Under the pieces are notes generated by a model. That model worked only from the letters and a program-made list of their open reading frames with translations, had not been told where the DNA came from and did not search any database. Positions 1 through 64,000 of a stretch of 64,000 nucleotides of DNA are shown here, in pieces. This DNA comes from a virus, in the IMG/VR virus record IMGVR_UViG_3300028284_000004, positions 3,304-67,303 of that record; one strand, given 5' to 3'. The position numbers and the translations under genes are program-made. The stretch's first letter is position 1. Every line of letters begins with the position of its first letter.

Positions 1-206
1 CACTTGCAAGAGCCAAGCATAATCCGGATAACGCTGATTACATTGCGACGTTCAGAAAGAGTCCTCGATACTATATTAAACTGCAGGGACGTGGTCCTCG
101 TACAGTAAATGCTATTGAGGCAGGACGAAAGCCTAGGGCATTCGACCAATCACTTCCATTACAGTATGCGGAACGTGTTGATGCATACGTGTACGAGCGC
201 CGATAA
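1..206 (+). CDS. hypothetical protein, 5' truncated
   Basis: Open frame from the window edge (..YYIKLQGRGPR..FDQSLPLQYAERVDAYVYERR*) ending at TAA 204-206, TAATG-coupled to the next ORF. Confidence 0.7.
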   Translation, partial: LARAKHNPDNADYIATFRKSPRYYIKLQGRGPRTVNAIEAGRKPRAFDQSLPLQYAERVDAYVYERR

Positions 207-394
207 TGATCAACGATTATTATGGATATATTGTTATTGTCATATGTGCTATAGGATACGGCTGGAGTCAATATCACTCCGGTGTAAAATTTGGTGCTGA
301 AAAGCTGCTAGAGATTCTAGAGCGGGAGAATATCATTTACATTGATCCAGAAACAGAAAAAGTAACTCCTTATTGTGGCGATTCTAAGGATTAA
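206..394 (+). CDS. small membrane-anchored hypothetical protein
   Basis: 62 aa, N-terminal hydrophobic stretch (YIVIVICAIGY), coupled start. Confidence 0.65.
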   Translation: MINDYYGYIVIVICAIGYGWSQYHSGVKFGAEKLLEILERENIIYIDPETEKVTPYCGDSKD

Positions 395-399
395 AACTC

Positions 400-407
400 T
401 ATAAATA
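400..407 (+). promoter_or_regulatory. T4-type late promoter
   Basis: TATAAATA in the intergenic gap upstream of ORF 432. Confidence 0.75.
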
Positions 408-431
408 GTATCATACGGGAGAAAATCTAAT

Positions 432-1808
432 ATGCTACGGTTCAATAATTTTAATAAGGTAGGTTTAACAGAAGAATTAGTTAAACTTACTCCTGCGCAA
501 TTGATTAAGCCTAATGGTAAAACCGGTGAAGCTAGAATTGATATTCTAAAGAGATTGATTCAGAGTGGTGAACCATTAGAACTTGCTAAAGGCGGAACGT
601 TCGTAGTTGTAGATAAAGAATCTGCTCTCGACCAAATTAAAAGCTGGAATGAAAAAACTCCTATTGCCCTTAAGGGTGATGGAGATAAATTCATTACATC
701 AAATGATCTCGGTAAATCCAAGGTCTTCGGTGGTGCAATGGGTGGTGCCGGCGGCGGAACACTTAATACTAAAGTTACCGAATCTCACCAGTGTGTATTA
801 CTACAAGCCATGTTAGATCATGGTATGCAGGCACAAGAATATTTTACTCCTGATATTTTAAAGAATGCTTATAAGCAAGTAGATGTAGATGCTACTCTTG
901 AAGAAGTATTAAGTGTAGATGATCATTGGTTTACCTCGTCGTACCTATCGGCTGAACTAATCATTAAAAAAGGTTATGTGAATAAGAGTATGGTATTCCA
1001 TCGTGGTTCTAAAACTATGATTGGTATCTACCTTGCTAAGAACCAAGCATTTAAGAATTCAGGCCTTTCAAAGTTCAGTGATGATAAGTGGAATCCAGGT
1101 GATATCTGGGCAGTCGATAAATCATTTAAGCTTTCTGATCTGAATGCTGAATCAATTAGATCGTTAAACAAGTCAATCCTTAAATTATTTACTGAACGAA
1201 AGCTTGTTGGTATATCATTAAAGCTTGTAAAGAAAACCGCTAAGTCAGCCGAATATAACGTTGAAACACCCCCAGATACAGATGATCATAAGCTCGTAAA
1301 GGTCTTACTCCAAGGAGAAACCCGTGGCAATTTCTGGTCTTCGAAGGGTGGTACTATTGTCTATGATGATGGTAAACTAGGAATTAAAGATAACTCATAT
1401 CAAGGTACAAACAAGGTAGAAATTCAAGGTAAGACTGCACGTGGGGGTGGAGCATCTTGGGGTGTTATCGTAGATTCTTCAAGTCAAGTGTTTAGAAAGA
1501 AAATCCCAGAGCATAAAGCAATTAAAGATATGTCTAATAAGATTGCTAAGAAAAAGGACAAACGTGCTATCGCTGAAATGTGGAAGATGTATAATCACTT
1601 CTATAAGGATATTTCAGAACAAGAATTTGAGGCTAACCTTGCAACTAAAGATGCTGGATGGGTATCTGCTAAGCTTGGAGCATTATATCTTTGCTATGCT
1701 ATAGATAAAAACACTGGCCCTAAAGCAAATCGCTTTATCACCAAACTAATTAATTACGCTGGATCAAAATCAGAAGATTCTAGTACATATGTAAAGGTAT
1801 ACGAATAA
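432..1808 (+). CDS. putative PD-(D/E)XK-fold nuclease, probable head-internal protein
   Basis: TE..QC, DKWNPGDIW and GISLK motifs; N-terminus MLRFNNF..LTEE resembles a capsid-targeting leader. Confidence 0.55.
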   Translation: MLRFNNFNKVGLTEELVKLTPAQLIKPNGKTGEARIDILKRLIQSGEPLELAKGGTFVVVDKESALDQIKSWNEKTPIALKGDGDKFITSNDLGKSKVFGGAMGGAGGGTLNTKVTESHQCVLLQAMLDHGMQAQEYFTPDILKNAYKQVDVDATLEEVLSVDDHWFTSSYLSAELIIKKGYVNKSMVFHRGSKTMIGIYLAKNQAFKNSGLSKFSDDKWNPGDIWAVDKSFKLSDLNAESIRSLNKSILKLFTERKLVGISLKLVKKTAKSAEYNVETPPDTDDHKLVKVLLQGETRGNFWSSKGGTIVYDDGKLGIKDNSYQGTNKVEIQGKTARGGGASWGVIVDSSSQVFRKKIPEHKAIKDMSNKIAKKKDKRAIAEMWKMYNHFYKDISEQEFEANLATKDAGWVSAKLGALYLCYAIDKNTGPKANRFITKLINYAGSKSEDSSTYVKVYE

Positions 1809-3052
1809 TGCTTAAATTCAAACAACATTTATCAGAGGCTGCAGCAAAGAATACGCACATGACTCACATCGAGGATTTGGTATTGGATGGTGGAGTCAAA
1901 GGTGCACGTCAAGCAATCAATGCATTACGATCATTACGTGATATGTTGGCTGGATCTTCTAAAGGTAAAGTTGATGTTACCGTAAAATGGGACGGTGCAC
2001 CTGCAGTATTTGCTGGTATCGATCCTCGCGATGGAGAATTCTTTGTTTCTAAAAAAGGAGTATTCAACGCAGAGCCTAAAGTATATAAGAGCCATGCTGA
2101 TATCGATGCCGATACTTCTGGCGATCTATCTAAAAAACTTAAGATGGCTTATGATAACCTAAAAGGTCTTGGTATTACTGGTGTAATTCAAGGTGATTTT
2201 ATGTTTGATAAAGCAGACCTAAAATCAGAAAAGATTGGTGATACAACATATACTACATTCCATCCGAATACAATCGTATATGCCGTACCTAAAGGTTCAC
2301 CTATCGAAAAAGAAATCTCTGCTGCAAACATTGGTATTGTATGGCATACGATTTATTCTGGCGGTAGTTTTGAAACAATGAAAGCTGAGTTCGGTAGAGA
2401 GATTACTCCTAAGCTTAAATCAAGTAAGAATGTTTGGATGGTTGATGCAACATTACCTGATCTATCTGGTACTGCTACAATGACCGCTGCCGAAACCGCT
2501 GAAGTAACAAAGAGATTATCTGAAGCAGGTAAGATCTTTAATAAGATTGCTGGATCTACCCTCAAAGAGATTGAATCAAATAAAGAACTTAACCTAGTAA
2601 TTAATACATATAATAATACTAAGGTAAGAGCCAACGAACGTATTACTGATACTACTAAACACGTAAAAGGTCTTATTGACTTTGTAAATGAAAGATATGC
2701 TAAACAAGCTGATAAGTTAAAGTCAGACGCTGGTAAACAAAAGAAATTTGAGCAACGTGATGTATTATTGAAGTTCTTTTCAAAAGAAAATCAAAAAAAC
2801 TTAAAAAATGTGTTCGATTTGCAAAATTTTATTGTAGATGCGAAGTTAATTATTATAAATAAACTAAACAGTCTTAATACGATCGGTACGTTCGTTAAGA
2901 CTACATCCGGATTTAAAGTAACCAACCCTGAGGGTTTTGTTGCTATAGATCGTATGGAAGGTGGTGCTGTTAAGTTAGTTGATAGATTAGAGTTTTCTAC
3001 AAACAACTTCAGTAAAGATATTATTAAAGGTTGGGACAGCCCAAGTCGCTAA
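1808..3052 (+). CDS. ligase-superfamily nucleotidyltransferase-like protein (DUF6267-like)
   Basis: KWDG (motif I), QGDF (III), EGFV (IV) and VKLVDR (V) in the correct order; leader MLKFKQHLSE. Confidence 0.6.
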   Translation: MLKFKQHLSEAAAKNTHMTHIEDLVLDGGVKGARQAINALRSLRDMLAGSSKGKVDVTVKWDGAPAVFAGIDPRDGEFFVSKKGVFNAEPKVYKSHADIDADTSGDLSKKLKMAYDNLKGLGITGVIQGDFMFDKADLKSEKIGDTTYTTFHPNTIVYAVPKGSPIEKEISAANIGIVWHTIYSGGSFETMKAEFGREITPKLKSSKNVWMVDATLPDLSGTATMTAAETAEVTKRLSEAGKIFNKIAGSTLKEIESNKELNLVINTYNNTKVRANERITDTTKHVKGLIDFVNERYAKQADKLKSDAGKQKKFEQRDVLLKFFSKENQKNLKNVFDLQNFIVDAKLIIINKLNSLNTIGTFVKTTSGFKVTNPEGFVAIDRMEGGAVKLVDRLEFSTNNFSKDIIKGWDSPSR

Positions 3053-3082
3053 CCTTTACATGGGAACCAAGGATAAACCATA

Positions 3083-3553
3083 ATGTATTCATTTAAAGAT
3101 TTTATTATCGCTAATCCAGGCCAAGAAGAAGATGAGCTTCTTGCCTACATTAGACAAAAGCGTAAGCGCAACGATGACATTGGCACGACCGTCGAACAAT
3201 TCGAAGAGATGGTAGATACAGACGAAGCTCTGACTACTGCTCAACGGATGAAGATGAAAGCCACTTTCCGTAAAAACAAAGCAAAGATTGCTCTTGGCAA
3301 AAAGAAAGCTGCTAAGAAACTTGCCTCTCCTGAAAAATTAAAGGCTCGTGCAGAAAAGCAAGCTAGAGAAATTCTTATTAAGAAAATCCTTAAGGATAAA
3401 AGTAAGAGTGACTTAGGCTTTGCTGGTCGTACAGATCTTGAAAAGAAATTATCAAAGAAAAAAGGCGCAATCAAAAAGATCGCCAAGAAGCTCTTACCCA
3501 AAGTTAAAGCTGCTGATAGAGAGAAGCTTAAAGGTAAGGGAGGAGCTGAGTAA
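3083..3553 (+). CDS. highly basic hypothetical protein, probable internal DNA-binding protein
   Basis: Acidic N-terminal part up to TDE-A, then a very Lys-rich helical region. Confidence 0.6.
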   Translation: MYSFKDFIIANPGQEEDELLAYIRQKRKRNDDIGTTVEQFEEMVDTDEALTTAQRMKMKATFRKNKAKIALGKKKAAKKLASPEKLKARAEKQAREILIKKILKDKSKSDLGFAGRTDLEKKLSKKKGAIKKIAKKLLPKVKAADREKLKGKGGAE

Positions 3554-4947
3554 TGGGTTTTAAATCATTTGGTGAGTACCTCACAGAAGAAACCAAAGAA
3601 GTCACATTTGGTTGGGGAAGATATAATCCTCCAACGAGTGGTCACGAGAAGCTATTTGACACAATCAAAAAGGTAGCTCGTGGTGGTCAATTCAGAATCT
3701 ATGCATCAAAATCAAATGATCCTAAAAAGAATCCCCTGAATTTCAAAACTAAAATCAAATTCTTACGTAAAATGTTTCCTAAATATGCACGTAATATTAT
3801 GGGTGATAACGATATTCGTACCATCTTTGATATTGTCGTAAAGCTATATGACCAAGGATTCACTAAGGCAACTCTGGTTGCTGGATCAGACAGAGTAACA
3901 GAATTTGAAACTCTCTTAAATAAGTATAACAATGTAGAAGGTCGTCATGGTTTTTATAACTTTGAAGGCGGAATTAGAGTAGTGAGTGCTGGGGATCGCG
4001 ATCCGGATTCGGATGATGTCTCTGGTATGTCAGCATCTAAGCTCCGCGCTGCGGCTTATGCTAATGATCTTGAATCGTTTTCGAAAGGTATGCCAAAAGG
4101 CTTTACCGGAACACAAGATCTATTCAATGCAATTCGTACAGGTATGGGATTAAAAGAATCCTATAACCATCGTAAACATATCCAACTAGCTCCTGCCTCA
4201 AAAGAAAGAGAAGCCTATATTGAAGGCAAACTCTTCATAGAATCCGATATTGTAAAAATTAAAGAATCTGGTGACACGGGTGAAGTAATCATGTGTGGTA
4301 CCAATCACGTTCTTGTTGAATTCGCTGATGGAACCTTAAAGAAATATTGGTTAGATGCAGTCGAGAAAGTTAATGAATATCTTGAAGAAGATTGCGGTGC
4401 TGGTGAAGAAGGTACTAACAAGCTAGTAAATAAATATAAAAAAGAAACCCCTGGAGAGCAGGCAACTACTCTGAGAATGAGTTTTAGAGATGTAGTTGAA
4501 GCAGATGATGTAAAGAAAAGCCTAATGGCTAAATCTGATAAATCAGGTATTTCTTATTCAATCCTTAAGCAAGTATTCGATCGAGGATACGGCGCTTGGA
4601 AAACTGGGCATCGTCCAGGAACAAATCCTACACAATGGGCACATGCACGTGTCAATTCCTTTATGTCCGGTGGAAAGACACGAACCACAGCAGATGCTGA
4701 CCTATGGGCTAAACATAAAGGTAAATCTGAATCTGTCCAAGAAAAGAAAAGCGAAACTTGGGAAGACGGATTTAAACGTCGTGTTGTAAAAGTTACTGAT
4801 GCTGAGCAATTAGATAACGGCAATAAGTGGAGAATCAAAGGTAAAGAACGTGATGAAGTCACGATCAAATACTATAAAGATAAACCAGACTTTGAAGAAT
4901 TTACCAAGCAAATGAAGAGAGTTGCAGGGCATGAATTCGGTGGATAA
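3553..4947 (+). CDS. HIGH-family (cytidyltransferase-like) nucleotidyltransferase with C-terminal extra domains
   Basis: GRYNPPTSGH, AGSDR and SASKLR motifs; C-terminal SGISYSILKQVFDRGYGAW..WAHARVNSF domain. Confidence 0.75.
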   Translation: MGFKSFGEYLTEETKEVTFGWGRYNPPTSGHEKLFDTIKKVARGGQFRIYASKSNDPKKNPLNFKTKIKFLRKMFPKYARNIMGDNDIRTIFDIVVKLYDQGFTKATLVAGSDRVTEFETLLNKYNNVEGRHGFYNFEGGIRVVSAGDRDPDSDDVSGMSASKLRAAAYANDLESFSKGMPKGFTGTQDLFNAIRTGMGLKESYNHRKHIQLAPASKEREAYIEGKLFIESDIVKIKESGDTGEVIMCGTNHVLVEFADGTLKKYWLDAVEKVNEYLEEDCGAGEEGTNKLVNKYKKETPGEQATTLRMSFRDVVEADDVKKSLMAKSDKSGISYSILKQVFDRGYGAWKTGHRPGTNPTQWAHARVNSFMSGGKTRTTADADLWAKHKGKSESVQEKKSETWEDGFKRRVVKVTDAEQLDNGNKWRIKGKERDEVTIKYYKDKPDFEEFTKQMKRVAGHEFGG

Positions 4948-5620
4948 TTTTACTCAATGGTTAAACGAAGGCGTTAATGACCCTGGGATCTTTAAGGCAA
5001 TATTTCTTGCCGGTGGCCCAGGATCAGGTAAGTCCTATGTCCAAAAACAAGTAGTTCCAAAATCTACTGGATTAAAAATAATTAATTCTGATGACTTATT
5101 TGAATTAAAGATGTCAAAGGCTGACCTTGACTTAGATCCAGAAACAATTATGTCCCCAAAGGGCCAAGAGATACGGGCTAAAGCTAAAGCTCTTACAATG
5201 AAAAGACAAAAGGTATACCTTCAAGGTAGACTTGGTTTAGTAATTGACGGTACCGGTAAAGATGTAGAAAAAGTTAAAAAGCAACTTATTGCCTTAAGAG
5301 CTTATGGATACGATTGTTATATGGTATTTGTAAACACTTCAGAAGAAGTTGCACAAGAAAGAAATGCTGCTAGGGCTAGATCATTAGATCCAACACTTGT
5401 TAAAAAAATGTGGATGGATGTACAAAAGAATATTGGTGCATTCCAAAATATGTTTGGTGCTCAAGATTTTACAATCGTTGATAATAGCTCCTCGGCAGAT
5501 TCCGTTAAAATCATGACTGCAGTATATAAAGAAATACAGAAATTTTTAAAGAAACCATTGAGAAACTATTTAGCTAAGCAATGGATCGAAAACATGAAAT
5601 CACTCGCCAGGAGAAAGTAA
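4931..5620 (+). CDS. P-loop kinase (AAA_33/zeta/PNK-kinase-like)
   Basis: Walker A GGPGSGKS, INSD, VIDGTG and RNAAR lid motifs. Confidence 0.8.
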   Translation: MNSVDNFTQWLNEGVNDPGIFKAIFLAGGPGSGKSYVQKQVVPKSTGLKIINSDDLFELKMSKADLDLDPETIMSPKGQEIRAKAKALTMKRQKVYLQGRLGLVIDGTGKDVEKVKKQLIALRAYGYDCYMVFVNTSEEVAQERNAARARSLDPTLVKKMWMDVQKNIGAFQNMFGAQDFTIVDNSSSADSVKIMTAVYKEIQKFLKKPLRNYLAKQWIENMKSLARRK

Positions 5621-5624
5621 TAAA

Positions 5625-6407
5625 ATGATTAAGTTTAAAACATTAAGTGAGAGCCTACGTGGCGATATCGCAAAAGTTGCATCTAAGTATCCTGAAGGAT
5701 CTAGTGTTAACGTCAAAGGTAAAGCTGCCAAAGTCATGAGCCATGGCAGTGACTTTTTAGTTGTCGCGATGGGTAACAAGACAATGAACGTTACGTTAAA
5801 GGACCTTGATGAGTCAGTAGAAGAAAGAAAATCAACTGTGCCTGAACTGATGCAAGTTAATATTGATGGCGAAGGTGGTGTAACTGTAAAAGCTAAAGAT
5901 GAAAAAGAAGCTCTGAAGATTGCACTGAAGAAAATGAAGATTCAACCGCGCTTTGCTAATGATAAGAAGTTCATGGCTAAAGTACAAATCATGCCAGCAG
6001 AATCTGTCGAAGTTGATGAATCGTCAGCGTCATGGGCCAAATCTTTACAAGATATTGCTAAGAAAAAGCAACTTGATAAGATTTCAGATAAAGATAAAGC
6101 GCTACTTATTAAGCTAGCGGATATGATGAAAAACGCAAATGAGGCGTATAGTGATGTTCAAGAGAATTCTCTTGTTGAGGCAGTGAAGTCTACTGATTCT
6201 ATGGACAAATACAAAGGGCGAGATCAGTTAGTTGTTAACAAATACCTTAAACAAAAATTTAAGAAGAGAATCAAAGACTTTCTAGATGAACCATACTTTG
6301 ATGGTCGAGATTATGTTTGTAAAGACAAGACCATTGTTAGTAGAGCTTTAGGTAATCCTGACATAAAAGTTTCTGATTTGGAAGCGGCACTGGATAAATG
6401 CCTCTAA
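5625..6407 (+). CDS. hypothetical protein, probable head-internal polyprotein
   Basis: Leader MIKFKTLSE; repeated hydrophobic-x-E sites (LDE-S, VDE-S, LVE-A). Confidence 0.6.
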   Translation: MIKFKTLSESLRGDIAKVASKYPEGSSVNVKGKAAKVMSHGSDFLVVAMGNKTMNVTLKDLDESVEERKSTVPELMQVNIDGEGGVTVKAKDEKEALKIALKKMKIQPRFANDKKFMAKVQIMPAESVEVDESSASWAKSLQDIAKKKQLDKISDKDKALLIKLADMMKNANEAYSDVQENSLVEAVKSTDSMDKYKGRDQLVVNKYLKQKFKKRIKDFLDEPYFDGRDYVCKDKTIVSRALGNPDIKVSDLEAALDKCL

Positions 6408-6454
6408 AAAGCACTGAATGAAAAACGCAAATAATTAATAAAGGTATATAGACA

Positions 6455-6937
6455 ATGTCAGAATATAAGCCATTAGCCCAAACTGCACGTGATGTAGTAG
6501 AAGCGGTTGATAAATCAAGCCCAGTGTATAAAGAATATCTTTCTTTAAAGAAAAAGTCTATTAAAGACTTACGACGCATGGTCGACCAACAGCATCGCGG
6601 TCCAGTAGACTTATCTCAATATGATAAACAGGGCGCAATATCGGACCTTCTCCGTAACAAGTTCGGCAATAAAGCAGTAGCCGCCGCAATGGGATTAGAC
6701 GAATCTATTGATATTGAAGAAGAACATCTAGAAGAAGCACCATTGGTTACTGACTTTGATAAGTCAATTGATTATATGATTAAGCTGATGAAACGAGATA
6801 TCATGAAAGATCGTAATAACGAAAAGGGCATGATGAAACTGTCTCAACTTGCAAAGATGGTTGGCCTTGAAGTTACTGATAAGGGCCAAGAAAAAGGCAG
6901 AATATTCATGTATGATCTTGCTAAGAGAAAAGTATGA
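6455..6937 (+). CDS. hypothetical protein, probable head-internal protein
   Basis: 160 aa; VVE-A, LDE-S and LEE-A sites. Confidence 0.6.
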   Translation: MSEYKPLAQTARDVVEAVDKSSPVYKEYLSLKKKSIKDLRRMVDQQHRGPVDLSQYDKQGAISDLLRNKFGNKAVAAAMGLDESIDIEEEHLEEAPLVTDFDKSIDYMIKLMKRDIMKDRNNEKGMMKLSQLAKMVGLEVTDKGQEKGRIFMYDLAKRKV

Positions 6938-7302
6938 TCGACTTTAAGGATTACATTGTTGAAGCATTTGGAATTTATGAGGGCGTAACTGTTCCCTTAG
7001 AGTCTCCAATGATTGAAGCCTCTGAACCTGAACTGAACTCTCCAAAGAGATCAGATGGCAATAAGAAGTATGTGGTTTATGTAAAGAACCCAGCAACCGG
7101 CAACGTAAAGAAGATCGAGTTCGGTGACGAAAAGGGTGGCCTTACTTCGAAGATTAATGATAAAGAAGCAGCAAAGAACTTTGCAGCAAGACACCAATGT
7201 GATACTAAAACCGATAAATTAGCACCAGGATATTGGGCTTGTCGGTTACCTAAGTATGCAAAAGAACTAGGATTAAAGGGTGGCGGAAATTACTTCTGGT
7301 AA
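6934..7302 (+). CDS. conserved T4-like phage protein (DUF6321-like)
   Basis: KKYVVYVKNP..VKKIEFGD..FAARHQC..GYWAC; leader MIDFKDYIVE. Confidence 0.65.
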   Translation: MIDFKDYIVEAFGIYEGVTVPLESPMIEASEPELNSPKRSDGNKKYVVYVKNPATGNVKKIEFGDEKGGLTSKINDKEAAKNFAARHQCDTKTDKLAPGYWACRLPKYAKELGLKGGGNYFW

Positions 7303-7546
7303 TCCATACGCTGACCATGGGAATGTGAGAACCTTTGATGTAAAATCAAATGGTTATGTTTGGCATAAAGATAGAGAAGATAGAACTATAAAGGTTCTGG
7401 ACAGTGAAGGTTGGCAATTGCAAATTGAAAATTGTTTACCCTTTTTATTAGTTAATGATTTAATTATTGATATACCTAATGGGACATATCATAGACTTAT
7501 AAAAGGTTTGAATGACCTGAAACTGGAGATTACCAAGAATGGCTGA
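7280..7546 (+). CDS. small cupin-like protein
   Basis: WHKDREDR and IPNGTYHR His motifs. Confidence 0.55.
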   Translation: MAEITSGNPYADHGNVRTFDVKSNGYVWHKDREDRTIKVLDSEGWQLQIENCLPFLLVNDLIIDIPNGTYHRLIKGLNDLKLEITKNG

Positions 7547-7838
7547 TGCACTAAGCGCTGAGCACAAAGAGCAAAATAAAAGATTAGATCGCATAGAAGA
7601 TAAACTTGATAAATTATCTGAGGCGGTTATTTCTTTGGCCCGTGCTGAAGAAAAAATATCGGTACTTATGACGACTTCACAAGTACAGAATGATTCATTA
7701 GTTAGACTCAATAATCGTGTTGATCGATTAGAGAAAGATGTAGATGGAAATAAACTTACTATAAATATAATTAATAAAGTGTTTTGGCTAATTATGGCGG
7801 CAGCCGCTACGATAGTTGCTACAAATATTTTACAATAA
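7539..7838 (+). CDS. coiled-coil protein with C-terminal transmembrane helix (XhlA/holin-like)
   Basis: Heptad RLDRIEDKLDKL..; C-terminal VFWLIMAAAATIVA. Confidence 0.6.
   Translation: MADALSAEHKEQNKRLDRIEDKLDKLSEAVISLARAEEKISVLMTTSQVQNDSLVRLNNRVDRLEKDVDGNKLTINIINKVFWLIMAAAATIVATNILQ
7760..7767 (+). promoter_or_regulatory. T4-type late promoter
   Basis: TATAAATA about 90 nt upstream of ORF 7860. Confidence 0.55.
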
Positions 7839-7859
7839 AATAACCCCAGGAGAAACAAA

Positions 7860-9032
7860 ATGAGTTTGTTTAAAGATAAAGATTTGACCGTAGCTGCCGC
7901 CGTTACAGCCGTGCTAGAGGGCAAAGTTCAAAAAGAAGAAATGGATCCTAAGGATCATGTAAAAGAAATCGATGGTGGCGAATCATTCGTCGTCGTTGAT
8001 AAAGATGGCAAAGCTGTAGCTAAGTTCAAAGATCGTAAAGAAGCTGATGACTATGCCAAAGAGAATCATACTGATCTAATGGCCGGAAGCGGTGATGATG
8101 AAAAAGACGAAGTTGACGAAAGTGTTGATGTCAATGAAGCCATTGACGCTGGTGATTATACTGTTGGTGCTGAAAAAAGCAAAAAAGGTTATCGTCCTAA
8201 GGTTACTCATACTGAAAAAGGTCATACTATGTACCTTGCAGCAGTATCTTATAAAGATGAAAAAACTGCCCTTGCCCATGCACAAACTTATTTAGATGTT
8301 TATGCACAAAGAGGCGACCGTGCATCTAATAATGCAGCCCTAGATTTTCAGAAAAAGAATGCTAAAAATGTTGCCGAAGTTGCAGAGCCAGAAGCTCAAG
8401 GCGAAAAAGATTTTAAAGATAAGCATGTAGTTAAGAAATCTGGTGCTGAGTCCGATGGTACTATCGTAAAAGAAGAAGTAACTATTACTATTGACGAAGC
8501 TAAGCTAAAAGCTGGTAAAGGTAAAGAAACGATTGATGTCGACTTTATTGGCGACAAAGATGATGCCAAAGCAGCTGAGAAAAAATTCAAGATTAAAATC
8601 AAAATGAGCGGAGACACTGCTGACGTAACTGGTGAAAAGAAAAATATTATTGCATGGCTATCAAGCGATATGTATGGTATGGATTCAGAAGATATCGAAG
8701 ATATCTTTCCAGAGTTACTAGAAGCTACAGATCTTGACGAAGGTATTATGTCAGAAATTGACGCGATGCTTCAAGACGGCAAGACTGCGGCTCAAATCGC
8801 TAAAGCGCTCAAACTCAATTTAAAGGATGTTACGAAAATTATTAAGACATTCGGCGAAGCAGTAGAAATTCCTAAAGAAGAGTCTGATAAGCAAAAGAAA
8901 TATCAAGCATTCTTTAAGAAAGCCCTAGCTAAGTTTGGTGTTAAGTCGCCATCTGAATTGGAAAAAGATAAGCGTGCAGAATTCTTTGATTACGTTGATG
9001 CTAACTACGAAGCAGATAATGAAGAAGATTAA
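7860..9032 (+). CDS. acidic/Lys-rich prohead core-like polyprotein
   Basis: Strong RBS (AGGAG); many hydrophobic-x-E sites; C-terminal YQAFFKKALAKFGVKSP..FFDYVD. Confidence 0.65.
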   Translation: MSLFKDKDLTVAAAVTAVLEGKVQKEEMDPKDHVKEIDGGESFVVVDKDGKAVAKFKDRKEADDYAKENHTDLMAGSGDDEKDEVDESVDVNEAIDAGDYTVGAEKSKKGYRPKVTHTEKGHTMYLAAVSYKDEKTALAHAQTYLDVYAQRGDRASNNAALDFQKKNAKNVAEVAEPEAQGEKDFKDKHVVKKSGAESDGTIVKEEVTITIDEAKLKAGKGKETIDVDFIGDKDDAKAAEKKFKIKIKMSGDTADVTGEKKNIIAWLSSDMYGMDSEDIEDIFPELLEATDLDEGIMSEIDAMLQDGKTAAQIAKALKLNLKDVTKIIKTFGEAVEIPKEESDKQKKYQAFFKKALAKFGVKSPSELEKDKRAEFFDYVDANYEADNEED

Positions 9033-9057
9033 CATTTAGCTGAGTGATATATAGTAT

Positions 9058-9429
9058 ATGATGAAAATATTTGATACACTCACAAGCAAAAACTTTGCTC
9101 TCTTCGCCGCTAATCATTATGATAATCCGGAATGCATAGACGTCGAAGAGTTTAAAGAAGATTTAAGCCGATTTAAGTATCTTAAAAGATTAATAGGAAG
9201 ATACGAAACTGCTGGGGATCTACAGGAAAGACTTATTATCAATCACCTTATTGTGATCCATAATGTCTTTGGTATTGAAGCAGCAAATAAGATGATTCAA
9301 TTTAAGATCGGAAAAGGCCATTTGAAATATATCAAACCTTTTCTGATCTTCTTGAATTATATAAAAGAAACAGATATGGTAGAAATACCATTGGATGACA
9401 ATATTGTTCAAAGATTGAGGAATCTATAA
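9058..9429 (+). CDS. conserved T4-like phage hypothetical protein
   Basis: NF.LFA..HYDNP.C..EEF.EDL.RFKY.KRL..LIINH motif recognised from aquatic T4-like phages. Confidence 0.7.
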   Translation: MMKIFDTLTSKNFALFAANHYDNPECIDVEEFKEDLSRFKYLKRLIGRYETAGDLQERLIINHLIVIHNVFGIEAANKMIQFKIGKGHLKYIKPFLIFLNYIKETDMVEIPLDDNIVQRLRNL

Positions 9430-10029
9430 ATGCAATTAAAAGAAGGTATAATCTCTGGTGCTGGTGATTTATTCTATGCCTTTAGATTCCTCAAACTACT
9501 CACTACTAAATGGACAGATATGAAGGCCTATGAAGAAGGCGTCATTGATGAAAATGGTAATGTGATAGTCAAAGCCAATAGAACTCCTGCGCAAAAGAGT
9601 TCATTTACTGTATTCCATCGTTTAGTCTTTAATGTAAAAAGATTACTCGAAAAACTTCCGTTTGGTAAAACTAAACTAGCTAGTTATGCTGCTGCTCTAT
9701 TCCTTATTAAAGAGCATACCGGAATGTCTGACATGTCAATTAGAAGAACCTTAGAAAAAGCCCTAGGATCTGAATTTGATGATGATTCGATGATCGCCGA
9801 GAATACCTGGTTTGAAACCGATGCTGGATTGTCTAAAGGTACCTATATGCTTATGTCAGACATTGCTTCTCCTGTAACTGGTGAAGTGATTGCATTAAAG
9901 AATAGCAAAGTTGTTGTTGAACAGGTTACTAAGCCATCAGCAACAATGTTCGGATGCAATGTATATGGTGTATATCATCCAAAAACAAATCAAAAGATAT
10001 ATATTACAAATGGAGATATTTCACGATGA
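9430..10029 (+). CDS. conserved T4-like phage hypothetical protein
   Basis: DLFYAFRFLKLL..FHRLVFNVKRLL..LASYAAALFLIKE. Confidence 0.7.
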   Translation: MQLKEGIISGAGDLFYAFRFLKLLTTKWTDMKAYEEGVIDENGNVIVKANRTPAQKSSFTVFHRLVFNVKRLLEKLPFGKTKLASYAAALFLIKEHTGMSDMSIRRTLEKALGSEFDDDSMIAENTWFETDAGLSKGTYMLMSDIASPVTGEVIALKNSKVVVEQVTKPSATMFGCNVYGVYHPKTNQKIYITNGDISR

Positions 10030-10220
10030 GCGTAGATAACTTTAAACAGTGGGAAATGGCTGCTAATAATGCTGGCAATGGTCAAGTTTCGATGCCGGCA
10101 GATGTCCAACTGTCAAAAAAGAAAAAAGAAAAGAAATCATATGATGGAAGAACCAAAGAGGGTAGAAAATTCTTTGAGAGGCTTCTAGCACGCAGAGAAG
10201 CCAGACAAAATGTTAAGTAA
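10026..10220 (+). CDS. small basic hypothetical protein
   Basis: ATGA-coupled start; MSVDNFKQWE leader; DGRTK motif. Confidence 0.6.
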   Translation: MSVDNFKQWEMAANNAGNGQVSMPADVQLSKKKKEKKSYDGRTKEGRKFFERLLARREARQNVK

Positions 10221-10593
10221 AATTCTTATTGGTATGATGCTCATGATGGGTATTGGTGGTTATTTCTATTATACCACTACTCAGGCAGAGATGATCACAT
10301 TACGTGATATGAATAAAGCATACGAGCTAAAATTCGAAACCCAAGAGGATACAATTAATTCCCTACAAACATCTTATGCTACGCAGACCGAAGGCTTGAA
10401 TGAAATGATTCTTAAGAATCAACAGATTCAAGGTGAAATGAATAGATATTTAGATATTTTTAAACGACATGATCTAGCACGATTAGCTGCTGCAAAGCCC
10501 GGACTAATTGAGCCTAGAGTTAACGGAGCAACAAAAGATGTATTCACCTCTCTTGAGAACGACAGCGCTTTTATCGACAATATTGATAATTAG
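10210..10593 (+). CDS. inner-membrane spanin (Rz-like)
   Basis: N-terminal TM helix then a coiled coil; overlaps the lipoprotein gene. Confidence 0.7.
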   Translation: MLSKILIGMMLMMGIGGYFYYTTTQAEMITLRDMNKAYELKFETQEDTINSLQTSYATQTEGLNEMILKNQQIQGEMNRYLDIFKRHDLARLAAAKPGLIEPRVNGATKDVFTSLENDSAFIDNIDN

Positions 10594-10963
10594 TGGTTGT
10601 TCACTACTGAAACCCCAGCCGATTCCGGTTGAGATCAAAACAGTACCTATACAAATTCCCATTACACAACCTGTATTGCCTAGGGCCATCGACATGAAGG
10701 AGCCTTATTGGTATGTCGTGTCAGAAAAAAACCTAGATGAATTTTTAGAGAGAATCGAAAAAGAATCCGGCAATTTGGTGTTCTTTGCTATGTCACCGGC
10801 TGATTACGAATTAATGGCATACAACTTACAAGAAATAAAGAGGTATGTTAAAGAATTGAAGGAGGTAGTTGTATACTACAAGAAAGTTACAACGATAAAT
10901 AATGCAAATGACAACACTAATACTGGAGATGATGGGAATGGCACCGAACAACCAAATAATTAA
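10538..10963 (+). CDS. outer-membrane lipoprotein spanin (Rz1-like)
   Basis: Signal peptide with lipobox ISG-C, Ser at +2, Pro-rich linker. Confidence 0.7.
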   Translation: MYSPLLRTTALLSTILIISGCSLLKPQPIPVEIKTVPIQIPITQPVLPRAIDMKEPYWYVVSEKNLDEFLERIEKESGNLVFFAMSPADYELMAYNLQEIKRYVKELKEVVVYYKKVTTINNANDNTNTGDDGNGTEQPNN

Positions 10964-11717
10964 ATGCTCGCAATTGTCTTTAGGCGAAAGAGCACTGGTC
11001 GCAGCTAAGCTTGCACAACTAGCTTATGCACAGGCCGAACAAGCAGAGATTGCAGGCAAAGAATTAGGATTTGCCTCAGTTAAATTGTTAGCTAACGATG
11101 GAGCTGAATGTTTAGTTCTTCGTAGTAGAGAAGATCTATGGCTTGCGTTCAGAGGAACTGAGCCAACTAAATTTAACGATATTATGGCTGATCTGAAAGT
11201 AGTTAAGCATTCAGCCCAAGCCGGCGGTAGAGTTCATGGTGGTTTCCAAGAAGAGATCAACGACCTATGGGTTCTCATCCTAAAAGAACTAGAACAAAAC
11301 GATCAACTAAAGGCACGTAAAAATGTATACATTTGTGGTCATTCTCTCGGCGGTGCTATGGCTACTATTGCTGCATCACGCTATACGCCAACAGAGTTAT
11401 TCACGTTCGGGTCGCCACGAGTCGGAGGTAAACGATTCATCAAGAATGTAGATTGTACTCATTACCGATTCGTTAACAATAATGATATTGTAACTAAAGT
11501 ACCACCAGCGGTTTTACGCTTTAAACATCATGGTACACTTCAGTACTTTAATGCTTATGGTCAACTCAGAAAGCTTACTCCATGGCAACAAGTAAAAGAT
11601 ATCTTTAGAGGTATCTGGGCCGGCTGGAAAAGAGGTAAGTTCTTTGATGCACTGACTGATCACTCTATGGTTAACTATGTAGAGTATATTAAAAACAATA
11701 AAGAGGATATAGTATAA
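10938..11717 (+). CDS. class 3 lipase / alpha-beta hydrolase
   Basis: AFRGT, VHGGF, GHSLGG nucleophile elbow, TFGSPRVG, DIVTKVP, C-terminal DH; start could also be 10929 or 10932. Confidence 0.9.
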   Translation: MAPNNQIIKCSQLSLGERALVAAKLAQLAYAQAEQAEIAGKELGFASVKLLANDGAECLVLRSREDLWLAFRGTEPTKFNDIMADLKVVKHSAQAGGRVHGGFQEEINDLWVLILKELEQNDQLKARKNVYICGHSLGGAMATIAASRYTPTELFTFGSPRVGGKRFIKNVDCTHYRFVNNNDIVTKVPPAVLRFKHHGTLQYFNAYGQLRKLTPWQQVKDIFRGIWAGWKRGKFFDALTDHSMVNYVEYIKNNKEDIV

Positions 11718-12037
11718 TGTATTGGTTTATCCTCAAATCTATCCTTGGATCCGTCGTCGGTAGTTCATTCTACCAATGGTGGCAAGGTACTACTATGGGC
11801 ATCTGGTTTCAAAAGCACCTAGATGCCTTTATGCAATACGTAGCAACTAAATACGATATTGACGTTGCAAAGAAAGATGCAAAATTCCAAAAGCAATTTC
11901 CGCTTATAGCCGAAAGATTAAAAGAACTAGAAATTAATAGTCATCCTCCTATCTCTCCTGATGGAACAACTGAGATTATCGAGCGCATTAATGCTATCAC
12001 GGCACGACTCGATAAGATTGAAAAAAAGAAAAAATAG
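11717..12037 (+). CDS. hypothetical protein with hydrophobic/amphipathic N-terminus
   Basis: RBS GAGGA, TAATG coupling, MYWFILKSILGSVVG. Confidence 0.7.
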   Translation: MYWFILKSILGSVVGSSFYQWWQGTTMGIWFQKHLDAFMQYVATKYDIDVAKKDAKFQKQFPLIAERLKELEINSHPPISPDGTTEIIERINAITARLDKIEKKKK

Positions 12038-12040
12038 TTG

Positions 12041-12069
12041 TGTACATATACCGCGTACTGTGGTATAAT
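12041..12069 (+). promoter_or_regulatory. early/sigma70-type promoter
   Basis: TGTACA-17-TATAAT with extended TG, upstream of nrdA. Confidence 0.85.
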
Positions 12070-12100
12070 ATATAATATTACAAGATAGGAATATATCATT

Positions 12101-14404
12101 ATGAATTTTAACGTCACAAAAAGGGACGGGAGCATCCAACCCTTTGATTTAGAGAAGTTACACAAAGTTTTGGATTGGGCTACTGATGGAATCACCGGTG
12201 TCTCAATCTCTGAAATTGAATTAAAAGCAAATATCCAATTATACGATAAGATTCCAGCTTATGATATTCACGAGCTGCTTATTAAATCTGCAGCTGAGCA
12301 AATCTCAGAATACACCCCAAATTATCAGTATGTTGCCGCACGGCTTGTTAACTATAAACTTCGTAAAGAAGTATATGGTCAATATGAACCATGGGATCTT
12401 GTAAGAGTCGTAATCAATAATATCGCTGAAGGTGTTTATGATGGCGATATCATGCAGAAATATACTCGTGAAGAACTACTAGAACTTGATTCATATATCA
12501 AGCATGAACGAGATGATACATTTACCTATGTCGGTATGGAACAGTTCCGTGGTAAGTATCTGGTACAAAACCGTAAGACAAAACAAATCTATGAAACCCC
12601 TCAGATTCTTTATATGATGGTTGCTGCCACGTTGTTTGGTAGTTACCCTAAAGAGACGAGACTACAATACGTTAAGGATTATTATGATGCTATCTCACAA
12701 TTCTATATCTCACTCCCAACACCAATTATGGCAGGAGTTCGAACATCGACTCGCCAGTTCAGTTCTTGTGTACTCATCGAATCTGGAGACTCCCTTGACA
12801 GTATTAATGCTACTGCTACTTCGATTGTCAAGTACATAAGCAAAAAGGCTGGTATTGGTATTGGTGCAGGATCTATCCGTGCAGCTGGTGCTGAAGTCGG
12901 TGATGGTTCTATTGTGCACACAGGACTTATTCCGTTCCTTAAGTATTTCCAATCAGCAGTAAAATCGTGCTCCCAAGGTGGTGTACGTGGGGGTGCAGCT
13001 ACTGTATACCTACCAATGTGGCATTATGAGTATGAAGATCTTGTAGTACTAAAGAACAATAAGGGTACTGAAGAAAACCGTGTACGCCATATGGATTATG
13101 CATTCCAAGTCAACAAGCTTATGTATGAACGTCTATTGACTGGTGGCAGTATTACTTTCTTTGATCCGAACGATGTTCCTGGACTATATGAATCATTCTT
13201 TAATGATCAAGATAAGTTTAAAGAGCTATACGAAAAGTATGAAAAGACTCGTTCTATTCGTAAGAAAACGATGACAGCAGTTGAAGCATTCTCTTCTCTA
13301 TTGAGTGAACGTAAAGATACTGGTAGGATCTATGTGCAGAACGTAGATCACGCAAATGATCATGGCGCATTTGATGCTAAAGTTGCTCCTATCCGTATGA
13401 GTAACCTATGTGTAGAGATCAATCTACCAACTACTCCATTACAATCAGCTGATGATGAGAACGGCGAGATTTCTCTATGTACTCTTTCAGCAATCAATTG
13501 GGGTCTTATTAATGATCCTTCTGAGTTTGAGAAGTATTGTACCTTAGCAGTACGTGGTTTAGATGAGTTGTTAGACTATCAAGACTATCCAGTTCCTGCT
13601 GCACATCGAGGCACTATGAACCGTAGACCATTAGGTATTGGTATCATTAACCTTGCATACTTCCTTGCAAAACGTGGTATGAAGTATGATTCATCTGCAT
13701 ATGAAACCGTAGATGAATATGCAGAGGCATGGTCGTATTATCTCATTAAAGCATCTGCCGATCTTGCGAAAGAAAAAGGTAAAATAAATGCAAATAATGA
13801 GACAAAATACGCATCTGGAGTGTTTCCAAATAATACATATAAGAGTGCAGTAGATAATATTGTAGAGCACCGGGTACGCATGCCGTGGACTGAATTGGGC
13901 TGCCAACTCAGAGAAACAGGTATCCGTAATTCCACTCTCATGGCACTTATGCCAGCCGAAACATCTGCACAGATTAGTAATAGTACTAATGGTATTGAAC
14001 CTCCTAGAGCTTTGGTATCGTATAAACAAAGTAAAGATGGGGTTATGGCTCAGGTTGTTCCTGGGTATCATCACCTTAAAAATAAATATGATCTCCTATG
14101 GGACCAAGAATCTCCGGAGGGTTATCTTCACATTTGTGCTATTCTACAGAAATATGTTGACCAAGGGATAAGTGTTAATACATCGTATAACCCTGAGCAC
14201 TTCGAAGACTCAAAGATCCCGATGTCAATCCTTATAAAGGACCTTGTAACTGCTTACAAATATGGTCTTAAGCAACTCTATTACTTCAACACTTTTGACG
14301 GTGCTGGAGAAATGACAGATAATGAAACGCATCACGCATATGATGGTGCATCAACCCAAACAATTATTGACGACGAGGAAGATTGCGATTCATGCAAAAT
14401 CTGA
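12101..14404 (+). CDS. nrdA: ribonucleotide reductase class Ia alpha subunit
   Basis: N-terminal ATP cone (VTKRDG), QFSSC, SNLCVEI, PAETSAQISN, C-terminal CDSC. Confidence 0.98.
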   Translation: MNFNVTKRDGSIQPFDLEKLHKVLDWATDGITGVSISEIELKANIQLYDKIPAYDIHELLIKSAAEQISEYTPNYQYVAARLVNYKLRKEVYGQYEPWDLVRVVINNIAEGVYDGDIMQKYTREELLELDSYIKHERDDTFTYVGMEQFRGKYLVQNRKTKQIYETPQILYMMVAATLFGSYPKETRLQYVKDYYDAISQFYISLPTPIMAGVRTSTRQFSSCVLIESGDSLDSINATATSIVKYISKKAGIGIGAGSIRAAGAEVGDGSIVHTGLIPFLKYFQSAVKSCSQGGVRGGAATVYLPMWHYEYEDLVVLKNNKGTEENRVRHMDYAFQVNKLMYERLLTGGSITFFDPNDVPGLYESFFNDQDKFKELYEKYEKTRSIRKKTMTAVEAFSSLLSERKDTGRIYVQNVDHANDHGAFDAKVAPIRMSNLCVEINLPTTPLQSADDENGEISLCTLSAINWGLINDPSEFEKYCTLAVRGLDELLDYQDYPVPAAHRGTMNRRPLGIGIINLAYFLAKRGMKYDSSAYETVDEYAEAWSYYLIKASADLAKEKGKINANNETKYASGVFPNNTYKSAVDNIVEHRVRMPWTELGCQLRETGIRNSTLMALMPAETSAQISNSTNGIEPPRALVSYKQSKDGVMAQVVPGYHHLKNKYDLLWDQESPEGYLHICAILQKYVDQGISVNTSYNPEHFEDSKIPMSILIKDLVTAYKYGLKQLYYFNTFDGAGEMTDNETHHAYDGASTQTIIDDEEDCDSCKI

Positions 14405-15465
14405 AAAAGAAATCCCACCTAGAAAAAAATATGTTTTTAGATGAAGCGGTAGATATCGCACGGTACGACCAATTAAAGTATCCATCTATTGAGAAGATTA
14501 CTGATAAGCAATTGGGATTCTTTTGGAGACCTGAAGAGGTAGACGTATCAAAAGACAAGAAAGACTTTAATAGTTGTACTGATCACGAAAAGCATATCTT
14601 TACTTCTAACCTTAAGCGACAGATCTTATTGGATTCTGTTCAAGGTAGAGATCCGGCTATTGCGTTCTTGCCTATTAGTTCAATTCCTGAGATTGAGAAT
14701 TGGGTCATGACGTGGACATTCTTTGAGACTATCCACTCAAGATCTTATACCCATATTATTCGTAATGTGTATGCTAATCCATCTGAAGTATTTGATAACA
14801 TTATGGATAGCAAAGAGATCAGTGATTGTGCTACTGATATTTCAAAGTATTACGATGATCTAGAACAACGTAACCAAATCTCTCCAGGATATGGTTCATA
14901 TGAACATAAGAAATCTTTATATATGGCTATGATGGCAGCAAATGCTTTAGAAGGTATTCGCTTCTATGTATCCTTTGCATGTTCATGGGCATTTGCTGAG
15001 CTTAAAAAAATGGAAGGCAACGCAAAGATTATTAAGTTTATTGCACGAGATGAGAATGTTCACTTAGCGGCTACCACTAATATCATTAAGAACTTTACCA
15101 AAGAAGATCCTGATATGGTAAAGATTGCTGATGAGATGAAAGACGAAGTTGAAAAGTTATTTGTCGATGTAATTGAGCAAGAAAAAGCTTGGGCAAAATA
15201 CTTGTTTAAAGACGGAAGTATGATTGGTCTAAATGAAAGACTGTTAGGCGATTATGTTGAATTCATTGGATGTAAGAGAATGAGAGCCTTAGGAATCCAT
15301 TGCCCATACACAGTATCTAAGACTAACCCATTACCATGGACTGAAAAATGGATCGGTGGCGGTAACGTACAAGTTGCACCACAAGAAACAGAAATTACCT
15401 CATATGTAACAGGTGGAGTCAAACAAGACGTATCAGCCGAAACAATGGCTGGATTAAGTTTATAA
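14392..15465 (+). CDS. nrdB: ribonucleotide reductase class Ia beta subunit
   Basis: FFWRPEE, ETIHSRSY, EGIRFY, DENVH, VAPQETEITSY. Confidence 0.97.
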   Translation: MQNLKKKSHLEKNMFLDEAVDIARYDQLKYPSIEKITDKQLGFFWRPEEVDVSKDKKDFNSCTDHEKHIFTSNLKRQILLDSVQGRDPAIAFLPISSIPEIENWVMTWTFFETIHSRSYTHIIRNVYANPSEVFDNIMDSKEISDCATDISKYYDDLEQRNQISPGYGSYEHKKSLYMAMMAANALEGIRFYVSFACSWAFAELKKMEGNAKIIKFIARDENVHLAATTNIIKNFTKEDPDMVKIADEMKDEVEKLFVDVIEQEKAWAKYLFKDGSMIGLNERLLGDYVEFIGCKRMRALGIHCPYTVSKTNPLPWTEKWIGGGNVQVAPQETEITSYVTGGVKQDVSAETMAGLSL

Positions 15466-15480
15466 TAATAGGAGTATATT

Positions 15481-15717
15481 ATGCACATTGAAATTTATAG
15501 TAAAGAAGATTGTCCCTATTGCCAGTATGCAATTCAGAAAGCCGAGAGCATGAGTTCATACATTGAGAAGGTAGTAACATATAAAAAATATATGCTGGGT
15601 GAAGATTTTACAAGAGAAGAATTGCTTGAAAAGTTTCCAACAGCTAGAACATTTCCACAAATCACTATTGATGGCAAATCAATTGGTGGTTGGAACGAAT
15701 TCCAAAAGGTATCCTAA
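15481..15717 (+). CDS. nrdC: glutaredoxin
   Basis: CPYC, TFPQI and IGG motifs; follows nrdB. Confidence 0.9.
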   Translation: MHIEIYSKEDCPYCQYAIQKAESMSSYIEKVVTYKKYMLGEDFTREELLEKFPTARTFPQITIDGKSIGGWNEFQKVS

Positions 15718-15872
15718 TGACTAAAAGAAGACTCGAAATAGATTGTGAAGCATGTTATACTAGAACTGATGTTATCTACGAAGAAGCTCCGCCAATCTAT
15801 TGTCCAGTCTGCGGTGAAAAGCAAGAGGAATTAGCTTGGTCTGGTGAAGAACTCGATTTTGATGATGAATAA
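15717..15872 (+). CDS. small zinc-ribbon protein
   Basis: CEAC..CPVCG, acidic tail, coupled start. Confidence 0.65.
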   Translation: MTKRRLEIDCEACYTRTDVIYEEAPPIYCPVCGEKQEELAWSGEELDFDDE

Positions 15873-15880
15873 ATATAGGT

Positions 15881-16312
15881 ATGACAAATAAATGGCTATA
15901 TCACGACAAAGAATACAAACTTCCAGAAGAGTGCAGTCCCAAAGAACTGTATGGTTTCGTTTATCTAATAACCAACAAGATAACGAATCAGCAGTACGTA
16001 GGGAAGAAATGGTTTTGGAGCACCAAAACGTTACCAATAACCAAGACTCGAAAGAGACGAAAAAAGTTACTGGTTGAATCTAATTGGAAAGACTATTATG
16101 GTTCTAATGATCGTCTGAATAAAGATGTAATAGAACACGGCGTTGATAACTTTAAACGTGAGATATTACATCTTTGCAAATCCAAGGGAGACTGTTCATA
16201 TATGGAAGCAAAGGAACAGTTTGATAGGGATGTCCTTTTATCTGAAAATTATTATAATGGGATTATTGCCTGTAAGATATCAGGTATGCATGTAAAAAAT
16301 CTTATTAAATAG
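15881..16312 (+). CDS. GIY-YIG endonuclease, DenA (endonuclease II)-like
   Basis: GFVY..YVG motif; 143 aa single domain downstream of nrdB. Confidence 0.75.
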   Translation: MTNKWLYHDKEYKLPEECSPKELYGFVYLITNKITNQQYVGKKWFWSTKTLPITKTRKRRKKLLVESNWKDYYGSNDRLNKDVIEHGVDNFKREILHLCKSKGDCSYMEAKEQFDRDVLLSENYYNGIIACKISGMHVKNLIK

Positions 16313-16315
16313 TTG

Positions 16316-16344
16316 TGTACATCTCCTCTAAACTGTGGTATAAT
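16316..16344 (+). promoter_or_regulatory. early/sigma70-type promoter
   Basis: TGTACA-17-TATAAT with extended TG. Confidence 0.85.
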
Positions 16345-16351
16345 ACATGTT

Positions 16352-16741
16352 ATGAATAAAGATAATGTTATACAATTTCCAATAACGCCTCGTGTGCAAC
16401 GCATGCAGGCCGATATTGAAGAGAAATACTATGAGGCTATGGTCGATCAAGATAATGCTGTGCAAATGGCACATTACATTTTTGATCTAATGACTGTTGG
16501 AATTGCCGAACAAGACTGGGTTCCCGAATATAGAGATATGGAATTTAAAAATCCTGATGCGTATGAAGCTAAGGACGTATTTGTTATCTTAAATTTAATC
16601 AGCTCAATGCTATTAAGATACAAAGGTTATAGTCATATGATGCAGTATGACTTAGATGAACTATATGATAAACTTTGTGATGCATCACAAGGGGAACATT
16701 TACATTTTGATGATGAGGAAGAATACGATGATTTTGATTGA
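16352..16741 (+). CDS. hypothetical protein
   Basis: MNKDNVIQFP; the ATG lies just after the -10 box, so possibly leaderless. Confidence 0.7.
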   Translation: MNKDNVIQFPITPRVQRMQADIEEKYYEAMVDQDNAVQMAHYIFDLMTVGIAEQDWVPEYRDMEFKNPDAYEAKDVFVILNLISSMLLRYKGYSHMMQYDLDELYDKLCDASQGEHLHFDDEEEYDDFD

Positions 16742-17588
16742 TTTTAACCAGATTGCACTGAGTAATATTTTTGTGCAAAAACTTAATGAAGAGAATATGA
16801 TCCGTCATATGATTCTAAACTCTCTTCGGATGTATAACAAGAAATACCGTAATGAATATGGCAACATGGTAATATGTTGTGATGCCCCAAATACATGGCG
16901 TAGAGACTACTTTCCTTACTACAAAGCTAATCGTAAAAAGAACCGTGATTCCTCTGATATGGATTGGCCTGAAATCTTCCGCATTCTAAACCTAGTACGT
17001 GAAGAGATCTCCGAGAATCTTCCATACAAACTTCTTCAAATCGAAGGATGTGAAGCTGATGATATTATTGCTGGTCTTGCGCTAGAGACTCAAGAATTTG
17101 GTAAAGACGAAAAGGTAATGATTATCTCTTCCGATAAGGATTATATCCAACTTCAGAGATTTAACAATGTCCAACAGTTTTCTCCGATGCAAAAGAAAGT
17201 TGTAACAGATAAGAACCCTCGTAAGTATCTATTTGAACATGTTATCAAGGGTGATACTGGTGACGGTATTCCAAATATTCTTTCTAGTGATGATTGTTTG
17301 GCATCTGATGGTAAACGACAAACCCCTGTTACAAAGAAAAAGATCGAGATGTGGTTAGAAAATGCTGAAGATCTAAAATCTGTTATGGATGATGAGACCT
17401 ATAGGAATTACCAACGTAACAAAACACTCATTGATTTGACCGAAATCCCTGAGTCTGTAAAAAAAGAAATTATAAATACTTTTAATGAGACCAAAGTACC
17501 AATGAAGATGAAAGTATTAAACTATTTAATTAAAAAACGATGTAACCTATTGATTGACAGTGTTGAGGAATTTTATACATATGGCTAA
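16728..17588 (+). CDS. rnh: RNase H / 5'-3' exonuclease
   Basis: ILIDF, WRR..FPYYK, EADDII, SSDKD, GDTGDGIPN. Confidence 0.95.
   Translation: MILIDFNQIALSNIFVQKLNEENMIRHMILNSLRMYNKKYRNEYGNMVICCDAPNTWRRDYFPYYKANRKKNRDSSDMDWPEIFRILNLVREEISENLPYKLLQIEGCEADDIIAGLALETQEFGKDEKVMIISSDKDYIQLQRFNNVQQFSPMQKKVVTDKNPRKYLFEHVIKGDTGDGIPNILSSDDCLASDGKRQTPVTKKKIEMWLENAEDLKSVMDDETYRNYQRNKTLIDLTEIPESVKKEIINTFNETKVPMKMKVLNYLIKKRCNLLIDSVEEFYTYG
17471..17478 (+). promoter_or_regulatory. possible late promoter
   Basis: TATAAATA in the 3' end of rnh, upstream of ORF 17581. Confidence 0.45.
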
Positions 17589-18027
17589 GAAACTAATATC
17601 AGAAGTATTCGAATACGCAGCAAAACTAAAGACCAAAGAAGAAAAGAAAAAGTTCTTATTGGCAAATTCATCGTTACCCTTAAGAGATATTATTAAGGGT
17701 GGCTTCGACGAATCCATCAAATTTAACATTCCAGATGGAACTCCCCCATATACGAAAGACGATGCTCCTATTGGACACCAGCCATCTACGCTGTATAACC
17801 AGACTCGTAAATTCAAGTATTTTGTGAAAGGCGGAATCGGAGATAGAATTCTTCCTGCCCGACGTGAAAAAATGTTCATCGATTTACTAGAATCAATTCA
17901 TTCAAATGAAGCAGATCTAGTGATCGCAATGAAAGATAAAAAGCTCAAAGGAAAATATAGTGGCATTACTAAGAAATTATGTGCCGAGACATTCCCTAGC
18001 CTTTTCCCTGAAGAAAATAAACAGTAA
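17581..18027 (+). CDS. conserved T4-like phage protein (DUF6433-like)
   Basis: FD..IKF..P.G.PPY..RRE.MFI.LLE.IH..EA. Confidence 0.75.
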   Translation: MAKKLISEVFEYAAKLKTKEEKKKFLLANSSLPLRDIIKGGFDESIKFNIPDGTPPYTKDDAPIGHQPSTLYNQTRKFKYFVKGGIGDRILPARREKMFIDLLESIHSNEADLVIAMKDKKLKGKYSGITKKLCAETFPSLFPEENKQ

Positions 18028-18111
18028 CGATTATTGACTCAACTTAAAGGAGGTTAATCCCTAATCTATATAATGATCTTATACAAACAATAACTTTAAC
18101 GGAGTACAACC

Positions 18112-18273
18112 ATGAGGTTACATGAGATCGAAAGACTTAAACGAGATAGAAAAGAAACACAACACTATCAACGGAGTTTGCAGAAAAAGGGTAAAGACAC
18201 GCATGTTTATAAGATGCAAAAGAAAATTGAGTATCTTTCCGATTATATTAACGAACTATCGAGGGTCTCATAG
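18112..18273 (+). CDS. small hypothetical protein (53 aa, not in ORF track)
   Basis: GGAG RBS, MRLHEIERLKRD..RVS*. Confidence 0.65.
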   Translation: MRLHEIERLKRDRKETQHYQRSLQKKGKDTHVYKMQKKIEYLSDYINELSRVS

Positions 18274-18285
18274 ATAGAAAATAAT

Positions 18286-18338
18286 GAAAGTAAACCTCGC
18301 ATTTAGGGGTTTACTTTCTCTTTATACTATGATATAAT
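18286..18338 (+). promoter_or_regulatory. hairpin/terminator overlapping an early promoter
   Basis: GAAAGTAAACC/GGTTTACTTTC inverted repeat; TTTACT(18310)-17-TATAAT(18333). Confidence 0.75.
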
Positions 18339-18345
18339 ACACATT

Positions 18346-18891
18346 ATGAATATATTTGTACTTGACAATAATCCAATAACCGCAGCTCAATATCATAACA
18401 ACAAGCATGTTGTAAAGATGATACTCGAGGCTGCACAAATGCTATCAACTGCACATAGAATTCTAGACGGTGAAGAATATGCCGATAAGTCTAGATCTGG
18501 TCGCAATATCAAACGATGGAAGCTAGAAGAGAATAATGATCTCATCTATAAAGCTGTCCATGTTAACCATCCTTGTACTATCTGGACAAGAGAATCTTTA
18601 GAAAATTATCAATGGCATTATGACCTATTCGTTGCATTATGTGATGAGTATACATATAGGTATGGTAAAGTTCATGAAACTGATACAAAACTGAGAGATG
18701 TATTAAAACATCCACCAAAAAATATCGAAACTACTAAAGGCCTAACTCCATTTGCTCAAGCAATGCCAGATTATTGCAAGAATCCAGATGGAGTTACTGC
18801 CTATAGAAACTATTACATACACGAAAAAACAGAGTTATGTGTATGGAAGCAACGAGCCATTCCCGAATGGTTTAATGTACTAACGGCGTAG
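18346..18891 (+). CDS. pyrimidine dimer DNA glycosylase / endonuclease V family protein
   Basis: MNIFVLD..KHVVKMILE.AQML, H.NHPC.IW, AYR.YY. Confidence 0.8.
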   Translation: MNIFVLDNNPITAAQYHNNKHVVKMILEAAQMLSTAHRILDGEEYADKSRSGRNIKRWKLEENNDLIYKAVHVNHPCTIWTRESLENYQWHYDLFVALCDEYTYRYGKVHETDTKLRDVLKHPPKNIETTKGLTPFAQAMPDYCKNPDGVTAYRNYYIHEKTELCVWKQRAIPEWFNVLTA

Positions 18892-18900
18892 GAGTATTCA

Positions 18901-19152
18901 ATGCCAATTTATAGCGTAAGAGATAACGATACTGGAGAGGTTGAGGAGATGATGATGTCTTATTCTTCCCTTACAGAGTATCTAAAAGAACATCCGAATA
19001 AAGAGAGTATCATCACTAAAGCCCCTGGGATCTCCAGCGGTGGTGTTACTCGAGGTGCTTTGACCCAAGCCGGTGATGGTTGGAAAGAAGTGCAAGATCG
19101 GGTTCGAAGCGGAATGCCACCTAAAGATAGACACTTAGTGAGAACAAAATAA
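18901..19152 (+). CDS. conserved small T4-like protein
   Basis: MP.Y start, L..HP, GW.EV..R. Confidence 0.65.
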   Translation: MPIYSVRDNDTGEVEEMMMSYSSLTEYLKEHPNKESIITKAPGISSGGVTRGALTQAGDGWKEVQDRVRSGMPPKDRHLVRTK

Positions 19153-19836
19153 ATGGGTACAATTAAACCTACTCGACTTAGGCTTGAACACCTAATAAAA
19201 TTAGAACCAATGACGTCAAATCAAGAGATTGTATTTAACCATTGGGACAAAAATGACGGAATGGTTTTATCAGGTTCTGCAGGAACTGGTAAGACTTTTA
19301 TATCGCTGTACCATGCAATGAGGAATGTGTTAGATAAAAACACTCCTTATCAAAAGGTACTTATTGTAAGATCTGCAGTTCCTACTCGTGATATGGGTTT
19401 CCTACCAGGAACTCAAGAGGAGAAAGAAGCTGCATATACAATTCCTTACCAAATTATAATAAATGATTTGTTTGGAGACAGGGAAGCATGGAGTAAGTTT
19501 ATACAACTTAAGCAAGTGGAATTTTGCACAACATCGTACCTACGTGGTATGACATTCAATAATACTATTATCATTGTTGATGAAGCCCAAAACTGTAACT
19601 ACCACGAGCTATGTTCTATCATTACTCGTGTTGGTCATGATTGTAAATTTGTTCTTTGTGGCGATTATTACCAGTCTGATTTTACTCGTGAGAGTGATAA
19701 AGATGGTATTAATAACTTCCTTGAAATTCTAGATAATATGAATCGATTCGAATCGGTAGAATTTATCTGGAAAGATATTGTTCGATCAGGTATGGTTAGG
19801 GACTTCATTATGACTAAGGAAATGATGGGGAAATAA
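19153..19836 (+). CDS. phoH: PhoH-like ATPase
   Basis: GSAGTGKT, GFLPG, RGMTF, DEAQN, TRVG, GD..QSD, DIVRSG. Confidence 0.95.
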   Translation: MGTIKPTRLRLEHLIKLEPMTSNQEIVFNHWDKNDGMVLSGSAGTGKTFISLYHAMRNVLDKNTPYQKVLIVRSAVPTRDMGFLPGTQEEKEAAYTIPYQIIINDLFGDREAWSKFIQLKQVEFCTTSYLRGMTFNNTIIIVDEAQNCNYHELCSIITRVGHDCKFVLCGDYYQSDFTRESDKDGINNFLEILDNMNRFESVEFIWKDIVRSGMVRDFIMTKEMMGK

Positions 19837-19837
19837 C

Positions 19838-20014
19838 ATGAAATCTAAATGGCACGGCGGCAAGGGTTCGGATCGACGTCAAGGATCTAACCTTAAGCAA
19901 TACGAAGATAACTGGGAAAAGATCTTCGGGAAGAAAAAGAAAGAGGAGCAGGCAAAAACGGATGATGATCCTGACCCTCCTCGAGAAGCAGAACCTTGGC
20001 ATAACAGACCATGA
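19838..20014 (+). CDS. small hypothetical protein (58 aa, not in ORF track)
   Basis: MKSKWHGGKGSDRR..YEDNWEKIFG, a recurring phage microprotein motif. Confidence 0.65.
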   Translation: MKSKWHGGKGSDRRQGSNLKQYEDNWEKIFGKKKKEEQAKTDDDPDPPREAEPWHNRP

Positions 20015-20019
20015 TTAAT

Positions 20020-20075
20020 AAAATGTACACATTTTGAAAATAAATGTGTACATTTTTCTTTTTTTGTGTTATAAT
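20020..20075 (+). promoter_or_regulatory. hairpin overlapping an early promoter
   Basis: 15-bp perfect inverted repeat 20020-20034/20042-20056; TGTACA(20047)-17-TATAAT(20070). Confidence 0.85.
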
Positions 20076-20103
20076 ATAATCTATTATCAATGAGGCGACA
20101 TAT

Positions 20104-20643
20104 ATGAAAGTCAAGATAGGACCATATCCTACACATCGACGGTACCATAATTGGTTGTTTGAGAAGCTAGGTTGGAAGAATTTGCAGAAAGTATCAGTTC
20201 GTATAGATGATTATGATACTTGGAACATGGACACCACGCTTGCACACATAGTGTTACCTATGTTGATACAACTAAAGACTGGCATGCATGGTTCTCCGAA
20301 TGTCGATTTACAAGATGTGCCAGAGAACCTGCATCCAACAAAGGAAGATCAAGCTGCATACACTAAAAATGGTAAGACTGATCCTAAGTTCTTTGAACGT
20401 TGGGATTGGGTAATAGACGAGATGATCTTTGCCTTTCAGAGCAAGACAGAAGACTGGGAAGATCAATTTTATTCCGGTGAACATGATTTTAACTACATAC
20501 CACGAGAAGATGGTATGACAGAGTTAGTTAAAGGGCCTAATGATACATTTAAAATCGATGGGGAAGGTCGGAAGGCATATCAAGAAAGAATCTCAAACGG
20601 ATTCAGATTATTTGGAAGATACTATGAAAATCTCTGGGACTAA
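20104..20643 (+). CDS. conserved phage hypothetical protein
   Basis: IDDYDTWNMD.TLA..W.W..DEMIFAF..GF.LFG.YY..LWD. Confidence 0.75.
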   Translation: MKVKIGPYPTHRRYHNWLFEKLGWKNLQKVSVRIDDYDTWNMDTTLAHIVLPMLIQLKTGMHGSPNVDLQDVPENLHPTKEDQAAYTKNGKTDPKFFERWDWVIDEMIFAFQSKTEDWEDQFYSGEHDFNYIPREDGMTELVKGPNDTFKIDGEGRKAYQERISNGFRLFGRYYENLWD

Positions 20644-20797
20644 ATCGCATCGGCGGATTACACCTATAAATCCTGTAGCAAAAAATATGGAAAAGTATAA
20701 TAGACCTGCTACCCATAAAGATAAGAAAAAAGAGTCTAAAGTTAAAGGCTATAAAATTGATAAAGCGGAGATAGATGATTATGACAATGAACTATGA
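20624..20797 (+). CDS. small basic hypothetical protein
   Basis: NPVAKN..KYN...HKDKKK. Confidence 0.6.
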   Translation: MKISGTKSHRRITPINPVAKNMEKYNRPATHKDKKKESKVKGYKIDKAEIDDYDNEL

Positions 20798-20996
20798 ACG
20801 CCGGTGGGCTGTAAATAACACAAGGCAATTTTTAGTAGATCTAATGAATCCTAAGAAGACACCCCGTGTACCCAAAGCAGTAAGAACCGAAGCATACCGC
20901 TGCCTTAAACATTATCCTGGTGAGTACTATATGGAAGAGGCAGCAAAGCAGGCCCCAGAAATATTTGGTGAATGGGTTGGTGCCGAAGAGCGATGA
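20781..20996 (+). CDS. BPSL0761-like small protein
   Basis: MT...ER..A...R.FL..L..TPRVP..VR..A...LKHYP. Confidence 0.7.
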   Translation: MTMNYERRWAVNNTRQFLVDLMNPKKTPRVPKAVRTEAYRCLKHYPGEYYMEEAAKQAPEIFGEWVGAEER

Positions 20997-21211
20997 AAGA
21001 AATTACAGATAAAGAATACGCGCTGTTTCAGAAACTCGCAAAGGTTTGGTATCATACTCAACCTGATAAGAGTGGTTCGTTCTTTATCTGCGGTGAAGGT
21101 GGTGAATCTGATGAACACGGATTACCTGAAATGATTTTGGTGTGTCCTCAGATGGGTACGAATATCACCGCAGTATATAAAAGAGATTTAGTAGGCAAGA
21201 GCGGACAATGA
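20993..21211 (+). CDS. hypothetical protein
   Basis: ATGA-coupled; FFICGEGG..D..GLP..I.VCP. Confidence 0.7.
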   Translation: MKEITDKEYALFQKLAKVWYHTQPDKSGSFFICGEGGESDEHGLPEMILVCPQMGTNITAVYKRDLVGKSGQ

Positions 21212-21582
21212 TTTCATATAGTACAAACTTCATGGGTCCTATATCGATGAACTGGTTTCGCGAACGTGGGCTTACACGCAAGGTCAGTAAGGTTCTTGAA
21301 GAAGGTAGGAAATTCTATCCTAAAGGCCTTGGACCAGGTGACGTGTGGGAGTATGATGAAATCACTACACATTATTCTGGCGGACGTATTGACATTCGTG
21401 ATAGTAGTAAACAAGGTTATGACGGTTGGGACGAATACGGTGTAGCACCAATGCATGAAGAAGATTGGAATGCACTTGGAGATTTCCTATGGGACTTAGA
21501 AACTGACGTACAGTTGAGTTATGAACAACTCATCGAGCGTTTTGAACTTTGGCACGGTAAAGAGATAAAGTGGGCAGATTAA
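21208..21582 (+). CDS. hypothetical protein
   Basis: ATGA-coupled 124 aa ORF. Confidence 0.7.
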   Translation: MISYSTNFMGPISMNWFRERGLTRKVSKVLEEGRKFYPKGLGPGDVWEYDEITTHYSGGRIDIRDSSKQGYDGWDEYGVAPMHEEDWNALGDFLWDLETDVQLSYEQLIERFELWHGKEIKWAD

Positions 21583-21592
21583 ATAATATGTG

Positions 21593-21621
21593 TGTACATA
21601 TTTAATAAAACGTGTTATAAT
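21593..21621 (+). promoter_or_regulatory. early/sigma70-type promoter
   Basis: TGTACA-17-TATAAT with extended TG. Confidence 0.85.
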
Positions 21622-21633
21622 ATAGGATAAGTT

Positions 21634-21795
21634 ATGAATTACAAAATAGCAGAATTTGACAACGACTATGATAGTTTAATACGAACGTTTTACGAAACGT
21701 TTGACACTCGCGAGAAAGCGGATGAATGGTGTACTAAAAACTCATGGTCAGGGTCTGACTATATGGTATTAAAGGAGATACCCGATGAAGAGTAA
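21634..21795 (+). CDS. small hypothetical protein (53 aa, not in ORF track)
   Basis: AGGA RBS after the promoter; MNYKIAEFD..EIPDEE*. Confidence 0.65.
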   Translation: MNYKIAEFDNDYDSLIRTFYETFDTREKADEWCTKNSWSGSDYMVLKEIPDEE

Positions 21796-22012
21796 ACTAG
21801 ATAAATATTATGACAAGATAACTGCAGATATGGATAAGTTACAAGAATGCATGGAAACTAACTTACATCTTGTCGACCCTGAAACTGTAATTGCCTTAGT
21901 CGAAACTGCTAGATTTAAGTGGAATTTCTTAAATGATGAAGATAAAGATTATGTACATGCATGTGAGATGGCAATTAACGAAAGAATAACCTGGAATATA
22001 AATGAAGATTGA
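21785..22012 (+). CDS. hypothetical protein
   Basis: AAGGAG RBS; 75 aa. Confidence 0.7.
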   Translation: MKSKLDKYYDKITADMDKLQECMETNLHLVDPETVIALVETARFKWNFLNDEDKDYVHACEMAINERITWNINED

Positions 22013-22124
22013 AATTAACTTCTCAATAGATACTGAGAAAGATAAGCAAGAAGCTGAAGAATTATTAGAGATTTTGAAAGCATTAAAAGAATTAATACAG
22101 GATTTAAAGTACGATGACGTTTAA
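22002..22124 (+). CDS. small hypothetical protein (40 aa, not in ORF track)
   Basis: MKIEINFSIDTE.. fills the gap and overlaps both neighbours. Confidence 0.55.
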   Translation: MKIEINFSIDTEKDKQEAEELLEILKALKELIQDLKYDDV

Positions 22125-22788
22125 ACATGAACCAGTTGCCCTAGGGTATGATGACTTAAACACTGAAACAGGTAAAGGCGGCCGCTTCTATCAAGCGCCT
22201 ACGGGTAAAAAATACCCCTCCGTTACGACTGTCCTTAGCATTTTAAGCGAAGATCATATCCGTGAGTGGAGAGCCCGTGTTGGAGAAGAGGAAGCGAATA
22301 AGATTTCTCACCGGGCATCCACTCGGGGCACAGCTGTTCATGAAATACTTGAAAAGTATGTGGATAATGACGAAGACTTTGACAAAGACGTAATGCCACA
22401 TATTATGGAAACATTCAAGCAAGCTAAACCAGTACTAGATGAAAGGTTATCTTTAGTCTATGCACAGGAAGCTGCTCTGTATTCTGATCATCTTGGTCTT
22501 GCAGGCCGAGTCGATTTAGTTGGCGTATGGGATGGAAAAATCTCTATCATTGACTATAAGACTTCTGCTAAGACTAAGAGGAGAGAATGGTGTGAAGGTT
22601 ACTTTGTTCAGGAAGCTGCATATGCAATTATGTGGGAAGAACGGACTGGCATGCCTATTACACAACTTGTCACCGTTATAGCAGGTGACGAAGGGAATCA
22701 GGTGTTTATCGAACACCGAGACAATTGGACGTCTAAATTGCTAGAAACTATTGCAGAATATAACCGAAGGAAGTTATTTGGACGATGA
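22114..22788 (+). CDS. PD-(D/E)XK exonuclease (RecB/Cas4-like, no Fe-S cysteines)
   Basis: YPSVTTVL, RGTAVH, AGRVD, IIDYKTS, Q..AY. Confidence 0.88.
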   Translation: MTFKHEPVALGYDDLNTETGKGGRFYQAPTGKKYPSVTTVLSILSEDHIREWRARVGEEEANKISHRASTRGTAVHEILEKYVDNDEDFDKDVMPHIMETFKQAKPVLDERLSLVYAQEAALYSDHLGLAGRVDLVGVWDGKISIIDYKTSAKTKRREWCEGYFVQEAAYAIMWEERTGMPITQLVTVIAGDEGNQVFIEHRDNWTSKLLETIAEYNRRKLFGR

Positions 22789-23336
22789 AAACTAAATATA
22801 TTATGGCCATGGTATTGGCCGCAACGATACCAACAACAGCTCAAGCCAAAACAATCTTAAGTGTCGGTATGACCGAAGAGACCATTAATGATGTACCATA
22901 TGTCGGAACTTTAAATGGTAATGGATACGGTATTAAACTTAAGCGTGAGTTTGGTAAACTTAATGCATCAGTATATCATCGAAGCATCGATTTCGATGTA
23001 CCGTTCTTAGATGAACAAACTGTTACTCAACTACAAGTTGGAACTAATCTAAGACTTAATTATATGGATGTATATGGCTCAACTGGTGTGAGTATTGATC
23101 AGGATAATGATAAATCACATATTATTGAAGGAGGGGCATTTGTTCCACTGACTAATAATATGTTTACTCACGTAAATCTAAAGTACATTAATGCTGATGA
23201 CAAAACCATTAGGCAAACGATATACCTAGGGTATAAGTTGTCTACTGAGTATATTATACAAGCTGGCATCGGTAAGACCACGGGTAGTGATTATCCAATG
23301 GAGCATGTCGCAGTAACTATGTCATACGTATTTTAA
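22785..23336 (+). CDS. putative outer-membrane beta-barrel protein
   Basis: Signal peptide (AQA-K), alternating hydrophobic strands, C-terminal Y-x-F beta-signal (TMSYVF). Confidence 0.65.
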   Translation: MKTKYIMAMVLAATIPTTAQAKTILSVGMTEETINDVPYVGTLNGNGYGIKLKREFGKLNASVYHRSIDFDVPFLDEQTVTQLQVGTNLRLNYMDVYGSTGVSIDQDNDKSHIIEGGAFVPLTNNMFTHVNLKYINADDKTIRQTIYLGYKLSTEYIIQAGIGKTTGSDYPMEHVAVTMSYVF

Positions 23337-23339
23337 CTG

Positions 23340-23368
23340 TGTACATTTGATGTTAACTATGTTATAAT
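23340..23368 (+). promoter_or_regulatory. early/sigma70-type promoter
   Basis: TGTACA-17-TATAAT with extended TG. Confidence 0.85.
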
Positions 23369-23407
23369 GGTATCGTTAATCGTTATTGTGTAAAGAGGTA
23401 TAATATT

Positions 23408-23725
23408 ATGTCAACATATAATCCGGATTCTTGGATAGTATTAAAAGTGTTGGGCGATAATCCGTTCTATAAAGTACTTGGCGGTTGGTCAGGTGGTTAC
23501 CTCGATGGTGACCACTGGCGAATCAATAGCGGTATCAAATCAGTAACATTCGATGGCCAATACTTTTGCTTCGAAGGTTTTAGCGGCAGTGTATACCAAT
23601 GTCATAAAGACGGTTACGGTATTCGTATGAGTATTGCCGGGGTTTACAATAAATTATCTAGTGCGAATCTAGTCGAACTCATGCCTGAAACTACAGTATG
23701 GGAAGAGTTGGACTATGGTTCATAG
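23408..23725 (+). CDS. conserved phage hypothetical protein
   Basis: Y.PD.W..YKV..GWSGGYL.GD.WRINSGI. Confidence 0.75.
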   Translation: MSTYNPDSWIVLKVLGDNPFYKVLGGWSGGYLDGDHWRINSGIKSVTFDGQYFCFEGFSGSVYQCHKDGYGIRMSIAGVYNKLSSANLVELMPETTVWEELDYGS

Positions 23726-23891
23726 GGATATATCTTTAGAAACAGAAGCAAAACAGCAGATTAGTATTTGTTGTCAAACCTTGTGTGACTCATCAGTAGT
23801 CACGGAATATATTAAATTTTTAGAAGAAAGAATTGATCAGTTGGAGAGTAAATGTGAACAACTTAATAAGAAATGCAATAAGAACACCTGA
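23715..23891 (+). CDS. possible small hypothetical protein (58 aa)
   Basis: MVHRDISLE.. fills the gap and overlaps both neighbours. Confidence 0.45.
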   Translation: MVHRDISLETEAKQQISICCQTLCDSSVVTEYIKFLEERIDQLESKCEQLNKKCNKNT

Positions 23892-24237
23892 TGGTACGGT
23901 ATTAGAATCTACTCATCGTCACGACTATAAGACACATACTGATGCAAACGGCAAAGAGTATATGATTGATGGTGGACGTGATTATGTGAGACGTTCTGCG
24001 AATGGTGATGAGGTTGATTTGTGTCTACATGATGACGAACCCCACGCCGTTCAACGGCATATAATTAAATGGGGCAGCCGTGGCATTAATGGTGATCAAC
24101 CAGTAACATTTAAATCTGTTGCAGATATGGATACTGATCATATTGATGCAGTATTGACAAATTGTATGGCGGCACCGGTTATTAGAAATTGCATGGTAAA
24201 AGAATTAACTGATAGAGGCTTTTATGAAGAAGATTAG
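23854..24237 (+). CDS. conserved phage hypothetical protein
   Basis: GGAG RBS + GTG start; NAI.TPDGT.L.S.HRHDY..IDGG.DY. Confidence 0.7.
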   Translation: MNNLIRNAIRTPDGTVLESTHRHDYKTHTDANGKEYMIDGGRDYVRRSANGDEVDLCLHDDEPHAVQRHIIKWGSRGINGDQPVTFKSVADMDTDHIDAVLTNCMAAPVIRNCMVKELTDRGFYEED

Positions 24238-25558
24238 GATCGTAAGCTGTAATGATTCAATGAAATGGTATTGGAATAGCATTGGTCAAGAAGTGGAATA
24301 CAACGGAACAGTTATAGGTCCAGACAATAACGGCGGTATAGAATACCGTTGTAGGGATAATTACGGTTATATTAATTTTGTTTCCGGCAATGATGCAGTA
24401 GTAGTTGGTAAAGGGGACATTGATTCACGATTAGAAAAAATGGTAGCTGATGAAACGTTTCGCCAAGTAAGTACAATAGAACTTATTGCTAGTGAGAACT
24501 TTGCTAGTGAAGCTGTTATGAAACTTGCTGGTAGTGTTCTTACGAATAAGTATGCTGAAGGTTATCCAGGTAAGCGTTACTATAATGGATGCGACCATAT
24601 GGATTCTATTGAGCAACTTGCTATCGATACATTATGTGATTTGTTTGGTTCTAACTATGCGAATGTCCAACCACATTGTGGAGCAAATGCTAATACTGCG
24701 GTGTATCAAGCATTCCTAAAACCAGGTGATAAGATCCTTGGTATGGATTTGGCTAGCGGCGGACACTTGAGTCATGGTAGTCCACCAAATATCTCAGGTA
24801 AAGTATATGATGCATATACCTATGGTGTTGATGCTAATGGATTATTAGATTACGATGAGATTAGAGCTAAGGCCATTGAAGTCCAACCTAAGATGATTGT
24901 TGCTGGAGCAAGCGCATATCCGAGAAGAATTAATTGGAAACTTTTTAGAGAAATTGCAGATGAAGTCGGGGCATTGTTATTAGTTGATATGGCTCATTAC
25001 TCGGGCCTTATTGCTGGTGGAGTATATCCTAATCCTGTACCGCATGCTCATGTGGTTACATCTACTACACACAAGACTTTGCGAGGCCCAAGAGGCGGAG
25101 TAATACTTTGGAACGAAGAAGCATTTAGTAAACGTATTAATGGGGCAATCTTTCCTGGTACTCAGGGTGGTCCACTGATGCATATCATTGCAGCTAAGGC
25201 ACAATGTTTCATTGAAGCTAATACTCTAGAGTTTAGAGATTATGCTTATAATGTTGTACAGAATGCTAAAGCTATGTGTAAAGTATTTGAGGAAAATGGG
25301 TTTCCAGTCCAGACTGGTGGAACGGATAGTCATGTTATCTTAATGGATTTGAGCAATAGTAAGTACAGTGGAAGAGAAGCTGCAGACCTATTAGAAGAGA
25401 ACGGGATTACTGTCAATAAGAATGGTATACCAAATGACCCACGTTCATTCATGGAAACCAGTGGTATTCGTATTGGAACAGCAGCAGAAACAACACGGAA
25501 GATGTCTAATCCAGCGTTCAAGGAGCTGGCAAAAAAGATTGTAAATATATTAAAATAA
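24224..25558 (+). CDS. glyA: serine hydroxymethyltransferase with about 60 aa N-terminal extension
   Basis: LIASEN, YAEGYPGKRYY, GGHLSHG, DMAH, TTHKTLRGPRGG (PLP lysine), FPGTQGGP. Confidence 0.96.
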   Translation: MKKIRIVSCNDSMKWYWNSIGQEVEYNGTVIGPDNNGGIEYRCRDNYGYINFVSGNDAVVVGKGDIDSRLEKMVADETFRQVSTIELIASENFASEAVMKLAGSVLTNKYAEGYPGKRYYNGCDHMDSIEQLAIDTLCDLFGSNYANVQPHCGANANTAVYQAFLKPGDKILGMDLASGGHLSHGSPPNISGKVYDAYTYGVDANGLLDYDEIRAKAIEVQPKMIVAGASAYPRRINWKLFREIADEVGALLLVDMAHYSGLIAGGVYPNPVPHAHVVTSTTHKTLRGPRGGVILWNEEAFSKRINGAIFPGTQGGPLMHIIAAKAQCFIEANTLEFRDYAYNVVQNAKAMCKVFEENGFPVQTGGTDSHVILMDLSNSKYSGREAADLLEENGITVNKNGIPNDPRSFMETSGIRIGTAAETTRKMSNPAFKELAKKIVNILK

Positions 25559-25561
25559 CTG

Positions 25562-25590
25562 TGTACAAGGATGTATTTCTATGGTATAAT
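25562..25590 (+). promoter_or_regulatory. early/sigma70-type promoter
   Basis: TGTACA-17-TATAAT with extended TG. Confidence 0.85.
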
Positions 25591-25622
25591 ACCTATATAA
25601 ATTGTTAAAGATTAGGAATATA

Positions 25623-26201
25623 ATGAAAGATAATATAATATTGGTAGATTGTGATGGTGTTTTGTGTGATTGGGAATATAGCTTTACTCAATGGATGCAC
25701 CATCAAGGTATTATGACTGTAGATGACATGCAGTATGACATTGCAAAACGTTTTCAGATCGAAAGAAAATATGCTAAAACCTTAGTAAAGTTATTCAACG
25801 AGTCAGCAGCAATTGCTTTCTTACCTCCCCTGCGTGATGCAGTATATTACATGAAACGACTTAATATGTTACATGGATATAAGTTCCACTGCATCACTTC
25901 ATTAAGTACTAACCGTTATGCCCAAAAGTTACGTCAACAGAACCTGACTCTATTGTTTGGTGATATCTTTGATGATATGATTTTCTTGGGTTGTGGTGAT
26001 GATAAAGATGAAGCATTAGAACCATACAAAGATACTGGTTGCTGGTGGATTGAAGATAAACCAGACAATGCTCGTGTCGGAGCTAGTCTTGGATTAAAGC
26101 CTATCTTGGTTGCCCACGACCACAACTCTGAAGAAGTTAACAGTGAGCTTCCACGCTATTGGAAATGGAAAGAAATCTATAAGCACATTGTAGGCGAATA
26201 A
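25623..26201 (+). CDS. HAD-superfamily phosphatase (5'(3')-nucleotidase-like)
   Basis: DCDGV motif I, ITS, K, WIED motif IV. Confidence 0.85.
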   Translation: MKDNIILVDCDGVLCDWEYSFTQWMHHQGIMTVDDMQYDIAKRFQIERKYAKTLVKLFNESAAIAFLPPLRDAVYYMKRLNMLHGYKFHCITSLSTNRYAQKLRQQNLTLLFGDIFDDMIFLGCGDDKDEALEPYKDTGCWWIEDKPDNARVGASLGLKPILVAHDHNSEEVNSELPRYWKWKEIYKHIVGE

Positions 26202-26779
26202 TGTCAGGTACACAACTATTTTTTGGTACTCCAATATATCATCAAAGCTTAGATCTGGGTGTTACTACATCCCTAGAAGAATTAGAGCTTAAAGGCGTAT
26301 ACAACAACGATTATCATCAAGATAACGATATGCAGTTTAGTACTTTTAACGAGCATACAAATATTATTCAACGTGAGGAAGTCACTGACCTATCAAATTT
26401 GTTTATCGAGCATGCTCAAGCATATGTTAAAAGTCTAAATAAAGATATTGATGTTTCTCAAATGAGAATTATAGATTCGTGGTTTAACAAGTATGGTAAA
26501 GATGGATTTGTTGGTTGGCACGATCACGGATATATCCCCAATACTATAGCTATGGTTTACTATATCGATATTCATGATGGCGACTTACACTTTAAGTCAC
26601 CAAATCCGTTTGATATTGGATTCCCGGTATTTCAAACAAGTCCAATGACTGATAACGAGATAATCATTAAGCCGAACCCTCGAGATTTGTTTATGTTTCC
26701 ATCATGGCTTAGACATAAATCAACACGAAATACATCAGGGTTAAAGCGTAAAATATTTTCAGCTAATTTGCGTTTTTAG
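26201..26779 (+). CDS. 2OG-Fe(II) oxygenase
   Basis: SWFN, HDH, FPSWLRH, R..SAN. Confidence 0.8.
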   Translation: MSGTQLFFGTPIYHQSLDLGVTTSLEELELKGVYNNDYHQDNDMQFSTFNEHTNIIQREEVTDLSNLFIEHAQAYVKSLNKDIDVSQMRIIDSWFNKYGKDGFVGWHDHGYIPNTIAMVYYIDIHDGDLHFKSPNPFDIGFPVFQTSPMTDNEIIIKPNPRDLFMFPSWLRHKSTRNTSGLKRKIFSANLRF

Positions 26780-26780
26780 A

Positions 26781-26809
26781 TGTACAACCGATATAAAGTA
26801 TGTTATAAT
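26781..26809 (+). promoter_or_regulatory. early/sigma70-type promoter for the tRNA
   Basis: TGTACA-17-TATAAT ending 12 nt upstream of the tRNA. Confidence 0.85.
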
Positions 26810-26821
26810 ACATACATTAAT

Positions 26822-26898
<77 letters not shown>

Positions 26899-26918
26899 AA
26901 TTTTAGAAAGGAAGTATT

Positions 26919-27071
26919 ATGGAAGATACTCAAAAAGAAGTTGTGTGTGAAGTCTTAGCCCGAGCAGTAGAAGCTGCAAAGGCACACACGGAAGAATTGA
27001 ATAGTGGTCCGATGAAGCATACGCTTGCCAAACGGGCTCGGTTAGAAAAGTCAAAAGGTAAACGTCGATAG
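26919..27071 (+). CDS. small hypothetical protein (50 aa, not in ORF track)
   Basis: AAGGA RBS; MEDTQKEV..KGKRR*. Confidence 0.6.
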   Translation: MEDTQKEVVCEVLARAVEAAKAHTEELNSGPMKHTLAKRARLEKSKGKRR

Positions 27072-27085
27072 AAGAGGTATATGGT

Positions 27086-27259
27086 ATGAAATTTGATAGA
27101 CATGATGTATATGAATACGTAAAGAAAGTTGCGTTTAATCCAATTACACCTATAGTAATTGGTATAGCAAACCTTGTAGTTGCTGACAGCCTCGCTGGTG
27201 CGACCCTTGGCTGCATTCTTATTGTAGCTGGTATCTCTGATTGGTATGAAAATCAATGA
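27086..27259 (+). CDS. small membrane protein (57 aa, not in ORF track)
   Basis: GAGG RBS; two hydrophobic segments; ATGA overlap with the next gene. Confidence 0.6.
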   Translation: MKFDRHDVYEYVKKVAFNPITPIVIGIANLVVADSLAGATLGCILIVAGISDWYENQ

Positions 27260-27975
27260 TTATCCATGCTGCGATTTTAACTTCAGGTCAATTGGGTAAA
27301 CTACAACGTGCAGTCGAAAGTTGTACCGGTAAGTTTCAAGAGATTACGGTGGTCATTAATACAATGAATCCGTACTACCGTGATAGTGCTATGGCATGGT
27401 GTCAAGAAAACTGTATTGACTATGTTGTAACTGAATCAAATGGAACTCCCTCGAAGGGAAAGAATAGTATGATTCAGTACCTTAAATCGTGTGAAGCAGA
27501 TTATTACTTTATGCTTGATGGTGATGATACGGTACATGAAAAGGTAGAACAATATCTAGAGTTATATACAACGTACTATGAACCAGATATCTTATCGGTA
27601 CAAATTCCTGATGAATTATCTGCAAAGATGTATGCTGATAATTGTATAGGTAATAGACATTATGCCGAATTACGAGATGCTCAATTGCGTCATGCAACAA
27701 ACTTTAGAGTTGTTCTTGCAAACAAAAAAGGATTAGACTACATTAACTACAATGAAGATCTACATACCTTAGAGGATATACATCTGCAGTTTAGGTTGTT
27801 ACAAGACCAGAAGACTTTGTGGGCAGGTAAAATGTATCACGCAAAGGCTTCTGATAGTGGAGTATACATATATGATATGACTACTCGAGGCAATTTTATT
27901 GCTTCAGCATCTAGTATGAGTGATAAAGAACATAATGATTTTTTCGAAAGGTTTTGGCATGGCATTCAAATTTAA
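27256..27975 (+). CDS. GT-A fold (GT2-like) glycosyltransferase
   Basis: SNGTPSKGKN, YFMLDGDD (DxD), ED motif. Confidence 0.7.
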   Translation: MIIHAAILTSGQLGKLQRAVESCTGKFQEITVVINTMNPYYRDSAMAWCQENCIDYVVTESNGTPSKGKNSMIQYLKSCEADYYFMLDGDDTVHEKVEQYLELYTTYYEPDILSVQIPDELSAKMYADNCIGNRHYAELRDAQLRHATNFRVVLANKKGLDYINYNEDLHTLEDIHLQFRLLQDQKTLWAGKMYHAKASDSGVYIYDMTTRGNFIASASSMSDKEHNDFFERFWHGIQI

Positions 27976-28186
27976 ATGGAACTTTCCGATCCTTCGGAAG
28001 ATATCCTCAAAATATAAAGAGCTAGGATTTATTAAGTTTGCTGTATGGTTCTTTATTATATGGTTTGGTACCAAGGTTCTTATTCTTAATGTTATAGGAC
28101 CAATATTTTTTGATATGGAACCATTCCCGGTATTAAACTTGGTTTACGACGGCTTAAAAGGTAGCCTTAATTACCTTTTCAATTGA
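27959..28186 (+). CDS. small membrane protein
   Basis: Hydrophobic FAVWFFIIWFG..ILNVIGPIFF. Confidence 0.6.
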   Translation: MAFKFKWNFPILRKISSKYKELGFIKFAVWFFIIWFGTKVLILNVIGPIFFDMEPFPVLNLVYDGLKGSLNYLFN

Positions 28187-28219
28187 ACTTTAACATTAAC
28201 TATATAAGTGAGAAATACA

Positions 28220-28477
28220 ATGAGTGGAATTATTATCCCGTCAAGTGACAAAGATCGTCAAGCAATCAAAGGCGCTATGTCTGAAATTAGTAATGCATAT
28301 ACCCGAATGGAAGCTGAACGCGAATTTGTTCGTGAGGCTCTTAAAGAGCTTGAAGATAAAGTTGGTATTAAGGCTAAGTATCTTCGTAAAATGTCACGAA
28401 TTTATCATAAGCAAAACCTAGTTGAATTGACTGCTGAGATGGAAGATCTCGAAGGTCTTTACGAAGCGATTAAATAG
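28220..28477 (+). CDS. dsbA: double-stranded DNA-binding protein (T4 DsbA-like)
   Basis: I..A..EISN...R.EAE..K...K..RIYHKQN, about 85 aa. Confidence 0.75.
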   Translation: MSGIIIPSSDKDRQAIKGAMSEISNAYTRMEAEREFVREALKELEDKVGIKAKYLRKMSRIYHKQNLVELTAEMEDLEGLYEAIK

Positions 28478-28485
28478 TATAAATA
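28478..28485 (+). promoter_or_regulatory. T4-type late promoter
   Basis: Intergenic TATAAATA. Confidence 0.7.
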
Positions 28486-28507
28486 ACTATTATTAAGAGG
28501 AAATAGA

Positions 28508-28777
28508 ATGGCAATTGATATAGACGAGTTTGACTTTGGTTTTACAGCAGTTGATGAAACAGAGCTAGAAGCTGTACAACAATCCGCTGAGTCCGTTAAT
28601 AGTGCACAGTCAGCAGCGCTAGACAACGAAGAAAAGTTGAATAAGCTATATAATGCCATTCAACCTTTGTTATCTAACCTCAAGAAAAATCCTGAAAAGG
28701 AATATATTCTTTGGCCTAATCGTACTGAAAAGATCGAGCAGTTCGAAGATCTCATTCGGAAAATCATTTCCGACTAG
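28508..28777 (+). CDS. conserved T4-like phage hypothetical protein
   Basis: FDFGFTAVDE..PLL.NLKKNPEKEYI.WPNR. Confidence 0.75.
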   Translation: MAIDIDEFDFGFTAVDETELEAVQQSAESVNSAQSAALDNEEKLNKLYNAIQPLLSNLKKNPEKEYILWPNRTEKIEQFEDLIRKIISD

Positions 28778-28829
28778 TATAATAATAAGAGTGTAGTTCA
28801 TACACCGTATCTCAATAATAAAAAACTTT

Positions 28830-28866
28830 AAGGGCTTCTATGTATTATATAGGAGCCCTTTTTTTT
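28830..28866 (+). terminator. rho-independent terminator
   Basis: AAGGGCTTCTATGTA/TATAGGAGCCCTT stem followed by a T-run. Confidence 0.85.
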
Positions 28867-28884
28867 ATATAGAGTTTTTATTTG

Positions 28885-28892
28885 TATAAATA
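28885..28892 (+). promoter_or_regulatory. T4-type late promoter
   Basis: TATAAATA between the terminator and the lysozyme gene. Confidence 0.75.
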
Positions 28893-28927
28893 AAAACAGT
28901 AATACATTATTTTAAAGGATAAAACAA

Positions 28928-29371
28928 ATGAATCGTGAATCTATCTATGAACAATTGAAAATTGATGAAGGCGTAGTCTATGAAATCTATGAAGATCACC
29001 TTGGATACGCAACGTTCGGTGTTGGCCACCTTGTATTGGAAAGTGACCCTGAGTTTGGTCAAGATGTTGGTACCCCAATCTCCGAAGATCGAGTCAGAGA
29101 GTGCTTTGAAAAAGACCTTGACACAGCAATCTCAGAATGTGTTGTACTATACAGTGACGCATGGGAAGATTTCCCTGGTGAAGTCAAAGAAGTACTCGTC
29201 AACATGCTCTTCAACCTTGGACGTCCACGTTTAACAAAGTTCAAGAATTTTAATAAAAATATTTTAGAAGGAAATTGGGCTGGTGCTGCTCCCGAAGGTA
29301 GAGACAGTATTTGGTATCGTCAAGTAGGTAATAGGGCTGAAAGACTTATGGAGAGATTAGAAAATCTCTAA
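28928..29371 (+). CDS. e: T4-type lysozyme (GH24 endolysin)
   Basis: DEG..Y.D.LGY.T.GVGH catalytic E/D/T, NM.FNLG, W..QV.NRA.RL. Confidence 0.9.
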   Translation: MNRESIYEQLKIDEGVVYEIYEDHLGYATFGVGHLVLESDPEFGQDVGTPISEDRVRECFEKDLDTAISECVVLYSDAWEDFPGEVKEVLVNMLFNLGRPRLTKFKNFNKNILEGNWAGAAPEGRDSIWYRQVGNRAERLMERLENL

Positions 29372-29391
29372 TTTATGAAATGAGGAATATT

Positions 29392-29967
29392 ATGTGTATA
29401 TCATATAACAAAGTTGGATTGGTACTGCTATGGATTGTGATGTTAAGTGCATCAACAGCATTTGCACAAGAAGAAGCTTCTGATGTAATTACTACAGATT
29501 CTACTACACGAAGTACAGTAGATAGTAGAAGCAATTCGACTACTACTTTAAAGTCGCCCCCGGCTTCAGCAATTACACCAACGATTAATACGTCTAACTC
29601 AGACCTATGTACGTTTGGTGTAGCTGGTGCGATTCAAACGCAGATCCTAGGTATCTCAACGGGTACCCAGGTAACAGATGATAACTGTGAGAGACTTAAG
29701 CTTTCAAAAACCCTATATGATATGGGTATGAAAGTAGCTGCAGTATCAACTATGTGTCAGGACCCAAGAGTCTTTAATGCAATGATGATGGCCGGAACAC
29801 CATGTCCATATGATGGAATGATTGGTGCAGAGGCTAAAGCTGCTTGGGAAGTAAATGCTGAACAAAAACCAAATGCTGAAAAAGAAAAAGAAGGATTAGA
29901 AGATGGTACGAAGACCCTCTTGGGTGGTGCTGGCGTTGCTAGCCTGCTCCTCCTACTCCTACTCTGA
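29392..29967 (+). CDS. exported protein A: signal peptide, Cys-flanked beta-hairpin, C-terminal membrane anchor
   Basis: AFA cleavage site; C-TFGVAGAIQTQILGISTGTQVTDDN-C; second Cys pair; GVASLLLLLL tail. Confidence 0.75.
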   Translation: MCISYNKVGLVLLWIVMLSASTAFAQEEASDVITTDSTTRSTVDSRSNSTTTLKSPPASAITPTINTSNSDLCTFGVAGAIQTQILGISTGTQVTDDNCERLKLSKTLYDMGMKVAAVSTMCQDPRVFNAMMMAGTPCPYDGMIGAEAKAAWEVNAEQKPNAEKEKEGLEDGTKTLLGGAGVASLLLLLLL

Positions 29968-30778
29968 CGAAACAGTATTTGGTACTACTGGTAATGCTGC
30001 CAGTGATGGCTACAATTGGGTAATGACCAATATATTACCTCAACAAGCCGGATTAGCAGTAAACGGTGTAATCTATCAATACACAACTGTTAAGAATACT
30101 GAAGATGATATGGTGGTCAGTGTGCAGAATGAAAACGCACGTGGTAGTGGTTATATCTTTAGAGAAGTAGATGATTGGTCTGGTATACCTGGAAATACGA
30201 TTAATAAGGTTATACCGGTAAACAATATTGATATATCATATTGGGGCAGAGGTTCTATCGATTGGACAGGAACCGGAAATGTTGAAGATGCTAAGGTTAT
30301 TTACACGTATCAGTATGATCCGTGTTTTGACCCACAAACAGATCCAACGTGCCCAGGATACATTGATCAATTTGTTGTAGACTTACAGTCAGAACAAGTT
30401 GAGATAGTGGATCCATTAGATGATGATGTTATACAGGATGAACTTGATCGTAAAGGTGTTGATACCGAAGATGATGATCAGGAAGAACGTGATAATAAAA
30501 AAATGAAGTCCGAGAAAAAGATTGAAGAACGATTAGAAAAGATTTTAGGCATTGTTAATACTACACTGCTAGCAGCTGATGCTGTGGCAAAACATGAAGA
30601 GTTAATTTCAATTGCTGCAATACCTACATCTTATTATTCTACTATTCCTGGAGGAGTAATTGATGATGCCCCTAAATTGGCTGATTCAAATCTTCCGGAA
30701 AATAAAAATGCGTTAAGAGTTGGTTTAGCCCAACAAGTGAAGCATGAAAAATTGGTAGATCTACAGTATGAAAAATAA
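29903..30778 (+). CDS. exported protein B: beta-rich domain, CxxxxxxxxC motif, acidic stalk
   Basis: Signal peptide; YDPCFDPQTDPTCPGY; D/E-rich region. Confidence 0.75.
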   Translation: MVRRPSWVVLALLACSSYSYSDETVFGTTGNAASDGYNWVMTNILPQQAGLAVNGVIYQYTTVKNTEDDMVVSVQNENARGSGYIFREVDDWSGIPGNTINKVIPVNNIDISYWGRGSIDWTGTGNVEDAKVIYTYQYDPCFDPQTDPTCPGYIDQFVVDLQSEQVEIVDPLDDDVIQDELDRKGVDTEDDDQEERDNKKMKSEKKIEERLEKILGIVNTTLLAADAVAKHEELISIAAIPTSYYSTIPGGVIDDAPKLADSNLPENKNALRVGLAQQVKHEKLVDLQYEK

Positions 30779-30799
30779 CTTATAATAGGAGAACATAAA

Positions 30800-31318
30800 A
30801 TGTTCATCAAGAATAAAATTAAATTGTTCACTGCACTTACTGTAGCTTTTGCCGGCATTAATGCTATAGCTTCAGCCGAAGAAGTTCCGATTTCCGGAAC
30901 GGTATCTTCTAAGTGTGTAGTGACAACTGATACCGTTGGTGTGTTTGGTAACCCTGCACCTAGCGTATTAAGTACTGCTCAAGTCGATGGTGGTGTACAA
31001 CCAAGCATTCGATACGATGTAATTCAAGCTAACTTCTATAAAGCTAGGATAATCGCTCCAAATAATTTCTCTGAAAGCCCTTCGCTTAATGATGTAATTA
31101 ATTGGACCGGCAATGTTAGTGTTGGTGAAGTATCTGATGCAGCTATGTCAGCATATGATACTAACAAGATCCAATATGATAACGTAACTGAAGTTGATTT
31201 GACTGTTGCTGGTAGTACATGGTTTACTGTTGACTCAACTGCTACTTATGGATATGATAAAGCTCTACCTGCTGGTTCATACCGTGCAGTTGTTGGTGCA
31301 GAGTGTATTGCTAACTAA
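30800..31318 (+). CDS. exported protein C, pilin/fimbrial subunit-like
   Basis: AGGAG RBS; ASA signal site; VPISGTVSSKC N-terminus; PAGSYRAVV C-terminal strand; terminal Cys pair. Confidence 0.6.
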   Translation: MFIKNKIKLFTALTVAFAGINAIASAEEVPISGTVSSKCVVTTDTVGVFGNPAPSVLSTAQVDGGVQPSIRYDVIQANFYKARIIAPNNFSESPSLNDVINWTGNVSVGEVSDAAMSAYDTNKIQYDNVTEVDLTVAGSTWFTVDSTATYGYDKALPAGSYRAVVGAECIAN

Positions 31319-31692
31319 TGTTACGCTTTATTATGGTATTAACAATGTTTCTGAGTGGGCCAGCAATGGCCCACCAGTTTACTCCGACGTATCCTAAATT
31401 AGATAGGTCATATGTTCCGGGTGTAATGAAAACGGTGATGGAATTATTTAATCTTCGAAGCGATGTTGAATACTATGAAATAGCAGTATTTGATAAAGAT
31501 TGGAATAAAGTTCCCTTTGCCACACCAGCAAAGATCATTAATGTAAAACATCTTAAAACCAAAAGGTTTGATGTGTTTATTCGAGATAAAGATATCTCAA
31601 GGGCTCTGTATGTGTGTACAAAGTCTAAACTGATTGTGAACGGATCAGCAATAACTTCAGTATCTTCGAGGATCTGTTCAAAATTTAAATGA
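31318..31692 (+). CDS. exported protein D, Ig-fold / PapD chaperone-like single domain
   Basis: AMA signal site; FTP..MELFN....YYEIAVFD.DW beta pattern; C-terminal Cys pair. Confidence 0.5.
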   Translation: MLRFIMVLTMFLSGPAMAHQFTPTYPKLDRSYVPGVMKTVMELFNLRSDVEYYEIAVFDKDWNKVPFATPAKIINVKHLKTKRFDVFIRDKDISRALYVCTKSKLIVNGSAITSVSSRICSKFK

Positions 31693-31700
31693 GTAATATA

Positions 31701-32144
31701 ATGAGAATTAAGTTAACTATATTTATGTTGATGATGACGGTAGGTAAAGTATATGCCGATTCGAGTTCTTTGAATCTTAATATACCTAGCTCGCCACAGA
31801 GTTATCAATCAGATCGTATTAGAGCCGATAACGTAGAATGTTCTATGGCTATTGGTTCATCTACAAACGTCGAATTTGGTGTTGTAGGTATTATAAATCA
31901 GAATGATCCCTTTAATAATATGAACGGGAATTCAATGGATTCATCGTTATATAATAATAATAATGATCTGGTAAAAGATGTTGGTGTATATGCAAAGATT
32001 ACTATTCCAATCGGTGCACCAAAAGAAAGACTTAATTGTAATACATTGTACCAACTAGAGCTCGAGAAGAAGCGTCTAGAAGTAATGAAACTAAAACAAG
32101 AAATACAAAATCTACGAACCTTAAAGTTCGAGAATGACGGATAA
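31701..32144 (+). CDS. exported protein E: amphipathic beta-hairpin plus coiled coil
   Basis: VYA signal site; NVEFGVVG..DVGVYAKITIPIG between two Cys; C-terminal heptads. Confidence 0.7.
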   Translation: MRIKLTIFMLMMTVGKVYADSSSLNLNIPSSPQSYQSDRIRADNVECSMAIGSSTNVEFGVVGIINQNDPFNNMNGNSMDSSLYNNNNDLVKDVGVYAKITIPIGAPKERLNCNTLYQLELEKKRLEVMKLKQEIQNLRTLKFENDG

Positions 32145-32153
32145 GGAATTAAC

Positions 32154-32648
32154 ATGGCAGAGTTTGAATTTGCGGGGATGAAGTTTAAAGGCGGTAAGAT
32201 GATGATCGTCTTGACAGCACTTTCCACGTTGGGCGGAGCTACATGGGCCGGTTTTGAGTTCTATAATGACTATAGGAACATGAAAGAGGTCGTAGAGAAT
32301 ATCGATGTAGGAGCTATTGAGGCTCGTAATGAAGTTATTGAAACCAAACTTAATAATGCAATTGAATATACTCGAGACATTAAGTCCGGACTACGTGACG
32401 ACATTATGGGTATCGAGAAGCAGGCAGATCGCGTAGAAGACATGGTTCGTGAATCAGAAGAAAAAGTACGAGATATGATAGATAAAGCCAATGGGCGATT
32501 TGATACAAAAAGAGATATGTTACAATCTGACTATGATGCCAAAGCCGCTGCCCTACGCAACAACTCAGATGCTAAGATCAAAGATCTAGAAGATCGATTG
32601 AACGCTAAACTCCAAAGAGCCTTGGATAATCCTCTATCGGATCAGTAA
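32154..32648 (+). CDS. protein F: N-terminal membrane anchor with long coiled coil
   Basis: AAGGA RBS; TM IVLTALSTLGGATWAGF; about 120 aa of heptads ending LDNPL. Confidence 0.75.
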   Translation: MAEFEFAGMKFKGGKMMIVLTALSTLGGATWAGFEFYNDYRNMKEVVENIDVGAIEARNEVIETKLNNAIEYTRDIKSGLRDDIMGIEKQADRVEDMVRESEEKVRDMIDKANGRFDTKRDMLQSDYDAKAAALRNNSDAKIKDLEDRLNAKLQRALDNPLSDQ

Positions 32649-32666
32649 AATAAATGAAAATAACTG

Positions 32667-32695
32667 TGTACAAAAGCTAATTTATATGTTATAAT
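32667..32695 (+). promoter_or_regulatory. early/sigma70-type promoter
   Basis: TGTACA-17-TATAAT with extended TG. Confidence 0.85.
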
Positions 32696-32728
32696 ATAAG
32701 AGTTAAGCCGGAGGGGCAGAGGTATACC

Positions 32729-33142
32729 ATGTTATTCTTTATCAAAGGTCACACCAAGAATCGATCAGTGGTCGATCAATATATCATTAACCTAATGAAG
32801 CACTATCGGATGCATACTCGTAAGAGTGGTAAGATAACCGTCAGATTCACAAAGAATATGGGAGATGGATGTGAACAGTATCTAGCCTCATGTATTGGTG
32901 ATAAACGTAATGCATATATACTTATAAACAAAAATCAATCCTTCATGTCTCAGATGAGAGCCTTAGCTCATGAGATGGTTCATGCTAAGCAATTCCTCAG
33001 GGGAGAGTTAGATGAATCAGGTATAGTCTGGAAGGGTATCGATTGTGGCCACATGAAATATGGTACCGAACCATACGAAGTAGAGGCATATGGCTATGAA
33101 GATGACCTATTTATGGCTACTTTCCCCTTCCACCTCATATAA
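32729..33142 (+). CDS. zincin-like metalloprotease
   Basis: AHEMVH (HExxH) and PYEVEAY third-ligand motif. Confidence 0.75.
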   Translation: MLFFIKGHTKNRSVVDQYIINLMKHYRMHTRKSGKITVRFTKNMGDGCEQYLASCIGDKRNAYILINKNQSFMSQMRALAHEMVHAKQFLRGELDESGIVWKGIDCGHMKYGTEPYEVEAYGYEDDLFMATFPFHLI

Positions 33143-33149
33143 AACCCCC

Positions 33150-33203
33150 CTTATAACCAAAAAGTGTGACATTTATGTCACATATTCCATAAAAGTATAA
33201 AAA
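33150..33203. repeat. 54-bp direct repeat, copy 1, with internal palindrome
   Basis: Matches 34142-34195 at 53 of 54 nt; TGTGACAT-TT-ATGTCACA at 33165-33182. Confidence 0.95.
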
Positions 33204-33228
33204 AAGTGCAAATAACCGCATTTTTTAG

Positions 33229-33257
33229 TGTACATACCTTTCTAACTGTCGTATAAT
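33229..33257 (+). promoter_or_regulatory. early/sigma70-type promoter
   Basis: TGTACA-17-TATAAT. Confidence 0.8.
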
Positions 33258-33288
33258 GGTTACATAAATTGTTGAGAGGATATACATT

Positions 33289-33837
33289 ATGGATCGAATC
33301 ACTATGAAGAAGAAAGAAGCCCTCGGGTTCTTTGATACTAAACCATCTTATGAAGATTGGAGTCGTATCGGTTCTTTCTCTAAGCTTCAAGTTTGGATCG
33401 ATGATTCTCAAGATGAATCAATATGGGTCGAAGTGGTTGATACTAGTGTGGTCCACGGTAGAAGCCCTCAGCGTGTCAAGCGAGTCCTCGAGATTCAGTT
33501 GACTAAGACTGAGTTCAAAGCTTACCATGTTGATATCACTCGTTTAGACCACAAGTATGCTGGTCGTGGTATTGCTGCTAAAGCTTACCGTTATCTGATC
33601 AAGAAGCTCGGTATCACTCTTCAAGCTGGTTCTTGTCAATCAGCTGGTGGTCGTAAAGTATGGTTCGATCTCGCACAACGTCGTGATCTGAATGTCTATG
33701 CTAAGACTAAATACGGCAAGCCACAAGTTGTTGGTATTGACTGTGAGGAGCGTGAAGTGTGGCTCCCGAAGAAAGAAATCTATGATGGAAACAAAGAAGT
33801 TTATGTCTTTGCTTCTGTGTATAATCCTGGTGAATAA
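33289..33837 (+). CDS. GNAT-like acetyltransferase
   Basis: YAGRGIA..AY (motif A-like), QS.GG.KVW. Confidence 0.6.
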   Translation: MDRITMKKKEALGFFDTKPSYEDWSRIGSFSKLQVWIDDSQDESIWVEVVDTSVVHGRSPQRVKRVLEIQLTKTEFKAYHVDITRLDHKYAGRGIAAKAYRYLIKKLGITLQAGSCQSAGGRKVWFDLAQRRDLNVYAKTKYGKPQVVGIDCEEREVWLPKKEIYDGNKEVYVFASVYNPGE

Positions 33838-33857
33838 TCACTATTCGCCAAATAAAT

Positions 33858-33885
33858 TGTACTTTGTCTAGAAACTTGGTATAAT
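33858..33885 (+). promoter_or_regulatory. early promoter variant
   Basis: TGTACT-16-TATAAT with extended TG. Confidence 0.7.
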
Positions 33886-33914
33886 GGTATCATAAACTGT
33901 TGAGAGGAAACATT

Positions 33915-34148
33915 ATGAAATTTCAAATCGGACAAACCATCAAATCTTATGACTTCCCTAGCCATGACGATTGTTACATGACTGGAGAGATCGTTTCAAT
34001 CGAGTGTGGAATTATCGAGGCTAAGATCGTTGAGTGGATATCTCTGGGTGAGAACATCGAGTTTCAACCAGACGAAACTTTCACGACTCCGGTCGAGATG
34101 ATGTTTGAAGACCTGTATCGTGACCATCCACGAATTGAAGTCTTATAA
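33915..34148 (+). CDS. hypothetical protein
   Basis: GAGGA RBS; MKFQIGQTIKSYDF..DCYM.G. Confidence 0.7.
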   Translation: MKFQIGQTIKSYDFPSHDDCYMTGEIVSIECGIIEAKIVEWISLGENIEFQPDETFTTPVEMMFEDLYRDHPRIEVL

Positions 34149-34195
34149 CCAAAAAGTGTGACATTTATGTCACATATTCCAAAAAAGTATAAAAA
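34142..34195. repeat. 54-bp direct repeat, copy 2, with internal palindrome
   Basis: Matches 33150-33203; palindrome at 34157-34174. Confidence 0.95.
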
Positions 34196-34210
34196 TAGCG
34201 AAAATAGTTA

Positions 34211-34239
34211 TGTACATACTTTAAGAACCTTGGTATAAT
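34211..34239 (+). promoter_or_regulatory. early/sigma70-type promoter
   Basis: TGTACA-17-TATAAT with extended TG. Confidence 0.85.
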
Positions 34240-34269
34240 ACCTATATAAATTGATGAGGAAGCTATATT

Positions 34270-34542
34270 ATGAAAAAATCTATTATGAACGCGATCAACT
34301 CAATCTCTTCTACCGAAGAAATGAATGAAGTAATTACTCTGATCAAAGCAAAGCAAAAGCAGATTAGAGCAATTAAAATTGCTGAGACTAAGGGCACTTT
34401 AAAAGTTGGTCAACGCGTCAAAGTGAATGGACGTAGAGGTGTTCAGTTCGGAAGCATTAACGTGATTAATCGGACTAAAGCAATCGTCAATATCGATGGA
34501 ACACAGTGGACTTGCCCAATCGCAATCTTGGAGGTAGCATAA
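34270..34542 (+). CDS. hypothetical protein (SH3/KOW-like C-terminus)
   Basis: GAGGA RBS; LKVGQRVKV..G.I..INRTKA.V. Confidence 0.7.
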   Translation: MKKSIMNAINSISSTEEMNEVITLIKAKQKQIRAIKIAETKGTLKVGQRVKVNGRRGVQFGSINVINRTKAIVNIDGTQWTCPIAILEVA

Positions 34543-34748
34543 TGTTAGTATTTAAAAAATCTATTTTAAGTGGTGAGGTTAGCAACATGGTGCTTGACGT
34601 CACTCAAGAGCAGCTCGATCAATATGCTGCTGGTAACGGTCTAATTCAAGAGGTATTTCCTAACCTCAACCACGATGAACGTGAGTTCCTCATGACTGGT
34701 ATCACTCCTAGTGAGTGGGAAACAACTTTCTCTGAGGATGATGAATAA
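34542..34748 (+). CDS. conserved phage hypothetical protein
   Basis: GGAGG RBS; LIQEVFPNL..DEREFLMTGITP.EW. Confidence 0.75.
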   Translation: MLVFKKSILSGEVSNMVLDVTQEQLDQYAAGNGLIQEVFPNLNHDEREFLMTGITPSEWETTFSEDDE

Positions 34749-34903
34749 TGATTAGATTACTTATTGGTATATTTTTAATGATGGGTTCTGTTGGTGCTAT
34801 CGAGCAAGATACTATGAGCTTCGGAGCCGCACTCTTTATTGCTATCCTTGGCGGTCTTATCGCTGGATCTGCCTTACCTAAATTAAACGAGCAATACAAA
34901 TGA
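34748..34903 (+). CDS. small two-TM membrane protein (51 aa, not in ORF track)
   Basis: MIRLLIGIFLMMGSVGAIE..AALFIAILGGLIAG; coupled on both sides. Confidence 0.7.
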   Translation: MIRLLIGIFLMMGSVGAIEQDTMSFGAALFIAILGGLIAGSALPKLNEQYK

Positions 34904-35115
34904 AACTAGCATATTGTGACTACCTTGCCCATACTGTTATTCGTCCAGCATTACTTGCTGATCGCGATCATCACCACGAACACCGTATAGTGCAGGAAGT
35001 TAGCTTTGTCAAGATGGACTTAGCTGAAGAGGGATACATGGTATCCACGACTAAATACATTAATGTCACAGACGTTAATGGTAAAATGTATAAAGTAACA
35101 ATTGAGGAATTATAG
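34900..35115 (+). CDS. hypothetical protein
   Basis: ATGA-coupled 71 aa ORF. Confidence 0.7.
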   Translation: MKLAYCDYLAHTVIRPALLADRDHHHEHRIVQEVSFVKMDLAEEGYMVSTTKYINVTDVNGKMYKVTIEEL

Positions 35116-35116
35116 A

Positions 35117-35398
35117 ATGGCATTAACTGAAAAACAAATGGCAGACCGTCTTGCAATGATCAAGAAAGCCGCAAAGAAAGTGGCAAAAGGTACTAATGTA
35201 CAAGCAAAGAGCGTAAAGAAAGAACATAGTCGATTGACTAAGGCAGTAAAGAAAGCTGGTCACCAATCTCCAAGCTCTTTGGATGCTTTCTCTGAGAAGA
35301 ATATGTACTATTCAGAACGCGAGTTGAGTACATATCTTCGTGGTACTTCTTATATTGATACATATAATTCAATGAAGAGTTCAGACGAATGGAACTAA
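35117..35398 (+). CDS. hypothetical basic protein
   Basis: GAGGA RBS; MALTEKQMADRL. Confidence 0.7.
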   Translation: MALTEKQMADRLAMIKKAAKKVAKGTNVQAKSVKKEHSRLTKAVKKAGHQSPSSLDAFSEKNMYYSERELSTYLRGTSYIDTYNSMKSSDEWN

Positions 35399-35556
35399 GT
35401 GAAAAAGAGGTACTCGGTGCCCGGAAATACTATGCCCTGATCAGAGCAGCTGCTAATGCTCAAAATCCTGAGTTTAAAGCACTCTGGAAAAATAAGTTAA
35501 GGGATCTAATTAAACAAGATAAAGAAGAGGTTGCTTCATATGTTAAGCATAGATAA
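35389..35556 (+). CDS. small hypothetical protein (55 aa, not in ORF track)
   Basis: MELSEKE..AQNPEFKALW..KL; fills the gap. Confidence 0.6.
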   Translation: MELSEKEVLGARKYYALIRAAANAQNPEFKALWKNKLRDLIKQDKEEVASYVKHR

Positions 35557-35713
35557 ATTGTCACAAGAATATAACGAGGCATGGTTAGATTATTGTAAAC
35601 AGATGTATGAGAAAAATCGTCAAGAGCGGTTACTGTGGAAAGAAGCAGCAATATCATATGACGAGTACGTAAGCAATAATTGCCAATTCTTAAAAGAAAC
35701 ATTTAATAATTGA
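35540..35713 (+). CDS. small hypothetical protein
   Basis: GAGG RBS; C.QMYEKNR.ER..YDEYV..N..FLK. Confidence 0.6.
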   Translation: MLSIDKLSQEYNEAWLDYCKQMYEKNRQERLLWKEAAISYDEYVSNNCQFLKETFNN

Positions 35714-35722
35714 AAATAGTTG

Positions 35723-35751
35723 TGTACATTCATGCCAAACTGTGGTATAAT
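35723..35751 (+). promoter_or_regulatory. early/sigma70-type promoter
   Basis: TGTACA-17-TATAAT with extended TG. Confidence 0.85.
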
Positions 35752-35778
35752 GTATGTATTATATTCGAGGAGGACTAG

Positions 35779-36093
35779 ATGGCTACAGTTAATTATTCAG
35801 GATCACTGCGATACGATATGCATGGTCGGAAGCGTAAGCAATCACGAACTTCGATACGAAAAGTAAAGAGTGTTGAAGTGTCAGGTATTCATAATATTCC
35901 TGATTACGATACACATCGTTCTGTATCTCATAGGGAAAAATATCCATCTCTCCCAATGACTGCAGGATATAAAGCTGCACCAGATACTTCTTATAAGAAA
36001 GAAATATCATCCCAATACACAGTTGCTATTGCCTATAATAAGGGTGCATATCAGGTAGTATCAAATAGCGACATCAAACACATCGGTAAATGA
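35779..36093 (+). CDS. conserved T4-like hypothetical protein
   Basis: GAGGAGG RBS; YTVA.AYNKGAYQV. Confidence 0.75.
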   Translation: MATVNYSGSLRYDMHGRKRKQSRTSIRKVKSVEVSGIHNIPDYDTHRSVSHREKYPSLPMTAGYKAAPDTSYKKEISSQYTVAIAYNKGAYQVVSNSDIKHIGK

Positions 36094-36115
36094 TTAGACA
36101 AAGGATAAATTTACA

Positions 36116-36313
36116 ATGGCAACCTATTATACGGTTATGCAATCTCAATTCACCAAAGGTAAAGTTACTACCGAGGTCGTACGCGAAATCAGACCAGGAA
36201 CCAATTTCGGTGTCCGTGGCTGGTTCGAAAATTCGTATCTCGGTGTTGACTGGTTTAAATCAGAAAAAGAGGCACGACAAGAAGCCCGCAGGCTTGTTAA
36301 CCTCAATAAGTAA
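36116..36313 (+). CDS. hypothetical protein
   Basis: AAGGA RBS; 65 aa. Confidence 0.6.
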   Translation: MATYYTVMQSQFTKGKVTTEVVREIRPGTNFGVRGWFENSYLGVDWFKSEKEARQEARRLVNLNK

Positions 36314-36324
36314 GGAGTATATCT

Positions 36325-37512
36325 ATGGCAACAGCTAGAGCCAAAGAACAAGCCGCTGATACACGTCGAGCTAATAAGAAAACCATTGACAGCATGTACA
36401 TGGGACCAGAACCAGTATTTTCAAAGGGTGATGTTCCTGAAGACACCAAAACCCAAGATCGTATGTGGGCTAAAGCTGCTAATTGGTATAACTATTATTA
36501 TGCTCCAAAGGACTATGTACCATATGTACTTAAGTATGGTATTGATGTTTTAGGTTGGACAAAGGATCAAGCACGCCGTGTTAAATCTTTAAAGGACTTT
36601 GAGATCTCAATGACTATTGGTCCAGGCAAGGCATGTGTTATTTGGGCTCGTGGCTTTGAGTACAATAAATCTTGGAAAAAGAAGATCAAAGATCGAATGA
36701 AAGCGTTATTAGCTTTGGCTATGTCACGTGAAGAGCAGATCGAAGAGCAGGATACTAAACCAAAGGTAACACCTATTAGTCCTTCGGTTCGTACGCGTGC
36801 TAAGATGATGGACACTATCTATGGTGACTTTGATGATCATATTATTGAAGGCTGGATCGAAGGCGACTTTAAACGCAAGCTAGATGTGTACGGCTTATGT
36901 AAGAAGTATGATATCAAGGGTGCTGGAGTTAATATGTTCCAGGCTCGTATTCAAGAGTTCCTAGATGAATACAATGATGCTTACAATAAAACGTGTGAGC
37001 AAGCCGTTGAGGGTTATAGTCACATCAAACGCACTGATCAGAAGAAAGCCATTAATCAACTTCAAGCAATTATAAATGATTGCGATGCACTCAAACAGTC
37101 AGCTAAAGCAGCTCGACTGCCACGTGCCAAGAAGCCAAAAGCCTCAGATAAACAAGTTGAAAAGATGCAATATATGAAAGACCATATCGAATCTAAACTG
37201 ACTTCGATTAATCCTATCATGATCCCTACTGCATTTAGACTATATGTCTATAACACTAAGCAGAAGAAACTATTCGAATATGTTACGAATAGTACTAAAG
37301 GTTTTGAGGTCAAAGGAACTACGCTACAAAACTTTGATGATAAACTAAGTAGGTGTACTACCCTACGCAAACCAGATGATATCTTGCCAGGTATCCTTAA
37401 GAAGACTCCAAAACAAATCGATAATATTTGGAGTTCATTAACCACCAAAACAGGTCCATGTAATGGACGTATCAATAAAGATTGTATTTTACTAAGAGTT
37501 ATGGAGAAATAA
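36325..37512 (+). CDS. conserved T4-like hypothetical protein
   Basis: TAAGGAG RBS; C-terminal SINP..YNTK..VKGTTL..TLRKP..NGRIN..ILL. Confidence 0.8.
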   Translation: MATARAKEQAADTRRANKKTIDSMYMGPEPVFSKGDVPEDTKTQDRMWAKAANWYNYYYAPKDYVPYVLKYGIDVLGWTKDQARRVKSLKDFEISMTIGPGKACVIWARGFEYNKSWKKKIKDRMKALLALAMSREEQIEEQDTKPKVTPISPSVRTRAKMMDTIYGDFDDHIIEGWIEGDFKRKLDVYGLCKKYDIKGAGVNMFQARIQEFLDEYNDAYNKTCEQAVEGYSHIKRTDQKKAINQLQAIINDCDALKQSAKAARLPRAKKPKASDKQVEKMQYMKDHIESKLTSINPIMIPTAFRLYVYNTKQKKLFEYVTNSTKGFEVKGTTLQNFDDKLSRCTTLRKPDDILPGILKKTPKQIDNIWSSLTTKTGPCNGRINKDCILLRVMEK

Positions 37513-38076
37513 ATGTACGACAGCGATGACCATTCAGAACTTCGACCGTCAGTGATTCCGGCAGTCACATTCAAGACCCGGGTTAGGGATTCAGAAGACA
37601 GTGGACCTAATCCTTATAAATGGAAAGACGTGAATAGTTACGATCTTTTTGCAAACAAGAAGGTAGTATTATTTTCTTTACCTGGAGCTTTTACCCCGAC
37701 ATGTTCGACTATGCAACTGCCAGGATTTGAGAAGAAATATGGTAGCTTTCGTGATCTAGGTATCGATGAAATCTATTGTGTATCTGTAAATGATTCCTTT
37801 GTCATGAACAAGTGGGCTAAAGATCAAGGACTACTTAATGTTAATGTGATTCCGGATGGTTCCGGCCGGCTTACTTCAGAGATGCATATGCTAGTAGCTA
37901 AAGATAACCTTGGGTTTGGCTGGCGGTCTTGGCGTTATGCGGTTGTAGTCGATAATGGTAATATCGAGAAATGGTTTATTGAACCAGGAATTGGCCATGA
38001 CGTTGAAGATGATCCATATGGAGAAACCTCTCCGGAAAATATCCTAGAATACTTAAGCTCCAGAGGAGAAAAATGA
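37513..38076 (+). CDS. peroxiredoxin (Prx5/redoxin type)
   Basis: LPGAFTPTCS, SVNDSFVM.KW, RSWRYA. Confidence 0.93.
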   Translation: MYDSDDHSELRPSVIPAVTFKTRVRDSEDSGPNPYKWKDVNSYDLFANKKVVLFSLPGAFTPTCSTMQLPGFEKKYGSFRDLGIDEIYCVSVNDSFVMNKWAKDQGLLNVNVIPDGSGRLTSEMHMLVAKDNLGFGWRSWRYAVVVDNGNIEKWFIEPGIGHDVEDDPYGETSPENILEYLSSRGEK

Positions 38077-38315
38077 TTGACGAACTAGAAACTAAAATTA
38101 TGACCAAGAAAAGGTTTTCGACAGCAGTAGAAAATTTAGTATTAAGCAATACTTTTACCTACATCGATGCTATTACTTTTATTGTTGAGGAACGTGGCAT
38201 GGATTACTCTAATGTAAAGAAACTATTGAGTGATTCACTTATGGCTAAGCTTGAAGCAGAAGCTAGTGGCCTTCGATTAATCGATAAAGAGCAAGGTAAT
38301 ACATTACCTCTATGA
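38073..38315 (+). CDS. 33: late transcription coactivator gp33
   Basis: F...VE..YIDAI..KLEAEA..L..LPL; upstream of genes 59 and 32. Confidence 0.85.
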   Translation: MIDELETKIMTKKRFSTAVENLVLSNTFTYIDAITFIVEERGMDYSNVKKLLSDSLMAKLEAEASGLRLIDKEQGNTLPL

Positions 38316-38917
38316 TGACAATGATGGATAGCAAAGCACCTTTTGAAGCTTATAAATTATACAACGCATTAAAGTTACACTTTGAGTCTGATTATGATGC
38401 GGTGAAGTACCAGTTTAAAACTAGGGCAACACCGCAGTCATTCTTTAAACGCAAGGATAAGTACTTCTTTGCCAAGCTCGCTAAGAAGCATGGCGATAAC
38501 TTGATGAAGTACTATGTTGCTAACTTTATCAATGATGTTAAATATGTAGGAGATATGTTAGACTCAGATGGTGAGACTAACTATAGGGACATGTTAAAGA
38601 AACACGAATCTATCTCATATGTGTTTAAAAACGATATAAATACTTTATCTCAGAAGTTTAATAGCTTCGATGAACTATTCGAGATGAGTGATAATTCGCA
38701 TCCGCCTATTATTACTGCATACTTGGAGAGAGATATCTGCCTGGAAACAGTGGTCATTCTCAATAAGCTTATTGGCTTTATGAGACGAGCAGACGTTCAA
38801 ATAACAGAAACCATTGTCTGGCCAGAGTTAAGTCGGAAGATAAAAAAGTACGATCATTTTATTTTGATTAATGAAGAAAAAATGAAAGAAATCGTAATAA
38901 AAGTGTTTACAAACTGA
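38312..38917 (+). CDS. 59: helicase loader gp59
   Basis: Y.ALKLHF..YD..KY, F.KRKD.YFF.KL, I.LET. Confidence 0.88.
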   Translation: MMTMMDSKAPFEAYKLYNALKLHFESDYDAVKYQFKTRATPQSFFKRKDKYFFAKLAKKHGDNLMKYYVANFINDVKYVGDMLDSDGETNYRDMLKKHESISYVFKNDINTLSQKFNSFDELFEMSDNSHPPIITAYLERDICLETVVILNKLIGFMRRADVQITETIVWPELSRKIKKYDHFILINEEKMKEIVIKVFTN

Positions 38918-38934
38918 CAAAACTGTGGTATAAT
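38906..38934 (+). promoter_or_regulatory. early promoter for gene 32
   Basis: GTTTACA-17-TATAAT, T4 early consensus-like. Confidence 0.85.
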
Positions 38935-39004
38935 ACTACTTCTATATTATGAAATAACGTGGATCATTCAGAAATACAACGCATATACAATCGGAGAAAT
39001 ACAT

Positions 39005-39916
39005 ATGTCTTTTGCAAATTTAAAAACAAACCGTTCAGCCGCAATCTCAAAACTTGTGCAAGCCGCAGAACAAGCCAATCCAAGTGAAACCAAATCTTAC
39101 GGCGATGACCGTTTTTGGAAACCTACTCGTGATAAAGCAGGTAATGGTTATGCCGTTATCCGTTTTCTCCCAGCTAAAGAAGGTGAAGATCTTCCTTGGG
39201 TAAAATACTGGGACCACGGATTTAAAGGTCCAACTGGTCTTTGGTATATCGAAAACTCTTTGACTTCTATCGGTCAAGACGATCCTGTTTCAGAGATGAA
39301 CTCAGCACTATGGAACAGTGGTCGTGATGAAGACAAAGCTACTGCACGTGATCGTAAGCGTCGACTACATTACGCAAGTAATATTTTAGTCGTAAGCGAT
39401 CCAGGTAATCCAGCTAATGAAGGTAAAGTATTCCTTTATAAGTTCGGCAAGAAAATCTTTGACAAAATCATGGATGTTATGCAGCCGCAGTTTGCTGATG
39501 AAAATCCAGTAAATCCATACGACTTCTGGGAAGGCGCTGATTTTAAAATTAAAATCCGTCAAGTAGAAGGTTGGGTTAACTACGACAAGTCAGAGTTTGC
39601 ACCAGCGAGCGCATTGCATGGTGGTGACGAAGAGCGTCTTGAAAAAGTATATAATGAACTATATTCTCTACAAGACTTCCTTGATCCTAAGAACTACAAA
39701 TCTTATGCTGAACTAAAAGCTAAGATGAATAAGGTTCTTGGTGTATCGGGTGGCGTTGAAGCAGCGGCTCCTTCTTATGAAGAAGTTCAAGCTCCGGTGC
39801 AGAGACAAGTATCATCAGCCTATGAAGCATCTGACGATGTAGAAGTAGTTGCTGATACTAGTACTGATAGTGAAGAAGATACTCTCAGCTACTTTGCAAA
39901 ACTAGCAAAAGAGTAA
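39005..39916 (+). CDS. 32: single-stranded DNA-binding protein gp32
   Basis: DDRFWK, GNGYAVIRFLP, WYIEN, YKFGKKIFDKI, NYDKSEF, acidic tail. Confidence 0.96.
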   Translation: MSFANLKTNRSAAISKLVQAAEQANPSETKSYGDDRFWKPTRDKAGNGYAVIRFLPAKEGEDLPWVKYWDHGFKGPTGLWYIENSLTSIGQDDPVSEMNSALWNSGRDEDKATARDRKRRLHYASNILVVSDPGNPANEGKVFLYKFGKKIFDKIMDVMQPQFADENPVNPYDFWEGADFKIKIRQVEGWVNYDKSEFAPASALHGGDEERLEKVYNELYSLQDFLDPKNYKSYAELKAKMNKVLGVSGGVEAAAPSYEEVQAPVQRQVSSAYEASDDVEVVADTSTDSEEDTLSYFAKLAKE

Positions 39917-39958
39917 TACAGAATCCTGCTACCTTAGGATAAAACCTTAACGGTTTAT

Positions 39959-39983
39959 GGGGCTCTTCGGAGCCCCTTTTTTT
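39959..39983 (+). terminator. rho-independent terminator
   Basis: GGGGCTC-TTCG-GAGCCCC plus T7 between convergent genes. Confidence 0.92.
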
Positions 39984-41688
39984 ATACCGCTACAGCAGAA
40001 GAGAGATAGTAACCACGTCTCTCTCTACGTGATGATTGGACAATTGTAGTGTTTGTGCTTGTATCACCTTGTTTAACATTTGATACAATAGGAGCAGCAG
40101 CCGGCGTACCAAAGCCCATTTCTTGGACCATCGCATCGTTCTCTTTAGATGTACCCATAATCAAGTCAGCAGTCGTAAGATCGGTAGTAGATAATCCTTC
40201 AGGAGCAACTGATGGTGGATTAAGCCTTTCTTCTTCAGCTTTAAGTTCATTTTTTGTTCTAAGCTCTTCAGCTGCTCTTGCACCACGGTTAGTATCAAGA
40301 CCTTCAGCCATTTTCTCTATTGCCGATGTATCGAAATCGTCACCGAATAAGAACTTAGCAGCCGTAGGACCTAATAGTCCGATAAGCTTCCTTGGAATGA
40401 ATGTAATACCATTGACCAGCATTGACAAGAAGTCAACTAGATATAATCCAGCGACTTTAAGCGTATCCAAGATACCTGCACCAGGGCCCAGGCTTTCTCG
40501 TAATTTCTGAAACCCAAGATACAATCCACCAAGCAACAGAGCAATACCTGCACCTATCGCAATGATTGGTAACATTGGTACTAATGCAGCACTGATCGAT
40601 GTAATCATACCACTAAAGAATGCACCGATTGCAGGGAATGCAGTCGTCATCATAAATGCCTGGAATATCTTTAATCCGGTCATGACCGTTTGAATTCCTT
40701 TGAATAATGCACCAACCTTGGCAATAATAGCACCACCAAATTGTAAGGCAATACCAGCAAAGATAGCAGCAACCGTTCCTAAGTTATCACCGAATATAGC
40801 AAACGCACCTTCGACATCACCTTGGAACAGTTTGACGATACCATTAATAACATTAGTAATACCGGTGATTGCATCATTAATAAATTTACCAAGAGTCTCG
40901 GGGCTAAAAATAGCAAGTGCCAAACCAGTAAGACCTGCAAGGAATCCACCAGTACCTTTTACACCATCAGCAAAGCTATCAAACTTTCCACCTAGCCCCT
41001 GGAGGTTATCACCAATTCTATTCAAAGACGATTGTTGAGCATCAAGAGCAGCAGCAGCTTCCCTACGGGCTTCTTCTTGTCCTGCGGAATCACCTACTGC
41101 AGCTAGTTGTTTCATTGCAATTTCAGCAGCTTGATTATCGCCTTCTTCAATAGCTCTTAATAACGCAGATTGACCTTCAGCAAATGATTCTTCAATTTGC
41201 ATACGGGCTTCTTCATTATCATATAGTCTACCAACACCGGTGTTCAATTTAGAAATCTGATCACCTAACTTATTCATATCCAATTGGCTATTAATAATAG
41301 CATTCTGGTTTTTAATTGAATCAGTTAGTTGTTGTAGTCCTTGTGTACTTTTATCAGCAGCAAGGTCAGCAGCTTGAGCTCGAGAAGCTTCTAAGGCATT
41401 AGACTCGGCAACAAGATTATCCAAATTGGCTAAAGCTGTTCTCATTCCCGATTCGGTGGTTTTTGGATTAGACAATCTATCCATAATAGCCTGCAGAGTA
41501 TAATCAAGCTTTTGGGTACCGAGATCTTCAGATTTAAGTTTAAGCTCATTAATCTTATTACCAGCAATAAGAAGTTGCTGCTGCGTTTTATTCGAATCAT
41601 TCTCGTTTTTTATATTTGCAGCAATTTCTTTAATACTTTTAGTTTCCTGAGGAATAAACTTGCCGGTTTTTTCATCTCTTAGTGCCAT
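39982..41688 (-). CDS. tape measure / baseplate hub protein (gp29-like)
   Basis: 568 aa; coiled-coil N-half, Gly/Ala-rich hydrophobic segments; position downstream of 26/51. Confidence 0.65.
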   Translation of the reverse strand: MALRDEKTGKFIPQETKSIKEIAANIKNENDSNKTQQQLLIAGNKINELKLKSEDLGTQKLDYTLQAIMDRLSNPKTTESGMRTALANLDNLVAESNALEASRAQAADLAADKSTQGLQQLTDSIKNQNAIINSQLDMNKLGDQISKLNTGVGRLYDNEEARMQIEESFAEGQSALLRAIEEGDNQAAEIAMKQLAAVGDSAGQEEARREAAAALDAQQSSLNRIGDNLQGLGGKFDSFADGVKGTGGFLAGLTGLALAIFSPETLGKFINDAITGITNVINGIVKLFQGDVEGAFAIFGDNLGTVAAIFAGIALQFGGAIIAKVGALFKGIQTVMTGLKIFQAFMMTTAFPAIGAFFSGMITSISAALVPMLPIIAIGAGIALLLGGLYLGFQKLRESLGPGAGILDTLKVAGLYLVDFLSMLVNGITFIPRKLIGLLGPTAAKFLFGDDFDTSAIEKMAEGLDTNRGARAAEELRTKNELKAEEERLNPPSVAPEGLSTTDLTTADLIMGTSKENDAMVQEMGFGTPAAAPIVSNVKQGDTSTNTTIVQSSRRERRGYYLSSAVAV

Positions 41689-41699
41689 GACCTATAATC

Positions 41700-42035
41700 C
41701 TATTTCTTGTTATTGAACGCTTGTGCGCCAAAGAATGCCGCAACGATACCAGCAACAGCAACAAAATATGTAGGTGCCATATCGCCTAGTGTTTTAGCAG
41801 CATTGTCTAAACCAATAAGTGAAGCAATTACCACAGCAAATGGGTATAACAATAAGCCAAACAAAGCAAACCATGTCATATTACGTTGTGCATCACGCAT
41901 AGCATCTTCATCATCAAGACGCTTACGTTTTGCATCAAGCATAAGCTCGTATTCTTCTTTACTAATATGACCATCACCATTCAAGTCATATTCTGACAAG
42001 TCGTCACACGTCATTTTCTTTTCTTCTTCAGCCAT
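41700..42035 (-). CDS. EF-hand-containing two-TM membrane protein
   Basis: DLNGDGHISKEE loop; TMs WFALFGLLLYPFAVVIASLIG and YFVAVAGIVAAFFG. Confidence 0.75.
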   Translation of the reverse strand: MAEEEKKMTCDDLSEYDLNGDGHISKEEYELMLDAKRKRLDDEDAMRDAQRNMTWFALFGLLLYPFAVVIASLIGLDNAAKTLGDMAPTYFVAVAGIVAAFFGAQAFNNKK

Positions 42036-42037
42036 CT

Positions 42038-42181
42038 TTATCTCCGCCTTTGAGCTTCTTGTTTTTTAAGTCTATCATTTTCTTCTTTGATAAAATCTTG
42101 TAGAAGAGATACATAGATTTCCCTCTCCCACGGCACCATCTCGTTTAGCTCGGTTAAGCTATAACTGTGGTGCTGCATCAT
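42038..42181 (-). CDS. 51: gp51-like baseplate/tail assembly chaperone C-terminal module (probably reached by -1 frameshift; frame is open to 42235)
   Basis: NFAMMQHHSYSLTELNEMVPWEREIY motif; not in ORF track. Confidence 0.8.
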   Translation of the reverse strand: MMQHHSYSLTELNEMVPWEREIYVSLLQDFIKEENDRLKKQEAQRRR

Positions 42182-42228
42182 CGCGAAGTTAGTCTTAAAA
42201 TGATTGACTAAACTTTCATGAGAGAGGC

Positions 42229-42924
42229 CTACGAAAAAAAACTTTGAATACCTTTTAATTCAATGCTGTTTTCGTGTTCACATTTAGTACATACAAATTC
42301 TATATTATGAACTAATGCCGGTAAGTCTTGGAAGAACTTTGCTAACTTTTGGAATTGACCACTGTTTAAGCTATCAATAAAATCAGTTAAACTCTTTCTT
42401 GTTTCGTCTTTACACGGATATACATTATCATTATCAAAGATATTAACCATGCACTTGGTCATTAGTTGCAAAATAGCTTCCGTTCCTTCCGTGCCAGCTT
42501 CGAAATCTCCAATAGTTGGATATCGCATAGTGACACCAATAGTATCAGTGACCTGAATAATCTTTGAATCTTCATCGACTCCAGTCACTTCAATCTCTTC
42601 AAGATTTACTTGTGTCTCATGCGGATGTTCGCACTCTGAGCACTTAGCATTTAGGTCAGCAGTTTCACCAACTGATTTTGATCTAAGCTTTAAAAACAAA
42701 GTCTCGATATCAAAAACCGCAAGCTCATCTACATTAATATCATCAAAGACACATGCCTCGATAACATCCTTTACTGCCTTCATGATTTGTCTTTGATCTT
42801 TCGATTCAAGAGCAATCATAAGAATCTTTTCTTCTTTGACCAAATAAGGTCTATAATCTACTTCAACACCGGTTGAAGGAATAACTGTACTGTATTTCGA
42901 GCTATTCACTACTGGTAATGCCAT
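42229..42924 (-). CDS. 26: baseplate hub assembly protein gp26-like
   Basis: YRPYLVKEEKIL, LRSKSVGE, two CxxC pairs, MRYPT. Confidence 0.85.
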   Translation of the reverse strand: MALPVVNSSKYSTVIPSTGVEVDYRPYLVKEEKILMIALESKDQRQIMKAVKDVIEACVFDDINVDELAVFDIETLFLKLRSKSVGETADLNAKCSECEHPHETQVNLEEIEVTGVDEDSKIIQVTDTIGVTMRYPTIGDFEAGTEGTEAILQLMTKCMVNIFDNDNVYPCKDETRKSLTDFIDSLNSGQFQKLAKFFQDLPALVHNIEFVCTKCEHENSIELKGIQSFFS

Positions 42925-42959
42925 AATCTTCTCCTAATAATATATTATGTCAAATAATT

Positions 42960-43592
42960 TTAAATTCCAAGTCCTGCTATAATAGCCGAACCTGTACTTG
43001 ATACTGGTCCTTCCGGAACGTATCGGTCATATGCAAAGGTCACATTCAATTTCTGTACGCCATTTTCCTGTGTATTATCTAATGTTATCGCGTTCATATT
43101 AATCGGATAAGCATTCTCTAATTTAACACCATATACTGGAATGTTTTGTTGATTCAATTGTTGGATCACTACATCCACAGCATAATCTTTCTTATAACCC
43201 ACTTTATATTTATCCATGTCAATGATACTCGACATCCAATTGTCAAATAGGGTTTTCATATAATAATCATTCGTAAGTAGGAAGGTCATTTCCACATCGC
43301 TATCAATAACAGTGTATGGTATTTTGACACCTTGTTTCTCTGACATTTTATCTAGTGTGCTAATACCTCTTCCTGGAAGAGTAACGTTTTCACATAGAAA
43401 AGAAATGTCTCTTGGATCAGCAATAAGGTTACGTGGATCAGCATTGCCTGAAAGCAACGATCCAACTAAAGCTTCGGGGTTAACATTCAACAAAGATCCG
43501 GTAGGTGGCATAAAGAATACATTGAATCTATTCGTAGGAGCCAATCCACCTTTCTTTGAAATTACTGCTTTCATATTATCTATTGCTGACAT
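42960..43592 (-). CDS. tail tube initiator / tube-fold protein (gp54-like)
   Basis: NRF.V..CE..TLPG..F..W..L.NAYP..L.VTFAY. Confidence 0.7.
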   Translation of the reverse strand: MSAIDNMKAVISKKGGLAPTNRFNVFFMPPTGSLLNVNPEALVGSLLSGNADPRNLIADPRDISFLCENVTLPGRGISTLDKMSEKQGVKIPYTVIDSDVEMTFLLTNDYYMKTLFDNWMSSIIDMDKYKVGYKKDYAVDVVIQQLNQQNIPVYGVKLENAYPINMNAITLDNTQENGVQKLNVTFAYDRYVPEGPVSSTGSAIIAGLGI

Positions 43593-43594
43593 TT

Positions 43595-44185
43595 TTATTT
43601 TCCTGAGTACTGTTTGCGAGAATATCTCCAAACACTTTCGGCTTTTACCTTGGCAAATTGTTCAGTCGGTAAGAATATTGCAATATCCCATTCCGTCATT
43701 GGAACTTTTACCATTTGTGATTTAATTTGACTGGACAAATAACGCTTAAAGCAAGGTTCAAACTCTTTAAACTTTCGGACACCTTTTAATAAATCATATC
43801 TAAGTTTAAGGCGTGACGTATCTGTTATATTCTTTGGTGCTGTTTGCATTAATGCATCTAAGAATCTAGCTCTGACTCCTGGGGGAAGATAATGGAGATT
43901 TAGTCCATAAAACCCACCCTCGGCTGGCTCAACCATAATTACTAATGGGAACCTATCATAGTATGGCAATGTAGCTTTATGCTTTGGATCATAAAAATAC
44001 ATGTACATACTACCAGCAATATTTTGTGAAGTCTTTTGTAATGCACTGTCTTTTAAAAGACTACGGCGGTTTACATCCCCAAGATCTTTTACTTTCTTGC
44101 GGAACCAGTTTTGAGCCTGTTTAGTTCTTGGAGTAATTCCAGCCCTAAATGCTTGTGCTTGTAGTGTGTCGAATAACGATGCCAT
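43595..44185 (-). CDS. 2: DNA end protector gp2
   Basis: Y.YDPKHK.TLPYYD.FPL, GLNLHYL, KRYL. Confidence 0.92.
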   Translation of the reverse strand: MASLFDTLQAQAFRAGITPRTKQAQNWFRKKVKDLGDVNRRSLLKDSALQKTSQNIAGSMYMYFYDPKHKATLPYYDRFPLVIMVEPAEGGFYGLNLHYLPPGVRARFLDALMQTAPKNITDTSRLKLRYDLLKGVRKFKEFEPCFKRYLSSQIKSQMVKVPMTEWDIAIFLPTEQFAKVKAESVWRYSRKQYSGK

Positions 44186-44190
44186 ATACT

Positions 44191-44198
44191 TATTTATA
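44191..44198 (-). promoter_or_regulatory. T4-type late promoter
   Basis: TATAAATA on the minus strand just upstream of gene 2. Confidence 0.65.
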
Positions 44199-44645
44199 TC
44201 AAAACTTTAACAGTTTGATTCCTTTATTTTTTAAAGTTTCTTCCGTCCAGATCTCAAATCTCCAGCCCCGAGCATGTGCATAATGTTTGGCAGCTTCCCA
44301 TTTGTCACTGTTTTTAATATAGGTTGTGACCTCATTAATATACCGTTTAGTCTTTCGTGTTGGTTCTTTTGGCGGAGCAGTTTCTTTCTTTGGCTTGATC
44401 TCTACAAGTACCTTTTCACCGTTGTTCCATTCAATGTATAGATCCATATAGTATCGATGAACCTTCTTGTCTACTTTCCATCGATACGGAATAACAATCT
44501 CTTCACTACTCCATTTAACAACATTTGGATTAGCATCAAGCCATCTAAAGGCGTTTCTTTCCCATAATGACCTATACTTTACCTTCGTATAGTCCCCAGC
44601 GTACTTTTCTTTTTTCTTTACGGTGTATTTACCCGAATAAGCCAT
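44199..44645 (-). CDS. 4: head completion nuclease gp4
   Basis: KY.GD, YRSLWE, W.SEE..IPY, HRYY.D, VEIKP, KWEAA. Confidence 0.93.
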   Translation of the reverse strand: MAYSGKYTVKKKEKYAGDYTKVKYRSLWERNAFRWLDANPNVVKWSSEEIVIPYRWKVDKKVHRYYMDLYIEWNNGEKVLVEIKPKKETAPPKEPTRKTKRYINEVTTYIKNSDKWEAAKHYAHARGWRFEIWTEETLKNKGIKLLKF

Positions 44646-44652
44646 ATAAATA
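44645..44652 (+). promoter_or_regulatory. T4-type late promoter for the baseplate operon
   Basis: TATAAATA upstream of gene 48. Confidence 0.75.
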
Positions 44653-44678
44653 CTTCTATAAGATGATTAATTTATATC

Positions 44679-44686
44679 TATTTATA
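44679..44686 (-). promoter_or_regulatory. T4-type late promoter for gene 4
   Basis: TATAAATA on the minus strand. Confidence 0.75.
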
Positions 44687-44696
44687 GGGCTTAGAA

Positions 44697-45470
44697 ATGA
44701 TACTAGTTTACCCAGAAGGGTTGAGAGAAAAAGCAGAGGGTACATTCCCTCATGTTTGCTTTGAATTGGCAGACACAAAAAATAACCAATTCGAGAGGAT
44801 TCATTTATATGTACCTCAAGGCTTTGCTATTCCCGATGCAGCAGCATATAATAATGTTGATCTAGGTGTAATTGGTGCTAACCAAATAGGCCAATCAGGA
44901 GGCGGTGGTGTTACTGAAGCCGATACTACTGCTAAAGCCGCGAATCTTGCTGGTGCACTTCCTGGAGGTGATACTCTTGGTATGGCCGCACAAGCTAAAG
45001 CAATGAAAGACGGGGTTGCAAGTAATCCATTTACAAATTTAGCGTTTACCGGAACTCAAGTTCGTAGCTTCAACTTCTCGTTTAAACTTGTTTCTGAATC
45101 TGCTAAGGAAGCTCAAACTGGCCGTAAAATAGAACAGTTATTTAGAAAGTTTTTATATCCAGAAATTTCCGGTTCTATGTCTCTTAAGTATCCTCCCCAG
45201 TTTAAAATTACATTTTATAACGGGGAAGAAGTAAATCAGTTTATGCCTAAGTTAATGCCATGTTATCTAGTATCGTTATCTACTACATATAATTCTTCAA
45301 CGAATAGTTTTCACGCTGATGGATCACCTACTGAAATCGATTTGGCATTGGCGTTCCAAGAAACGAAAGCCTTGACCCGAGGAGATCTATTTGACCTCGA
45401 CGATACTGCTGCTGATTCAGATCTAAATTATAAGGCTGATACAGTCAAAACAAATAAGAAGGTAGGTTAA
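44697..45470 (+). CDS. 48: baseplate tail tube cap gp48
   Basis: NPF..F.G...RSF.FSFKL...S..EA, YPP.F, G.P..I.L.L.FQE. Confidence 0.85.
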   Translation: MILVYPEGLREKAEGTFPHVCFELADTKNNQFERIHLYVPQGFAIPDAAAYNNVDLGVIGANQIGQSGGGGVTEADTTAKAANLAGALPGGDTLGMAAQAKAMKDGVASNPFTNLAFTGTQVRSFNFSFKLVSESAKEAQTGRKIEQLFRKFLYPEISGSMSLKYPPQFKITFYNGEEVNQFMPKLMPCYLVSLSTTYNSSTNSFHADGSPTEIDLALAFQETKALTRGDLFDLDDTAADSDLNYKADTVKTNKKVG

Positions 45471-45474
45471 TCAT

Positions 45475-46284
45475 ATGTCATTCTTTTCGCAATTCCCTAA
45501 AATTGAATATGATTATACCGGCCAAGGGTCATATCTTAAAGTAGCAGACTTATTTAGAAGTGCTCGACCACAAGGCAGCTTTATCGATAATCCAGCATTG
45601 TACAAAAAGTATAGTGTGTTAAATGGTGATCGACCTGACGTCGTATCATACAAGCTATATGGCACAAGCCAATACTATTGGACATTCTTTGTTATCAACG
45701 ATTTTCTTCATGACGGAATCGCCGCTTGGCCGATGAGTCAAGAAGATCTAAGCGAGTACCTTGCAAATAATTATTCAGGTCAAGTAATTGAAACACGACC
45801 AACTGTAGTCCGTAATTCTGATGGACTTGTTTCAGATTATCGCGATTCTCTTTCAGGTAGATTTAATATTGGTGAAACTCTTAATGCATCTACATCATCA
45901 GCATCTGGTACTCTAGTACGTAAGGATGCAGATTTATCTCAATTAGTAATTAGAGATATTACTGGTGGAACATTCAAAGGTGATTATCTTTCACAGGTTA
46001 CTGAATTTATTACTGGTGCTACTTCAGGCGACCAGGTTGGTTCGTATCAGGTATATGATTACGCAGAAGCTCCTGCTTGGTGGTACAAAATTGGTGATAA
46101 GACTCAAGCACCGGTGACGATTGATACAGTTATCCCTGATGGTGAGCCTAGACATACATGTGAGTATGTGTCAAACCGACAATCTATTGTTGACGAAAAC
46201 GATAGAAAATCTCAGATTAGAGTGTTAGATCCAAAGTACGTAGAACAATTTGCTGAAGAATTCGAGGCAGTGATTAATGGCTAA
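45475..46284 (+). CDS. 53: baseplate wedge subunit gp53
   Basis: FFSQFPKI.Y, GDRPD.VSYKLYG...YYW, WP. Confidence 0.88.
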   Translation: MSFFSQFPKIEYDYTGQGSYLKVADLFRSARPQGSFIDNPALYKKYSVLNGDRPDVVSYKLYGTSQYYWTFFVINDFLHDGIAAWPMSQEDLSEYLANNYSGQVIETRPTVVRNSDGLVSDYRDSLSGRFNIGETLNASTSSASGTLVRKDADLSQLVIRDITGGTFKGDYLSQVTEFITGATSGDQVGSYQVYDYAEAPAWWYKIGDKTQAPVTIDTVIPDGEPRHTCEYVSNRQSIVDENDRKSQIRVLDPKYVEQFAEEFEAVING

Positions 46285-47572
46285 TCTAAGCTCATCTAGA
46301 CTTAATGCTGCAGGTGAACCAGTATCACCGGCATCTTATGAATTATATTCTGTAAAGTTATATACTAACTACGAAACGGATTATGAAATAAGAGGCATTG
46401 TTACAGATATTGTAGTAAATGAATCTATTTTTAATACTTCGATTCAAACCGAATTGACATTAGTTGATGGTATTAACTTTTTAGAAAAGGCTAAATTGAC
46501 TGGTAGTGAAAAGATAGAAATTCTAATCAAACGTAACGATGAAAAATATAACATTGAATGCTATATAGCAAATATCGAAAGTTATAGTAAATCAAGACCT
46601 GGAGTTCAAGTTTATAAATTTAAATGTGTAAGTAGACATGCATATTATAATACGTTTATGAGATTAAATAGAGCATTCAAAGGTGGGATTGGCGCACTCG
46701 TAAAAAACGTCTGTGAAAAGGATTTAGATGCAAAAGTTGCTAAATTAAACACAGATACAAAGGGGATTATCCATGGGATATATCCTCATCTTAAACCCTT
46801 GGATGCAATTGTTTGGTTACTTAGAAATAGTACAGATAACTCAACTCCATTTTATTTTTATGAAACATTAAAAGATGGATTAATTTTTGATTCGTATGAA
46901 TCAATGGTAGACTCAGAGGTATATCGTAAATATAAACATAAACCTTTTATGGATGATATTGTAAGTACTGAAGAAAATTATGCAGAAGCTCAAACAAAGA
47001 TTATTAAATTATCTTCTGAGTTTGATGTAGGTAAATACTTTGCTATCCATGATGGCGCGTATGCTTCTTCAGTTAAGACAGTTGATGTTGCAACTAAGTC
47101 GTACAAAACATCTAAGTTTAATTATAAAAAGATTAAAACCTTAAACGATAACAAACCATTTTCTGATAATATAAAGTTTAACGATACAACATTAAATGGT
47201 TTAACTGAGTCAAAGATTCATCATATTTCTTTAAACTCAAAGGCGTATGGCAAACTAACTAATTACCATACACCTATTGCTGATTCTATTTCAAGCAAGC
47301 AGGCATATCATGTTAACCTAGGTTACATGGGTCAAGACTTACAAGTGTATGGAGACTTTGATCTTTCGGTTGGTATGGTTGTTGAATTAGAAATTTATAA
47401 ATCGAGTGATGAAAAGATACTAGAAGAAGATCGCAAAAACATGATTGATAAAATGACTTCTGGTAAATATTTAATTACTGATATTGCACACATATTTAAT
47501 GGTGAAGAATACATTATCGACATGGGTCTTCAAAAAGATTCGAGTGCAACTGACTTAACGGAAATATTATAA
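46277..47572 (+). CDS. baseplate hub protein (gp27-like)
   Basis: ESIF, FYFYET..G..F, SGKYLIT.I.H; lies between genes 53 and 5. Confidence 0.65.
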   Translation: MANLSSSRLNAAGEPVSPASYELYSVKLYTNYETDYEIRGIVTDIVVNESIFNTSIQTELTLVDGINFLEKAKLTGSEKIEILIKRNDEKYNIECYIANIESYSKSRPGVQVYKFKCVSRHAYYNTFMRLNRAFKGGIGALVKNVCEKDLDAKVAKLNTDTKGIIHGIYPHLKPLDAIVWLLRNSTDNSTPFYFYETLKDGLIFDSYESMVDSEVYRKYKHKPFMDDIVSTEENYAEAQTKIIKLSSEFDVGKYFAIHDGAYASSVKTVDVATKSYKTSKFNYKKIKTLNDNKPFSDNIKFNDTTLNGLTESKIHHISLNSKAYGKLTNYHTPIADSISSKQAYHVNLGYMGQDLQVYGDFDLSVGMVVELEIYKSSDEKILEEDRKNMIDKMTSGKYLITDIAHIFNGEEYIIDMGLQKDSSATDLTEIL

Positions 47573-48525
47573 TGAATAGAATTGATGATCAATTTTTAGG
47601 TGGCCAGTTTTCATGGTTCACTGGAGTAGTTGAGGATATTAACGATCCTGAGCAATTAAATAGAGCACGTGTAAGATGCTTCGGATACCATACCGAGGAC
47701 TTAGGTAAAATCAAGACGACTGATTTACCTTGGGCTACGGTAATGATGCCAACAACTTCTGGAAGTATTTCAGGTATTGGTATAAACCATGGATTAAAAC
47801 CTGGCTCATGGGTTATCGGATTCTTTAGAGATGGACCATCAGCACAAGATCCTGTTGTTATGGGTTCTATTGCTTCTATGTATGATAAACTCCCTACGGA
47901 AACAAAGGGTTTTAGAGATCCAGCCGGGTATTATCCGTATAAACAACAAGATAGTACATATAACGATACGAACTTTAGAGCAAGAGGAATCGCAGAAGAT
48001 CCTGCTAGAACTCCTGATGCTATAATTGCTGAACCTGAATCTCCCTATGCTGCAGTATATCCAAATAATCAAGTGATTGAAACTGAAGGAGGTCATGTCA
48101 TTGAATTAGACGATACTCCGGAGGCTGAACGTATTCGCATTAAGCATAGTAGTGGTACTTTTGTTGAGATGCATCCGAATGGTGATATTGTTACTGCGCA
48201 TGCAAATGGTTGGAGAGTCGTAACTGGCAATGATGCACTTCATGTTACTGGCAATATGACAGTTTTTGTTGATGGTGATGCTGAAGTGAATGTCGGTGGT
48301 AATTCTGTGACTAATATTACTGGCACTGCTGATATAACTGTTGGTAAAAATACTACTGTTAATTGTCCTACCACTAATTGGACCGGGAACATTAACCTAG
48401 CTGGTAATATTAATATCACCGGAACAAGTACTGCATCAGTCGATCATGTTTCTGCTGGTATTTCCGGTAAGAATCACGTCCATACCGAGCAAGGTGATGG
48501 GGCAGATGTTAGCAAACCAAAATAA
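47572..48525 (+). CDS. 5: baseplate central spike gp5 (no lysozyme domain)
   Basis: WF.GVVED..DP..RVR..G.H OB fold, YP.N.V..T..GH..E.DDTP..ERI, V.G beta-helix repeats, C-terminal HVH. Confidence 0.88.
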   Translation: MNRIDDQFLGGQFSWFTGVVEDINDPEQLNRARVRCFGYHTEDLGKIKTTDLPWATVMMPTTSGSISGIGINHGLKPGSWVIGFFRDGPSAQDPVVMGSIASMYDKLPTETKGFRDPAGYYPYKQQDSTYNDTNFRARGIAEDPARTPDAIIAEPESPYAAVYPNNQVIETEGGHVIELDDTPEAERIRIKHSSGTFVEMHPNGDIVTAHANGWRVVTGNDALHVTGNMTVFVDGDAEVNVGGNSVTNITGTADITVGKNTTVNCPTTNWTGNINLAGNINITGTSTASVDHVSAGISGKNHVHTEQGDGADVSKPK

Positions 48526-48545
48526 CCAAAGTGTGATTAAAGAGG

Positions 48546-48553
48546 TATAAATA
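48546..48553 (+). promoter_or_regulatory. T4-type late promoter
   Basis: TATAAATA just upstream of gene 25. Confidence 0.7.
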
Positions 48554-48558
48554 TAAGT

Positions 48559-48999
48559 ATGGCAACTAATATATTCAATAGTTCAAGTAAAACCGGTAAT
48601 GTGTCTGTCACAAGTAGACGCAAGGGCTATACTGACTTAGATTTATCTCTGCAACTACATCCAATTCGGCTGGATATTATTCCGTTGAAAGACGATGCCG
48701 CAGTAAGAAATGCAGTAAAGAATTTAATTTTAACTAATACATATGAGAGACCTTTTCACCCTGAATTAGGTGGTAATCTTAGAGGTCTTTTATTCGAACC
48801 GGCTGATGTAATTACTCGAATTGCAATCAAAGATTCTATTGAGTCTATATTGGCAGATCACGAACCACGAATTAATAAAGTAAAAGTATTCGTAGAAAAC
48901 TTTGACGAGAAAAACGCATTTAGAATTACGGTAAGCTTTAATATCAAACAAGACGATTCTCAAACCGAAGTTGAAATCTTACTTCGTAGACTTAGGTAA
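48559..48999 (+). CDS. 25: baseplate wedge subunit gp25
   Basis: Y.DLDL..HP, AV..AVKNL..T...ERPF.P..G..LFE, EPRI. Confidence 0.92.
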   Translation: MATNIFNSSSKTGNVSVTSRRKGYTDLDLSLQLHPIRLDIIPLKDDAAVRNAVKNLILTNTYERPFHPELGGNLRGLLFEPADVITRIAIKDSIESILADHEPRINKVKVFVENFDEKNAFRITVSFNIKQDDSQTEVEILLRRLR

Positions 49000-49004
49000 T
49001 AAAC

Positions 49005-50870
49005 ATGGCAGCAAATAATTTAAACGTAACTGAATTAGATTTTGATCAAATTAAACAGAATCTAAAAAACTATCTTAAGACTCAAGCTGAGTTTAACGAT
49101 TATGATTTTAACGGATCGGGTCTTAGTGTCCTACTAGATGTGTTATCATATAACACTCATTATAATGCTATGGTTGCCCACTTTGCTTTGAATGAAGCAT
49201 TCTTAGATTCGGCACAGATTAGAGGTAATGTTGTTACCCGTGCTAAGTTGCTGGGTTATACTCCTAGATCTATCTTGGCTCCGAGGGCAACGGTTACTAT
49301 TACAGTAGATGTTTCTGATGAAGTCGGAACGATCCCTGGTAATTTGACAGTATCACGCGGTACCAAACTAACTACAAATGTTGATGGTCAAGAATATACC
49401 TATACCGTATTAGAAGCTATGACTGCAGCATATGACGCATTATTGCAGAATTTTGTATTCCCTAACGTTTTTATTGCACAAGGGATTTATAAGACCGTTC
49501 AATACAGAGTTGATAACGATATTGAGAACCAGAAATTCCAACTACTAGATCAAACTGCTGACACTTCAACCGCTCGTGTGCGTGTACGTCAGAATCAAGA
49601 ATCAAGTAGATACGACATCTATACTCGTTTTGACACAATTCAGAATATTAAATCAGATAGCCAAGTTTATCACCTCCAAGAAAACTCTGCTGGATACTAT
49701 GAAGTATATTTCGGCGATGGTATTATTGGTAAAAAACCAATTGACAATAATGTAATTAATATCGATTATGTTGTGACTGATGGTACTGAATCTAATGGTG
49801 CAAACGTATTTACGGTTGTAAATAATATTGGTGGCTTTGCTGCTATCAGTGTTGCAACAAATACAGCAGCATCTGGTGGTGCGATCAGAGAAACCTCTGA
49901 ATCAATTCGCTTTAATGCTCCATTGACCTTTATTGCTCAGAACCGAGCTGTTACTTCAGATGATTATAGAGCAATTATCCAAAAGAACTTTGCCAATATC
50001 GAATCTATTTCGACTTGGGGTGGTGAAGATAATGATCCACCGGATTATGGTACAGTGTATCTTTCAATCAAGCCATTGGTTGGAACATCTATTACTCAAG
50101 AAGAGAAAACAGAAATTACTTTAAATATCCTGAAAGGTAAGAACGTAGTATCCATTCTTCCTAAGATCGTTGATCCAGACTTTACGAGTCTTGAGCTTGA
50201 TGTATTTTTTAAATACAATCCTAACCTTACTGATCGAACTAAGGTTGAGATTGAATCATTAGTCCGAGATACTATTGCTGATTATAACTATAATAACCTT
50301 AATAAGTTTGATGGTGTATTTAGACACTCTGCATTGTTACGAGCAATCGATAACGCTGATTCTTCGGTTACAAGTTCTACTGTTCGTCCTTACATGTTTA
50401 AGAACATATCGGCAGGAACTACTGTGGGCGTAAATAACTTCGAATTGAATTATGCCGGAACATTCCTCGCAAATGATTCTACGACAGCTTATAGTATTAC
50501 GAGTTCTGCATTTAAGATTCCTGGTTCTACTGAAGATCATTTCTTTGGTGACCTACCTATTGCTGGTGAATCAAATAGAAAAGTTATTGTATATAAAGTT
50601 GTTAACGGTATTAAAATTATTGTATTAAACGATTGTGGTACGGTGTATATTAATACTGGTAAAATCGTATTGAACTCATTCGCTTGTACTACAGCTACTA
50701 CGATTCGAATCATGATTACGCCTGACTCATTGGATATCGCACCTAAGCGTAATCAGCTGATCAATATTGATTCTACTCGTTTGAATGTTACCGCTTCTGT
50801 AGATAGAATTGCTCTATCCGGATCTACCGGTACTATATCCTATACTACAACTTCTAGAATGAGATCATAA
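49005..50870 (+). CDS. 6: baseplate wedge subunit gp6
   Basis: LDFDQIK..L, DYDF.GS.L..LLDVL.YNTHY, FGDG, QNRAVT..DY, WGGEDN.PP.YG. Confidence 0.94.
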   Translation: MAANNLNVTELDFDQIKQNLKNYLKTQAEFNDYDFNGSGLSVLLDVLSYNTHYNAMVAHFALNEAFLDSAQIRGNVVTRAKLLGYTPRSILAPRATVTITVDVSDEVGTIPGNLTVSRGTKLTTNVDGQEYTYTVLEAMTAAYDALLQNFVFPNVFIAQGIYKTVQYRVDNDIENQKFQLLDQTADTSTARVRVRQNQESSRYDIYTRFDTIQNIKSDSQVYHLQENSAGYYEVYFGDGIIGKKPIDNNVINIDYVVTDGTESNGANVFTVVNNIGGFAAISVATNTAASGGAIRETSESIRFNAPLTFIAQNRAVTSDDYRAIIQKNFANIESISTWGGEDNDPPDYGTVYLSIKPLVGTSITQEEKTEITLNILKGKNVVSILPKIVDPDFTSLELDVFFKYNPNLTDRTKVEIESLVRDTIADYNYNNLNKFDGVFRHSALLRAIDNADSSVTSSTVRPYMFKNISAGTTVGVNNFELNYAGTFLANDSTTAYSITSSAFKIPGSTEDHFFGDLPIAGESNRKVIVYKVVNGIKIIVLNDCGTVYINTGKIVLNSFACTTATTIRIMITPDSLDIAPKRNQLINIDSTRLNVTASVDRIALSGSTGTISYTTTSRMRS

Positions 50871-50873
50871 GAT

Positions 50874-52763
50874 ATGAGAAATTTGGAATCATTTTCTAAA
50901 GGATATGTAGAGTCTATTGGCTCTACTAAGCGCCGCTCGAAAGAAGACATTAGGGTAGATCAACTCATCCCTTCAGAGATTCTTGCCGATACTGAGGATG
51001 GTGGATCCAAGCAGCGTGGTATTAAGCAACTACTCGATGCTTATTATAGATTTAATAATATGGATGAATTCATCTATACCGATACCGATACCTTAGAAGA
51101 TATCGTTATTAACGGTGTTGCAACGTTTAGAATTTCAGATCCAGATAATACTAATGATGAGTTTTTTACTGACGATCAATTTTCAGAATCAACATTGAAA
51201 GATGCAGATGGCAATAACATTTCTATTAGTTCTAGCAACGTTTTTATCTCTAATGGCAATAATCTACCTGGGTCGTTAGCCGAGGCTACTTCTCCAATCG
51301 GAAAGACTATTCGTATATCTGGATTGGCGGCATATAATAATTTAAAGGTAACACTTACTACTCCAATTAAATACTGGGTTGGTCCAGGACCTTCGTATAT
51401 TTTAAATAGTATTGAAGATGCTATGAATATCGATCATGCGTCAGAGGATTACTTAGCAATGATTCAAAGGGAAATTGCTGCTGCAATTCCAAAGAATCTT
51501 ACTGTAAATAAAAGAACTCTATATAAGCGCATTGTAGATTATTATAAAATTAGAGGTTCAGCAGATTCTATTGAAACGTTCTTTAGACTTTTGTTTAATG
51601 ATACTGTTGAAGTTGAATATCCGTATGAGTCGACACTTATTCCATCCTCTGGTAACTGGGATGAATCGCAAGATCGTTATCTAGATCATAAAGGTTTTGT
51701 ATCAGATAATATTAAGATTCATGATTCATATTTTTATCAAAAGTTTTCGTATGTTATTAAGTCAGCTCATAATATTAGTGAGTGGAAAGACACATTTAGT
51801 AAACTAGTTCATCCATCTGGATTTATATTCTTTGGTGAAATTCTTATTATTACTGATCTGGTCCGTAAGGCTCTTGGCGATAGTATCAAAAATACTAATG
51901 GAGTATATCCAAGAACAGGTCGATTTACATTGTCGTCTATGCCAGGTGAACAACCAGGATTGATTGGCGCTGAAGATCTACCGGTACTTGTTGAAATGTT
52001 TGCATCAATGTTTATGCCTACATTTGCTGCTAAGATCGATAAGTCAGCGTACCTATCTACGACATCAACCGCTGGTGTAGTGACATCAATTGAAGTTGCG
52101 GACGGCGGATATGGTTATCAAACTGTACCAGCAATTACTATTGTTGATGCTACAGGCGGATCTGGTGCAGCAGCGACTGCAGTATTAGACGAACATGGTC
52201 AGATCGAATCAATAACGATTGATAACGGTGGTTCTGGTTATACTAACGCGTTTGCGACTGTTGCAGCTAATCCATTGGCTGGCCAGCTAGAAGAAGTTTA
52301 CTTACGAAATCTTGCAAATAAGATTTATAAGATAGCACCAATCATTACGTTTGATGCGCCAACATCTAAGGGCGAAGATGGATTACCATTAGCGACAAAT
52401 ATCACTGCAACAGCTGAAGTTATACTAGATAGTGAAGGTGAAATTACTGGTATAAATATAACAGAACCTGGATTTGGATATGTGCTCGATCCAAAAGTTA
52501 AGGTATCAAGTTCAACATCAAATGAGTACAGAGCCAAAGATATGAGGCCAGTATTAATATTGGCATTGAATCATTTGGACAACCTATCAAGGACTATCCC
52601 ATCAAATGGATACTTTGCTAGAAAAGGAACAGGAACCTTCGAATCCGAAAAACTATTCAATGGTGGGTATCCCATATATAAATTTAATGGGCAAACCATC
52701 GAAAGCATTAATGCAAACTCTATAAATAATAGTAATACAAGTTCATTTATTTATATAGAATAA
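50874..52763 (+). CDS. baseplate wedge initiator (gp7-like)
   Basis: YY..RGS..S...FFRLLF, DSYFYQ.FSYVIKS, LVHP.GF..FGE; lies between genes 6 and 8. Confidence 0.75.
   Translation: MRNLESFSKGYVESIGSTKRRSKEDIRVDQLIPSEILADTEDGGSKQRGIKQLLDAYYRFNNMDEFIYTDTDTLEDIVINGVATFRISDPDNTNDEFFTDDQFSESTLKDADGNNISISSSNVFISNGNNLPGSLAEATSPIGKTIRISGLAAYNNLKVTLTTPIKYWVGPGPSYILNSIEDAMNIDHASEDYLAMIQREIAAAIPKNLTVNKRTLYKRIVDYYKIRGSADSIETFFRLLFNDTVEVEYPYESTLIPSSGNWDESQDRYLDHKGFVSDNIKIHDSYFYQKFSYVIKSAHNISEWKDTFSKLVHPSGFIFFGEILIITDLVRKALGDSIKNTNGVYPRTGRFTLSSMPGEQPGLIGAEDLPVLVEMFASMFMPTFAAKIDKSAYLSTTSTAGVVTSIEVADGGYGYQTVPAITIVDATGGSGAAATAVLDEHGQIESITIDNGGSGYTNAFATVAANPLAGQLEEVYLRNLANKIYKIAPIITFDAPTSKGEDGLPLATNITATAEVILDSEGEITGINITEPGFGYVLDPKVKVSSSTSNEYRAKDMRPVLILALNHLDNLSRTIPSNGYFARKGTGTFESEKLFNGGYPIYKFNGQTIESINANSINNSNTSSFIYIE
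52721..52728 (+). promoter_or_regulatory. T4-type late promoter
   Basis: TATAAATA upstream of gene 8. Confidence 0.6.
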
Positions 52764-52784
52764 CTTTATAACAGGGCAAAAATT

Positions 52785-54149
52785 ATGGCAGCAATTATTT
52801 CAACTCAATTTAGAGTCTTGAATGCATTTAACTTCAAAGAAGAAGTTGGGCAATCGGGAGTCTCACTGTATCTTGGTATCGGCAAACCAGATGCATGGTC
52901 AAATTCACTTAGTGATCTCACAGACACTATCCCATTTGTACCTTATGACAATTTCGATCACGCGAACGAAGCTAAGCAAAATCTTATTGGTCTCAAAAAG
53001 ATCACCACCGCTGATGTTTCTCACGTAATCCCACGATATAATTGGGCATTAGGCAGTACATATACTCCTTGGGATTCTGATGATTCTGATATCTATGACA
53101 AATCTTTCTATATTATCACTGACGAATTTAAAGTCTATAAGTGTATTGTTGCAGGAACATCTGGTTCAACAATTAAACCAACTCAAACTCAAATATCTCC
53201 TTTGGCCGAAGCTGATGGTTATACTTGGAAGTATATGTACACTTTGGCTGTTGCTGATGCTGAAAAATTCTTAACAACTTCTTACGTTCCAGTAAAGTCC
53301 GTATCTGAAGACTTTGTTGATGATGCTGCCGCCGAAGCTGCATTGTCCGAAGCAGATTACGCACAATATCTGAACCAAAAAGCTTCTCGAGCTTCTGCCG
53401 CCGCTGCCGGCATTGAAAGAATTGAGATCGTAGATGGTTCAACTGGTTACAGTTCTGCTCCTACTATTACTATTACCGGTGACGGTACTGGTGCTACTGC
53501 AACTTGTACTATTTCAGGTGGTGTAGTAAATAACATTACTGTTACAAATAAAGGAACTGGATATACTGTAGCTCATATCGCTTTCTCAAGCGGTGACGCA
53601 TCTGCCCGATGTGTTATTGCTCCGAAGGGCGGTCATGGTACAGATCCTCGTGGTGAGCTTGGAGCATTCTTTGTCGGTATTAATACTACACTTGACGGTC
53701 TTGAAGGTCAAGATATTACTGTTGATAATGACTTTAGGCAAGTTACACTTATTAAAAATCCTACCTTAGGCGGATCACTTATTACTTCTGCAACGATTAA
53801 TCCATTGAAGTATCTTGATATTACTTCAGCTGGTATTACTGGTACAATCAATGTTGATGAAGTTATTGTTGGTGGAACATCTAATGCGAAAGCTTTGATT
53901 GCTAATGTTGATACTTCGCTTGGTAGAATCTATTATACACAAAATAGTAAAACTGGTTATACAGCTTTCCAAGGATCGGAAGCCGTAACGTCTTCTATTA
54001 ACGGTGGATCAGCAGTGCTTGAAGCTACTCCTTCTGTGAATGGCGAAATGGATTTGACTAGTGGTGAACTTCTATTCTTAGAAAATAGAGAATCAATTAA
54101 CCGCAGTCTTTCGCAGATTGAAGATCTTAAAATGATTGTTGAATTCTAA
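52785..54149 (+). CDS. 8: baseplate wedge subunit gp8
   Basis: AIIS.QFR, VYKC, DGYTWKYMY, GGHG.D..EL, ENR..I.R...Q.ED.K...EF. Confidence 0.9.
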   Translation: MAAIISTQFRVLNAFNFKEEVGQSGVSLYLGIGKPDAWSNSLSDLTDTIPFVPYDNFDHANEAKQNLIGLKKITTADVSHVIPRYNWALGSTYTPWDSDDSDIYDKSFYIITDEFKVYKCIVAGTSGSTIKPTQTQISPLAEADGYTWKYMYTLAVADAEKFLTTSYVPVKSVSEDFVDDAAAEAALSEADYAQYLNQKASRASAAAAGIERIEIVDGSTGYSSAPTITITGDGTGATATCTISGGVVNNITVTNKGTGYTVAHIAFSSGDASARCVIAPKGGHGTDPRGELGAFFVGINTTLDGLEGQDITVDNDFRQVTLIKNPTLGGSLITSATINPLKYLDITSAGITGTINVDEVIVGGTSNAKALIANVDTSLGRIYYTQNSKTGYTAFQGSEAVTSSINGGSAVLEATPSVNGEMDLTSGELLFLENRESINRSLSQIEDLKMIVEF

Positions 54150-54156
54150 AATTGGT

Positions 54157-54164
54157 TATAAATA
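54157..54164 (+). promoter_or_regulatory. T4-type late promoter
   Basis: Intergenic TATAAATA. Confidence 0.75.
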
Positions 54165-54197
54165 CAATTATAACATTGGAGACACAAGAGAGATAAA

Positions 54198-57100
54198 ATG
54201 ACTATATCCAAAGTAAAAAAATATAATGTTGCACCATATTATGATGACTTCGATGAAACTAAAAATTATCTTCGGATTCAGTTTCGCCCTGGTGTCTCTG
54301 TACAAGCCCGTGAGCTTACGCAAATGCAAACTGCGTTACAAGCTCAAATCGATAAGCTTGGACAATATAACTTCCAAGACGGTTCTAGAGCAGTTGGCGG
54401 TAAAGTTACCTTAGATATTAATTATGCATATATTAAATTAGAAGATACAGTTTCTGCATATGCTAGTGAATTCCTCGGTACAACTATTACTGGTGCTACT
54501 AATGGAGTGCAGGCTGAAGTATTAAAAGTAGTTGCTGCTACTGCCTCTGATCCAGCTACATTATATGTAAAATATATTAGCACCGGTACAGATAATGCAA
54601 CTAAGATTTTTGTTGCAGGTGAAACTATTACTTCTGATGCTGATATTGTTCGAACAGGAACAATCGGTGGTGGAGTATCTTCTACTATCCTAAATCCTAT
54701 CGGTGAAGGTTCAGCTATTCACGTTGAAGAAGGTGTATACTTTATCTCTGGCAACTTCGTATACGTTCCGGCAGAAACCCTTATTCTAGACAAATATATA
54801 AACACTCCAAGTTACATTGTTGGATTTAGTATTACTGAATCTATTGTGACTTCTGCTACTGATGTTTCATTGGTAGATAACGCATTGGGAACTCCTAACG
54901 AGTCAGCCCCGGGTGCACATCGTTATTCAATCTCTACAACTTTAATTAAAGAACCACTATCTCTTGCATCTAGAACTGTTGATAATTACATTCTTCTTAT
55001 GACAATTGAGAATGGTGTTATTCGTAAGCTTGATACTGACAAATTAGATACTGAACTTACTGCTAGACTTGCTCGTCGAACTTTAGAAGAATCTGGAAAT
55101 TATGCTTTAGGTCCATTCATCCTTGATATCAAAGAACACCTCAATGATGAAGCTGGTAATAACGGTTACCTTACTGCAGCTCAAGGTGGTAATGCCACTA
55201 AGATCGCGATCGGTATTGATCCAGAAATTGCTTATGTTGAAGGTTATAGAGTACAAAAAATCTCTACTGAACATGTTGAATTAGACAAGCCTCGATCTAC
55301 TTCTGATAAGAAACAAGTCACCGGTGTATCAACTTCTACTGGTTTTGGTAACTATGTCAAATTGACATTAGCTTCAACTATTGGTATTCCAGACGTTAAT
55401 GACTTCACTTCACTTGAACTTAAAAATACTGGTGGTACTGTAATTGGTACTGCACGTGCACGTGGGTTTGAGTATGATAGTTTTGCTCCTGCACACTTTA
55501 GATTATACCTGTTTGATATTTCAATGAATGTTGGTCAAGTATTTGCATCTGTTGCAAAAGCTGCTCAAACTGCAACTGGATTCTCGGCTGATCTATTGAA
55601 TGTTGGCACTAGGTTCGATGCTGGTAATAACCAATTGGTTTATAAACTACCTGCCGAAGCTATTGAAACTCTTACCAATGGTAACGATCATAGTGCTGAT
55701 TATGTCGTAAGAATTAAAAGAACTGGTTCTACTATTTCAAGTGGATCTTCGAACTTCACTATGCCTTCTGGTACTCAATTAAACGATGACGATGATATCG
55801 TATTATTCGCGTCGGGTACAACTATTAACATTGCTGATAGCCAAGTGTCTGGTGTTGGTACAAGTACAGTAACGATTACTGGTCTTGGTACTTATAACGG
55901 TGATACTCCTGTCGCAGTATTTAATATTAAGAAAACAAATGTTTTACCTAGAAGTAAAACCTTACGTTCTGCCGTAACTTCTACGATTTCATATTCTCCA
56001 GGAACTAATACATATAACCTTGGTAGATACGATATCCTAAATGTTACTTCTATTGTTGATTCGAATGGTACTGATGTAACCTCAAACTTTATTGTTGATA
56101 ACGGGCAACGAACTAGTTACTATGAAAATGGTAGTGTTACTCTCATCGGTGGTGCTACTCTTCCTACTGGTAACTTTGTAGTAACTTTCGACCACTTTGA
56201 ACATAACCAAGGTGACTACTTCTCTGTCGATTCATATCCGGATTACGATAACATTCCTACTTTTAGTACTCCTGAGGGAACAGTGGAACTTCGTGATTGT
56301 ATTGACTTTAGACCTACTAAGGCTGAAGCTGGCGCAACCACTGGATCTGAATTTAGTAGTGGTGATAATGCTTCTCGTGGTGATATGATTCAACCTGTTG
56401 GATTGGTATCTACTGATATTACTTTCTATATGCCACGAATTGATAAGATCTTCTTGTCAAAAGATGGTACGTATAAAGTAATTAAAGGTGCAGCTGCTAC
56501 AGTTCCTCAAGAACCAGAAAATATCTCAGAGGCTTTACACCTTTATACGATTAGAATTAATCCATATGTATTCGATGTTGGTGATATTATTCCGATCAAT
56601 GTTGATAACAAACGATATACTATGCGAGATATTGGTAAGCTAGATAAGAGAATTAAAACTCTTGAATACTATACTTCTTTATCTTTGCTCGAAAAATCTG
56701 CTCAAGATGCACAATTGTATGATGGTGCGGGTGCCCTAAGATTCAAAAATGGATTTGTTGTTGATGGATTCTATGGCCATAACGTTGGTGATGGATCGCA
56801 TCCAGATTATGGAGTATCAATCGATAAATCTGCTGGTATCCTAAGACCACAATTTGATGAGCGTGATGTTAACCTCATTCGTAAAGTTGGTGATACTGGT
56901 ACTGCGGTTAAATCTGCATCTGGCGGTATTATTACCTTACCATATACAACTGTAACTGAAATTGATCAACCATACTCTTCGTACGCTGAATTCGTCAATC
57001 CATACAATGTTGTTATCTGGGAAGGTATTGTACAACTCTCTCCTGAATCTGATAACTGGAAAGAAGTTGACCAAAGACCTGATATTATCATCGATGATAA

Positions 57101-59459
57101 TTCAATCTATGATCAGTTTGTAGCTCTTGCTGAAGCCGATGGCATCCTTGGTACCGTATGGAATGAGTGGGAACAGAACTGGACTGGCACTTCTGTTGCA
57201 TCTGTAACTACTGACAGATTAAATGTCGGTGGAGCTGAAGGTTCTAGATTGACCGGTACGCGAAAAGGCGGTGGTCGCGCTGTTGTAAATAAGGTTGTAA
57301 CTACTACTAACTTTACTGGTGAGTCTACGAGATCTGGTTTAAGAACAGAAGTTACTTCTGATATCCAATATAAAGAAATTGGTAACTATATCGTCGAAGT
57401 TAACTTTATCCCATTCATGAGATCAAGAGAAGTATTCTTTAAAGCTGAATTACTTAAGCCTAATACTCGTGTTTGGCCATTCTTTAATGGAACTGATATT
57501 TCAAATTATGCTAAACAAAAGACCTTTGTTGAGTTTACTGATGGTGCAGCCTTTGATACCTATGAGGGAACTACTGTTCACCCTGACGGATCATCTAGTT
57601 TGATTACTGATGCATCTGGTAAGGTTGAGGGATCATTTATTATCCCAAGGAACTCTGTGCTTAAGTTTAAGACTGGTAATCGTGAATTTAAACTTACGGA
57701 TTCTAATACTAATGTCGATGATGATTCATCTACTAAGGCTTCTGGAAACTTCCATGCTCAAGGTATTCTTGAGACCGTACAGAAAACGATTGTTGCTACT
57801 AAAGTTCCTAGACTTTCAAGAACTCAGGTTACTGATAGTACTACTATTACAAAGACTGAACGCACTACTCGACATGATCTTGTTAAGTACTATGATCCAT
57901 TGGCCGAAACCTTCGTAATTAAAACTAAGGGCGGAGTATTTACTACTGCACTGGACCTCTTCTTTGAAGGAAAACCTGCGGCTGGTGGTGTACCGGTTTT
58001 GGTATCTATTCGTGAAGTTGAAAACGGTACTCCGACCCAAAGAGAGATTCCTGGAGCCTCTGCTGTCGTATATCCGGCATCAATCACTACATCGACTGAT
58101 GCATCGGTTGCTACTACTATCAACTGGCAATATCCTGTATATTTACAAGAAGGTGTAGAATACGCAATGGTCCTCATTAGTAACTCTGACAAATATAAAG
58201 TATTTGTTGCTGAGACTGGTGGATTTGACCTTACTAATACTACATACAGAATTATTAAACAACCATTTGATGGCGTGTTCTTTACTTCTGCTAATGCCTC
58301 TACCTGGACTCCGGAGCAAACTAAAGATCTTAAGTTTAAACTGAAAAGAGCTTCATTTACTGGATCTTCTGCTGAGATTAACTTGACTAATGATATCATT
58401 CCGGCTCGTAGATTATCGGCTGATCCGTTTGAATTCGTTGCTAATCCTTCGGCTACAACTTGTAAGATTAAGGTTATTCATAGAAACCATGGTATGTACA
58501 ATCCTGATAACTCTACAAGTGAGCACTCTGTCACAATTAGTGGAGCTACAGGAACAATCAATGGTGTTGCATCTTCATTGATTAATGGTACTCATACGAT
58601 TAGTGAAACTGAACTTGATTCATACCACATCGTGATTGGTTCAGTAGGAACTCCAGCACAAGCAACTACATTAAACGTACGAGCTGGTGGAGTGTCTATT
58701 AGAGCTACTGAGAACCAAATTTATAACGTATTGAACGTGAATGCTTCAACCTTAGAGTTCACTGGTCAAACTATTGATTACTTCCTTAGTGCAAGAACTG
58801 GTGGATGTACAGATCCTTCTTCGAATGTTGTTAACTATAATAACGTTAGTGAGCAAGCAATCTTGGCTAACTCTAATGTGTATACTCCAGTCCCATATGT
58901 TATTGCATCTGGAACAAATGAAACGGCTAGAAGTATTGGTAAGTCATTCAATCTAAGATGTGTACTGAATAATGGCGGTATTGAAAACCTATCTCCTGTA
59001 ATTGATTTAAATAGGACTTCAGCAATTACTGTTATGAATAGAGTTAATGATGCGACTGGTAATAGTGCTCAATATAGTGCACGCGGAACATTAGTTGCTG
59101 AAACTGCTGCCCAAAGTACTAGTAATAAAGCTAAATATATAACTAAGAAAATTCAGTTGAACGAAGAAGCTGATCTAATTGATGTGTACATTAATGCTAA
59201 CAAGCCTGATGGTGCAAACATTGATGTTTACTATAAAGTGACTGATGACAGTGCTAGTGACTTTGACTTGATTGGTTGGACTTTAGCAACATCTGATAAA
59301 GTTATTCCTACGAATAACAACGGTGTTTATTCTGATGTTCATTATGCGATTTCTCCTGGACTATCATTTGATGCATTTGCTATAAAGATAGTATTGAGAT
59401 CAAGAAATAGTTCAAGCGTTTCAACTGTTAAAGACTTTAGAGCTATTGCGACTATTTAA
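54198..59459 (+). CDS. large virion structural protein (DUF4815/VrlC-like)
   Basis: PYYDDFD, QARELTQ.Q, APGAHR, NKRYTMRDIG.L..RI..LEYYTSL, DPLAETF. Confidence 0.85.
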   Translation: MTISKVKKYNVAPYYDDFDETKNYLRIQFRPGVSVQARELTQMQTALQAQIDKLGQYNFQDGSRAVGGKVTLDINYAYIKLEDTVSAYASEFLGTTITGATNGVQAEVLKVVAATASDPATLYVKYISTGTDNATKIFVAGETITSDADIVRTGTIGGGVSSTILNPIGEGSAIHVEEGVYFISGNFVYVPAETLILDKYINTPSYIVGFSITESIVTSATDVSLVDNALGTPNESAPGAHRYSISTTLIKEPLSLASRTVDNYILLMTIENGVIRKLDTDKLDTELTARLARRTLEESGNYALGPFILDIKEHLNDEAGNNGYLTAAQGGNATKIAIGIDPEIAYVEGYRVQKISTEHVELDKPRSTSDKKQVTGVSTSTGFGNYVKLTLASTIGIPDVNDFTSLELKNTGGTVIGTARARGFEYDSFAPAHFRLYLFDISMNVGQVFASVAKAAQTATGFSADLLNVGTRFDAGNNQLVYKLPAEAIETLTNGNDHSADYVVRIKRTGSTISSGSSNFTMPSGTQLNDDDDIVLFASGTTINIADSQVSGVGTSTVTITGLGTYNGDTPVAVFNIKKTNVLPRSKTLRSAVTSTISYSPGTNTYNLGRYDILNVTSIVDSNGTDVTSNFIVDNGQRTSYYENGSVTLIGGATLPTGNFVVTFDHFEHNQGDYFSVDSYPDYDNIPTFSTPEGTVELRDCIDFRPTKAEAGATTGSEFSSGDNASRGDMIQPVGLVSTDITFYMPRIDKIFLSKDGTYKVIKGAAATVPQEPENISEALHLYTIRINPYVFDVGDIIPINVDNKRYTMRDIGKLDKRIKTLEYYTSLSLLEKSAQDAQLYDGAGALRFKNGFVVDGFYGHNVGDGSHPDYGVSIDKSAGILRPQFDERDVNLIRKVGDTGTAVKSASGGIITLPYTTVTEIDQPYSSYAEFVNPYNVVIWEGIVQLSPESDNWKEVDQRPDIIIDDNSIYDQFVALAEADGILGTVWNEWEQNWTGTSVASVTTDRLNVGGAEGSRLTGTRKGGGRAVVNKVVTTTNFTGESTRSGLRTEVTSDIQYKEIGNYIVEVNFIPFMRSREVFFKAELLKPNTRVWPFFNGTDISNYAKQKTFVEFTDGAAFDTYEGTTVHPDGSSSLITDASGKVEGSFIIPRNSVLKFKTGNREFKLTDSNTNVDDDSSTKASGNFHAQGILETVQKTIVATKVPRLSRTQVTDSTTITKTERTTRHDLVKYYDPLAETFVIKTKGGVFTTALDLFFEGKPAAGGVPVLVSIREVENGTPTQREIPGASAVVYPASITTSTDASVATTINWQYPVYLQEGVEYAMVLISNSDKYKVFVAETGGFDLTNTTYRIIKQPFDGVFFTSANASTWTPEQTKDLKFKLKRASFTGSSAEINLTNDIIPARRLSADPFEFVANPSATTCKIKVIHRNHGMYNPDNSTSEHSVTISGATGTINGVASSLINGTHTISETELDSYHIVIGSVGTPAQATTLNVRAGGVSIRATENQIYNVLNVNASTLEFTGQTIDYFLSARTGGCTDPSSNVVNYNNVSEQAILANSNVYTPVPYVIASGTNETARSIGKSFNLRCVLNNGGIENLSPVIDLNRTSAITVMNRVNDATGNSAQYSARGTLVAETAAQSTSNKAKYITKKIQLNEEADLIDVYINANKPDGANIDVYYKVTDDSASDFDLIGWTLATSDKVIPTNNNGVYSDVHYAISPGLSFDAFAIKIVLRSRNSSSVSTVKDFRAIATI

Positions 59460-59662
59460 TGAAACATATACAAATTAAAGATAATATAGACCTTCAAAGG
59501 GATTTGTCGTCTAAAGCTGTTATAAATAATAATAGATCTGCTTATGAAGCACGGTTAAAACAAAAAGAGATTAATGCATCTAAAGATAGAGAAATTGAAA
59601 ACATTAAAAGCGATATCTCTGAAATTAAAAGCATGTTAAAACAAATTATTGGTGGAATGTAA
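59459..59662 (+). CDS. small conserved hypothetical protein
   Basis: L.RD..S.A.IN..Y..I..IK.DI.EIK.ML. Confidence 0.7.
   Translation: MKHIQIKDNIDLQRDLSSKAVINNNRSAYEARLKQKEINASKDREIENIKSDISEIKSMLKQIIGGM
59521..59528 (+). promoter_or_regulatory. possible late promoter
   Basis: TATAAATA upstream of the fibre gene. Confidence 0.55.
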
Positions 59663-62600
59663 ATGGCTCATACAAAAGAAACTACAGTACTTAGAGGTAA
59701 TACCTTAGAGCAATGGAGACAACGTACAAATAAGATCTCTTATGATCTAGGTGCGGTGAATGAACTGCATTCAGATTTTACTGATAGTATTTTAAACTTT
59801 ACTGCAACTGCAGATCAAACTAATTTTTACGATGCTGGCTTATCAATTGGCTTAGCTGCTGAAGTAACTTTAGATAATACCGCAGGGTCTATTATTCTGG
59901 CCGGCGATCATACTGCACTAGATGCTTCAATTGTAGCTGGCGAAAAGCTTTTCCAAGGTATCCTAGCTGCGAAAACCTGGGAAGCAACCATTGTAGCTGT
60001 TACTGATAGAAAAATCTTAGTTACTCAATCCACCGGCGTGTTCGATGCTGCTGAAGAATTAGTACTTACTAGCGATACTAATGTTACTATTGCTGCCTCT
60101 AATATCTCTTCTCTTATAGCCGAATCTTATGAAGTTGGATATGTAGAACTATATACGAATGGAGTTGAACGTGCACAGGCTTTAACTACTGTTGGATTTC
60201 ACCTTCCTCCTTATGTTTCAAGAATCAACCTGACTGGAAGCCCTACAGTTCCAGCATCCTTCGTTGAAGGCGCTACAATTTATCAGGGGACACTTGGATC
60301 TGAAACATTTATTGGTAAAATACTATATGTTGAAGGCAGTACTGCCATCCATATTAAATCAGTAACTTCGGGATCCTTTAGTACTTCTGTAATGGTTAAG
60401 GTTGGAAGCGGCGATACAAATAATCGTGTCCTTGCTGCTAACTTGGACACTTATTCTACCATTGACCAAGATCATGCTAGTATGATTGAACTACATTCAC
60501 CTGCTGATGCTGGTGATATTATTAAGCTTGCCTATTATAATACTATAAGAGCTTTAAATGAGCTAGCAGATGATATTGGTACTATTGAAAGTCTTACGAC
60601 TACTGCAACAAATCTTGTTGCTGGCGTAAATGAGCTTGATGCTGAAATCGGTAATACTACTGAATTCTCTTCAGTATCAACAACAAATGATACCGTATCT
60701 ACTGCAATCCAGAAATTACATACCGAAATCGGTGATATCACTGCAATTGATGCATTGGTAACAAATGATACTTCTCTTGTCGAAGCTTTGAATGAGCTCC
60801 AAGGGGATATTGGTAATAAGAGTTCACTTACTACTGCTGCTAAGGGTTCACTTGTTGCTGCAGTGAATGAACACGAAACTGATATCGGTAATATGACATT
60901 TACTGGTCTAGATGCTCTAGACGTCTCGGCTGCCATTCGTGAATTAAGAATTGATATCGGTGACGTTACTGCTGCCAATATGGGTACTACTGCGTCAAAC
61001 TTAACTGGCGCAATGCTTGAATTAGAAACCGAAATTGATACTCTGAATACTAGAGTTGAACCCACTCAAGCCTTCCATGCTAACTTTGGTTCTGATACTA
61101 TCATGGATGGTATCAATGAATTGATGACAGACCTCGGTGATGTTACTGCTGCCAATATGGGTACTACTGCTGCTACAGTCGTTGGAGCAATGCTAGAGCT
61201 TGAGACTGAAATCGATACACTAAACACCTATACCGGTGTTTCAACAGTCCTAAATACTACAGCTGAAGACCTCGCAGCTGCAATCAATGAGCACGAAACT
61301 GATATCGGTAATATGACATTTACTGGCCTAGATGCTAATAATATTTCAGCAGCAATCAGGGAATTGAGAGTTGATCTTGGTGATGTTACTGATGCCAACA
61401 TGGGTACTACTGCTGATACGGTCGTTGGAGCAATGCTTGAACTAGAGACTGAAATTGATACTTTGAATACTCGCGTAGAGCCTGCTCAAGCGTTTAATGC
61501 TTGGTTTGATTCTGATACTATTATGGATGGTATTAACGAACTAGCCACTGAAAAATTAAACCTAGCCTCGAGTACTACTCAGACAATTAACTCTGACGTC
61601 CAAATGACAACCGGTAATGTCTTTACCATTCCATCCGGTGCTACCCTTGATATTGATGGTACATTGCTAATTGGTGGTGGTGCAGGTTCTACTCTAAGCT
61701 TTGATACTGCATTTATTGAGCTCGCTTCAACCGCATCGCTCGAAGGCATTGAAGTTGATCGATCTAAAATTACTGGTGTTGCAGTAGCAACCGCGGTTAA
61801 ATCTAAGCTACAATGGAATGAAGGTAAAGTCGGAACTGGTGCATCAAATACCTCGCATAGAGGATGGCAACTTGTAGGTCTTACTAACGAGTCTACTCCT
61901 GTAGCTTCTACTGCTGATGTTGTAACTTTCTATAATGCCAAAGATCTTGTTTCGAATAATACCGAAACTAATATGACAGTTACTTGGGATTCTGCAAATC
62001 AAAACTTTGATTTTGCTATCAACCCTTCTATTTCTATTACTAACGTAACTGCTTCTGCCACACTTACTGGTGGTCATGTTGCTACTGGAACTATGGCAAC
62101 TACTGGCAATGTTACTATTGGTGGTAACCTTACTGTTAACGGTACTGCGACATATATTAATACCGAAACTCTAACAGTAGATGATAATATTATTGTCCTA
62201 AATGATAATGTTACTGCTACTCCTACAGAGAATGCTGGTGTTGAGATTGAACGTGGTACTGGAACGAATGTTTCATTACTATGGAACGAAGCAAGCGACC
62301 GTTGGACATTTACAAATAACGGTAGTACCTTTTATAACATCCCGGTTCCTTCTGAATACGATAATTACGTAGCATGGACAATAGTTGATGGTGATGGTAG
62401 CTCATATGCTATTACTTCTGGCGATGCATTAACAATTGCTGAAGGCAATGGTATTGATTCGAACTTTAGTGCTGATGATGTATTAACTATTACCAACACA
62501 AAACCATTCGATAGTATCGGTATTGTTGATGATGATGGTACTACAGTTAATATGTCAAATGGTAATACCTGGAAGATGAATGAAGATGCTGGCTCTGGTA

Positions 62601-64000
62601 TTAGTATGAATATTAATCATACTGACATAACCGGCCCTGCTTATGGAACAACCTTTAGTATTACTAATACTGATAGAGGTTCTTCTCAGAATATCTTTAA
62701 GACCTTTACTGTTGATGATACTGATACTGAATACAACTGGTCTGCTACCGGTTCGATTGTAGCAGATAATAATGCTGATACTGCAAAATTTGTTAGTGGT
62801 AACGCAATCAATATTGATGTTGATCCTGGGAACGATGCTATTAGAGTATCACACGTCGACACTTCTACTTTAAGTGGAACTTATGGCGGTAATAACAATG
62901 GTGTAGTAGTTGAAGATATTACCGTGGATTCGAATGGCCACGTTACGGCGGTTGGAACCCGCGACCTCGACGGCCGATATGACAATTATTCTAATTGGTC
63001 ATTGTTTGTCGACGGTGTTGATAAAGATAACGTCACAAGCGGAGAGAAAGTCGACTTTAAAGCAACTGCTCCTTTGAGTGTTGCTCATACAGTTTCGAGC
63101 GGTAATGTTCTTACCTTTACTCATGATGATTCTGGAGTTACTGCCGCGACTTATGGTACTACTGGTGCTGAAGACGGTAGATACATTAAAGGTATTACTG
63201 TTAATGCGAAAGGTCACATTACTGCAATTGCCGCTGATGACTTTGATGATCGATATAACAACTATTCTCACCCTAATCATAGTGGTGATGTAACATCTGT
63301 TGGTGATGGTTCAACTACTATCGGCAATAATAAAGTTACCTTTGCTAAGATGCAGGATATTGCTAGTCAAACATTTATTGGTAGAAATACCGCAAATGCT
63401 GGAGACCCACAATCATTAACTGCAGCTACTGCTAGAACTATTTTGAATGTTGAAGATGGTGCTAATAATTATAAATTTAAGGTCTCTGCAGACGGTACGG
63501 CTGGTACTTCTGATATTACTAATGGTAATACCTTAGCATTTACTGGTGGAACATCGATCGATGCCACAAGAGTTGGTGATACTATTACTATCGCACATAG
63601 CGATACTTCGTCTGTTGCGGATCTAGCATCGGATAATTCTGGTAATACATTTATCCAAGATATTGGCTTCACCTTCGATACTCATGGTCACGTAACTGGA
63701 GCTACGGCTTCAACCGGAACTGTGTCAGTTGCAGGTTGGACATTAGACGGTGGCCTCGTATCTGGGACGAATTCAGATGCTCCTAATATTGCCAACAACG
63801 GTGTACTTCTTATTGATGAACTTAATACTGGTATTGTACTTGATGTTCATGATCCTGGTACTGGTAGTGGTGTATTAAAAATTGGTCATGCCGATACTTC
63901 AAGTCAGGCATCAGTAAATAATAGTGGTAGAACTTATATTCAAGATATTACTCTTGATACATTTGGTCATATCACTGCTATTACTTCTGCGACTGAAACT
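59663..64000 (+). CDS. giant tail fibre / fibritin-like protein, 3' truncated (over 1400 aa)
   Basis: ATG at 59663 (MAHTKETTVLRGNTLEQWRQRTN..); frame runs off the window, explaining its absence from the ORF track; IG....T...L..A.NE coiled-coil repeats and T.D..GH.T fibre repeats. Confidence 0.8.
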   Translation, partial: MAHTKETTVLRGNTLEQWRQRTNKISYDLGAVNELHSDFTDSILNFTATADQTNFYDAGLSIGLAAEVTLDNTAGSIILAGDHTALDASIVAGEKLFQGILAAKTWEATIVAVTDRKILVTQSTGVFDAAEELVLTSDTNVTIAASNISSLIAESYEVGYVELYTNGVERAQALTTVGFHLPPYVSRINLTGSPTVPASFVEGATIYQGTLGSETFIGKILYVEGSTAIHIKSVTSGSFSTSVMVKVGSGDTNNRVLAANLDTYSTIDQDHASMIELHSPADAGDIIKLAYYNTIRALNELADDIGTIESLTTTATNLVAGVNELDAEIGNTTEFSSVSTTNDTVSTAIQKLHTEIGDITAIDALVTNDTSLVEALNELQGDIGNKSSLTTAAKGSLVAAVNEHETDIGNMTFTGLDALDVSAAIRELRIDIGDVTAANMGTTASNLTGAMLELETEIDTLNTRVEPTQAFHANFGSDTIMDGINELMTDLGDVTAANMGTTAATVVGAMLELETEIDTLNTYTGVSTVLNTTAEDLAAAINEHETDIGNMTFTGLDANNISAAIRELRVDLGDVTDANMGTTADTVVGAMLELETEIDTLNTRVEPAQAFNAWFDSDTIMDGINELATEKLNLASSTTQTINSDVQMTTGNVFTIPSGATLDIDGTLLIGGGAGSTLSFDTAFIELASTASLEGIEVDRSKITGVAVATAVKSKLQWNEGKVGTGASNTSHRGWQLVGLTNESTPVASTADVVTFYNAKDLVSNNTETNMTVTWDSANQNFDFAINPSISITNVTASATLTGGHVATGTMATTGNVTIGGNLTVNGTATYINTETLTVDDNIIVLNDNVTATPTENAGVEIERGTGTNVSLLWNEASDRWTFTNNGSTFYNIPVPSEYDNYVAWTIVDGDGSSYAITSGDALTIAEGNGIDSNFSADDVLTITNTKPFDSIGIVDDDGTTVNMSNGNTWKMNEDAGSGISMNINHTDITGPAYGTTFSITNTDRGSSQNIFKTFTVDDTDTEYNWSATGSIVADNNADTAKFVSGNAINIDVDPGNDAIRVSHVDTSTLSGTYGGNNNGVVVEDITVDSNGHVTAVGTRDLDGRYDNYSNWSLFVDGVDKDNVTSGEKVDFKATAPLSVAHTVSSGNVLTFTHDDSGVTAATYGTTGAEDGRYIKGITVNAKGHITAIAADDFDDRYNNYSHPNHSGDVTSVGDGSTTIGNNKVTFAKMQDIASQTFIGRNTANAGDPQSLTAATARTILNVEDGANNYKFKVSADGTAGTSDITNGNTLAFTGGTSIDATRVGDTITIAHSDTSSVADLASDNSGNTFIQDIGFTFDTHGHVTGATASTGTVSVAGWTLDGGLVSGTNSDAPNIANNGVLLIDELNTGIVLDVHDPGTGSGVLKIGHADTSSQASVNNSGRTYIQDITLDTFGHITAITSATET
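60866..61540 (+). repeat. internal tandem duplication in the fibre gene (420-bp period)
   Basis: Near-identical blocks at 60866/61286 and 61091/61511; GDVT.ANMGTTA sub-repeat at 60959, 61136 and 61379. Confidence 0.85.

Follow-up and report, generated by a model that had tools for sequence, protein, structure and literature searches.

A conserved six-gene block of marine phages encodes exported-looking proteins that probably form an envelope structure

The DNA analysed here, called the window, is a stretch of 64,000 nucleotides from a virus. We found that it carries a cassette from a marine T4-like phage, six genes (A to F) packed on the plus strand at 29380-32648 (Table 1). A and B overlap by 65 nt, C and D by 1 nt and D and E by 4 nt; gaps of 21 nt and 9 nt separate B from C and E from F. 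An earlier note on this DNA had started A at 29392, and an in-frame ATG is indeed present there, but the open reading frame opens four codons upstream. The same note described six consecutive, packed genes behind a lysozyme and a late promoter. This arrangement was borne out by the ORF map, by the match of the lysozyme to PF00959 and by the copy of TATAAATA at 28885. The lysozyme scored 33.9 bits against PF00959, above the curated cut-off of 22.3, and thus belongs to that family; its PHROG matches were to endolysin and tail-lysozyme families. The terminator-like hairpin, TATAAATA, the lysozyme gene and A to F follow one another without an intervening promoter-like gap. The window holds 16 copies of TATAAATA against 9.1 expected.

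Table 1. Features of the cassette and its immediate flanks (positions in the window)
Feature	Position	Strand	Description
Intrinsic-terminator-like hairpin	28830-28860	+	14-bp stem followed by a T run; closes the upstream unit
TATAAATA, T4-type late-promoter motif	28885-28892	+	36 nt 5' of the lysozyme start codon
T4-type lysozyme, endolysin candidate	28928-29371	+	PF00959 Phage_lysozyme, E 4.6e-8; opens the apparent late transcription unit
A	29380-29967	+	195 aa ORF; signal peptide, Thr/Ser-rich linker, four-Cys domain, acidic linker, hydrophobic C-terminal tail
B	29903-30778	+	291 aa ORF; signal peptide, beta-rich domain, acidic stalk, conserved C-terminal region
C	30800-31318	+	172 aa ORF; signal peptide, loose N-terminal strand, Ig-like beta-sandwich
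D	31318-31692	+	124 aa ORF; signal peptide, single all-beta domain, seven strands
E	31689-32144	+	151 aa ORF; signal peptide, Cys-bracketed strand-like pair, C-terminal helix-like region
F	32154-32648	+	164 aa ORF; short N-terminal head, hydrophobic segment, long helical region
Sigma-70-like TGTACA-N17-TATAAT	32667-32695	+	directly after F; probably opens the next unit

All 104 related viral contigs have the genes in the order A-B-C-D-E-F over whatever part of the cassette they cover, and all six ORFs were complete in 83 of these loci. The flanks were variable among the 51 loci of at least 9 kb. Pairwise distances were correlated at 0.73-0.88 within A-E and at 0.56-0.72 between these proteins and F; F thus co-varies less with the other five, and in some relatives an inserted gene splits it from E. 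Co-occurrence and gene order had been proposed as a check on the cassette, and its recurrence in about 100 viral contigs in identical order, which passes that check, goes beyond chance. The control signals were less constant. Of 69 unique relatives, 20 carried TATAAATA in the 200 nt 5' of A; the background is 0.017 per 200 nt. Approximately 13-14 relatives, judged by eye, carry a perfect TTGACA-N17-TATAAT before A in place of the late motif, and timing is therefore not uniform among the relatives.

Searches of species genomes returned only 8 matches, all on contigs of 1.7-28 kb in MAG bins with five unrelated taxon labels, and the ESM Atlas clusters for A were 100% viral. The six genes are a conserved, phage-specific block. 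Near-identical cassette DNA was found in 18 seawater sequencing runs. The B family comprises 1694 clusters (90% identity) at E ≤ 1e-3; among the 120 clusters listed none had a descriptive name or a Pfam domain, and a few bore the source label 'hypothetical protein'. The C family is small, with 110 representatives among 1.84 billion. None of A to F matched Pfam (searched at E ≤ 1 for D), NCBIfam, PADLOC or PDB sequences, and their PHROG matches were to families of unknown function only, with no structural family among them. The cassette is common, yet its six families have neither a name nor a known fold assignment. In relatives, the island flanking the cassette encodes a Phage_OMP protein (PF24653), a lipoprotein and an EF-hand membrane protein.

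The earlier note had claimed signal peptides and even numbers of mature cysteines for five of the proteins. We scored signal peptides with a home-made heuristic, not SignalP, on the unique full-length members of each family. Positives were 60/62 for A, 70/71 for B, 66/69 for C, 47/66 for D and 60/63 for E; for several D genes the ORF picker had mis-called the start or cut it short. As a control, 5 of the 51 other plus-strand ORFs of at least 100 aa in the window were positive. The N-termini of A-E have canonical n-h-c regions with small residues ahead of the conserved mature start. Four cysteines are invariant in A (C77, C103, C126, C142) and two each in B (C141, C150), C (C39, C169), D (C100, C120) and E (C51, C117), and the alignment of the F family has none. 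Both parts of the claim held up, and A-E look exported and disulfide-bonded. Because A-E combine signal-peptide-like N-termini with even invariant cysteines and F has a membrane segment, the products most likely act in the infected cell, at its periplasm and outer membrane, rather than as part of the virion.

The conserved four-Cys domain of A spans approximately residues 57-150, and the hydrophobic C-terminal tail, absent from the earlier reading, was found in 62 of 62 members. A matched phrog_20531 (3e-14) and has homologues in the Pelagibacter phages HTVC115P, HTVC023P and Mosig (1e-44 to 1e-50). In B the beta-rich conserved domain holds the Cys141-Cys150 pair, the acidic stalk is variable and the conserved C-terminal region terminates in H..(M/L)V..QY. 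B matched HTVC023P gp46 weakly (E 0.0017), and its C-terminal motif was also seen by eye in HTVC115P gp53. We rejected B as a lipoprotein, the Cys of 'LLAC' not being conserved. F has a hydrophobic segment at approximately residues 16-37 and an invariant C-terminal L.NPL motif; its homologue HTVC115P gp49 was detected at 2e-18 (tblastn) and 4.1e-34 (profile). The membrane anchor and long coiled coil proposed for F stood in part: the hydrophobic segment and a long helical region are present, but hydrophobic periodicity beyond the segment peaks at 3.6 residues, as in a plain alpha-helix, with low power at the 3.5 and 7 of a coiled-coil heptad.

For C and D we obtained AlphaFold2 models with mean pLDDT of 89.5 and 89.6. 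C was modelled as an Ig-like beta-sandwich in which residues 27-38 form a loose N-terminal strand outside the fold, at lower confidence. The top Foldseek rows for C were chaperone-usher pilins, CfaB (E 1.0e-3), the PapG pilin domain (1.9e-3), FimG and CsuA/B, all marginal at E 1e-3 to 1e-2, with 0 matches at E ≤ 0.001. The best VIA-align matches were instead Ig-like domains of Gram-positive MSCRAMMs and pilins (FnBPA, SdrD, ClfB, BcpA), led by the staphylococcal adhesin FnBPA with Z 7.9 and rmsd 3.2 over 106 residues and followed by SdrD with Z 7.5. Z values of this size are background for models that lack a clear match; identity is 4-13%, and the adhesins come from other kinds of organisms and follow other secretion routes. 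The comparison of the predicted model with these adhesins thus shows a common beta-sandwich arrangement, not kinship. Chaperone-usher pilins were absent among the 50 rows listed in either of two VIA-align lists. C had no Fimbrial or SCPU Pfam match (PF05229 was not found), and as an SCPU, or Csu-type archaic, pilin it was rejected: comparing the C alignment with 12 genome-derived SCPU domains in hhalign gave a probability of 0.4% and E 0.13. The pilin likeness claimed for C is weak; it draws support from the modelled Ig-like sandwich, the loose N-terminal strand and the marginal Foldseek rows.

D was modelled as one all-beta domain, a small beta-sandwich of seven strands, and its mature N-terminus opens with a near-invariant His. 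It had been likened to a one-domain Ig chaperone. The small single domain agrees with this, but neither Pfam at E ≤ 1 nor the domain number points to a PapD-type chaperone. A two-domain PapD-like chaperone (PF00345 plus PF02753) was rejected for D given its 124 aa, the lack of a Pfam match and the single-domain model. In E, Cys51 and Cys117 enclose two amphipathic strand-like segments flanking a hypervariable loop, and a C-terminal helix-like region follows. No other stretch of the alignment is as variable or as gapped as this central loop, whose hypervariability suggests that it may be surface-exposed. E matched phrog_37374 (1.9e-7). At the loose cut-off of E ≤ 1, tblastn with E returned 183 Vibrio phage records, the strongest at 6e-6, and the listed rows lay mostly between 1e-3 and 3e-2; homology was confirmed only for pVp-1_0079 (hhalign 97.9%, 5.5e-13) and NVP2275O_140 (97.9%).

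Parts of the cassette were found separately in cultured phages. Phage pVp-1 encodes homologues of C, D and E in the same order, pVp-1_0077 (hhalign 96%, 2.9e-9), pVp-1_0078 (94%, 1.4e-7) and pVp-1_0079 (97.9%). The cultured Pelagibacter podophage HTVC115P encodes homologues of A and F and a B-like protein. By these alignments the cassette is shown to join two older modules, A+B+F of Pelagibacter podophages and C+D+E of T5-like Vibrio phages. Less certainly, the C+D+E trio occurs in jumbo Vibrio phages too: in jumbo phage 2.275.O, hhalign was firm for E (97.9%), moderate for D (62%) and weak for C (20%). Both modules tend to lie repeatedly near endolysin genes. In pVp-1 a holin (phrog_860, 2.1e-68) and an M15 endolysin are found two genes after the trio; in HTVC023P a peptidase M15 lies three genes after the A/B pair, in CRP-810 a lysozyme two genes after the A-like gene, and in one group of relatives a PG_binding_1 protein three genes after F. 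The cassette-adjacent lysozyme was retained in 7 of 104 relatives, and the majority have no endolysin adjoining the cassette. Neither the composite origin nor the lysis-gene neighbourhood of the modules was part of the earlier reading.

We compared the cassette with chaperone-usher pili (type 1, P, CFA/I, Csu). Like their subunits, C is modelled as a small, putatively Sec-exported, Ig-like protein with a loose N-terminal strand, a C-terminal strand of G.Y.A.V type and a likely disulfide, and a small beta-sandwich gene, D, adjoins it. In contrast to these pili, the cassette is encoded by lytic phages only, PapD has two domains where D has one and lacks a PF00345 match, and the usher (approximately 800 aa, PF00577) is absent. 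The absence of an usher, already remarked on in the earlier note, was confirmed: the longest ORF of the cassette is B with 291 aa, none is usher-sized, and the relatives have no large inserted ORF either.

Since the cassette proteins match no described protein family, we suggest that the six products probably form an envelope structure of a kind not yet described. The reading that we favour, at a probability of roughly 0.4, is that the phage uses parts of its own to make a structure that spans the envelope or sits on the surface, pilus-like in principle though not of the chaperone-usher kind. C, an Ig-like protein whose N-terminal strand is free, would serve as building block or adhesive unit, with D, the small beta-sandwich, as its periplasmic partner. 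E may form oligomers in the outer membrane, using its Cys-clamped amphipathic hairpin together with its C-terminal helix. The inner-membrane side would be held by A, through its C-terminal anchor, and by F, which has an N-terminal anchor and a helical rod. B would be a component with a stalk, located in the periplasm or at the surface. Use would probably be a late envelope event, either surface remodelling or envelope weakening around lysis. Against this reading, an outer-membrane channel of known type, an ATPase and an usher are all absent, and passage of subunits across the outer membrane depends wholly on the putative roles of E and A. The pilin resemblance of C is marginal, some relatives have early-type promoters, and F is less tightly linked. 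A more specific version, which we regard as improbable, holds that in at least three lineages of lytic marine phages the infected cell is made to assemble a phage-encoded surface fibre or trans-envelope structure without usher, secretin, CsgG or ATPase. In it, C would polymerise by strand exchange with the aid of the one-domain D, and export would go through an oligomeric outer-membrane channel of a new kind, formed by the Cys-clamped hairpins of E and anchored to the inner membrane by A and F.

A doubtful but tenable alternative is that the cassette or its modules act at the last step of lysis. F would be i-spanin-like and E or A/B would replace a lipoprotein o-spanin, so that the outer membrane is weakened or fused, or lysis timing tuned. 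The lysozyme lies directly 5' of the cassette under the same late motif, and each module has endolysins nearby, of different families and in contexts independent of one another. The layout of F resembles that of an i-spanin, as in two-component spanins of the lambda Rz/Rz1 type: an N-terminal membrane segment and a predicted periplasmic helical rod, with an endolysin adjoining the cassette. In addition, the account of the related phage Melnitz in PMC9004378 proposes that its curli pore serves lysis timing. However, F matched no known spanin family in Pfam or PHROG by sequence. There is no conserved lipobox in A-E and no embedded plus-strand ORF of at least 40 aa within F, the cassette is without a lipoprotein partner, and four further exported proteins have no spanin counterpart. 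Six genes with Ig-like subunits are unlike any known spanin. The scarcity of adjoining endolysins and the early-type promoter before A in some relatives also argue against a lysis role, and neighbourhood within a variable late region is weak evidence. We consider it unlikely that the exported proteins alter the infected-cell surface separately, by receptor masking, superinfection exclusion or keeping progeny off debris, and are grouped only as a mobile island. Phages do export proteins of this sort, for example T4 Imm/Sp and T5 Llp, and in relatives many other envelope proteins are encoded in the flanking island. The modules are found apart in other phages, and the hypervariable loop of E would fit a surface arms race. 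Yet a joint function is suggested by the invariant gene order, by stop codons that overlap the next start and by divergence that is correlated over 83 loci. Known exclusion genes act early, and a late promoter shared with the endolysin would be late for exclusion.

That the products are virion or cytoplasmic proteins, with hydrophobic N-termini that are not signal peptides, we hold to be very improbable. A late motif precedes the cassette, as with structural genes, and podophage A-like genes lie within or beside structural modules. Against this, canonical n-h-c regions precede a conserved mature start in five families, even numbers of invariant cysteines are restricted to these five exported proteins, and no PHROG structural family was matched. 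Hardly credible at all is a divergent curli (type VIII secretion) module. Related pelagimyophages and Melnitz carry such a module, also in a variable region that separates replication from structural genes, and aggregation and lysis timing have been proposed as its purposes (PMC7029224, PMC9599517, PMC9004378). The curli modules of these phages and of HTVC023P-type podophages are, according to those papers, likewise multi-gene exported sets foreign to the host. But neither CsgG (PF03783) nor CsgF (PF10614) was found in the whole record at E ≤ 1, on which ground the known pelagimyophage module was rejected, and five of five large records that carry the cassette, 53-89% complete, gave no CsgG match at E ≤ 0.01. 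A-F show neither a Pfam match nor curlin homology, C is modelled as a globular beta-sandwich, not a curlin repeat, and the families and folds are others. The earlier statement that no such system had been described holds insofar as the cassette differs from curli, but the related phages do carry a curli module in a like region (PMC7029224, PMC9599517, PMC9004378).

If C, D and E did form an usher-free assembly route, the phage-built envelope structure would be a new way to build Gram-negative surface structures. Taken with the curli modules that related phages carry, the cassette would imply that phages abundant in the ocean routinely equip their hosts with foreign envelope machinery, with a bearing on lysis, phage-phage competition and possibly cell aggregation and carbon export. 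Tractable phages with the modules are in culture, namely T5-like Vibrio phages and the Pelagibacter phage HTVC115P, and the proposal can be tested at the bench now.

Two metatranscriptome runs contained matches to the locus. We found two perfect 151-nt contigs across the B/C junction and, in the same runs, seven contigs of 92-97% identity in or beside the cassette, five of them within A-D. This is a weak sign that the cassette is transcribed, DNA carry-over being possible. The TGTACA-N17-TATAAT motif that follows F was also found at 33229 and 34211.

The parent IMG/VR record is 67 kb long (CheckV completeness about 40%), and the window is 64 kb of that record. Ribonucleotide reductase and baseplate genes were found in the record, and the baseplate wedge protein of the window is 39-41% identical to its counterparts in Methylophilales phage Melnitz and Pelagibacter phage HTVC008M. 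Judged by its gene content, the window belongs to a T4-like marine phage. Six ORFs, which we refer to, with their products, as A to F, lie between the nucleotide-metabolism and structural genes. An earlier note, a reading of the DNA alone, had described a six-gene exported cassette behind a lysozyme gene and a T4-type late-promoter motif (late motif), and we found each of these elements. Since a strong terminator-like hairpin, the late motif and the lysozyme gene lie upstream and a sigma-70-like site follows F, the lysozyme gene and A-F look like a single late transcription unit.

Features of the cassette and of the window around it
Feature	Position	Strand	Product	Identity or placement	Signal-peptide-like N-terminus	Invariant Cys
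tRNA-Arg	26822-26898			anticodon TCT		
Strong terminator-like hairpin	28830-28860			upstream of lysozyme gene		
Late motif	28885			TATAAATA, between hairpin and lysozyme gene		
Lysozyme gene	28928-29371			PF00959, directly upstream of A		
A	29380-29967	+	195 aa		60/62	4
B	29903-30778	+	291 aa		70/71	2
C	30800-31318	+	172 aa		66/69	2
D	31318-31692	+	124 aa		47/66	2
E	31689-32144	+	151 aa		60/63	2
F	32154-32648	+	164 aa			0
Sigma-70-like site	32667-32695			TGTACA-N17-TATAAT, just 3' of F		
ORF	32729-33142			immediately after F		
Hairpin	33165-33182			TGTGACATAAATGTCACA		
Second copy of site	33229-33257			TGTACA-N17-TATAAT		
Hairpin	34157-34174			TGTGACATAAATGTCACA		
Third copy of site	34211-34239			TGTACA-N17-TATAAT		
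Very large ORF	54198-59459		1753 aa	after baseplate genes		
Very large ORF	59663-64000		>1446 aa	after baseplate genes; runs off end		

Two of the three copies of the sigma-70-like site downstream of the cassette lie about 50 nt 3' of an identical hairpin, and hairpin and promoter-like site together look like a regulatory cassette that is repeated between small genes. The matches of the ORF immediately after F are weak and metallopeptidase-like (phrog_16532 at 1e-13, with DUF6782 and Peptidase_M91 falling below their cut-offs); the ORF is retained 3' of the cassette in a few close relatives only. The window has a sole tRNA, and its two very large ORFs probably encode fibre or baseplate-associated proteins.

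Searches of viral contigs returned 25 loci with C as the query and 80 with B (the best 80 of 107). Conservation of gene order had been proposed as a check, and tblastn with the six proteins gave the order A-B-C-D-E-F on one strand in all 104 loci as far as the fetched stretch extends, with no altered order or absent internal gene among them. All six were complete ORFs in 83 loci. When families were compared across 51 stretches of at least 9 kb (50 loci and the window), only these six were common to nearly all (A, B, C and F in 51, E in 50, D in 49), the shortfall of D and E being due to ATG-only ORF calling, and the flanking genes varied. One extra gene lies between E and F in some lineages. 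Pairwise divergences were correlated at 0.73-0.88 within A-E and at 0.56-0.72 with F.

The claim of export also held. Using a home-made heuristic, not SignalP, that requires a basic residue together with a hydrophobic 9-mer and with small residues at -3/-1, we found signal-peptide-like N-termini in most members of families A-E, compared with 5/51 of the other window ORFs of at least 100 aa; the count for D is lowered because several D starts were mis-picked by the ORF script. The number of invariant cysteines is even in every exported family, which fits folding in an oxidising periplasm. All members of family A (62/62) have a hydrophobic C-terminal tail. In F, a short head at the N-terminus is followed by a hydrophobic segment and by a helical region whose periodicity is 3.6 residues, and an invariant L.NPL motif lies at the C-terminus.

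The overlap of A and B, 65-71 nt long, is itself conserved among relatives. In most of them the same nucleotides (window 29903-29967) encode the hydrophobic tail of A in one frame and the signal peptide of B in another; 11 loci have an overlap of only 4 nt, with tail and signal peptide both still present. We dropped B as a lipoprotein because the Cys in its apparent lipobox is unconserved. Mature D is predicted to begin with a near-invariant His (residue 19, window 31372 onward) in the motif H-x-x-T-P-T-Y-P, which the D-like protein of phage 2.275.O shares and pVp-1_0078 lacks. This His is reminiscent of the N-terminal-His copper sites of copper-binding proteins; no Pfam support for this likeness was found.

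A-F gave nothing above noise against Pfam, NCBIfam and PADLOC, and no credible PDB sequence match came from profile searches with the alignments of A, B, C, D and E. The PHROG matches of A and E are families of unknown function. In the ESM Atlas, A matched viral clusters only, all without names, B had no usable match, and neither had a structure model. The B family comprises 1694 clusters at E <= 1e-3; among the 120 listed none had a descriptive name or Pfam domain, a few being labelled 'hypothetical protein' by source, and contigs carrying the family are about 150 kb at most. The C family is very small, with 110 representatives, for the most part fragments, among 1.84 billion; its distant full-length members (P0205, P0218, P0228, P0234) share the layout of C and likewise lack Pfam domains. 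In species genomes, C relatives were found on only eight contigs of 1.7-28 kb, all in MAG bins. A bacterial origin of C was dropped, since short contigs under five unrelated labels (Melainabacteria, Aquiluna, Rhodobacteraceae, Saprospiraceae, Pseudomonadales) read as mis-binned phage DNA. We also rejected A and E as paralogues, and C, D and B as mutual relatives, because hhalign aligned their signal peptides only. A-F are an exported, phage-specific and co-inherited gene set.

Cultured phages gave no match by megablast of the cassette or by tblastn of B and C. The four-Cys domain of A is found in Pelagibacter podophages HTVC115P, HTVC023P, HTVC202P, HTVC033P and Baldr and in myophage Mosig, with weaker matches in Roseobacter phages and rows for Achromobacter and Ralstonia phages at E 3e-5 to 3e-3 and query coverage 34-56%. 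The gene 3' of the A-like gene in these phages is B-like: its product combines a signal peptide and a beta domain with an acidic stalk and a C-terminal region. By eye, the C-terminus of HTVC115P gp53 is the B motif H..LV.MQY, statistical support for B-likeness being weak; hhalign probabilities for B against HTVC023P gp46 and Mosig_00201, and for E against the Mosig_00201 C-terminus, were 0.3-6%, insignificant though suggestive. HTVC115P gp49, which lies four genes beyond B-like gp53, is clearly homologous to F (4.1e-34). Between and just after its B-like and F-like genes, gp52 and gp48 (L107:5857-7221, gp52-gp48, in the fetched HTVC115P stretch) are small proteins with an N-terminal membrane segment and a helix, and this region is a possible lysis or membrane gene cluster.

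Homologues of C, D and E are present, in order, in the T5-like Vibrio phage pVp-1 (genes 0077, 0078 and 0079; hhalign 96%, 94% and 97.9%), followed 3' by a small lipoprotein, a holin and an M15 endolysin. The lipoprotein, gene 0080 (L137:4221-4424 in the fetched pVp-1 stretch; 52-67 aa, lipobox LMISGC), directly after the trio, is a candidate o-spanin or exclusion lipoprotein. In jumbo Vibrio phage 2.275.O, D-like, E-like and possibly C-like genes are adjacent to one another; the match of E was firm (97.9%), that of D moderate (62%) and that of C weak (20%). At a loose E <= 1, tblastn with E touched 183 Vibrio phage records as candidate carriers of a homologue; the best E was 6e-6 and most listed rows were 1e-3 to 3e-2. 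Since cultured phages carry the parts separately, we read the six-gene cassette as an A-B-F module fused with a C-D-E module.

C had been noted for hallmarks of a chaperone-usher pilin. Its model is a beta-sandwich (mean pLDDT 89.5) that leaves out residues 27-38, the stretch with the alternating VPISGTV, where confidence is lower. Foldseek gave no match at E <= 0.001; its top rows were chaperone-usher pilins (CfaB 1.0e-3, PapG pilin domain 1.9e-3, then FimG, CsuA/B and FimF), with staphylococcal adhesin domains and CBMs interspersed. The best VIA-align match was FnBPA (Z 7.9, rmsd 3.2, 106 residues), a level typical of models without a clear relative, and no chaperone-usher pilin was among the 50 rows listed in the wide search or second look. 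Profile comparison of the C alignment with 12 SCPU domains gave a probability of 0.4%. On these results C is a sandwich of Ig-like type that resembles adhesins or pilins, and kinship with pilins is at most possible. D, likened in the earlier note to a one-domain Ig chaperone, is modelled as one seven-strand beta domain (pLDDT 89.6), which agrees with a single domain and rules out a two-domain PapD-type chaperone.

Near-identical DNA was present in 18 seawater runs (at least 92% of sampled words). Two metatranscriptome runs had contigs in and beside the cassette: two perfect contigs of 151 nt at 30697-30975 came from one run, and seven contigs of 92-97% identity, five within A-D and two just upstream, from the other. 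These contigs span parts of the cassette, the uncovered parts being uninformative, and as evidence of transcription they are weak, since DNA carry-over is possible.

We tentatively propose, with a probability of roughly 0.4, that A-F build an envelope or surface assembly of the phage's own making, by a mechanism that we infer. C would be its Ig-like subunit and D the periplasmic partner of C; E would be an outer-membrane oligomer with its hypervariable loop facing outward, A and F would be anchors in the inner membrane, and B a stalked component. Of the overall interpretation in the earlier note, the export, the unit character and the Ig-like C stand, and the pilus mechanism, the pore of A and E and the bridge of F are conjecture. 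Since the cassette matched no known system by sequence, nor convincingly by fold, we rate it as outside known kinds, with fold models covering C and D only and the assembly itself predicted.

A serious rival is that the cassette is a lysis accessory. In five independent contexts the two modules lie close to endolysins, which belong to different families, and F has an i-spanin layout. However, there is no lipoprotein partner, the adjacent endolysin is missing in most relatives, and an early-type promoter precedes A in about 13-14 relatives (by eye), with the late motif in 20/69; we find this role possible but rather doubtful. That the products are separate surface-modifying or exclusion proteins, and not one assembly, is a third reading, possible but doubtful. 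Beside the export signals of A-E, a virion or cytoplasmic location of the cassette proteins is unlikely.

Published work (PMC7029224, PMC9599517, PMC9004378) places a curli cluster (CsgG and CsgF, in some cases with CsgA/B) in a comparable variable region of related pelagimyophages, Melnitz and HTVC023P-type podophages, and debates its purpose as aggregation ('sibling capture'), import or lysis timing. The window's record had no match to CsgG or CsgF, and five large cassette-bearing records (53-89% complete) had none to CsgG. By its genes the cassette is not curli, a curli variant being unlikely, and from the missing matches it may be an alternative to curli within its lineage. Literature searches on pelagimyophages, phage curli, SAR11 phage spanins and phage-encoded chaperone-usher fimbriae found the curli work and no description of the six families, which may appear as hypothetical proteins in the supplementary gene tables of PMC7029224 and PMC9599517. 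In relatives, the variable island around the cassette is rich in further envelope proteins (for example L031:7780-8103, L098:7649-7975, L011:6887-7270 and L098:8770-9585, in fetched loci). Among them are a beta-barrel of the Phage_OMP family (PF24653), an EF-hand protein that has membrane segments, an endolysin-like PG_binding_1 protein and, directly 3' of F, a lipoprotein.
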